Of a DNA stretch of 64,000 nucleotides, positions 1 to 64,000 are shown one piece after another (within the stretch, counting starts at the first letter, position 1; each line of letters starts with the position of its first letter). The position numbers were made by a program, and so were the translations under genes. The DNA comes from Pecten maximus (taxonomy: Eukaryota). The notes beneath the pieces are model-generated. The model was not told the DNA's origin. It saw only the letters and a program-made list of their open reading frames with translations, and did not search any database. The stretch is from contig NC_047023.1 in NCBI RefSeq assembly GCF_902652985.1, forward strand, positions 23,994,001 through 24,058,000. Reading direction: 5' to 3'.

Positions 1-13100: not shown

Positions 13101-13744
13101 TTTATATACCATTGTTTACTCAAATACCTTACTTCCTCTCTACATTAGAATTAATTGTATCAAATGTTGTAATTTACATATGGTTAATTATCACAGACTA
13201 TATCCATTTGTCCTTAGTATAAAAATATACATTTTAAATTGAAAAGTTTCATAATTAACTATTGTATTACCATTCGATAAGGAATGTTTAGTTGATGTGA
13301 CGTGACTGACAGAGTGAGGTCCCTTAACACACCATTCCTTGTGAAATCATCTGAATATCACTGAAGTATATTGGCGACACGCCACTGATATACTTACCAT
13401 CGATATTTTGACAGAAAACGAAATCCCGTTCAAGCCTACATCGCTAAAGCACGCGTCATATCAAATGTAAGGTGTAGAAGTTAAAGTGATTTTCTACTCC
13501 TGGGGATATAAGAAGGATTTGGGTCATTTTGAGATGTTTCGATGTCGCAGTGATTCTCCGACATTTAGTGATGCCGACTAGACGTATAGTAGCGACCTTT
13601 CTATCGTGATTGTATCCCGACTAATATCTATATGTACATTGTGACGTAGGTAATCATGCCATCTAATAATTCGTATGTATGACCAATCCAGGCAATCGGG
13701 CTGTTTGGCATGGCCACATCAAAACATCTCTTTTATGGGTAGTC

Positions 13745-13830
13745 GACCCGGTGCAGTGGTATACGTTGTGGATATCTTTGGCTATGCGAGGTGGTGCCGT
13801 AGATCGTGAGTTCGAGACCCAGTCAGGCCT
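13745..13830 (+). mobile_element. Degenerate tRNA-like SINE head
   Basis: A-box-like CCGGTGCAGTGG and B-box GAGTTCGAGAC (13808-13818) at tRNA-like spacing. No recognisable body or tail. Confidence 0.35.
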
Positions 13831-15877
13831 CGATGCAAATGTGTCCATTGTAATGCAATGCCATTCATATATACTATATATAGATGAGCTAAAGCTTCGT
13901 ATTAAGTGATGTGCTGGCTACAAGCTAATCCGAGTTTCCTCTGACTCACTCGCCTATTGACGGAAAACCTGATGACTTGTCGGCGGGGGTAGGCGGGTGA
14001 GAGAAAACTTGGACTAACTCTAATTACGGCAGACTTCCCGTAAGCACAGTGTCTGTGTTGCAGGATTTTTACATACATACAGTGACAGGGAGCAATGTTC
14101 GATACGACATGTTGTTGATAAAGAAAACATTTGAAAGCGATGTTTAAGACTACGTGTTTTTTTTTTTGTAAATCAGTCTGCGATCTACCAGAAGTTACGT
14201 ATCGAAGACAAGTTTACTGGGGTTTTCTAGTCGATAGACGCCATGTGTTTTAAAACATGACTTTTCCTCCCGAAATCCAGAGAAGAACATTCAAGATTTT
14301 GATTTGGAGATTGATTTTTGCATAGAGCAGATTGAAATCCCGTACTTAAAGTAGAAATGTGTATTTAACAGATGACCGCGTGTTAGTAACCGATAACGTT
14401 ACAAGAGAATCATGTGAGTGATGTTAACAAATAGTAACATTCTCGGGAACTATACATCATTCCCCAAAAATCAAGACAAAAAGCAACAGTCGAAAACAAG
14501 CAATTGAAGTACCGAAATGTCCCCTTGGAAATAGATTCGGAGTATCATGACAGTAAAACGTCAGAGGCGGAAAAGACTCCCAAACGACAGAGTAGAACTC
14601 CCGGAATACGTATAAAACCCCGTTGGAAAGCTCGGAGAAAATCAATGATATCGATAAGCCCGTTACAAATACCCCGCCTATTATGGTTCCAATTTTTCGA
14701 ATTAATTGTTCCTAGAAGATTACTATGTCTGTTTGTAGCCTAGAGTACCTGTTTTATAGGACAATGTATGATTAAAGATACGGTCCCCGCAATGGGTTTG
14801 TCTGTGGGTGGGTTTTAACGTTTTTCGTCGATAATGAGAATGGTCAAACGTTCATTGTAAAGGATTCCCAAATAGAAGTTGTTTTAAGGAATTAATGGCC
14901 ATCTGCAACCATTGTTGTTTGTATCGAAGTTTACACGTGTAGCGGCTCGCGCTATTGTGATCTGTGAGTAAGTACATGCATTAGTCAAGTTCGCTGTTCG
15001 GACGTGCGAATTGGGATATCGGGTTTGGCTATAATAGATTAACAATCCTTTCATAGACATTGTGTTCAGGAGATTGCTACTATTCATAGTACGAGTTCGG
15101 GACCAATAAAAAGCGAGAGTGGTCATATCACTCTATTGATCAACTTGGCGACAGGTGGTCAGGCGTGGACAGTCTGTGTCTTGACCTGTCCACAAGAGGT
15201 CAAATCGACAGTTACAAACATGATTAGTTCCGTGGACACCGTTGGGACGTCATAAATTGGTGTATCAAAGTTGTCGTCAACACAAGAATACCTTAACTTG
15301 TAGAAGGGTATGGCCATGCACGCATTGGGTTTCCCATACACAGTGACTCATTTATAAGTGTAGAAATAAAACTAAACCGGAAAATGAATTAAAGTATGTA
15401 AATATAGAAGCTTTTCAAAATGCTCTTCAGATACCACTGTATTAACCCTAAGATATAGTGTATAGTATACATATTCCGTGGATTCCGACCTAAAGGCACA
15501 TTTGAGATGTATTAGTGATTTATGAATCAAAATATCAAGATCAAGATCAATATTTCATGGTTTTTTTTTGTTTTTGTTTTTGTTTGGTTCTTTTGATATC
15601 AATTACAATATTTCAAATATGTGGGCAATGTTTCTTGAACAACCTGGTATCATTTAAAAGATTGCTTCTGACGGTGACTTCAGATCTCGCAAGGGAACGT
15701 GTCAAAATGTCACAGTGATTCCATTGTGTCCATAGACCTTTTTTTCTAGTAATGTCACCGAATAACACATGGGATCGGAGTCCTTTTTGAAGGTTGGTCA
15801 ATAAATTATCAGATATTATTACATAACAGGCCCGTTTTACCAGGAAATACAGCATATCATAGGCACACGTGAACATT

Positions 15878-16085
15878 TATGACGTCAAAACAAATATGAT
15901 ATATAATCATATTATGACGTCGCACGATTGTGTCTGTGGAGAAGCCAGTCCGTCCGAGTTGCAAGTCTCTCTGATATAGAAAGTAACTGAAGAGATCACT
16001 TACATTCTTATAAACATGATTTTAAGTGATAAACAGAATTGCTGACTCGTGGAATATAAAATATAAGACTCGTTTAATAAATTAT
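15878..16085 (+). mobile_element. Degenerate fragment of a dispersed repeat, homologous to 37570-37880
   Basis: Collinear shared motifs TGACGTCA...TCGCA(C/T)GATTG...TCCGAG...TATAGAAA...AACTGAA...GTGATAAA..AAT...ACTCG...TTTAATAAAT. Confidence 0.6.
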
Positions 16086-16529
16086 AGAACCCTCTAATTA
16101 AGTACTGTTTAGAAATCACATATCTATCTTGACCTTAACCAATGCCTGAAAATAATACAAATTAAAAGAGTAGAAATCGGATCATGTGAAATCAGCATAG
16201 GATATATTTTCACTAGTAGGTGGCCGACCAAGAGGTTTGATAAATTTCGAAACTGGTTTCAGACGTCCAACTTTTCTTAAGAGACAGATGTAAAAACTTT
16301 CTTGTGTATCAGATACACGTGCATAATTTTTCGTTCTTTAAAAGAACCACATGCACATATCAGCGTTCTTTATATGGGACATTTGTACACATCCTCGAAC
16401 TTTATCAACGACACAATTTCATGTACAAATCCTTGTTCCTCGACCGTTATCAGATATACCCACGTACATATCCTCGAACATGTCTTTATCGCATACAATT
16501 GTACATATCCTGAATTTTTTTTGCCAGAA

Positions 16530-16920
16530 ACACGTGTACAAATCCTCGTTCTTTATCAGAGACACATATACAAATCCTCGTTCTTTATCAGAGACACATA
16601 TACAAATCCCCGTTCTTTATCAGAGATACATATACAAATCCTCGTTCTTTATCAGAGATACATATACAAATCCCCGTTCTTTATCAGAGATACATATACA
16701 AATCCTCGTTCTTTATCAGAGATACGTGTACAAATCCTCGTTCTTTATCAGAGATACATATACAAATCCTCGTTCTTTATCAGAGACACATATACAAACC
16801 CCGTTCTTTATCAGAGATACATATACAAATCCTCGTTCTTTATCAGAGATACGTGTACAAATCCTTGTTCTTCATCAGAGACACGTACACAAATCCTCGT
16901 TTTTTATCAGATACACGTGT
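16530..16920. repeat. 32-bp minisatellite (TACAAATCCTCGTTCTTTATCAGAGATACATA)n, ~12 copies; degenerate copies back to ~16305
   Basis: Visible tandem units at 32-bp spacing (16571, 16603...). This explains the overlapping ORFs at 16302-17031. Confidence 0.95.
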
Positions 16921-17989
16921 ATTAATCTCAGAACATTACCAAAGACAACGATAGGTGATCAATCATGGTATCGTGATTTACACAAATTACCTGCATCAGT
17001 CCGCATTACCGTACTAATGTCAGTAGTATAAGCCGGATAAAATAGTATGTTGTTGCACGCTTCAACACTCGTCTTCATGACACAAGATACGGGGGCCCCA
17101 TCTCTAAACCAAATCGATCGTCATTCATTCTCATATAGATTTACGTTTTTACTATTTTATAACGCTTAGATAATGTCAAGAAAGAGAAATACAAAATTCT
17201 GAATACTTTTCCTTTTCATCGCGGTCCACATTTCGTGTTCGCCTTGTTCTGAAGACGTGACTCTACAGCTGCGACTAACGGGATTGCAATTTGATATGGA
17301 AACCTAATTGCTACAACACGTCTATCGTAAAATCGAGTTTCTATCATAAAACACCACGGCAAAATTACATTATTGTTCTTTTTCATCAATTTAATTACAT
17401 AAAGGGTTTCACTTGATTATAGATGTTCACTTTCATCTAAAAACAGAAGAAACTATTTTTGATATCAGTTGTAGAGGAAATACTGCAGTATTTTATTGTA
17501 ACAAATACTCCCATCTCTAGCTGCTTAGCTGGTATTGTATTCTAAATAAGCGTTTTGTGGCTGGAGACACCGTCGGTGTTCCGTGTATCAATGGTCGGTA
17601 TTTTCCACCAGTAGTAGATTGTGACAATACGCCTGCCATACTAGAGCTGCTAACTGTTGAATTGCTATGAAAGGTTACCTGGGCTATAGACACCGCTTCC
17701 ATTACCCTGGTCCTCAGTAGTGTGCGCGTGATGCATTGCCATGCTGCGTTAAGACGTAAATGTCGATTTCAACTATAACCAACCTTACGACTGAACACGC
17801 TCGGGACTCGTTCTGGATCATTTTAACAGAGTCACTAAACACCTGCACAGAGTCAAGCACATGTATCCTTAACGAAATTTCAGATTATTGTTGATCATAC
17901 ACTTCATTTACCAGACTACCGAGTTTAAACAGATAAAAAACGAAACATTTTTTTACTTTAATAGACCTGGGAAGTTGATAGACACTGGA

Positions 17990-18226
17990 ATCATGCGCGC
18001 CTGGGTAAATGTCCAAGGATGACAATGGTTCGATCCCTACACGGGGCGGTCCTCAGGAAGCTGGGAATACGGACAATAGACAAGGCATTTTACATATATG
18101 TGTTGAATGATTCTCATGCTACCTGTTTCCCGTATGTTGTTCAGTGAGGTAGCCACCAGCTAGTAGGAAACCCCACTCAAAATGATCATGGTTGTTCAGT
18201 GGGCGATAACCAAAGAAAAACAACAA
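17990..18226 (+). mobile_element. Degenerate tRNA-derived SINE (CORE-like family)
   Basis: B box GGTTCGATCC (18027-18036). Segment CCCGTATGTTGTTCAGTGAGGTAGCCACCAGCTAGTA (18129-18165) matches the reverse complement of 37393-37429. Tail AAATGATCATGGTTGTTCAGTGGGCGATAACC is followed by an A/C-rich end. Confidence 0.7.
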
Positions 18227-19296
18227 TGCAGTTCTTCTCATAAACTACACGTGTGATTTACAGAAGAGACGCACGTGCTAAGGTCTTAGGTGTTGCAGTT
18301 TGCGACATAATCGATATGGGTACATTGTGATATGTTGATATTGACCTTCAATGAAGATAACATATTCTAAACAACTATAGACTTGTACTTGGTTTTCGTT
18401 AATCAATTAATGATAACCTGGTATCATACAAGTTTACGTTATACATAGGTTATAGCTCCGTTGATTTTCAATTTAAAGCATCAAATTAAATAATACGATT
18501 TAAGGTCAAGTACATTAAATAAACAAACATTTTTCGATCATTGACCTACAAAAAAACTGAACGTGCATGAAATTTCCGGCTGGTGTCTTAATTATTCATC
18601 ATACATGTTATACCGAGGTTGGGGTTTTAATTACAAAAGGTAAATGTCAAACACATTGACTTAACAAAACCCATATAAAATAGCGCGTGTTAATGTAGTT
18701 TTCAAAGTAGTTTAGCTATAGAAGTCGCTTGAGCCGAAACAATAATGTCGTTTTCACTATCATACGGATGTTATATGACTATCCCTTAGGAACTACATTT
18801 TTTGTAGGTCAACGTCCGTTTGTGTTTTGACTTATATTCCTAGGATGTTGGATCGGCACTGACCTGTGAATCGTTGCCCTTTAAATTATTTTATTGCTTA
18901 TCCATTGTCAATATGTTGTTGATTGTTTTTCTCATTTTCTGAATTGTAACATGTTAATGAAACTCGTTTACTATTTCTATCGCCATAACATGCATTGCTT
19001 TTATAATTATATAACCATTCATTTATGTTTTCAAAGTCATTTTCCTTGTCTATAAATCGCAATTTGTAAGAGTAATCCCCCGTCTTTTCATCGTGCAAGT
19101 GGTTCCTTTCATATACTGATTGACAAAGTTATCTCCCTTCGCTAATATTCTATAGAAGCAAGCGTTCATTACTTTTAAAATCGGATTTATTTTTCCTTAC
19201 ATGAAATTAAAATCATTTTAAAATCATAATCAATATATTGATATCCCGACTTTAATTTTGTGGTTTTCTGTTAGTTTATTTTTCGGAATATTCCCT

Positions 19297-19344
19297 ATGA
19301 CCCTGGCTGTTGATAGGGCGTTAAACAAAATAAACCTAAAACAA
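19297..19344 (+). mobile_element. 5'-truncated SINE/LINE 3' tail
   Basis: ATGACCCTGGCTGTTGATAGGGCGTTAAACAAAATAAACC is near-identical to the tails of the SINEs at 3293 and 24615. Confidence 0.8.
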
Positions 19345-21128
19345 GGGTTATTCCCAAGTACTACCTTTCTAACATTGTAAGCTGTTTGCCATTGTTTTCA
19401 GAGTTAACCCCTCCCCCTCATCCCCCCAATTAATTTCATTCATTATCATTAGTGGTATTTCTCCTGTCTTTCTGACTTTGTAAACGTACGTTTTTCCGGG
19501 TTTCGGTTTCAATAACATTGATGAAACTAGGGGCCCAGCGAAGTGTGTAGATACTGCGCACTACCCACTACAATATTACAATATAATGATCCCGGATATA
19601 TCCGTAGATGAATCATTGCTGCTATATTATTATGCGGAAACGTGGTCTCGGATTCCTCCGTAGATTAACATGTAAGCCTCCATGTCCTACCCTACTATTA
19701 TACAGTATTGGGCAGTATTTGTTGACTATTCATGAGTATTGACCATACCTGCTCTGTGTTTGTACACTATCTGAACAGCTGGTGAATCTTACCATAGTCA
19801 TGTACTATCCGCCTATATAGCCTGTGTTTAGTCCTTACAAACTGTTGGATGGTAAGCTTTGTTGGTGTTCTGTTAAGTTCCCCGTAGGTTATCGCTACCC
19901 TGCCGAATTTTGATTTTTGTGTATGTCAACAGTGGTTGAGATAATATAGAGCTGAGCGTAATCTATTACTATACCGAAAGGTAGTTCAAATATAGTGACC
20001 CCGCAAATATGGCTGACGGAGATCCAGGTAGAAATCATGTCTCTGTTTTCAAATTTGTACGGCTGTACATGTGTTAATATATAATGATATGAAACATGTT
20101 ATCTATGGCGTTCAGCTGTAACTCGTCTATAGGAGCAAGGACATGTGTAGAATAAAATGTAGGTAATTGAATCGAAGGGAGATCGAAGTATACATAACGA
20201 CATCATGGAAATGACACTTAGCCCGTCGTATTTGTGGAACTTTTTCTTTTCTAATGGACGTGTTAAAACGTTTCTATTTAACGAATCAGTACATTTTCAT
20301 TTTCGTTCCTTGGAATATATACCTAATTCTCCAATTTATCGATTTCCTAGCAATTATCTGAGAAAATATATGTATAATTATTGCGTACCATACAAATCAA
20401 GTGCAGTAGAGATTCGTTGTCCTTGGCTTCCCTGGTATTTGACACTTAAAATCGAATGTTACTTGTACAGTGCTGTCGCTATTACTATGACTGACCTAAT
20501 GATAACCACATATTTGGATATTAAGAATAAATTTAATTTCTTTTACTATCATCAAATGTTCTCTCTAACATCTTGTTCCTGTATTCGTTCGCCTATATCT
20601 AAAATTGCAATTGAAAGTATTTCCTTCACTGTCGCCCGTCCAAGTTTTTCCTTGTTCCGTGGCCTCGCCTTAGCCGGGATCGCATCTGTTCGAACAACAT
20701 ATACGACCATTCTCTGGTTTGATAGATGCAGTAGGATCCCCAACCTTTAAATCTTCGTCTATATATCACTCTGAAGAAGTAGAGTCCCTGTCGTTTGAAC
20801 AGATGTTTCACAGTTGTCTCGAAATTCAGCGTGTATTGTTGATGTTTCATTTACTTGGTTAAGTCAGTTTTACGTTTAAAACACTTTGAGATTCGCTTGG
20901 TCCAATTATCACTAGTAACGATCGCTTCCCTGTTTGTCCTCCTGTGTATATAACATTGACGTTCCATCATTGAAACATAATATTGACGTAACTTCATTGA
21001 ACTATTGACATGACGTCATTGTAATACCCTAGCACTTAACAAAGAAATCACACTCTAGTGGGTGACAAATAAAACTTGAACAAGTAAAACGGGAGACAAA
21101 TCTGTGAATGATGGGAGAAATCATGATC

Positions 21129-21225
21129 ACCACCCACACCCCCACCCCCACCCCCACCCAAACCCAAACACCCCCACCCCAACCCCCACCCCTACAGCCC
21201 CCTCCATCCCCTACAGCACCTCCAA
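21129..21225. repeat. C-rich (CCCCCA)n-type low-complexity tract; G-quadruplex potential on minus strand
   Basis: More than ten runs of 3-5 C separated by 1-5 nt. Confidence 0.8.
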
Positions 21226-24200
21226 CTTCTGATATTTCCTTCATCACTTACGGAAACCATGGTAACATACTCAATTTTAATGTGTAGTACTCAGCGATGG
21301 GACATCAGTTGCAAAATAATGACTTCAGATTCACTTCAATGTCGATTCCAACATTAGACTCTAGTTGCGTCCTGTAAAAACACGTTGTTACTTTATAATG
21401 ACCCTGATAATAAAAGAAATCAACATTGGTTATTCTGTATCGCAAACAGATACAGCAACCTTTAGTGCTCTTCCGCTAAGCTGATATACTCACACCGACT
21501 TAATTCAAAACGACACACGATAATGGCTGGAATCACCCGGAGGAGGCAATCGCAACAGCAGTTGATAACGAGGTTACTACGATATGTAACTGCGCTTCAT
21601 CGAACGAAAAGATAAGATATTTCGTTTTCCTTGCTTCGAACATCAAAAGTGATTCCCCAAACAAAACAGAGAACATACAAAACCTTATTCGTATCTTATC
21701 TGGTCACGCAAACCTAATTATAGGTAGTATCATGTTCCTACTGATTAACCGTAGTGTTTTTGGAATTTTATATTGTATCTGAAATGGCGAGGAAAATTAC
21801 GATATTGCGAAATTCACATTCAACACATAACCAGCACATCTGTGTACGTCCTGTCGTCCACATATAGTGTGCACCTCGTCAGGCACGAGCGAAAAATCGT
21901 TGTAAAAGGATATGTTTATAAAATTTTATTTAAATTTTATTACGTGACGTATTCGTGACGTTGGATTAATGTCAATTTTATTACACACTAGCCCGGGGAA
22001 AGTACAGCGTTAGAACTTGTATTAGAGACACCAAGTCTAACACATGTCCAAAACCGACAACCCGTGTATTACATGTAGACGATTACGGTGGCTGATTGCG
22101 CAATTGAGGCTCGAAATGAGAAAATACCCCAGCGCGACAAAATGTACGCATAAACGCGACTGAATTACACAACAACGCGAAAGAGGTATACACCTCGCGT
22201 TTTCGGAGGAATTATATCTCGTATCGGGGTAATGTCGCGTTTTGCGTAGTTACTCTCTCACGTACTTTGTAACGTGCTGTTTAAAGAGTGGCAATACGCC
22301 ATACAGCGATAAGTGTACCCAGGCAAAGCGACACATTTCACGTTTTGCGGAAATATTCTCGAGTTTGGCGTAGATCACGTTGTCGTGCCGTCATATTATG
22401 CAAGATGGCCAAAACCAGATACTCCAGATGTTTAGATAATATTTATTATCTTGTCATACACTCCGGTTCCATTTTTGTGTGGGTTGTACAATATTTATTT
22501 ATAAAACTTTACTTAAATATATAGGAAAGACATTACTGATCAATGATCAAGGACAGGAAACGAGTAGACATATCTTCTTTTGTAATTTATCCTTGTGCTC
22601 TACATAAATTATATAAACACATACCCTATACTTGAAACACGATATCTGCTGGGAATCGTAGATATATCGATTTGAAAAACAAACTACATAATAACAGGAC
22701 GGAGGCCTTGGAGCCACCCACGGATGAGTAGATACATGGCGCCCCATGGGACCTTTGAACTGTCCCCGACGAGTTGCTCCCTGGTATAAAATTGGTCTAC
22801 ACTTCGTCTAGGTAGCTGTACTAACAACCAACATTTAGGCGGCTGTATGGGCTGTATGGAAAACATACCCTTAAATTCTCCCCCGCTACAGTAGTTTGTC
22901 ACAACGTAAATGACATAGTATCGCACACAATGCTGTTTATCCCCAAATCTACGAATAATGCACAACCATCTACTTTAGGGAGATCTACAGCGTAAACCCG
23001 GGCCACGAGCCAGTCTCCAACATCAAGCAGTAGTACTTGCATGGAGAAAGTGATTGTGTATTCGGAAGAATTTGTAGTTGATTTCGTGAGAGAAATCGTA
23101 AAACAGTATTTACATGTATGTTTTATGAACCCCAGGCATTCTTCAGGGCTTTTTGCTAGCGCCCATTCTTCTTCCAAGTTTACTTTTGGTTTCAAAGAAT
23201 AATATGATAGAAAACGATCAAATTATGTTGTCGTTCATATCGCATATAAATGCATGTTAGCAAAGTGTGCAAGTCATCGACGAAAATTGAACAGAATGAA
23301 GGTCTCGTTAGGAACAAACAAAACACAAGGCCTTTCCATTGCTATGTTAGACGTTAAAAATAGTTTGCCGGCATGTCTGCTTCTCCGACATGGAAATCAC
23401 GTGCGCCGAGGGAACATTTTGCAGATATTGCCCTTTGTCGGCAGGAGAGGATAACATGGAATTGTATGACTCATTTTCGATTGGGCTTTTGTTAACATCT
23501 ATCTAAATTAGTTATCGTTATATAGGAACTGTTTTATCCTTTTCTTCAAAATACCAAATCCTGATTTTTTCATTCATCATTAACGTTTACTCCTTGTATC
23601 ATAGAATATTCACGTTATAATATATTGTGAAGCTATTAAAATGGATATTTGAGTACTAAACTGAGCTAGTGACTAATGTTATTATCCTGAAACTCAGTTG
23701 GCTTTTATATTGCCTATAACCCTTATCTGAATGGAGTTTAATACTGACATTTCAATTCTTTCGCGTATAAAAGATAAATAATACAATAAAAATGATTATA
23801 ATTACGACCAAAAATACAGCAGAATGTATCTTAAAGGGCTTCTGGAATGTTCATCTATTTGAAGAGCCAATATCACAGCTCCCTATTCCCTTTTCACGAC
23901 AGCTTTCCAGCTCGCGTTCTCCTGAATGGAGACTTTCAAATAAGTCATGAGTCTGTTGTATGTCTTTTACTTCTCGTCCACATCCAGTGTATAATGCGGC
24001 TTCTTGCCTGCATTATGATCTCATTTACATTCATACTCATTATATTTCAGTATATCCTGTATTTGTCACATCTTGAAAAATTGCACGGATGATGTACTGG
24101 TTTTTTCTATAGTCTTTGAACAAATTTTCTCTTTTGTATACTGATTTTGTGGTAATTGTTGAACATGCACTACATACATCTTTCATTCTCTGACAATGGA

Positions 24201-24614
24201 AGTTGTGTATTCCAAAAATATCCAACTGTTGAAGTTTCCTAAACCTTTTGGAATATTCTATGTTGAAATATCCACATTGTCTCTAGTTGGGAATCCACAA
24301 AACACCTTTATATTTAAATGTCATTGTGTCCATTATAATGGATAATGGGATCACTAGCAATGAACCTAAGATTCCCTGGCACCGAAAACTGATCTCATAT
24401 GCAGGTCTAGGTAAATCATAAAGACAGCAGATAAACAGTTAGGTATATGAGGGCTAACAAGTTGAGTTTCTTTTTCTCACTCATACTTATAAAGCCACTA
24501 TTGGCAATGTTAGACACCGGAGACCTAAAACCTGGTTTATTCTCGCATTCCTAAGAGTGAAGTACTGATTTATCTTTCATATGTGGGTAGCAGGAGTATG
24601 TGTATTCTCCCCTA

Positions 24615-24814
24615 GGGGGTGGTTAAGGTGTCCCAACACTTTATCGCTAGCCCTCAACCTCTGGTTGCGAGTTCGAAACCTAGGTGAGACAGTTGTCAGG
24701 TACGGTGGTTTTTCTCCGGGTATTCCGGCTTTCTTCCACCTCTAAAACCTGGCACGTCCTTAAATGACCCTGGCTGTCAATAGGACGTTAAACAAAATAT
24801 ACCAAATATACCAA
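24615..24814 (+). mobile_element. tRNA-derived V-SINE-like element, second copy
   Basis: Collinear with 3293-3490. Retains the fuller V-domain-like GGTTTTTCTCCGGGTATTCCGGCTTTCTTCCACC. Most of the A box is deleted. Same tail. Confidence 0.9.
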
Positions 24815-26155
24815 TTGGCGTTACAAAATATGTACACACCTCGCCAACCCTTCCTCTTTTTATCGCATTTTGGGTAGAATTAATCCATCTGATGGGTTGG
24901 GAGGGGTGTTTACGTGAGATTCGCGTCTCACGTGGTGTAAAAGGGGTTTACGGGTTAAGACATGGTATTACGTGCGTCTTCTTTCCTAGACATGAGAGCC
25001 TGCTATCTTTGTATAACGTTCATATGTAACCGGGTAATATCATTATAATACCCGAGTTTTGTTTTCGTTGAGCCAGTTGTTGACTGTATTGGATGTGCTA
25101 ATCGGTTTTAGACACCAAACACATCAAATCAGTGACCGTTAGCTACTAATATCGAGGTTGTGTCTTGTCTCTGTGATGGTGGTAAAATGGATAATGATTT
25201 AGCACCGGGACTGCTCGACCACTGGACCCAAGAACACATTACCAACCAACATAAATCACAAAAACTTGTTCAGAGATTGTAAATCTTTCGAATTTTGATG
25301 TAACGGAAATTGTTATAGTCTCAATCCTTTCCTCTAACAGGGCCTTATCATGGCATGAATTATATAAAACTAAACACAGAGTAGTCGTCATTAAATTGGA
25401 TGTCTGTATATTTCTGCTAGTTACCAATGATTTCCATATTAAACTGTGTCGTCACTTCAAAGGAGAATATAAATTTGTAGTAATAAACAGAAATTGTGAC
25501 GGAGTCATTACGAATAGCCACACTGTAATGTTCTGTCCAGTCGCATTACGCAGTAAGCGTCCGAATCGATATGAGGTTTATGTACTTGCCAAATCCATCA
25601 TAAGAGTTGTCGTGTAAATCAAACATGTGGATGATTCAGACAGTTATCTCATAACTTAGTGTAAATGTGATAGACTTTTGATGAAAAGGGAATGACTCCC
25701 AATAAGTTTTACTCCCACGTTGATAACGATGGCCAAAATTAAAAATAAAACCTAATCGAATACAATTTTGCTTATTTATAGGACTGATCCTTACATTAGT
25801 GATGATTTTTTCTAGTTAAATTCATTCATTTATTTGCCTGTGAATCCTAATCCCTTTCAACATATTGTAGTCTTTTGCCCATGAAGTGAATTGGTGACGT
25901 AACAACGCGTAATTCATTGTCACTGTGCCCATACAATATGTGGATATAACTCAATAACAATATGCATCATCTTAATGAGTTCAGTATATAAAAAAAACTC
26001 AAATGTTAATATTTACTTTCATTTAGAGTTAATTAACCAACTGGACTGTTTCAGACACAGCATCATGCTTCTCACTAATAATACTTACATTCAGCAAAGG
26101 CTGATAGTGCGAGTGACGAAAACCATTTCTTGGTACATTGGAGAATTTTCTCTTT

Positions 26156-26790
26156 GACATTACACTGTATAACTTTATCCGTGACATTTACACTAGATAA
26201 TCATCTCAGTAATATTTACACTTGATAATTATCTTTGTAATATTTACACTGGGCAATTATCTTCGTAATATTTGCACTAGATAATTATCTCTGTGACACT
26301 TGAACTCGATAAATATTTCTGTAATATTTACACTAGATAATTTTCTCTGCAACACTTACTCTTAATTATTATCTCTGTAATATTAACACTGAATAATTTG
26401 CTCTATAATATTAACACTGAAATGTTTTATCTGTGACATTGACACTAGATACATTTACACTGGATACTTATCTCTGTAACATTTACACTGGATACTTATC
26501 TCTGTAACATTTACACGGGATACTTATCTCTGTAACATTTACTCGGGATACTTATCTCTGTAACATTTACACTGGATACTTGTCTCTGTAACATTTACAC
26601 GGGATACTTATCTCTGTAACATTTACACTGGATACTTATCTCTGTAACATTTACACGGGATCATTATCTCTGTAACATTTACACTGGATACTTATCTCGG
26701 TACCATTTACACTGGACACTTATCTCGGTACCATTTACACTGGATACTTATCTCTGTAACATTTACACGGGATCATTATATCTGTGACAC
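26156..26790. repeat. 28-bp minisatellite (ACATTTACACTGGATACTTATCTCTGTA)n; degenerate 5' half, homogeneous 26451-26790
   Basis: Visible tandem units. Confidence 0.93.
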
Positions 26791-29725
26791 TACTCAAGTA
26801 CTCAAGTTATAATCGGGCTCGATATTCCTCTGCTAATTATGTCAATATCTCGTTGATAAAGAGTTGGATAGTTTACAGATGGAAATATTTGTGTAACCTA
26901 CTCACTGTATACCAGTAGCTTATTTCAATTGTGTTGTAGGATACATATGAGAATCACTGAGGTTAATCCTATAGACTACACACATATCGGTCTAAATATT
27001 CGTAAACCCAGAGTTTGACCTACATTGGGTATTCTCATCACGTTTTATCCAAATAATTGAATATTTATTTAACCTTAAAAGAAATTTCAATTTGCTCCTT
27101 GCACTGAAAGCTCACTGTACTTATGTATTTGGAACTTTAATGCCTGGATGAATAAGGTAAGGTTGGAGTGGATTATAATTATGCACATTCAATCAATAAG
27201 ATAAAATATAAAATGTGTTTCAAGACTCCAACAATTAATCTTCAGTACGAGTTGAATTAATTACGATCAGAATATGTGTTTATGTAGGGAAGCTATTTAA
27301 TGTTTTTGTGGCGGTTTTTCGTTAACCCCCACATCATTTTCTATGATCTGTATTAATGGCTACATCCTTCATGTACATCATTGTCTAAGCAATTTTATCC
27401 TATATTTCTAATTCGGAAAATTGCCTCAAATTTCATAAATAGATATTTTATGAGGGTTGCCTTTTTCACTCTTGTGAAGTGTTGTGTGGTTTCTTGTTAT
27501 AATGAATAGATGTACAGATACAAATATTTATGTTTGTGTGTGTAGCAGTAGACGCCATGACAACTGTGACAGAGCCGGAGTTTCAGAAATGATCCATGTA
27601 AATTAACGAGGATAATTCGTCAAATAATGATGAATACTTATTAACTTTAAATCTACATGTACCTTTACACCAATTATTAATTTGGTAGATTTAATGTGGC
27701 GTTATATGATGATGTTGTGACAAGGTCAGTTACCGTATCCTACTACGTGTATTGGAAGAAAGGCAGAATTGAAGGCTAAAACACAAAACGAGAATGCACA
27801 CAGGGAGTGTTAGCTGTTAAGTGTGAAGTGATGTATTGTTAAAGATGGGAGTGTTTAAAATATCAAATCAGTTTGAAGTGATCATTATGTCACCTATATT
27901 GCTAATAACATCTAGGTCCTTCAGTACGAGACAAATTCTAGCACAATATACATAATTACAAGCCGATTGTATTACACATACACTGATTAGATCGAGTATT
28001 CCATGACAGCATAACCTTGATATTTCATCTTAACGAAAAAATATGTATAGGACGACAATAATACAATAAGACATTAAATCAGGGGTATTGTATACAGAGC
28101 CATAGATATTTTAAGACCAATTGTATCGAAAACAGATTAAAAGCCAGTCTATGTTTTTGTTTGTAAATATAAAACTTTATCATGTTAAACTTCATATTCA
28201 CTTATGGCTTGATCTTCATTTAATTTTCGTCAAATCTTCTCAGTTACGTCAACGATTAATAAGGAAAGTATGTTATAAACATCTAAAAATAGAACGTAAA
28301 CCAACCCTACGGGCACCACGTTCATGCCGGATGATAAACAGAAAATCATGTGTTTGTATATGAAATGCCAAAAAGATCAACTACCAATTCATGGTGGCTT
28401 TTCAGGTTCATTTTTTTTAAGAGACTCGTGTTGACTCTGAACGTTGAAGATAATGTCGTGATTTTTACCCAACCTTTTCTTTGCCTTCGCGGCAGCAACC
28501 GGTTCGTCTGATCGACTTTGGTAATCTGATCGCCAGGGTATTTTTTATGTTTCAACAATACTTTTTGATTTTTCATAATTTCTATGTTACGAAAACATAG
28601 AGAGGCGTTAAAAACAAAACAAAAAAAATATATAGAATAGCAGGAGGATTTATTTTATTGATAGACAGTCAATCAAATCAATCATAGCGCAGATTAAGTT
28701 ATTTAAAAACAAAAAAAAACAAAAAAAAACACAAGTCAGCATGTTATATCGGCTTGGTTTGCAGGGCGACAGCAAACCTCGTTGAATTAACACCTATAAA
28801 TGGTCGACAATAACAAGCACTAGACAACCCCAGATATAACGATTTGCGCCTTTTCGTTTTAATATGACTCCAAAGACGTTTGTTAAAACAGCACAGTGAA
28901 CATAAGAAGAGCCGAGGAGCGGTATTGCTGTTTTGAGATGATACCGTTTTATGACTGTAAATACAGTTACCTACCAGTGAGTTTGTCTTCCCCTGGACAG
29001 AGCCCGTATCAATGACAGCGTTGACACATGTCGTTATATGTGATGTAATGGCTACCCTCTAGTTGGTAAAACTCCTTAAGTAGTCTTTACTGCTTATCTC
29101 TTGGGAGCAGTCTGCTGTTAGTAGCGTTTACGATTATCATACATCCAAACGTTTGGAACCATTTAGAGCCTAAAATGTGAGAATGCGTGGAGAGATGGTG
29201 TATTCAGTATTTAGTTGTACAACTGATGGTCATTTCGAAGGAGTGGAAGGTTCTGTAATACCGAATTGGTGGCATGGATCTTTAATTCTGCAATATTGCT
29301 TTCAACAAATGACGCCATATTGTCAATACAATCCCTTAAGTTACCTTCTGTGCTGCATTTGCTGATTTGTCGTTACTAAACTAATTGTAGCTATGAGACT
29401 GTATGCTACAATTTGCAACGGTTCAGTCAGCGTAGGAATACAGCTTATGGTGTTCTAGGCAAAACCCTTTTAAAATGGCTGCCAGTTTCTTTCGATATAA
29501 ACAGACCTAGACAGCTTTCTAATGTCTAAGCCTTTAATATTAGCGAAAAAAATAATAATACAGCACCTTCACACGCCATGAGGTAAATATTTATTATAAG
29601 AAAATTAATTAATTGATGAAGGCGTCACAAAGTCATATGCGCTATTTTAAATACGGGATGATAACGTCCTAACACTCACAGGGGCTCCTGTTTCAGAAGA
29701 CTAGTTAAGGAATTTTACCAAATAT

Positions 29726-30885
29726 TTATCTCGGGGTTACGGTGAAGTATATACCATCTATCTCGGGGTTACGGTGAAGTATATACCATCTATATCGGGG
29801 TTACGGTGAAGTATATACCATCTATCTCGAGGTTACGGTGAAGTATAAACCATCTATCTCGGGGTTACGGTGAAGTATATACCATCTATCTCGAGGGTTA
29901 TGGTGGAGTATAAACCATCTATCTCGAGGGTTACGGTGAAGTATATACCATCTATCTCGGGGTTACGGTGAAGTATATACCATCTATCTCGGGGTTACGG
30001 TGAAGTATATACCATCTATCTCAAGGGTTACGGTGAAGTATAAACCATCTATCTCGAGGGTTACGGTGGAGTATATACCATCTATCTCGAGGGTTACGGT
30101 GAAGTATATACCATCTATCTCGGGGTTACGGTGAAGTATAAACCATCTATCTCGAGGGTTACGGTGAAGTATATACCATCTATCTCGGGGTTACGGTGAA
30201 GTATATACCATCTATCTCGAGGGTTACGGTGAAGTATATACCATCTATCTCGGGGTTACGGTGAAGTATATACCATCCATCTCGGGGTTACGGTGAAGTA
30301 TAAACCATCTATCTCGGGGTTACGGTGAAGTATATACCATCTATCTCGGGGTTACGGTGAAGTATAAACCTTCTATCTCGGGGTTACGGTGAAGTATATA
30401 CCATTTATCTCGGGGTTACGGTGAAGTATATACCATCTATCTCAAGGGTTACGGTGATACCATCTATCTCAAGGGTTACGGTGAAGTATAAACCATCTAT
30501 CTCGAGGGTTACGGTGAAGTATATACCATCTATCTCGGGGTTACGGTGAAGTATATACCATATATCTCGAGGGTTACGGTGAAGTATATACCATCTATCT
30601 CGGGGTTACGGTGAAGTATAAACCATCTATCTCGGGGTTACGGTGAAGTATAAACCATCTATCTCGAGGGTTACGGTGATACCATCTATCTCAAGGGTTA
30701 CGGCGAAGTATATACCATCTATCTCGGGGTTACGGTGAAGTATATACCATCTATCTCGAGGGTTACGGTGAAGTATATACCATCTATCTCGGGGTTACGG
30801 TGAAGTATATACCATCTATCTCGAGGGTTATGGTAAAGTATATGCCATATATCTCGAGGGCTACGGTGAAGTATATAATATCTAT
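29726..30885. repeat. 32/33-bp minisatellite (TATCTCGGGGTTACGGTGAAGTATATACCATC)n, ~36 copies
   Basis: Visible tandem units, with CTCGGGG and CTCGAGGG length variants. Confidence 0.97.
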
Positions 30886-33800
30886 CTTGCTGTGATAGTA
30901 TTTTACAAGACATTTCCTTTTTAAGTTATGTTTATAAGAAAGTAAATACTCGTATCATCATAATGACTTCGTATTTGTTACCATGGTGACAGTTACACCT
31001 TTGAAAGTGGCTGTTTCATTAACCCTGTTACATCATTAATACTGAACAACTCATTTTCAAATTAAATTCAAACCTATGTAAGACAGCAAGAACTGTATAA
31101 AATGTTAATGTAACCGTCGAACCTTATTGGAATTAAGAATTTGTAGTCATTATCGATGAAAGTTTTCCAAAAGGTAAAGGAGTAAAATTGGTATATAAAT
31201 AAATAAAAAAAAAATTTCGTTTTTTTTCTTCTTCAACGATTTGGGCCTACTAAAGCGAATATGTGTTGAACGTGCATGTCGAGATTGAAAATTCAATAAA
31301 ACATAACTAGCACCAATTTTTCAGGGCAATACAATGTTTAATCAAGATAACACACATAAACAGCATTTGAACAACATCAACACTAAAGAGAATATTATAT
31401 AATAATAACAGTTAAAATCGATCTCCAACATCCAACCCTGATGCTTGGAGATTAAAATTTTAAAGTTATTGTATTAAGTCTGATAAGTGCAGCGACACTT
31501 TTTGCGGTAATATGAAGAGTTGTGGTTTTGCGGCTGGCTGGTTAGAATGCTAACTCGATTGTCTGGCCGAATAAATACGATATGACATTTTAAAGTATCG
31601 GCTGATCTATTGATGGATCAGGTTATTCTCATATAGTAAAAGTAGGATCGTTCACATTGCTCATTTCGGTCGCTTGTTTATGAATCATAGCGTCTGAGTT
31701 GACTTAGGGTTCCGATAGTGGTGGGAGATATACAAATCTATATATTATAAACACCAACTATAAAACGTGCATCACCATTTATATGTCAAATGATCGGCTT
31801 TTTAAGGTTTTTGGTCATCTTTTACTTTTGTATTGAATGTATCTATTGATAAGAAAAATGTTAATGATTTTTTATAATTGAATATCTCATTTTTTAGTTG
31901 TATTATACACATATTGGAAAAATTGATAGCATGCTAATTTGGTTAAAGATTGTAGAACAATGCCAAATCAACTAGATCAATTACTGTTCTAAAATTATAC
32001 AACATTATGTCTAAGCCTTCAATTTGTTCATTTCTTTGGCATCCAAGGCAACTAGGTTTATTTAGCAATTTCTCCATGAAAGCGCCAGAAAAAGAACGTT
32101 AACTAATAGTTCTGTAGAGTATAATTCAGATCTTCCACGCAGATAACATCTATAACAAACACAGAGAATCTGTTAACAAGAATTATTCTACCATTGTTCG
32201 AGTGTATCAGATGAATGACACTATTTATTAATATCTGTTCTGTTTCAGGATGTTCCGCTGTATCTATATTTAGTACAAGGACTCGACATTTAAGTGTATC
32301 ATGATAGGAAGTCCAAATATAGATACTTATATACAATATATCGTAGCTGGTCTGTACATTTAAATACCTGTACAATTACTATTGTATAGGCAAGTTACGT
32401 GACAAATAGGTATACCATGACATCCTAGGACGGCAAGTTTCTGATGCACGGTTTCAGACGGATTGCGTGGATCTAAGTATGGCCAGACAACCTGCTAAAA
32501 CAAATGACAAATAGTATCCGGTATGACATCCATTGTATGACTTTAAATAATACAACAATAGGTGTACAATGGTACATAACTTCAAAGAAGACCACTTTGT
32601 TGAATATGAGTTGCACGTTATGCCAACGTGTAAACGGAGTTGAAGGACTAATAAATAAATACTGATAAAATAATAATGATTTGATATGAATACATTTAAA
32701 CAGATAACTTTCCAAAAATATTCAGGCATTGCGACGTTTTGAAAATGAGAACCAGGGAAATGGCAGCGTAATTGACAAAAACATGTATTTTAATAAACAT
32801 CACGTTAAGTATACGATGTTACACATTGCGTAAGGGAATAGACAATTGTGCTATGAGATCATGATGGCGGTAATATTTAACCTGCCTTTCTCGAATTTCT
32901 CTGTTGCTTCACAGACGTCTACTATTTATAGTAAGAGTTGTATCACGATGAACAATACATTGGAACCAAGCCCTGACTATCGACTTTGAAACATGACTAC
33001 CTAAGGATGGGAAGCAATTTACATTTTTATAGAAAAGCAACAATTAGGAAAATGAAATTACCTGATATTGCAGGGTTTGTATGTCCTTGGATACTTTATG
33101 AAGGGGGTTAACAGCTGAACAAGAGAGATGTCCCTAATTCCAAGTTCTTGATGCTAGACCTATGTTTTTTTTGGCATCGGCATGAAGTTCATATTTTATT
33201 GAACATATCAAAATATCTAAAAGTGAAGTTAATTAAAGATTTGAATTGCTTTATTTCCTATTAAAAGCTAGAGTCATTTAGGACAGTCAATATTGAAGGA
33301 ATTGACAGGATTGTTGTTTTGATATAACTTTCTCTTGATTCTTCACACAACAATACTGCCGTATGACTTACCAATAACATCTGTGATCGAACAGGTGCTG
33401 TATTCATGGCATACAGTAACGACAAAATGTATGTATAGGGAATGTTACTTCCGCAGCGCTCTCAGAAAGGATATTACAAGTCGGCGAATGATGTATCGCC
33501 AACATTACAGAGATAGTATGTCATCTTGTTGGACGCTAGCATCCGGACCAGACGCCTGGACCAAACATTTGCATTACATTTGGACAGTGAATGGTCGGGT
33601 GGGCTCGTGAGGGGATGACAATGTCTCCGCACGACATTTCGTTAATACTACCTCGGAGTAGCCATTATCTACGTCAAATAGACAGTCGACGCCATATTTG
33701 GTCTATTCGCAAGTAAATATTATTTGAACCCGGGAAATAAATCTGCTGGGTCCTTGGTTATCGTTCGACATAGGTTTCGAAATCCCTGCTTATTTTCGTG

Positions 33801-34407
33801 GTTATGAATCTTTATAAGGATTGTTTTTTCACAAGAAGCGCATCTTTATTATCTCTGATGTCATGGATACTGTCACATCGTCCCTACGTCAACAATAAAT
33901 TCACAATACACGTCATGCCTCCATGGAAACAGCAGTGTTATGTGGGAATTACTAGCTTTAGAAGGAAACAACTGTATTATGTGTGCGAATCACTAACTAT
34001 ATAAGGAGTGGTTGGTAATGTAACTTAATGCTACGTCATAAACACGATATAAAGATTGATATTCACAGTACGAAATATGCAATTTTATGAGATGGCCGCA
34101 ATTAGCATATTTCGTATGTTAAAGTTACGCGCCTTGACTTATTTCTAAACATTGTTTGGGATCATTTAAGGGTTTTCATCGTCATTTTGTTTTTGAAAAA
34201 GTAACAAATCCTGATTTTGAATTGTTTTTTTTCTGCCGGTGTCACAGCACCATTCGGCTGACCTAGTCTCCGTCCCGATATGTTGGTCTATGAGTTCTGA
34301 CAAAGCAATGCATTCTTGTTCATTTAATGGGAACACAATGTTCCTTTAAATACTATATCAAGCTTATTTTTTTGCATCGATTACCTTGATTTTAACACCA
34401 GTTAACA

Positions 34408-36592
34408 AGTAAATACCGGTAACCATTGTTCTGTGGACTTATGAAATAAACACCGGTAACCATTGTTCTGTAGACATAGGCAATAAACACCGGTAACCAT
34501 TGTTCTGTAGACATAGGCAATAAACACCGGTAACCATTGTTCTGTAGAAATAGAAATAAACACCGGTAACGATTGTTCTCCAGACAAAGAAAATAAACAC
34601 CGGTAACCATTTTTCTGTGGACATATGAAATAAACACCGGTAACCATTGTTCTGTGGACATATGAAATAAACACCGGTAACCATTGTTCTGCTTTAATAG
34701 GAAATAAACACCGGTAACCATTGTTCTGTAGAAATACAAATAAACACCGGTAACCATTGTTCTCCAGACAAAGAAAATAAACATCGGTAACGATTGTTCT
34801 GCAGACATAGGAAATAAACACTGGTAACCATTGTTCTGTAGAAATAGAAATAAACACCGGTAACCATTGTTCTCCAAACATAGGAAATAAACACTGGTAA
34901 CCATTGTTCTGTAGAGATAGAAATAAACACCGGTAACCATTGTTCTCCAGACATAGGAAATAAACACCGGTAACCATTGTTCTGTAGACATAGAAATAAA
35001 CACCGGTAACCATTGTTCTGCAGACATAGGCAATAAACACCGGTAACCATTGTTCTGTAGAAATAGAAATAAACACCGGTAACCATTGTTCTGTAGAAAT
35101 AGAAATAAACACCGGTAACCATTGTTCTCCAGACAAAGAAAATAAACATCGGTAACCATTGTTCTGCAGACATAGGAAATAAACACTGGTAACCATTGTT
35201 CTGTAGAAATAGAAATAAACACCGGTAACCATTGTTCTCCAGACATAGGAAATAAACACCGGTAACCATTGTTCTGTAGACATAGAAATAAACACCGGTA
35301 ACCATTGTTCTGCAGACATAGGCAATAAACACCGGTAACCATTGTTCTGTAGAAATAGAAATAAACACCGGTAACCATTGTTCTGTAGAAATAGAAATAA
35401 ACACCGGTAACCATTGTTCTCCAGACAAAGAAAATAAACATCGGTAACCATTGTTCTGCAGACATAGGATATAAACACTGGTAACCATTGTTCTGTAGAA
35501 ATAGAAATAAACACCGGTAACCATTGTTCTCCAGACATAGGAAATAAACACTGGTAACCATTGTTCTGTAGACATAGAAATAAACACCGGTAACCATTGT
35601 TCTGTAGACATAGGAAATAAACACCGGTAACCATTGTTCTGTAGACATAGAAATAAACACCGGTAACCATTGTTCTGCAGACATAGGACATAAACACCGG
35701 TAGCCATTGTTCTGTAGAAATAGAAATAAACACCGGTAACCATTGTTCTCCAGAAATAGGAAATAAACACCGGTAACCATTGTTCTGTAGAAATAGAAAT
35801 AAACACCGGTAACGATTGTTCTGCAGACATAGGAAATAAACACCGGTAACCATTGTTCTGTGGACATATGAAATAAACACCGGTAACCTTTGTTCTCCAG
35901 ACATAGGAAATAAACACCGGTAACCATTGTTCTCCAGACATAGGAAATAAACACCGGTAACGATTGTTCTGTGGACATATGAAATAAACACCGGTAACCA
36001 TTGTTCTGTGGACATATGAAATAAACACCGGTAACTACTTTGTTCTCCAGACATAGGAAATAAACACCGGTAACCATTGTTCTCCAGACATAGGAAATAA
36101 ACACCGGTAACCATTGTTCTGTGGACATAGAAAATAAACACCGGTAACGATTGTTCTGCAGACATAGGAAATAAACACCGGTAACCATTGTTCTACAGAC
36201 ATAGGAAATAAACACCGGTAACCATTGTTCTGTGGACATAGAAAATAAACACCGGTAACGATTGTTCTGCAGACATAGGAAATAAACACTGGTAACCATT
36301 GTTCTCCAGACATAGGAAATAAACACCGGTAACGATTGTTCTGCAGACATAGGAAATAAACACCGGTAACCATTGTTCTGTGGACATTTGAAATAAACAC
36401 CGGTAACCATTGTTCTGTGGACATAGAAAATAAACACCGGTAACGATTGTTCTGCAGACATAGGAAATAAACACTGGTAACCATTGTTCTGTGGACATAG
36501 AAAATAAACACTGGTAACCTTTGTTCTCCAGACATAGGAAATAAACACCGGTAACGATTGTTATGTAGAAAAAGAAACAAACACCGGTAATT
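34408..36592. repeat. 36/37-bp minisatellite (AAATAAACACCGGTAACCATTGTTCTGTAGACATAGG)n, ~59 copies
   Basis: Visible tandem units. The 444-718 aa minus-strand ORFs are its three frames. Confidence 0.97.
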
Positions 36593-37325
36593 AAACCTCA
36601 TGCTTGTCCCGACTTTTGTTCGTATTCTGCGGTTTGTTATTAAATGTTTTGATGTCTCTGATTGATTAGTTTCTAATGAAGCATTACTACATGTATTACT
36701 GGGTTCTCAGAAACCATCAATATGCCGTTAAGACGACTTTTGTAAGCAAATACGTTTATATTGACGTAGGACTCGGTATTTTGAGGAGAGTTAAAGCATT
36801 GTGTTAAATACATGTTCACAAAGTCAAGTTTTAGAATCGATTTTGTAATCCGGTGCACAATGAGATGGCAATCCTCTGTTGGAGTGTCTCATCCCTAGAT
36901 TGTCTGAGTAAAGACGGAATCACATTTAATCATCTGTTCGACTTGGTTCATTTTGTTTGCTACGTGTACTTTTACACCGGGACTACAAGACTGTTAATTA
37001 GATTTTAAAGGACAAGGGAGAGACAATGACGGATGGCCATACACATCAGGTATCACAGATTAACCAAACAACAACGTTTAATTACCTTGAAAATTATCAA
37101 TAAGATAACCATACCTCCAAAACATTAAACATACTGAATCAGTTTTCGTGAGCAAATATTACATGTATCGGAACATGAAAAACATCATAATTTTTTTTTC
37201 TATTTAATTGATAATTTATGTTCTGTGTGTCATTACGCATTGTAGATTATGAATTCTGCGTGTAATACGTGACACAGTGGATCATCTCTTAACATGGAGT
37301 GCTTCCGCATACCTTTGCGATACAT

Positions 37326-37486
37326 GTTTGTTTGTTAGTTGGGTTTATTGTCCCCTGAACAGACAGGATCATTATGAGGCGGGGTATATTTGTAGTAGTT
37401 GGTGACTACCTCACTTAACAATATACGGGCATGCCATCCAAAGCAACAAGGGCTAATAAGTGTCTTGCTCAAGGACACAACGCGAC
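37326..37486 (-). mobile_element. 5'-truncated CORE-like SINE
   Basis: Minus strand reads GTTGTGTCCTTGAGCAAGACACTT (CORE-like), then the segment shared with 18129-18165, then the tail ATAATGATCCTGTCTGTTCAGGGGACAATAAACCC and (AAAC)n. Confidence 0.75.
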
Positions 37487-37569
37487 AAAATTGTAAACCG
37501 ATCCTTTTCACTAATATACCGATATTGTCCCATATTGCTTCAAACCTGGGAATAAAATAAATACTATGG

Positions 37570-37880
37570 TGACGTCATCATAAATATATATTAGGTCGTG
37601 ATTAATATGTGACATCGCATGATTGGCTGTGTAGACGGAAACGTCCCATCCGAGCCGGATTGTGTCTGTCTGGTATAGAAACGAAAACTGAAAGATTTTA
37701 ATTATATTCTCATAAATAGTAGTTATGTGATAAATAAAATCTTACACTCGCGACTATGTCTTATGACATTTATTAAACTCGTTCAATAACTTAATATGTC
37801 ATTCGCTTGAAGTTATATCAAATAATTGAACTTGTTTAATAAATCCCATATGAAATAGCAATTCATGTAAGATCCTTTAC
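37570..37880 (+). mobile_element. Degenerate non-autonomous element with a long imperfect terminal palindrome
   Basis: Homologous to 15878-16085. Inverted arms ATCTTACA...ATTTATTAAACTCGTTCAAT and ATTGAACTTGTTTAATAAAT...TGTAAGAT (~37739-37873). Confidence 0.6.
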
Positions 37881-39439
37881 GTTCAGCATACTCTTATATG
37901 CATGCTGTATTCTTCGAAATATCCTTGTTTCGGTTTTTGGTTTTTAAGGTGGTTGCCTACACCTACATACCATCAAATTTTGCTGTCGATAGAAATTTTC
38001 ATTTTATGTGTTTTTATTTTCCATGGCAAGATTCAAAATCAGAAAATCAACAAAACAAAACAAAAATATTCTAAAATAATAGTCCGAGATCGTTTTAGGA
38101 GGCATAATTTTCAAATCTACACTCAATTTTAAAAGTTAGGTTAAAAAAAAAGAATGTGGAATACATGTAACACTTGAGCCGTTATCTGGTATTTTTCTGA
38201 CTTGGGAGTGTTGTTAGTGGCAAAAGTGTGATTGTTTATGTTTTAAGACTAATCTAAATAGCCAATCCATAGATATAAGAGATACCAGTGATATTTTACA
38301 AGGCTATAAATCCCTATTCTGGTGCAATTTAATAGAAATACAACATGAACAGCTGCTAGTATGAATCGTGACTAGACACTGGACGTGTTGTTGTCATGTC
38401 TCATTTGTTAAGTTATTTGTGAATTTCGACAAAAGTAGTGAAAAATGCATGTTTTCATGGGAACAGAATTACCTCATTTGTATCACATATATTGAACAAA
38501 ATAACCATGCCGTTATGCTCTCAAGGGTCTATAGCCCACAATAGGAGCATTGGTTTGACCTGATTTGATTTGATATATGTATAAATACTCATTATTTTTC
38601 TATATCTTTATTTTTTACCCCCTTTTAATGCCATATTAGTGTAATTTTATTCACACTCGCCAATCACATTGCAGGGTCAAACCAAAATAAGTGTTTATAC
38701 AAATGTACGTCAAAGTCAAATCCGGTCCAACAAATGTCACTTTTTGTGCTAGAGACACGTGTGAGCATAACAGCATGATTATTTGTCAGGTTTGATTATT
38801 TATGTGACTTGTAATTATTCCATGCATCATCTTACCACAAAGTAACTTCACAGAAGAGACTGTCAGCATCTACATCAGCTTTAATATGAATGAGTTTGAG
38901 AAACTAGTGTCCAGACCAACATTTTGCAAAGTTGGAAGCATTTTTACACTTTTAAGATTCAGCATCATTCTCCTGTACAGATGACATTTAATGATTCATT
39001 GAAATGTGAGTAAGTGTATACTTCCCTAATAGTTTTCCTTATTGAACATTCAAAATCTCATGTTTTGAGTCTTCAGTATATTATTAAGTCTAAATGAACC
39101 TGTACTGAATGTAAAATCATTTCACTAGTAATCTACGATAACCACTTATTATCTATCACACTGTCATACGATTTGGAAACGAATCGGGACAATCGTGGCA
39201 AAATGTTTGCCAGTCAGAAATATTATCACGATCGATCAACACGATTCCACCACGCCACGCTCAACACGTCTATCTCAAATCATGGAGATCTTCGAAACGG
39301 GGCAAAGTAAAAAAAAAAAAAAAAAAACCAAGCATAAACAAAGTGTTAAAACAGTTCATACATATTGTTTATATCCAGTGTAGCCAGTGATGTCGTTCAG
39401 GGTTGAACAACAGCTGTATCGATGTAATACAATGAATAT

Positions 39440-39985
39440 GTGATATATGTGGCGGAGTGATATTGTTGAGTGGTGCCATATGTGGCGGAGTGATATTGTT
39501 TAGCGTTGATATATGTGGCGGAGTGATATTGTTGAGCGGTTATCAAGGTTTTCACAACGTATACGGTTGCGATGTGGTTTCGTTGACGGGTGATCAGGGA
39601 CCGTGCCGATGTTGTTTTTAGGCGGAGTGATATCGTTGAGCGGTGAAATATGTGGCAGAACTACGCGTCGTTTAGGTGTGACCATTGGCTGTGCCATGGA
39701 ACTATTTCGTTAAGGGTGATAGGGGCCGTGCCACGGAACTATATCGTTAATGGGTGATGGGGGCCGTGCCACGGAACTAGATATGAATATCGTTTAGGGG
39801 TGATTTGAGGCCATGCCGCGGAACTATATCATTTAGGGGTGATCAAGTGCCGTTCATCGAACTAAATCGTTTAGGGGTGATTAGGGGCCGTGCCGGTATA
39901 CGTTTAAGGTGGATTGGTATCGTTGAGTGGCGATATGTGTGACGGAACTATATCGTTTAGGGGTGATCAGGGGCCGTGTTGGTAT
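39440..39985. repeat. Degenerate composite tandem repeat: ~31-bp units (ATATGTGGCGGAGTGATATTGTTGAG...) and ~38-bp units (GGAACTATATCGTTTAGGGGTGATCAGGGGCCGTGCC)
   Basis: Three to four copies of the first unit and about seven of the second, interleaved. Confidence 0.8.
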
Positions 39986-40614
39986 GATTTACAGCCATGC
40001 TTAACACTAACGGCCAAGATTCCGTTCGCGATAGTCGAAAGTAGGCAAAAAAGATAAACTAAATTTGCATGAACGTACAAAACTCGCATTCAAATGTCTC
40101 CCTCAGTTGACGTTATCGGTCTCGAACAGTCATCAATAACCGATGTTTAATGTACATTTAAATGTGGTTGAGTATCTTGAATCATCATCCCGGATTTTAA
40201 TTGTCAATTTCCGTGATAGGAGTAACTTCGGCGTGATGTGTGTCGGTATGTCGTGGCAGAATTGTAAGTGCTGGAGTAGAAACCGGGCGTCCGTATCCGG
40301 AGATACGCCGTGCCTAACAAGTTAAGCCTACAGCGGTTCCAACCCGAATTAAGACATGTTAGTTCTGTATCGGTTTCATACAAGGCTTGGTTAATCAGTA
40401 GAAGTAAGCGAATTGATCACTTGGTTGTTGGGTTGGGACACATATAAAACTGACGCATAAAGACCCACACTCCCTCATTAAAAGACATAAAATTAGCATA
40501 AAATGCTTCTTAATATTGAAACAATGGCCAAGACACATGAAATATACTCATTCCTAGTTCTCTCTCACTTTCTTAATCTTACAAGCAGATTTTTTCTCTG
40601 GTGGAACATGCGAC

Positions 40615-40696
40615 ATATTCCTTCACGTGAAATTCACATGAAATCCACATGAATTTCACATAAAAAAAATCACTCGAATTTCACGTGAAGGAATAT
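40615..40696. repeat. Short foldback: perfect 21-bp inverted repeat enclosing TTCACATGAA-type subrepeats (MITE remnant)
   Basis: ATATTCCTTCACGTGAAATTC (40615-40635) and GAATTTCACGTGAAGGAATAT (40676-40696). Confidence 0.8.
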
Positions 40697-41084
40697 TGCC
40701 TGTGTATTGAAGCGCTAAATAGGAAAAGGTTTATTCCTCCAAATAGTTATAACGTCTATAGATTCCTCTGGGTCACTGTCAATCCTTTTACTCATGGCCT
40801 TAATACTAGAAAGATTTGATTTTAATGTATGATGTTTCTCTGTATCAATACTATTCATTCGTTTATCATTTTCAAGAAAAAGTGAAATTATGAATATATA
40901 ACTAAGTAAATAAATCAATAAAAAATAACTAATAATGAAACAATGAAGACCACATTATTGAAATACGCCAAATAAAAAAATATCAGTATTTTAAGACATC
41001 TACAACAATTCAATGGAGAACATAACATACATGTACATAGAATATGACTGAGGTAGCTTAAAACAAAATCCCGGTGTGGTGATT

Positions 41085-41930
41085 ATCTGTAATTCTAACA
41101 CGATTCGTTTGCAACGCGTGTTTTGATTGGTTGCGGACCGACTTCTAATCTGCGATAGAACCACGACATATCGTGTTAAGCCACGCCCCGTTTCTAATCA
41201 AAACAATATGGCGTCAAGTTCGACTCGTAGCGAAATTCAACACTCTGCAGCATTTATGATTGATGACCCGTGATATTGGAATCGAAAGTGAAGAAATCGA
41301 ATAGAATGAATTAACTTAATAAATTTAACAAAAATCGTTAACTTCATTCTTACCGTCATTTATCGATTGAAACGTTCATTTCGTCCGTGTGTAAGCATCT
41401 AAGGTCAAGTAAAATCCGAAATGAAATGGAACAAGTGCACATAACTTTCACATAACGATTGAGCCTATAGAAACACATCAACTCTGACTTTGTCAAGATG
41501 CACATGTCGTTAAGCATACTGCATAAATCCAAATATGTCGTTAAATCTTCTGTAACAGGACTTTCACAACAATCCAAATACACCGCTTCGTCAACATACA
41601 GATCGAACTCTCGCCAGTATGGGCGTGGCCAATTGACCGACTTTGAAAGCTTCTCTCTGATTGGTCAATCCGCCACAGTATGACACGTAACTAGCGGAGG
41701 TCACAGAGTACTTAACAGCGTACTTGTAGCGATGTAAAACAATGTTTCTAAATATATGCGATAGTAAACGTGTTAGAATGGGGATAGTACGTTGTTTTTC
41801 GTGGCTATACTGGCGATTAGAACATGAAATTTGGTTTAAACTCTCGACCTATCGGTCTCGAGTTCAAACCAAATTTCATGTTCTAATCGCCAGTATAGCC
41901 ACTCAAAACAACATACTATCCCCTAAATAA
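41085..41930 (+). mobile_element. Non-autonomous DNA element with asymmetric ends: 11-bp subterminal inverted repeat plus 144-bp terminal palindrome (Crypton-like or Helentron-like; class uncertain)
   Basis: ATTCTAACACG (41092-41102) and CGTGTTAGAAT (41769-41779), followed immediately by 70-bp arms 41780-41849 and 41854-41923 (64/70 match by eye), with loop TATC. Confidence 0.8.
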
Positions 41931-42704
41931 TAACCATTCCATACCATAACTCCAACATCACATGTAGGCGATTTTCAACGTTTCGATACGATGTTGATGA
42001 GTAGGAATTGAATCACACATGAGTGTGCTGGTAGGGAGAGGCCAGTACTGTGTTTAACAGGTCTTCGGGTGATAGTAAACTGCCAGCGATGTCATGTTAA
42101 CATTATACTCTAAGGCCATCTTTGTTTCTTCTTACAAGTTGTCCAATATTAGATAAAAATATTTACAAATCATTGTAGTCAGAGGCCAAGTTACTTTGTC
42201 TCGTGGATATATATTGTAATCAGAATTGAATAATGAATCAATAAAAAGAAAAGCACAATGCATGCGCTTGCTTTGTTGTCTTCATTTCTTGAATTGATTG
42301 AACATTTAAACATTTACTTGTGTGTATAATATTTATCACCAAATCAAGCATCAGATGCCAGGATATCTTGTTTGTGGATTTTTTGTTCCTTTTTTTTTTT
42401 TTTTTGAATCACGAGATAAATATAGCCAGAGAGTTAAGATATATATTATATTATCCGAGTTTTAAATTGTTTGCAGTAATCTCTCATCAGTATTATGCCT
42501 AGGACATGCAAAATGTGATAACGTTGTAATCGAAACAAACATCCTTCAACAAACAGCATTCTGATATTGATTAAAACAAACGTAGGTATCATAATTGAAA
42601 TCAAAACCACGAAGATACACCAAGGAGATCTGAACACAATCCTCATCCGGTCGGTAGATAAGGATGGAAGTCAAGCATTTGTGTACATGTATATAGTCCT
42701 AATA

Positions 42705-42889
42705 CAACCAAACCTCTTATAAGTGACCTTCCAAGGGAGGTAATTAAAAGGGTCACAAATGACAGGTGGTCTCTTAATCCAGGTTCAGGTAATTATAACT
42801 AGTATATTGATTGCATTCGAAGTGAAAAATATGGTCACATATGAGAAGGAGTCGCTTAATTGAGGTTGTCACTAAGGCAGGTTTGACTG
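42705..42889. mobile_element. Tc1/mariner (pogo/Tigger-type) MITE
   Basis: Flanked by TA on both sides. Imperfect TIRs CAACCAAACCTCTTATAAGTGAC and GTCACTAAGGCAGGTTTGACTG. Internal GAGGT/CAGGTGGTC subrepeats. Confidence 0.8.
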
Positions 42890-42993
42890 TATATGTATTA
42901 CAATCTGATGTGATTAAGACATCAAACAGTATCTCTTATGCCATTTCTTTAAGTTAATATATTATAGATAATAATGTGTAATGTTCGTAAATC

Positions 42994-43170
42994 AGGTACA
43001 GTTGTATGTGTAGGTACAGTTGTATGTGTAGGTACAATTGTATGTGTAGGTACAGTTGTATGTGTAGGTACAGTTGTATGTGTAGGTACAGTTGTATGTG
43101 TAGGTACAGTTGTATGTGTAGGTACAGTTGTATGTGTAGGTACAGTTGTATGTGTAGGTACAGTTGTATG
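42994..43170. repeat. 18-bp minisatellite (AGGTACAGTTGTATGTGT)x~10
   Basis: Near-perfect tandem units. Confidence 0.97.
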
Positions 43171-43714
43171 TTGTCATAAACCATCATAAATACTTTCACT
43201 GAGTAACTTATTAAATCACATTACGTAGCTATGCTTTCCTTAAACCAAATTCATTGAATTACGTATGTAATTACATTTAATTCGTTTTGTGTCTTCTCAT
43301 ACTATATAACAGTGTCAGCATTGATGATACTCCCAGGTCGCCATTATATAGCAATTTTTGTAGGAAAGGAAATCATCGATGACTTTATTTTAAGTTTCCG
43401 ATTTCCGTCTATTTCCTCCTGCACTCTTACCAACAAAAGAGATTCACAACACCTCCAGCCAAATTTCTCATGTCTGCAGCCTCGTCCAGCCTGACTGACA
43501 TACAGATTTACTTACACTTGCTGGTCGCCGCTTGCGTCCATCTAAAAGCCGTGATGGAGACAGTACGTGCTTATAATCAAATACACGACTGTCTACAAAT
43601 GAATTTTAGATTTACTTATAAAATGCCTGTTCCGGGGGTTTCATTTCGCTTGTCGGTCTCTACTAGTGAAAATGGAGCAGTGATGTTGAGAAGTATCGGC
43701 ATGTCAGACAGAGA

Positions 43715-43930
43715 AGACAAAACATGGCGGTACCAACGTTCGTTGTCACAAAAATAAGCCGCACGAGACTTTAGTCAACTTCAAATCTCTGACAGTGTCC
43801 CCTAGTGTAATGGTTGGAACTTAAGTAGAGTATAGTGGACAGTTGATACGCCTTACTGCTATATTTGTATCGGGATTAATCCTCGAATTATGGCCACCAT
43901 CTTTCCTGGAACTTCGTCTTTTATTGGCTA
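43715..43930. promoter_or_regulatory. Possible promoter-like motif cluster
   Basis: YY1-like AACATGGCGG (43721-43730), reverse YY1-like GCCACCATCTT (~43893) and reverse CCAAT (ATTGG ~43923) in locally CpG-richer sequence. Short motifs only. Confidence 0.25.
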
Positions 43931-44244
43931 ATAGACAGAAAGGCCCTACTGTAATCTGGTAGGATGTCTGGATATGTCCCTTTAGTAGAAAATGGACCGA
44001 CTATTCAAGGGATTATACGGATATATACTGTATATATATATACATGTATATATAAACCCAACAAATTCAGTTCTATTTATTTAACATTGTATATATACTT
44101 TGCTTGGTAAATCTCTCCGTATGCCAACGAAGCTCTATGGCTGCTTTCCTGCTTAAATTCACACGCTGATATGTACATGGGGATATTATATTTTCCTAAC
44201 ATTCGCAGATTAGTCTCCCGTTTTACGTGTTCAAGATTTCTCCC

Positions 44245-45682
44245 TAAGTTAGATGTCCCTGTCAACCCCTAGGTAAGATTTCCCTGTCAACCCCTAGGTA
44301 AGAAGTCTCTGTCATACCCTAGGTTAGATTTCCCTGTCAACCCCTTGGTAAGAAGTCTCTCTCAACCCCTAGGGTTAGATGTCCCTGCCAACCCCTAGGT
44401 AAGAAGTCCCTGTCAACCCCTAGGTAAGATGTCCCTGCCAACCCCTAGGTAAGATTTCCCTGTCAACCCCCAGGTAAGAAGTATCTGTCAACCCCTAGGT
44501 TAGATGTCCCTGTCAACCCTAGGGTCAGATGTTCCTGTCAACCCCTAGGTAAGAAGTCTCTGTCAACCCCTAGGTTAAATGTCCCTGTCAACCCCTGGGG
44601 TTAGATGTCCCTGTCAACCCCTAGGGTAAGAGTCGCCCCCCACCCCCCTTACATTTAAATTTCTCTGTCGCCCCCTAGGTTTAGATTTCTCTGTCAACCC
44701 ATAGGTAAGATTTCTCTGTCAACCCCTAGGTAAGATTTCCCTGTCAACCCCTAGGGTCAGATGTTCCTGTCAACCCCTAGGTAAGATGTCCCTGTCAACC
44801 CCTGGGGTTAGATGTCCCTGTCAACCCCCGGGGTTAGATGTCCCTGTCAACCCCTAGGGTAAGAGTCGCCCCCTACATTTAGACTTCCCTGTCGTCCCCT
44901 AGGTTTAGATTTCTATGTCGCCCCTAGGTTTAGATTTCTATGTCGCCCCCTAGGTTTAGATTTCTATGTCGCCCCTAGGTTTAGATTTCTATGTCGCCCC
45001 TACATTTAGACTTCCCTGTCGCCCCCTAGGTTTAGATTTCTATGTCGCCCCTAGGTTTAGATTTCTATGTCGCCCCCTAGGTTTAGATTTCTCTGTCGCC
45101 CCCAAGGTTTATATTTCTCTGTCGCCCCCAAGGTTTATATTTCTCTGTCGCCCCCTAGGTTTAGATTTCTCTGTCGCCCCCTAGGTTTAGATTTCTCTGT
45201 CGCCCTCTAGGTTTAGATTTCTCTGTCGCCCCCAAGGTTTATATTTCTCTGTCGCCCCCTAGGTTTAGATTTCTCTGTCGCCCTCTAGCTTTAGATTTCT
45301 CTGCCGCCCCCTAGCTTTAGATTTCTCTGTCGCCCCCTAGCTTTATATTTCTCTGTCGCCCCCAAGGTTTATATTTCTCTGTCGCCCCCAAGGTTTATAT
45401 TTCTCTGTCGCCCCCAAGGTTTATATTTCTCTGTCGCCCCCTACGTTTAGATTTCTCGGTCGCTCTCTAGGGTTATATTTCCCTGTCAATCCCTGGGGTT
45501 AGATTTTTCTCTGACAACCCCTACATTTAGATTTCTCTGTCGCCCCCTAGGTTTAGATTTCACTGTCGCCCCCTAGGTTTAGATTTCTCTGTCGCCCCCA
45601 AGGTTTATATTTCTCTGTCGCCCCCTACGTTTAGATTTCTCTGTCGCCCTTTAGGGTTAGATTTCTCTGTCAACCCCTAGGG
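44245..45682. repeat. 26-bp minisatellite with two sequence domains (GTCCCTGTCAACCCCTAGGTAAGAT, then TTCTCTGTCGCCCCCTAGGTTTAGAT), ~54 copies
   Basis: Visible tandem units at 26-bp spacing (45061, 45087). Confidence 0.95.
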
Positions 45683-45717
45683 CATGATAGAAAGCACATG
45701 CTGGCAACAATACTCAA

Positions 45718-46160
45718 TATAATCTAACATGGGTGTGTTCCGTGGACAGGGATATCGCAGCCCACGTGTAAGAGTTTGGCCAGTCAGCACGAGGCTTGCC
45801 GAGGGTCGAGATACATGTATCCTTGTTAGTGGAATAGACCCATGTTTTATTTTTTTTCTCACATACTTGCAAGCAAATGTAAGCTTTTATGAAAGTTTTT
45901 CGTCGCGCCATCTGCAATGCTCCTTTGAATGTGCGTCGAATTTAAGGACGTCATCTTTCACGACATGGTTACTCGGCGTAAAATGATGACGTTATTTTGA
46001 GCAGCGTCATATAGCGCGTGGAAGTTGTCTTTACCCCTGTGTGACATCGAATAACCGTTTCCCCAGCAACTACGGAATAACCATGTGAAGAATGTAAGAA
46101 AAGACGTCACGTCAGGAATATGATTAAGAAATATAAAATAAAATGATGTGAGGAAAGTAA
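45718..46160 (-). mobile_element. Non-autonomous palindrome-ended element, copy 1 (family shared with 56878-57232)
   Basis: Arms AACATGGGTGTGTTCC (45726) and GGAATAGACCCATGTT (to 45846). Subterminal IR TTCTCACAT (~45856) and ATGTGAGGA (46146). 45721-45780 matches 56881-56940 at 50/60 without gaps. Confidence 0.8.
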
Positions 46161-46777
46161 ACACCCTCGACCTTAATGACGTGTCAGAAAATCTCCGACC
46201 TTCGTGGAGGTAATCTTGATTGTGTAACCCTTGACAGAGCCTCGGACAACCAAGAATGTCACCTCTTCTATAACTCTTTTTTGTAGACCACCAACATTAT
46301 ATAATCACTACCTTTAATTTGGCATTGAGCGTTATACATGTATACAAATCTATGAACTTATACGTGGATAGTATGAATTTACACACCACGGTATGATCGT
46401 GACCGACGCGATCCCTGAATCGAAGGCTCTGACTGGTCGCCTCGGACACTGATCCCTGTAATAATGATCATGTGTCAGATTGCCCCTAGAGTGCTGCTGA
46501 AATGCTCTTATCCTGGGGAGTGAATCCTTAATCCCAAATTTTCTAAGGTATTATATCTTTAACTGTTATCGATCATGACTTCATCACAAGTATAGGACAA
46601 GGAATGCGAGGATGGTCATGGTCAAGCTGTCCGTTATCTGTATTCTGATATCACTGTCTGTGTTCACGGGAAATAAACCAGATACTATCAAAATGAAATT
46701 CAATTTTTACTAAGAATCGATAAAACGAGGATATACAAACAAAATGTAGTTTGTTTTAATAATATCAGCGAAAAAGA

Positions 46778-46847
46778 AATGTGTATGTTTACGAAAAGCG
46801 AATGTGTAAGGAATGTGTATGTTTACGAAAAGCGTATGTGTAAGAAA
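46778..46847. repeat. 34-bp tandem duplication in a TGTATG-rich low-complexity tract
   Basis: AATGTGTATGTTTACGAAAAGCG(A/T)ATGTGTAAG occurs twice. Confidence 0.8.
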
Positions 46848-48675
46848 TATGTTAGTGTGAGAAAAATGAAAGTGTTAGAAAGGTGTATGTATAAGAAATG
46901 TATGTTTGTGAAGAAATATGTATACATGTATGTAATTCAATCGGAAAAGTGCAAAACATGAACATTCATTGAATACCGAAGCAACGGGGAATACAGCATG
47001 GTGCTATCGTGGATGTATTGTCAAATCACATGTAGTAAACCCTGCTTTGAGTACAGATTAGTATGGTTTCGGTTTTATGTGACCCTAGTTGTGTTAGGAA
47101 TTGGACTTGGTGTAATGTACAATGTATAAATGAGTCTAGTTGTTTGTGATATATTGAGATATAACAGGATACCACGTCTGTACCTACTAATTTTACGACT
47201 ATTACCTTGGATTTCGGCCTCAGGAAACGGAGAGTTCGGCCTATGAATAATAAAATATTCCCATAATAAATCGATATTATCAGCTTTGCTGTTTTTGAAC
47301 ATATTTTCGGGGGTAAACATTGTTCACTTCGATTCTAGCTTGTAAACATGATCATGCTTGATTCATTACGAAGAAAGCCGAGTCAGTCATATGATTCGTC
47401 ACGTGACGAGGTCATTTACTTCTGACGGAATGAAAACACGTGTTTTTTCCGAAGATATGACGAAAAGGCTCGTGTGGTTTTCCGACTGGGTAACGATCGG
47501 TAATATATGGATTCGATCATTTCTTATTTTAAGTTATCAACCAAGAATTTTCAATTTTAGTAATAAGTAGCAAGTGTTTTGCAACAAACCCTTGTAAAAT
47601 ATCACGTTTTATAACTTTTTCTCCTAATGATTTTTAACATTATTTAAGTTTTAATCAGTATACGTTTTAATTGTATCAAAATTGTGAACGCCTAACGGCT
47701 CACTGTCAGTAAGTATAAATCATACTGTAACGCACCTGTCCTTTTATGTTGCTACTATGGTAGTGTATATGTGACACCTGCCGGAATTACTTCAAAGTGA
47801 GTCTCGGGAAATAGGAATCATGTCGTGACTCATAAGAGTACAGACTTGGACGGATGTCACATTACGTCCTCCTCAATGTGTCAAGACGAAAACAATTTCT
47901 GGCGTCTGAAAAATTGGGTGAGACACGGTGTGTATTCAATGTTTCCATGGATATGGGGACATATTTCCTAGGAGACTCCAGGTGATGTCACCGTACATAT
48001 AAGTACTTTCAATGACAAACTTAAGATAAATTGAAAGTTTAGTAAATTCTTTAACAATCAGGAGATTACTGTTATAAACACATATTTATATTTAGTTTAT
48101 CGCTAGTGATGTACTATATCATAACAATCACGATAATACTACCGTAATAAAAAGTTCATGTTGAGATCAGACTTTGTCTAAAATACTTTGTATGTATAAT
48201 CACAAACGTAGCTCTTGTTTACAGCTTGGTGAGTATTCTGAGGAAATTCACCCGTGTGGTTAAACAAGTACTTGTTTCACTTATTTCCTTTATAATTATC
48301 ATGTATTGCTAGTTTGTATTTGATAAACAGTCTAGGATCTAGGTTATAGATGGGATCTTTTGTATTTTTTTATCGGACACATGCAAAAAAATACATAAAA
48401 AACAAAAGATGTATGATTATAAATGAAAAGGTGTATGTTGCATTAATCTCCTTCTGCGCGAGGACACCAATTATATTTACTTTCCTGCTTTTGATCAATA
48501 AGATTATTTTGAACCTGAAAAAAGATGTAAGTTAACACTATGACGGACGGGTAAACGTCTGATTAACTGAAAATATATCACATCAGGGTAAAATATAGCT
48601 TTAGACACACTTTGAAATATTGAACAAATGTCACACACGATGTTAGCAGTTTACAGAACAAATTGAGAGTTAAAT

Positions 48676-48720
48676 GGTATCTTACAGCTTTTTCGTCCTT
48701 CTAGGACTCGTCAGTGATGT
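48676..48720 (-). ncRNA. Minimal hammerhead ribozyme motif 1 (catalytic core intact)
   Basis: Minus strand: ACATCA-CTGACGA-GTCC-TAGAA-GGAC-GAA-AAAGCTGT-A-AGATACC. This gives CUGANGA, a 4-bp helix II, GAAA, a short near-palindromic helix III and a GUA site. Helix I is decayed. Confidence 0.7.
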
Positions 48721-48724
48721 TAGG

Positions 48725-48770
48725 GATATTATAAAGCTGTTTCGTCCTTCTTGGACTCGTCAATGATGCT
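48725..48770 (-). ncRNA. Minimal hammerhead ribozyme motif 2 (C3U variant), 49 nt from motif 1
   Basis: Minus strand: AGCATCA-TTGACGA-GTCC-AAGAA-GGAC-GAA-ACAGCTTT-A-TAATATC. Confidence 0.65.
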
Positions 48771-49265
48771 AAGGTCCTCAAGTGTTTATGATATGAGGTG
48801 ACCAAAAACAAAACTCGAAATAGATAAAAAAATAAATAAATGCCAATATCTGGATGGTAAGGTGTACAGGATACGGGGACAAAGGGATCAGGAAGTGTTT
48901 ACTTTACCGTGTCAATGACGACAACCTTCATGTAAATATTGGTCAACTCCAATGGCACGTTCTCAGAATGGGACGGCGACAACCATCGGATACCGATATC
49001 TGAACACATCTAACTCCATAGCGCGTTACAGTAACGCAGTCGACACCTTTAGTGCTATATTAGGACAGAAACAGTTAATATCAAATTACTGTGACCTGTG
49101 AACAACTTAGTAAGTAAGACGGGAATGTCAATATTTTCAGATGCACGATAGAAAACTCGTTACGCTAAGTCGGGTGAAAAGTTGTCTCGGTATTATTTAT
49201 ACATCAATTACAATATTGCATGGTGTATCATACTGTGTCTTTTCATCTCACATTAACTCTGGTGA

Positions 49266-50831
49266 ATGGTGTACCTATCCTCTGATGTATGGTGTACCTA
49301 TCCTCTGATGTATGGTGTACCTTTCCTCTGATGTATGGTGTACCTCTCCTCTGATGTATGGTGTACCTCTCCTCTGATGTATGATGTACCTATCCTCTGA
49401 TGTACGGTGTACCTATCCTCTGATCTATAGTGTACCTCTCCTCTGATGTACGGTGTACCTATCCTCTGATGTACGGTGTACCTTTCCTCTGATGTATGGT
49501 GTACTTATCCTCTGATGTATGGTGTACATCTCCTCTGATGTACGGTGTACCTATCCTCTGATCTATAGTGTACCTCTCCTCTGATGTACGGTGTACCTAT
49601 CCTCTGATGTACGGTGTACCTTTCCTCTGATGTATGGTGTACTTATCCTCTGATGTATGGTGTACCTCTCCTCTGATGTACGGTGTACCTATCCTCTGAT
49701 GTACGGTGTACCTATCCTCTGATCTATAGTGTACCACTCCTCTGATGTACGGTGTACCTATCCTCTGATGTACGGTGTACCTATCCTCTGATGTATGGTG
49801 TACCTATCCTCTGATGTATGGTGTACCTATCCTCTGATGTACGGTGTACCTATCCTCTGATGTATGGTCTACCTTTCCTCTGATGTATGGTGTATCTATC
49901 CTCTGATGTATGGTGTACCTATCCTCTGATGCATGGTGTACCTATCCTCTGATGTCTGGTGTACCTATCCTCTGATGCATGATGTACCTATTCTCTGATG
50001 TATGGTGTACCTATCCTCTGATGTCTGGTGTACCTATCCTCTGATGTACGGTGCACCTATCCTCTGATGCATGATGTACCTATTCTCTGATGTATGGTGT
50101 ATCTATCCTCTGATGTATGGTGTACCTATCCTCCGATGAACGGTGTACCTATCCTCCGATGAACGGTGTACCTATCCTCTGATGTACGGTGTACCTATCC
50201 TCTGATGTATGGTGTACCTATCCTCTGATGTACGGTGTACCTATCCTCTGATGTACGGTGTACCTATCCTCTGATGTATGATGTACCTATCCTCTGATGT
50301 ACGGTGTACCTATCCTCTGATGTATGGTGTACTTTTCCTCTGATGTATGGTGTACCTATCCTCTGATGTATGGTGTACCTATCCTCTGATTATGGTGTAC
50401 CTATCCTCTGATGTATGGTGTACCTATCCTCTGATGTATGATGTACCTATCCTCTGATGTATGGTGTACCTATCCTCTGATGTATGGTGTACCTATCCTC
50501 TGATGTATGGTGTACCTATCCTCTGATGTATGGTGTACCTATCCTCTGATGTATGGTGTACCTATCCTCTGATGTACGGTGTACCTACCCTCTGATGTAT
50601 GATGTACCTATCCTCTGATGTATGGTGTACCTATCCTCTGATGTATGGTGTACCTATCCTCTGATGTATGGTGTACGTATCCTCTGATGTACGGTGTACC
50701 TACCCTCTGATGTATGATGTACCTATCCTCTGATGTATGGTGTACCTCTCCTCTGATGTACGGTGTACCTATCCTCTGATGTACGGTGTACCTATCCTCT
50801 GGTGTATGGTGTACCTATCCTCTGATGTATG
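49266..50831. repeat. 23-bp minisatellite (ATGGTGTACCTATCCTCTGATGT)n, ~68 copies
   Basis: Visible tandem units at 23-bp spacing (49266, 49289). Confidence 0.98.
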
Positions 50832-50990
50832 AATCATGGTAGTAGTTAAACATTTCTTACACATTCTTAATATTTTACCTCGATATCGTTAGTTCCAAAC
50901 TGTAAAATGATAGTAAAAATGCACACAATATGTTAGCACCCTCCAAACCCAAATGAGAAATAGATGCAGAAGAACCTTAATGAATTAAAC

Positions 50991-51037
50991 TGTGCCATAC
51001 AACAGTTTTGTCCTTCTGGGACTCGTAAGTGATGCTA
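50991..51037 (-). ncRNA. Degenerate hammerhead motif 3 (G5 and G12 substituted; probably inactive)
   Basis: Minus strand: TAGCATCA-CTTACGA-GTCC-CAGAA-GGAC-AAAA-CTGTT-GTA-TGGCAC. Its flanks are homologous to those of motifs 1 and 2. Confidence 0.55.
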
Positions 51038-52785
51038 CGGGTGTTGATACCAATGAGGTGCCTGAAAATTGAAAAGGTTCGAAAGAAATGTCTGTAAGAG
51101 GAGATGTAAAAGACAAGTCAAACAATACTCAGCGGATCTTATTATATTGAGAAATCCTTTGTTCATTCCGTTGATAAACTGGCGCTTTTCAACAAAAATA
51201 AATCAACCAATGATGGTTAAATGTAGAAAGTAAGTAATGTGTTTCCAGACCCTCAAGTCCATTTGATATGACTAATTGTGACATTTCGTGTAGTTTTCGT
51301 GTACCTATACAGACAGATATAAAGGATCGATTTTGGGCCAGATATTAATTTATCAACTGCCTCCGTAAGTGGGTGCAGCATCACCGCTGATACCAGCAGC
51401 CTTCCCGCACATTCCTACCGATAGTCATACCGCTCTTGGATCAGGATTTATTTGTTTGCTCCAGCGACTTTCTCTATATTTCACATCCATAGACGTGCAC
51501 AATGTATTGTAAAATGAAGATAAATACCCCAGTGTCTTAGACGAATGTTTAAATCTTCGTTACGGGCAAGAGGGGTATTGTGCTCGAGTAGAGAACAGCG
51601 GAATATCGATAGCGACATTGGCAGGGGAGAATCAGGGCCCCTCCCTATGGGGTAATGGTAAATCAAAATTTAATTGATCTATTAATCTCTGAATATGATT
51701 TTTTTTCTTTGCCAATCATCATCACACACGCAGTTTAACTGTGGAGGAATTGCAGCGCTAAAACGGGACACAATGGATGTGATACCTCTTGAGAAATAGT
51801 GAATCTCAGCAATTACGATGTCCGACTCTTACAATGACCAGGCATAGATATTGACCAATCACCATAGAGAAATCCAATAAGGCCGGGATACATGGCCTTC
51901 ATTTCCTGACTATTGGCGTTGTCACGGTGAATACATATCAGACGTTCTCAATGAACAGCAAGTAAGATGAGATCAGAATTGTATTGTTCGGAGCAAATTG
52001 GCTTTATTCCTCACCAATTTCTTTAATCCGCTCTGACAAGCATTGACTGTGGAATCAATTTGATAGTTCTAGAAAAGAGAACCGTAAGGTATTTAGCTTC
52101 AGCAGATTGGCAAACATCGTCCCATTCTCAACTATACACACTTGTAGCGAACCTCTCGATTTATCTGTAGTAATTTGCTCGAGGGAAGACGCGGAAATAT
52201 GATTTTCCAATGCGCTTGTATAAAATTGGAGTGTCTTTGACACACATTCCTTATTTCTGAAAGGAGAAATGATTTGTTTCATCGCGAAATGCGTAAAAAT
52301 CATTGCATACAAACAAAATGATTAGGTTAATAATTTTATATTCTTCTCTATTTCGTACGGAGACGTCACGACAAGATTAACTCTGCTGCAAACGGCTATC
52401 CCTTAGCTGTTCACTAGTTATACTGTCCAGTTATGTTCTAAGCGTAGACAATACTCATCCCATACCTTTATATATTTAACAGGTATTGTTCACTTTTCCA
52501 TTGCTAAGGATTCACGTGTGTTGAGTATTTTGACTGGTTGATGTTCATCGGTGACAATTTTACATTGACTCAATAGCATAAGAACGCATTGCAATAGAAA
52601 ACATCACAACAATAATTCAGTAGGTGCATACAGCGGGAAAAGTTTTAAAACTAATGTATCGCTAAATTGTAACATCAACATTTACAATATATGTGTAATG
52701 ATGAGTTACGAATGACGTACTTATATCATTTTCATAGATGAATTGATTTTGTTTTATACATTTTAGATGCATGCATATAGCTTAA

Positions 52786-55700
52786 GCCCCGGTTACACTG
52801 TGCCTGTATTGACTACAGTGTATCAAGGATGTACACGTTTCTACATGTATAAACCAGAGTAAACCATACCGTACTCACGGTGTTACTACACGGTACTGGT
52901 ACGGTATGTCACGGTGTTACTACACGGTACTGGTACGGTATGTCACGGTGTTACTACACGGTACTGGTACGGTATGTCACGGTGTTACTACACGGTACTG
53001 GTACGGTATGTCATGGTGTTACTACACGGTACTGGTACGGTATGTCACGGTGTTACTACACGGTACTGGTACGGTATGTCACGGTGTTACTACATGGTAC
53101 TGGTACGGTATGTCACGGTGTTACTACACGGTACCGGTACGGTATGTCACGGTGTAATTACAGGATACTGGTACGGTATGTCACGGTGTTACTACACGGT
53201 ACCGGTACCGGTATGTCACGGTGTTACTACACGGTACTGGTACGGTATGTCACGGTGTTACTACACGGTACCGGTACGGTATGTCACGGTGTTACTACAC
53301 GGTACTGGTACGGTATGTCACGGTGTTACTACACGGTACTGGTACGGTATGTCACGGTGTTACTACATGGTACTGGTACGGTATGTCACGGTGTTACTAC
53401 ACGGTACTGGTACGGTATGTCCCGTACCAGTATGTCACGGTGTTACTACACGGTACTGGTACGGTATGTCACGGTGTTACTACACGGTACTGGTACGGTA
53501 TGTCACGGTGTTACTACACGGTACTGGTACGGTATGTCACGGTGTTACTACACGGTACTGGTACGGTATGTCACGGTGTTACTACACGGTACTGGTACGG
53601 TATGTCACGGTGTTACTACACGGTACTGGTACGGTATGTCACGGTGTTACTACACGGTACTGGTACGGTATGTCACGGTGTTACTACACGGTACCGGTAC
53701 GGTATGTCACGGTGTTACTACACGGTACCTGGTACGGTATGTCACGGTGTTACTACACGGTACTGGTACGGTATGTCACGGTGTTGCTACACGGTACTGG
53801 TACGGTATGTCACGGTGTTACTACACGGTACTGGTACGGTATGTCACGGTGTTACTACACGGTACTGGTACGGTATGTCACGGTGTTACTACACGGTACT
53901 GGTACGGTATGTCACGGTGTTACTACACGGTACTGGTACGGTATGTCACGGTGTTACTACACGGTACTGGTACGGTATGTCACGGTGTTACTACACGGTA
54001 CTGGTACGGTATGTCACGGTGTTACTACACGGTACCTGTACGGTATGTCACGGTGTTACTACACGGTACCTGTACGGTACGTCGCGGTGTTACTACACGG
54101 TACTGGTACGGTATGTCACGGTGTTACTACACGGTACTGGTACGGTATGTCACGGTGTTACTACACGGTACTGTACGGTATGTCACGGTGTTACTACACG
54201 GTACCTGTACGGTATGTCACGGTGTTACTACACGGTACTGGTACGGTATGTCACGGTGTTACTACACGGTACTGGTACGGTATGTCACGGTGTTACTACA
54301 CGGTACTGGTACGGTATGTCACGGTGTTACTACACGGTACTGGTACGGTATGTCACGGTGTTACTACACGGTACTGGTACGGTATGTCACGGTGTTACTA
54401 CACGGTACTGGTACGGTATGTCACGGTGTTACTACACGGTACTGGTACGGTATGTCACGGTGTTACTACACGGTACCTGTACGGTATATCCCGGTGTTAC
54501 TACACGGTACCTGTACGGTATATCCCGGTGTTACTACACGGTACCTGTACGGTATGTCACGGTGTTACTACACGGTACTGGTACGGTATGTCACGGTGTT
54601 ACTACACGGTATATGTACGGTATGTCACGGTGTTACTACACGCTACCGGTACGGTATGTCACGGTGTTACTACACGGTACTGGTACGGTATGTCACGGTG
54701 TTACTACACGGTACTGGTACGGTATGTCACGGTGTTACTACACGGTACTGGTACGGTATGTCACGGTGTTACTACACGGTACTGGTACGGTATGTCACCG
54801 TGTTACTACACGGTACTGGTACGGTATGTCATGGTGTTACTACACGGTACTGGTACGGTATGTCACGGTGTTACTACACGGTACTGGTACGGTATGTCAC
54901 GGTGTTACTACACGGTACTGGTACGGTATGTCACGGTGTTACTACACGGTACTGGTACGGTATGTCACGGTGTTACTACACGGTACCAGTACGGTATGTC
55001 ATGGTGTTACTACACGGTACTGGTACGGTATGTCACGGTGTTACTACACAGTACCGGTACTCTACGTCACGGTGTTACTACACGGTACTGGTACGGTATG
55101 TCACGGTGTTACTACACGGTACCGGTACCGGTATGTCACGTTGTTACTACACGGTACTGGTACGGTATGTCACGGTGTTACTACACGGTACTGGTACGGT
55201 ATGTCACGGTGTTACTACATGTTACTGGTACGGTATGTCACGGTGTTACTACACGGTACTGGTACGGTATGTCACGGTGTTACTACACGGTACTGGTACG
55301 GTATGTCACGGTGTTACTACACGGTACTGGTACGGTATGTCACGGTGTTACTACACGGTACTGGTACGGTATGTCACGGTGTTACTACACGGTACGTGTA
55401 CGGTATGTCACGGTGTTACTACACGGTACCGGTACGGTATGTCACGGTGTAATTACATGATACTGGTACGGTATGTCACGGTGTTATTACACGGTACTGG
55501 TACGGTATGTCACGGTGTTACTACACGGTACTGGTACGGTATGTCACGGTGTTACTGCATGGTACCGGTACGGTATGTCACGGTGTTACTACATGGTACC
55601 GGTACAGTATGTCACGGTGTTACTACACGGTACTGGTACGGTATGTCAAGGTGTTATTTCATGGTTCTGTTGCGGTATGTCAAGGTGACGGCTTATGCCG

Positions 55701-56150
55701 GTAACACTAAATATGACAATATTTACTACGAATCACTACGGATCAGTACGGATGGCCACGGTACGCCCCGATAGCAGTACGGTACCACTACGACGGTTTG
55801 CCTCCACATGCTATGTAAAGTTTGCGTCACCGTAGGTGGCCCTAGAACACTACGATTGTTCCTGGTTGGCCATGTGTGTACAGAAGTCCGACGGTGATCC
55901 TACGGTTCTACTTCTGTGATAGTCTTGCGCTAAAAATCTACGATTCGACTACAGTTTGCCACGGAAGTTGAATGCAGAAATAAACTATCGTAGAGAGCTA
56001 CGGTCCAGCACGGATCACTACGGATCGACCCGGTTTGAGTACGGACTCGCGTTGGATTAGCATGGTTCCCCAGGTTTGCATAACCGTAGATAAATACAAA
56101 AATGTAGCTTACCGTGGCTTTCAACCAGCATAGTGTGATAGTACTGGGGC
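52786..56150. mobile_element. PIF/Harbinger-type non-autonomous element carrying an internal satellite
   Basis: TAA on both sides (52783-52785 and 56151-56153). Termini GCCCCGGTTACACTGTGC and GCATAGTGTGATAGTACTGGGGC form an imperfect TIR with a small insertion. The interior is rich in ACGG subrepeats. Confidence 0.7.
52875..55688. repeat. 34-bp satellite (GTCACGGTGTTACTACACGGTACTGGTACGGTAT)n, ~82 copies
   Basis: Visible tandem units. The unit has no plus-strand stop codon in any frame, which gives the 743-964 aa ORFs. Confidence 0.98.
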
Positions 56151-56877
56151 TAAGTACATGTACATGTATATATGCCGGTTGCCCGTGGCACAATCATACA
56201 TGTATTTTTGGATGACTGGCCAGTCCATAAAATCCTATATTACCGCCAGTGTCATGCAAAACTTGGTACATTATACCGAATCTACTCAACATGACCATAT
56301 AACATACGATAAAAAGTTACTATTAAGTATTCATCATAGTGACTAATTTCTCGTGTGAGAAGTTTTTAAATCTTCTGGAACATATTTTTCCTTCAGGAAT
56401 GACCGAAATATAATACATTTCGTGACGGCATGTTGTATTGTCTGTTCTGTATTCACCGAATGATGATATCAGTTATTGTAATAAGATCGGTTACCTCCAA
56501 GGACGCAAATATGTCGGACGACATTTTGCTCACTGCGATGTGAATGAAGAGCACACAAAGGGAGATTACTCTTTCTGATATTATGATGTCACAATAAATA
56601 GCGTCGGTCTGTTGTCCTTGACTCTGGGCCTACATACAAAAATAGAGGCCGGAGCAACTATTAAAATATCATTGAGACTAAAATAAATGAGGTATGATAT
56701 ATAAGTATGACAACGTATAGGACTATATTTAACACATGTCGCTGTCGTTCATACACAATTTATTTTACGATACATCATTGGTTGAGGGTAAGCGTAAATT
56801 ATGTCCGTTATAACAGCTGACGATTACTACATCAATTTCAGCTGTCGTACATAGCAACCTGACATACTAAGGTATAC

Positions 56878-57232
56878 AAAAATCTTACATGGGTATGTTT
56901 CGTGGATAGGGATATCTCAAGCCGAGTGTAAGAGTTGGGCTAGTGAGCACGATAGTTGTCTAAGGGTTGATATATCACTGTCAAATGTACAGGCCGATAA
57001 TTGATTATTTCTCTCACACACTTAACATTACAACATCGCACTATCATCATTGCCATTGAAATGTGCGTCAAAATTGACGACGATTTCAATTTATGACGTA
57101 GTTACGTTATATAAAAGTGACGACATTTTGCTATTGTGAGTGGCGTCATAGCGAAAGCTGTACTTTCCCCACCCCGGTAAAATCTTTTCTTTTTCCTAAC
57201 AAAACCGGAATTCACCTGTGAGGTATAGGAGA
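56878..57232 (-). mobile_element. Non-autonomous palindrome-ended element, copy 2
   Basis: Collinear with 45718-46160 (ACATGGGT..GTT.CGTGGA.AGGGATATC; TCTCACA; TGAA.TGTGCGTC; GCGTCATA). Confidence 0.75.
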
Positions 57233-58639
57233 ACTCCATATCATTTGATCAATATGTCATGTATGCCCACCATTTTAACGATAGACTGACGGTATTGGAC
57301 CTCACTACTTGGGAGATGCCTGTGTAATCACATCTCATTGAGATGTTTGTACTGACGGTCCGCCGCGAGTTACCAATATAAAGATGGACTCCTAGGCGGA
57401 GCTCGATGGCTGATCCCCCCACCCTGTCCAGTTACAGAATAAACAGTGTTAATCTGATTTGATCTCTATGCCCTGGTCCAGACACATACGTCTGGCCGTT
57501 TAGTAGCTGTTTATTGTATAGATTGAGTGATAGAGTTGGACGTGGCTCGGATCATTGTACCATTCGGCGGCCATTGTGGTCGCTCTGATGGATGAGGCCA
57601 GCACTCGCACTTGACGTTTTTCATTACTAACACCGCCTTACGAGCATATTCCTTCTGTCTCTAATAGCCATAATGATGAATATGATACAACATATACGGT
57701 ACAGCACCCATTCCTGCTCTTATTTATACCTGCAATAGATCGTGGCCGGCGGATGTCTCGGAGAGCAAAGTTACTTGACCTAAATAGATCACTCCTCCTT
57801 CATTTCCCCTTTAACTGTGTGTTATTTTTCCAACAAAGACATCATTATGATGAATATAATACCGACCACACTTCTATTTGTGTCTTGTTAGTGTATTTTT
57901 CTTCTTCAACGAGTCAATATAATGTCTGACCCTGTCCTGAGTTATCTCCCTTCCTTGTGTCTGTGCTGTTATAACACAGTCAACAGCAATGTGTAGAAAC
58001 CATTGGAAATAAATGAAGCGGGCATTGATTACTTTTCATGAATTAACACAGATTCCATTAATAAGAAAGTAACTCCTAAATGATCTCGCCCAATTTGAAC
58101 AAAAAGAACAAAAACAGATAAAAAAAAATCACCGGTGTAGGTGATGCCGCGGACAAAATCGTAAGACCTTATGGGACAATCGCGTGATGCTATCCTTATA
58201 GAGAAGACTTTGTCGGCTCGTTCTGATAATGTTTGTATTTCATCTGATAATATATAACAAAACATTGAATACCGCATAATATATCTGAATCTGAAGTCCC
58301 TTAGCTATATATAGTTTATCAAACAAGTCCTGAATCGTTCAGGCATTAGACGTGGAAGGGTGAATTGTCGCACTGACATAGATAATTTTAACAAAAATGT
58401 GTTTAAAAGCTTTAACAGTAATTATCAGGTTTATTTTAATTAATCTTAGAAAAACTACTTAAAATAAACATTTCTGCACCATCAATTAGGGAAAAAAACA
58501 ACAAAAACTGCAAACTCATCGACATTTTTATTGATAAACTATAGATGCACTGTTTCAATATGTATTAGTGTATATTCCTACCCAACGCCACAGCAGTGCA
58601 TACATACAGCGTAGACAAAAGCATCCGTTACGTTCATTT

Positions 58640-59120
58640 TATTTTAGTTTAGTTTAATGACCTATCAGCAGCTGTGATTATTTAAGGACACCCTTCCTGT
58701 GCGCGAGATGCATGCGTGGTGTGTGTGCTTTGGTAGACTGTCGGACAGTTTGTTTGTCTCCTTGTTATAGCATGGAACCGATACCGACTTTATAGTGCTG
58801 CCTCACTGAAGCATGCTGCCGAACCTTCCAGCAGGACACCACACCCGGTCACATTATACTGACAAAGGGCAAACTAATCGACCCACTCCAATCAGACTGA
58901 GCGCTACGAAGGAGTAGCAACTACCATTTTAATAGACTCTGCTATGGCTTCCTCACAAGGGTGAACGCTCAGCTAAAGGCCAAATGTAAGGCAGTGTTAA
59001 TGGATACATTAAGAAGACGAAAAAAGTAGAATTTGAATTTCCCAAGTTAAGGTAATTGTTACAAAAAAAGTCGCCTCTAACGAATCATGCAATTAGGCAG
59101 CAGGTACAATTCTTACGCTA
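58640..59120 (-). mobile_element. Degenerate Meta-domain-like SINE
   Basis: Minus strand contains GTCAGTATAATGTGACCGGGTGTGGTGTCC...GCTTCAGTGAGGCAGCACTATAAAG, which I recall as Meta-domain-like (not searched). It ends GTCCTTAAATAATCACAGCTGCTGATAGGTCATTAAACTAAACTAAA, similar to the V-SINE tail. The 5' boundary is uncertain. Confidence 0.65.
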
Positions 59121-62100
59121 TACACACAGGATATGTAAGTCTAGAAGTTCATATAGGAATAAACAAGTGCTTTACATGTTACACATTAGATATTTGTATG
59201 GCCGCATCACCGAATCATGAGTTCAACAAACAACAAAAAATACCGACACGATAAGCAAGTCATCATTCAAAATCAAAATCGTTTAACAGATCAATATATA
59301 AATAAACATACATATTGGCATGGAGACTCCCAAAACAGTGCAAGGAGAATCTGACCGGGAGATCCACAAGAGTAAGCATCTTCTGCTTCATCGACGATAT
59401 TCGCAGGTCACATCCGGGTCACATCATCATCTCAAATGAGAGTTGCGTGGTGACAACGGATTCACTAGGCGTATCAATAAGCATAACATACTTATGACTT
59501 AATGTGTTTCAAGGGTAAAGAACAAAATAAGAAAAGGTAGGAAAATTGCATTAAAAACATTTTTTTGGATGAATGGTCATTAATACGTGGAATTCTGGTA
59601 TATTCTGAGACCGGACTATCAGTCATAATACATTGCACGTCTCACACAGTGTAACGACAAACGCCTAGTTCTCTTTTTCAATTTTACTTACTGATAAATG
59701 CATGTGTATGTCTATAAATAAATGACACTGTAGCCATATAATCCGCAGTCTTGTATGGGTGTGTTTGAACTATAATCATTGCTTAAAGAAATCCTTTCTT
59801 TAACTGGACCATATCATGATCTTTCTCTGTATCACCTGTAACAGTAACTTTTCCATCGGGACGATCGTATCCCTAAGTGTGCTCTCTTTCCCGTCCTACA
59901 TAGTTTAATGTATGGGAACTTGAATGGGAGATAATCATGTTCTGTACAAACCAAAGAAAGCGCTAACACGCTAGAACGATCTTATCAAATTACATTTCAA
60001 GCACAGCATGTTAGTCCTCAGGGAACGTTCTGGAAGGAAAAGCTGTGAAACATGCCGAGTCGAATTGAGCTTCCATCAGTTTCGATAACAGTAGTTAACT
60101 TGTTTTTATCAATGGTGATAATACAAGCATAACGGTCAATTTTCAAAACTAAGTCTATTTTTCTGTAGCTCTAACTTCACACGACGATATTTATCCAATA
60201 TCAACTACCTTTCAATGAACGGTGAGAAAGTCGAACGTTTAATAGCCTTTTTGAGTTCTAGAGAACAGTAGTACGCCGTATTTAATGCAATATTCCTGGT
60301 ACGAGTCCTGGGGAATTCCCTAAAAGATGTTACCTTTCCATTTAGCTTGTCTGCTCTCCTTTTCAATAATTTTTAAAGTTGTCATGCGAGATTCCAATCG
60401 CTAGGTGTAATCCATCTATATACATGTAGGTCTTTTTACAGCATACGAAACGATACAAGCGCACTACATGTATATTTTTATCCCGACACTACAAATACAC
60501 GGAACTAATTATAATCGTTACAATATTAACAGTTTGATATTCTACTTATGAGGATTTATTATTTCTTAACAAAAATAAAGTGTTGTAACCACAAGTCCTT
60601 TGTACGTAATATACTATAATGTAGAGATGATACATCAGAACAAGTGACATATTTGATTAAGTGATGTTCTATATAGGGAATGACAACGGTGTATCCTGTG
60701 TAAAGACTGCTGGGAACTATTGCAGAGGCAGGAACTGGCAGTTTTGGCTACGGTACATTGTAGTATAGGCGTTAAAACCTCCAGAGGCATGAAAATCCAT
60801 GAATCGCTTTCTTGGAAGTTGATCTGTCAGCATTTCGTGGCAATACACAACAAACATTTAACCATTTATCATTCATGTTCGTTGCTAAAAGGCTTGTTTT
60901 TATCATTTCTGTGGAAGACTGGAACAAGTACGCTGGAAGAACATCTCCGAGAGAACTCAACAACACACGCTTGCAACTCGGTGTTCTGACGATGGATATA
61001 TTGTGCTACACTGTCAATCGTTGTCTCCAAATCTCAAAGGTCTTATCCTTTTCCATTTCAACAATTTTTCTGTAAAACGGAGAACGGATTTTAAAATGTT
61101 TGTAGTGAATTATTCTCTTTTGACATAAAACTGTGTTAGCTCTTTCTCTGAGAGTGTCTACGAAGGCGCCGTAAACATGTTCTAATGCATGCCGCTTTTG
61201 TTCTACTTAACAGACCGATTTATTGATACACTTGAGAAGTAACACTCTTCGACATCATATATACCGATTTAACAGTACAATTACTTTTTATAATCGACAT
61301 GGATGATGGCAGATTTATGACTTTTATGTATGTGCTAGATATACGAAAAAAAATTATCAATGAAGAATATCCTATAGACTAATGCAAGTTGTATCATTTT
61401 AATACACAAGTGAATCTTGAATTAATTAAACACCGGCTGTTTAACGTTCGGACTGAAGCCTGATTTAATGGAACCTAAGCTACCAAGAGTAAGATGATGA
61501 CCACGTATTTCCCTGAAAATCCAGATATCATTTTAACAATCAGAGAGGCCTAAAACACGAACTACTTTTAGGCAGACTTTTTGTTTCTAGCCATCCTCGA
61601 AGTTTCCTGTCTTCTTGGCATATTCTTTAATTGTTTAGAGGACATCTGATTAGATAATTTGAACGTTCTTTTCGAAGCCAGTGGACTATCGCTGTATATA
61701 AGACTCGTTGATTTACTGTTAGGCCACATTTAAATTATGACAAAATTTCTTTTTCGGGAATTACACATTCAGCAGTGCGGTTCCAGGTGTAAGCGACCAT
61801 TTTGGCAAATACCTTTGAATTTATATTTATGGGATAAACCAATATATATATATATTTCGTTTAGCTTATCTTGTAAGTTTTATCACCGCTTGAAATGTAT
61901 GTGCTACATCTTTTGACAATAAACTACACCAGCGAAGCATGGGTAATATAATGGATGATTTTACCAACGCTTTTATAATTCCTCCATTCACTCTATATCA
62001 AGGTATCTCCGCTCTGCTCTACATGCATATAAATGTAGCTGGTTAAAACGATTATATCCCTTGACCTCGCTTAGCTGTGTTTTAGTTCTGTATGTTAGTC

Positions 62101-64000
62101 TGCGAGCTAAAACATCCCTGATCAACCAAAACACACTTACAATCGGATGTTTACTCCGAGCCAATCAGGCTTCGCCACGGGACATATACCTGGTCTTTGG
62201 AACCAGAAACTTGCTATATATCTCGGTCCCATACTTTATACTATATTCTAACGACTCTACCAATAGGTAGCATATAATAATAATATAACCGTAACATAAA
62301 CTGTTATGACCAAGTAATTGATTGAAAGAATATACATTCCTACATATATGTATACTCGCCTGCATTATTTGTGTAGCCGTGTCTGCCTTAGATAAATTAA
62401 ATCTTGCTCCAGTGACTCAATTAAGAATTGAATATTGCTTTTCCAATGTCGATGAAAAGTAAACAAAGCCTACATAGATTAATGATAGCAATCAAATGAA
62501 GAAGGACGAAAGGTCAAAGATGAGAACGTTATTTAAATTTCAAATCATCGCGCCAGCAATGGATTTGGCTTTGGCCATGCTATTTTGAAAGCAAATACGG
62601 AGCCTTCTATCTCTTATAAACAGGAGCCACTTCTATGTGCTCGATACAATTATTTGAACAAAATGAGATATTTATCGTAATTTAGTATCAGTGGTAGATG
62701 GATGTGAAGCAATCATACCAAGACCCTTTACTCGATCGATAGGTTTTATTCCATGAAATAAGCTTTTAACGGGCCTATAAAGTATTATCAGTCCACACAT
62801 AACTACAATCTGAAAATCCCTTGAGAGAATTCCCAAAACCACGTAACAAGACAACTTGTAGGGTAATGAACCCTAGTGTGTGTTTTCATTCCGAACAACC
62901 ACAGGGGAAATGTTCCACAACTACCAAGAACAAATCAAAGTGTTACGCCTGTAGTAGGATCATTTCACTGTAAGCACAATGTTTATAGTCTATTATTTGA
63001 CATTGACATTTAAAATTGAATACTATATCATCATTGACGACCCCTGGCTTCCTACTAAATGATAAACATTAATGACATCACATCTCCTATATTAAGGAAA
63101 TGCATTTAGAAACAAAGAAATTACTGATAATCTCTCATTTTTAGCCTTTTAGCTAAGCTCATGGACATCCTGAAACCAACGCGACAATACACAATTGTTA
63201 CTTCCGTGGGATTCCGCCATTACATACTTTCACGGATATGATGTATTAGTGAAAACAAGATATACTTTAGAAATAAGATTGATAGAAAAAAAAAGTAAAA
63301 CCCCTCTCGTACTTTCGTAAAATGAAACATCATTTTTCGTTAAACTTTTAATAAAACCGTGAATGTTTGAATTATAGAATAAGAACATTTAAAGTATTTC
63401 GAAATCAAAATGTGTTTGTGTGTATGGAAACTTAAATGAAAATCGGATTGTTATTTGGCGCTAACGGAAACATGAAGCGGTCCATCGGTAGACGATACAA
63501 ATATATCCACATTATTATCAATGTACTCGTGTAGCATTCATACAGTTTGACATACACACATCTGCAACCTTCATTAGACATAGTCATTTGCCAATGGGTA
63601 TCAACCATAATTTGGTAATAATTGTTGAAATGCTTGTGACGATGGTTTCAATAGGCAAAATAAATAATTTATTAATAAATCTATATTGCTTTGAATAGCT
63701 AATAAAAGAGCAGTGAATCCATTTCTTACATAACGAATCCGTAAATGAAAGGATATCTTCGAAGGTGCCTATGCTACATGTAAATGTTAAATACTTAAAG
63801 ACTTGAATATAATTACATTATTACATTACTTATATAGCGTTTTACTCCCTACTTAAGCCACAACCGAGAAGCAGACTGTCTAACAAACATTCCTGATTTC
63901 GTGACAGCGTTCCAAGTTAAACGCTTGTAAAGAAATATGTTTATATTTAAATAAATGTATTCAGGATTTATATAAGCAAGCCGAAAAATGTGAGTTAAGG

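What the first reader, a model, noticed from the sequence alone, without database searches (positions are those of the whole stretch)
48676..48770. Tandem hammerhead-ribozyme pair with mutually compensatory helix III (compact dimeric hammerhead)
Seen: two minus-strand motifs 49 nt apart, each of the form (C/T)TGACGA-GTCC-5 nt loop-GGAC-GAAA. Their helix-III segments, ACAGCTTT (motif 2) and AAAGCTGT (motif 1), each deviate from the palindrome ACAGCTGT at symmetric positions. Neither folds well alone, but they are exact 8-bp reverse complements of each other. Pairing them gives an inner type III-like hammerhead whose helix I is TAATAT-CCCTA-ACATCA (two A-C mismatches from a perfect TGATGT/ACATCA stem), plus an outer type I-like hammerhead. 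Established: minimal type I hammerheads with palindromic helix III that cleave as dimers are typical of Penelope-like elements and metazoan non-LTR retrozymes. Inference: this is a very compact obligate-dimer arrangement, possibly once selected, now partly decayed in helix I.
Basis: partly seen in the sequence, partly recalled or inferred. Interest (0 to 1): 0.85.

Follow-up and report, generated by a model that had tools for sequence, protein, structure and literature searches.

The report
Decayed two-unit hammerhead ribozyme repeat
The two motifs are a real but worn-out two-copy piece of a 49-base self-cutting "hammerhead" RNA repeat that occurs thousands of times in the king scallop genome, and their matching pair of mutations is about what chance alone would produce.

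Summary
Two 49-nt units lie on the minus strand at 48769-48677. Their helix III 8-mers, ACAGCTTT and AAAGCTGT, are exact reverse complements.

The pair belongs to a large family. The assembly matches Pecten maximus xPecMax1.1 exactly (918,306,378 bp, 3,983 scaffolds). It holds an estimated 9,000 such units, in arrays of up to about 45, and this scan has already met the family on other windows of this genome.

Intact units elsewhere pass Rfam's type I hammerhead threshold (35-36.5 bits against 34). The window's units do not (best 27.3 against 48.5).

The "mutual compensation" looks coincidental:
- Each variant recurs alone elsewhere (85 and 65 copies).
- The adjacent combination occurs once, here, and about 1.0 is expected by chance.
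- 248 adjacent unit pairs from other loci show no excess of compensated pairs.
- Catalytic core positions have changed as often as loop positions.

In this copy, the 5' unit has lost the essential C3. Inner helix I is predicted not to form. Outer helix I has two mismatches. The locus is best read as an inactive relic. No RNA data could be obtained.

The parts
48733..48769 (-). Unit 1, the 5' hammerhead unit. It runs: outer helix I 5' strand GCATCA, core TTGACGA (C3 replaced by T), helix II GTCC/GGAC with loop AAGAA, GAA, and helix III segment ACAGCTTT (G to T at position 7 of the family palindrome).
48715..48732 (-). Cleavage-site A (48732) followed by the inner helix I hairpin TAATAT-CCCTA-ACATCA. 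The family form is TGATGT-CCCTA-ACATCA. Two G-to-A changes here leave two A-C mismatches.
   Evidence: In the fold energies, forcing this helix raises the energy from -16.2 to -9.7 kcal/mol.
48684..48714 (-). Unit 2, the 3' hammerhead unit. It has an intact core CTGACGA, helix II GTCC/GGAC with loop TAGAA, GAA, and helix III segment AAAGCTGT (C to A at position 2 of the palindrome).
48677..48683 (-). Second cleavage-site A (48683) and the outer helix I 3' strand AGATAC. The family form is TGATGC. Against GCATCA this leaves two mismatches.
48770..48874 (-). 5' arm of the old dispersed parent element (copy A). It is shared at about 75-90% identity with many other loci in the genome.
48614..48676 (-). 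3' arm of parent element copy A. It is shortened by a deletion of roughly 45 nt just after the ribozyme. The surviving part matches the end of the arm in other copies (the motifs AACTCTCAATTTG and GCTAACAT..TGTGTG).
50895..51120 (-). Copy B of the same parent element, with a single dead hammerhead unit at 51029-50998 (CTTACGA, GGAC-AAAA, helix III segment ACTGTTGT). It is about 74% identical to copy A, so it is not a recent duplicate of it. Boundaries are approximate.

Best explanation
The locus is an inactive, mutated two-unit copy of the king scallop's 49-nt hammerhead repeat, sitting in the middle of an old dispersed non-coding element about 250-300 nt long.

How the intact family should work (inferred from sequence and from the established double-hammerhead mechanism): the strand carrying CUGACGA is transcribed. 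The palindromic ACAGCUGU segments of two neighbouring units pair into an 8-bp helix III. Each end of that helix carries a catalytic core, with helix II (GUCC/GGAC) and a 6-bp helix I. Helix I is either the inner hairpin UGAUGU-CCCUA-ACAUCA or the outer pair GCAUCA/UGAUGC. The RNA cuts itself after GUA, which for two units would release a 49-nt piece.

In this copy, helix III and both helix II stems survive. The inner helix I has two A-C mismatches and is predicted not to form. The outer core has U in place of the essential C3, and the outer helix I has two mismatches. Self-cleavage is therefore expected to be absent or negligible.

The two helix III substitutions that happen to restore pairing are most likely two independent neutral mutations.
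For: Family membership:
- More than 226 matches in the own genome, many stepping by 49 nt.
- Arrays of 49-nt units in about 25 loci and arrays of 30-45 units.
- Exact 16-mer counts: GGACGAAACAGCTGTA 3,137 with reversed control 0; GAGTCC-N5-GGACGAAA 3,069 with control 2.

A genuine hammerhead: intact units in L021 and L002 score 35-36.5 bits on Rfam Hammerhead_1, gathering score 34.

Decay in this copy:
- No Rfam hit at gathering score; best is 27.3 against 48.5.
- Energies are -16.2 kcal/mol with H2+H3 and -9.7 once inner helix I is forced. The minimum-energy fold (-17.5) keeps H3 and both H2 stems but no helix I. An intact reference pair gives -27.8 for the full double hammerhead.

Compensation is at chance level:
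- The T variant occurs 85 times and the A variant 65 times. They are adjacent only here. About 1.0 such adjacency is expected, from about 8,900 units and 7,100 adjacent pairs.
- In 248 adjacent pairs elsewhere there are 153 mismatches, 77 wobbles and 3 compensated positions, against 4.9 +/- 2.2 with random partners.
- The other two-unit copies examined (L012, L004) are not compensated.

Neutral decay of the family:
- Substitution frequency is 0.095 in core positions and 0.097 / 0.052 in the two loops.
- Units with dead cores have been amplified to more than 20 copies, for example in L006.

Double-hammerhead mechanism: PMC6155905 and PMC4209133.
Against:
- Taken on its own, two single substitutions landing on the same base pair with complementary bases has a probability of about 1/24. 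That is mildly unusual for a single locus.
- The adjacency statistics come from about 30 loci chosen by similarity to this window, not from the whole genome.
- A-C mismatches can pair as protonated wobbles, so some residual helix I is not strictly excluded.
Confidence: 0.85

Rival explanations
1. The two units were selected as an obligate intramolecular heterodimer. On this view the non-palindromic but mutually complementary helix III forces the two neighbours to pair with each other rather than with themselves or with other copies. The element was, or still weakly is, a compact self-cleaving module.
For: The 8/8 Watson-Crick pairing arises from one change on each side of the same base pair. 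The predicted minimum-energy fold keeps this helix and both helix II stems. The inner core CTGACGA...GAAA is intact, and Rfam Hammerhead_3 aligns it end to end at E=0.0018.
Against: The combination is unique in the genome and is expected about once by chance. The family shows no excess of compensated pairs and no conservation of core over loops. Selection for cleavage should also have kept helix I and C3 of the other core, and both are lost.
Confidence: 0.06
2. The locus has a role that is not ribozyme cleavage, for example as a structured RNA hairpin or small-RNA source, or as a DNA-level repeat element. On this view the 8-bp pairing is retained for that reason.
For: The inter-unit helix and two hairpins are the predicted minimum-energy fold. 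The region is embedded in a repeat-rich stretch with many minisatellites.
Against: Nothing points to it. The flanks are ordinary diverged copies of a dispersed element. No known RNA family other than hammerhead matches. No expression data could be obtained.
Confidence: 0.05
3. Chance resemblance: the motifs are not hammerhead-derived at all.
For: The window's units fail Rfam gathering thresholds.
Against: The pattern is expected 0.01 times per window and found 3 times. The units align base for base with thousands of family members, and the intact ones pass Rfam Hammerhead_1.
Confidence: 0.01

Closest known systems
Double (dimeric) hammerheads of newt satellite 2 transcripts and avocado sunblotch viroid (Forster et al. 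1988, as described in PMC6155905 and PMC4209133)
   Same: Two tandem hammerhead copies in one RNA. Each has a helix III too short or unstable to work alone. The two pair into one extended helix III that serves both catalytic cores. The topology is type I with a palindromic helix III.
   Different: Here the spacing is only 49 nt, so the inner helix I is closed by a 5-nt loop and the repeat unit contains nothing but the ribozyme. Newt satellite 2 units are a few hundred bp. This particular copy is mutated, and its activity is untested.
Metazoan non-LTR retrozymes (Cervera and de la Pena 2020, PMC7229834), including the mussel repeats of about 350-390 bp
   Same: A type I hammerhead in low-GC, non-coding, repetitive DNA of a bivalve. 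Copies are both tandem and dispersed. Intact family members fit Rfam Hammerhead_1.
   Different: Retrozyme monomers are about 170-400 nt and are repeated whole. Here only the 49-nt ribozyme module is repeated, inside a solitary element of about 250-300 nt. Circular RNAs have not been shown.
Minimal hammerheads of Penelope-like elements (Cervera and de la Pena 2014, PMC4209133)
   Same: Hammerheads in metazoan repeats that are thought to act as dimers through palindromic positions in helix III.
   Different: As that paper describes them, PLE motifs have a long helix II (6-8 bp), a short helix I, an extra nucleotide before helix II, and lie in terminal repeats flanking an RT/GIY-YIG ORF. Here helix II is 4 bp, helix I is 6 bp, there is no extra nucleotide, and no ORF lies between the two copies.
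Schistosoma Sm-alpha and cave-cricket hammerhead satellites (as summarised in PMC6155905)
   Same: Invertebrate tandem or repetitive DNA carrying type I hammerheads.
   Different: Those units are several hundred bp with the ribozyme as a small part. The scallop unit is the ribozyme alone.

Membership tests
Hammerhead ribozyme (Rfam clan CL00010; RF00163 type I, RF00008 type III) | Conserved core strand C3-U4-G5-A6-N7-G8-A9 | tested here: inconclusive
   Unit 2 has CTGACGA, so it is met. Unit 1 has TTGACGA (C3 replaced by T), so it is not met.
Hammerhead ribozyme (Rfam clan CL00010; RF00163 type I, RF00008 type III) | Conserved G12-A13-A14 followed by A15.1 | tested here: met
   GAAA is present in both units.
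Hammerhead ribozyme (Rfam clan CL00010; RF00163 type I, RF00008 type III) | Helix II with a G10.1-C11.1 pair | tested here: met
   GTCC/GGAC, 4 bp, in both units. Both stems are kept in the predicted minimum-energy fold.
Hammerhead ribozyme (Rfam clan CL00010; RF00163 type I, RF00008 type III) | Helix III with an A15.1-U16.1 pair and a cleavable NUH triplet | tested here: met
   Met only through inter-unit pairing: ACAGCUUU with AAAGCUGU, 8 bp. The triplets are UUA and GUA.
Hammerhead ribozyme (Rfam clan CL00010; RF00163 type I, RF00008 type III) | A stable helix I next to the cleavage site | tested here: not met
   Inner helix I has 4 of 6 pairs with two A-C mismatches, and forcing it costs about +6.5 kcal/mol. 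Outer helix I has 4 of 6 pairs. The family form is a perfect 6 bp.
Hammerhead ribozyme (Rfam clan CL00010; RF00163 type I, RF00008 type III) | Score at or above Rfam's gathering threshold | tested here: not met
   The window has no hit at gathering score. The best is Hammerhead_3 at 27.3 against 48.5. Intact relatives at other loci do pass Hammerhead_1, at 35-36.5 against 34.
Hammerhead ribozyme (Rfam clan CL00010; RF00163 type I, RF00008 type III) | Site-specific self-cleavage | not testable with these tools
   This needs in vitro transcription or mapping of RNA ends.
Double hammerhead (newt satellite 2 / ASBVd type) | Two tandem units in one transcript whose helix III segments pair into one extended helix | tested here: met
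   The units are 49 nt apart on the same strand. The 8-bp inter-unit helix is part of the predicted minimum-energy fold.
Metazoan non-LTR retrozyme | Whole monomers of about 170-400 nt repeated in tandem, each with one type I hammerhead | tested here: not met
   The repeat unit is 49 nt. The parent element occurs as solitary copies. The two copies in the window are 2,266 nt apart and about 74% identical.
Metazoan non-LTR retrozyme | Expressed as linear and circular RNAs of monomer size | not testable with these tools
Penelope-like element hammerhead | Located in terminal repeats that flank an RT/GIY-YIG ORF | tested here: not met
   No ORF of 80 aa or more lies between copy A and copy B. That interval is a 23-nt minisatellite.

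The most novel reading that the evidence does not exclude
The reciprocal substitutions were fixed because they turn a promiscuous palindromic helix III into a private, non-palindromic one. A two-unit element would then fold only into its own intramolecular double hammerhead. That would be a natural example of selection for partner specificity between tandem ribozymes, later disabled by the helix I mutations.
Probability: 0.04. Interest if true: 0.6.

Novelty: new member of a known kind. Interest (0 to 1): 0.22.

Why it matters
For this locus, little: it is a dead copy, and its most eye-catching feature is coincidence. That result also sets a baseline for the other "compensatory" observations that will turn up in this large repeat family.

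The family behind it is of moderate interest to ribozyme and repeat biologists. It is a repeat of about 9,000 units whose 49-nt monomer is nothing but a type I hammerhead, far shorter than the 170-400-nt retrozyme monomers. I found no paper describing it in the library searched. If young, intact arrays are transcribed, they should chop themselves into 49-nt RNAs. That would be a convenient natural system for studying double-hammerhead folding among many identical neighbours. The scan has already reported this family from other windows of the same genome.

Tried and rejected
Nothing can be said about expression or cleavage ends.
- Whole-element tandem repeats (retrozyme-style): three loci with irregular hammerhead spacings were fetched. 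All proved to be 49-nt arrays with decayed units in between.
- 3' arm homology: a genome search with the 300 nt downstream of the pair found nothing for the first 157 nt, and found a different repeat family for 48523-48380. BLAST against post-array flanks was nearly blank. The relationship only became visible by eye and in a MAFFT alignment. It showed a deletion of about 45 nt in the window's copy.
- A fuzzy-regex flank search timed out. It was replaced by a substitution-only search.
- Literature: searches for hammerhead plus bivalve, satellite, minisatellite, scallop or Pecten maximus gave nothing relevant, mostly hammerhead sharks.
- Considered and rejected: that copies A and B are an LTR-like pair of one insertion. 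They are only about 74% identical, no closer to each other than to copies on other chromosomes.
- Considered and rejected: a Penelope-like element context. There is no ORF.

Full report
**1. What is in the sequence**

Read on the minus strand, 48769-48677 consists of two 49-nt units.

- Unit 1: GCATCA, TTGACGA, GTCC-AAGAA-GGAC, GAA, ACAGCTTT, A, then TAATAT-CCCTA.
- Unit 2: ACATCA, CTGACGA, GTCC-TAGAA-GGAC, GAA, AAAGCTGT, A, then AGATAC.

The core pattern is far beyond chance. It matches 3 times in the window against 0.01 expected. The third match is a more decayed unit at 51029-51006.

Rfam finds nothing at gathering score in the window. A permissive local scan aligns the inner, type III-like hammerhead end to end at 48685-48739(-). 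It scores only 27.3 bits against a gathering score of 48.5.

**2. What it belongs to**

*The genome.* The assembly has 918,306,378 bp in 3,983 pieces. The contig lengths 60,076,705 and 44,824,366 equal the total, scaffold number, longest scaffold and N50 published for Pecten maximus xPecMax1.1 (PMC7191990). The genome is therefore the king scallop.

*The repeat family.* A search of this genome with the locus gave more than 226 matches. Many step by 49 nt within arrays. In the fetched loci the units repeat with a 49-nt period, from 1 to more than 30 per locus, and arrays of 30-45 units exist.

*The commonest unit.* In order, it is:

| Segment | Sequence |
|---|---|
| Helix I 3' strand | TGATGT |
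| Loop 1 | CCCTA |
| Helix I 5' strand | ACATCA |
| Core | CTGACGA |
| Helix II with loop 2 | GTCC-TAGAA-GGAC |
| Core | GAA |
| Helix III segment | ACAGCTGT |
| Cleavage-site base | A |

These are natural sequences, found unchanged many times.

*Copy numbers.* Exact-word counts in the genome are 3,137 for GGACGAAACAGCTGTA (reversed control 0) and 3,069 for GAGTCC-N5-GGACGAAA (control 2). Scaling by my sample gives roughly 8,900 recognisable units.

*A genuine hammerhead.* Intact units at other loci pass Rfam's curated threshold for the type I hammerhead, at 35-36.5 bits against 34. The family is a bona fide hammerhead with a palindromic helix III.

*Earlier notes.* Earlier notes of this scan describe the same 49-nt hammerhead repeat on other windows of this genome. 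I used them as leads and re-derived the points above myself.

**3. The setting in the window**

The pair sits in the middle of an old dispersed non-coding element.

- About 100 nt upstream (48874-48770) is shared at 75-90% identity with many loci.
- The downstream arm (48676 to about 48614) matches the far part of the arm seen in other copies. Roughly 45 nt have been deleted next to the ribozyme.
- From 48523 downwards a different repeat family begins.

I looked at 25 loci found through the 5' arm alone. Eight carry one unit, three carry arrays of 10-17 units, and 14 carry no recognisable ribozyme module. One unit therefore looks like the usual old state. Two-unit copies such as this one, L012 and L004 are simply a low repeat number.

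A second copy of the element lies 2,266 nt upstream on the same strand, at about 51120-50895. It has a single dead unit (CTTACGA, GGAC-AAAA). It is only about 74% identical to the first copy, so the two are not a recent duplicate pair. A 23-nt minisatellite and no ORF of 80 aa or more lie between them. That argues against a Penelope-like element.

**4. Is the reciprocal helix III change more than chance?**

The two changes are G to T at position 7 in unit 1 and C to A at position 2 in unit 2. They fall on the same base pair of the inter-unit helix and convert a C-G pair into an A-U pair.

- *Genome counts.* The T variant occurs 85 times and the A variant 65 times, mostly alone or copied along arrays beside units of their own kind, where they create mismatches. 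The adjacent combination occurs exactly once, in this window. The position lists show no case in the opposite order either. With about 8,900 units and 7,100 adjacent pairs, random association predicts about 1.0 such pair.
- *Adjacent pairs elsewhere.* In 248 adjacent unit pairs from other loci, the 1,984 inter-unit helix III positions comprise 1,751 unchanged, 153 mismatches, 77 wobbles and 3 compensated. Random partners give 4.9 +/- 2.2 compensated positions.
- *Other helices.* Helix II shows no excess of compensation (5 against 4.9). Helix I shows a marginal one (6 against 2.5). Half of those six cases come from first units whose upstream flank was being scored as if it were a helix strand.
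- *Rates of change.* Substitution frequencies are flat along the unit: 0.095 in the invariant core positions, against 0.097 and 0.052 in the two loops. Units with dead cores have been amplified to more than 20 copies, for example in L006.

After amplification the family evolves neutrally, and arrays grow at the DNA level whether or not the ribozyme works. For a single locus, two single substitutions being mutually compensatory has a probability of about 1/24. Across thousands of pairs such cases are expected.

**5. Would this copy work?**

Energy evaluation:

| RNA | Structure evaluated | Energy (kcal/mol) |
|---|---|---|
| Window pair | Both helix II stems plus 8-bp inter-unit helix III | -16.2 |
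| Window pair | The same, with inner helix I forced | -9.7 |
| Window pair | The same, with outer helix I forced as well | -7.7 |
| Window pair | Minimum-energy fold (no helix I) | -17.5 |
| Intact natural pair | Full double hammerhead | -27.8 |
| Intact natural pair | Minimum-energy fold | -29.3 |

In addition, the outer hammerhead's core has T in place of C3. C3 is one of the invariant core nucleotides (established knowledge of hammerhead mutagenesis; the conserved core is described in PMC6155905).

I infer that neither site cleaves at a meaningful rate. This is a prediction, not a measurement.

**6. How the family should work**

This is inferred. As in the double hammerheads of newt satellite 2 and avocado sunblotch viroid (PMC6155905; PMC4209133), two neighbouring units pair their palindromic helix III segments. 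Each end of the extended helix then forms a three-way junction with helix II and helix I. Cleavage follows GUA.

With 49-nt spacing, the inner helix I is closed by the 5-nt loop CCCUA. That gives a type III topology inside the array and a type I topology at its ends.

One detail supports past function in the source copies. The outermost helix I pair is G-C in the end pair (GCATCA with TGATGC). It is A-U in the internal pair (ACATCA with TGATGT), consistently across loci.

**7. Comparison with known systems, and verdict**

The closest known things are double hammerheads in tandem satellite transcripts and metazoan non-LTR retrozymes. The family differs in having a repeat unit that is only the ribozyme: 49 nt, against 170-400 nt in PMC7229834. 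It fails the retrozyme feature of whole-monomer tandem repetition, and it fails the Penelope-like element features.

The window's locus is a decayed member, and its apparent design is coincidental.

Interest is low for this locus. The family itself is a modestly interesting compact variant that the scan has already recorded elsewhere.

Noticed in passing
window 50895-51120 (-) and 49257-50831: A second, single-unit and dead copy of the hammerhead-bearing element lies 2,266 nt upstream of the pair on the same strand. A 23-nt minisatellite of about 68 copies fills most of the interval, starting just after that copy's 3' arm.
   Followed up: partly
L044:~1575, L045 and L046:~1604 (G000 C13:19.22 Mb, C8:16.56-16.58 Mb): These copies of the parent element keep both arms but have no hammerhead module between them. 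The element therefore exists with and without the ribozyme. Which state is ancestral is open.
   Followed up: no
L006 (G000 C1:28.59 Mb), L014, L016: Arrays of more than 20 units in which every unit carries the same inactivating changes, for example CTGATGT with GAGC-AAA, or a destroyed helix II. This shows the arrays expand at the DNA level regardless of ribozyme integrity.
   Followed up: partly
many loci (L002, L005, L006, L011, L013, L014, L023): The last pair of helix I differs consistently between array ends (GCATCA with TGATGC, a G-C pair) and array interior (ACATCA with TGATGT, an A-U pair). This is a two-sided difference shared across loci. It hints that array-bearing copies, not only single-unit copies, were the ones that spread.
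   Followed up: partly
window 3617-11337: A 7.7-kb array of a 22-nt repeat (about 350 copies) with extreme GC skew: +0.63 to +0.75 in 4-kb windows.
   Followed up: no
window 1035-2175, 16537-16911, 26186-26789, 29727-30887, 34410-36590, 42994-43171, 44242-45681, 46774-46909, 52875-55687: The window is unusually dense in unrelated minisatellites, with periods of 53, 32, 28, 32, 37, 18, 25-26, 17 and 34 nt. Together with the 22-nt and 23-nt arrays they cover roughly a third of the 64 kb.
   Followed up: no
window 52880-55774 (+): Three overlapping ORFs of 743-964 aa lie entirely within the 34-nt minisatellite, one in each + frame. Given that, they are almost certainly artefacts of a repeat unit without stop codons, not genes.
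   Followed up: no
window 48380-48523: A different dispersed repeat family (40 or more copies at 75-87% identity) lies about 90 nt downstream of the recognisable 3' arm of the hammerhead element.
   Followed up: no
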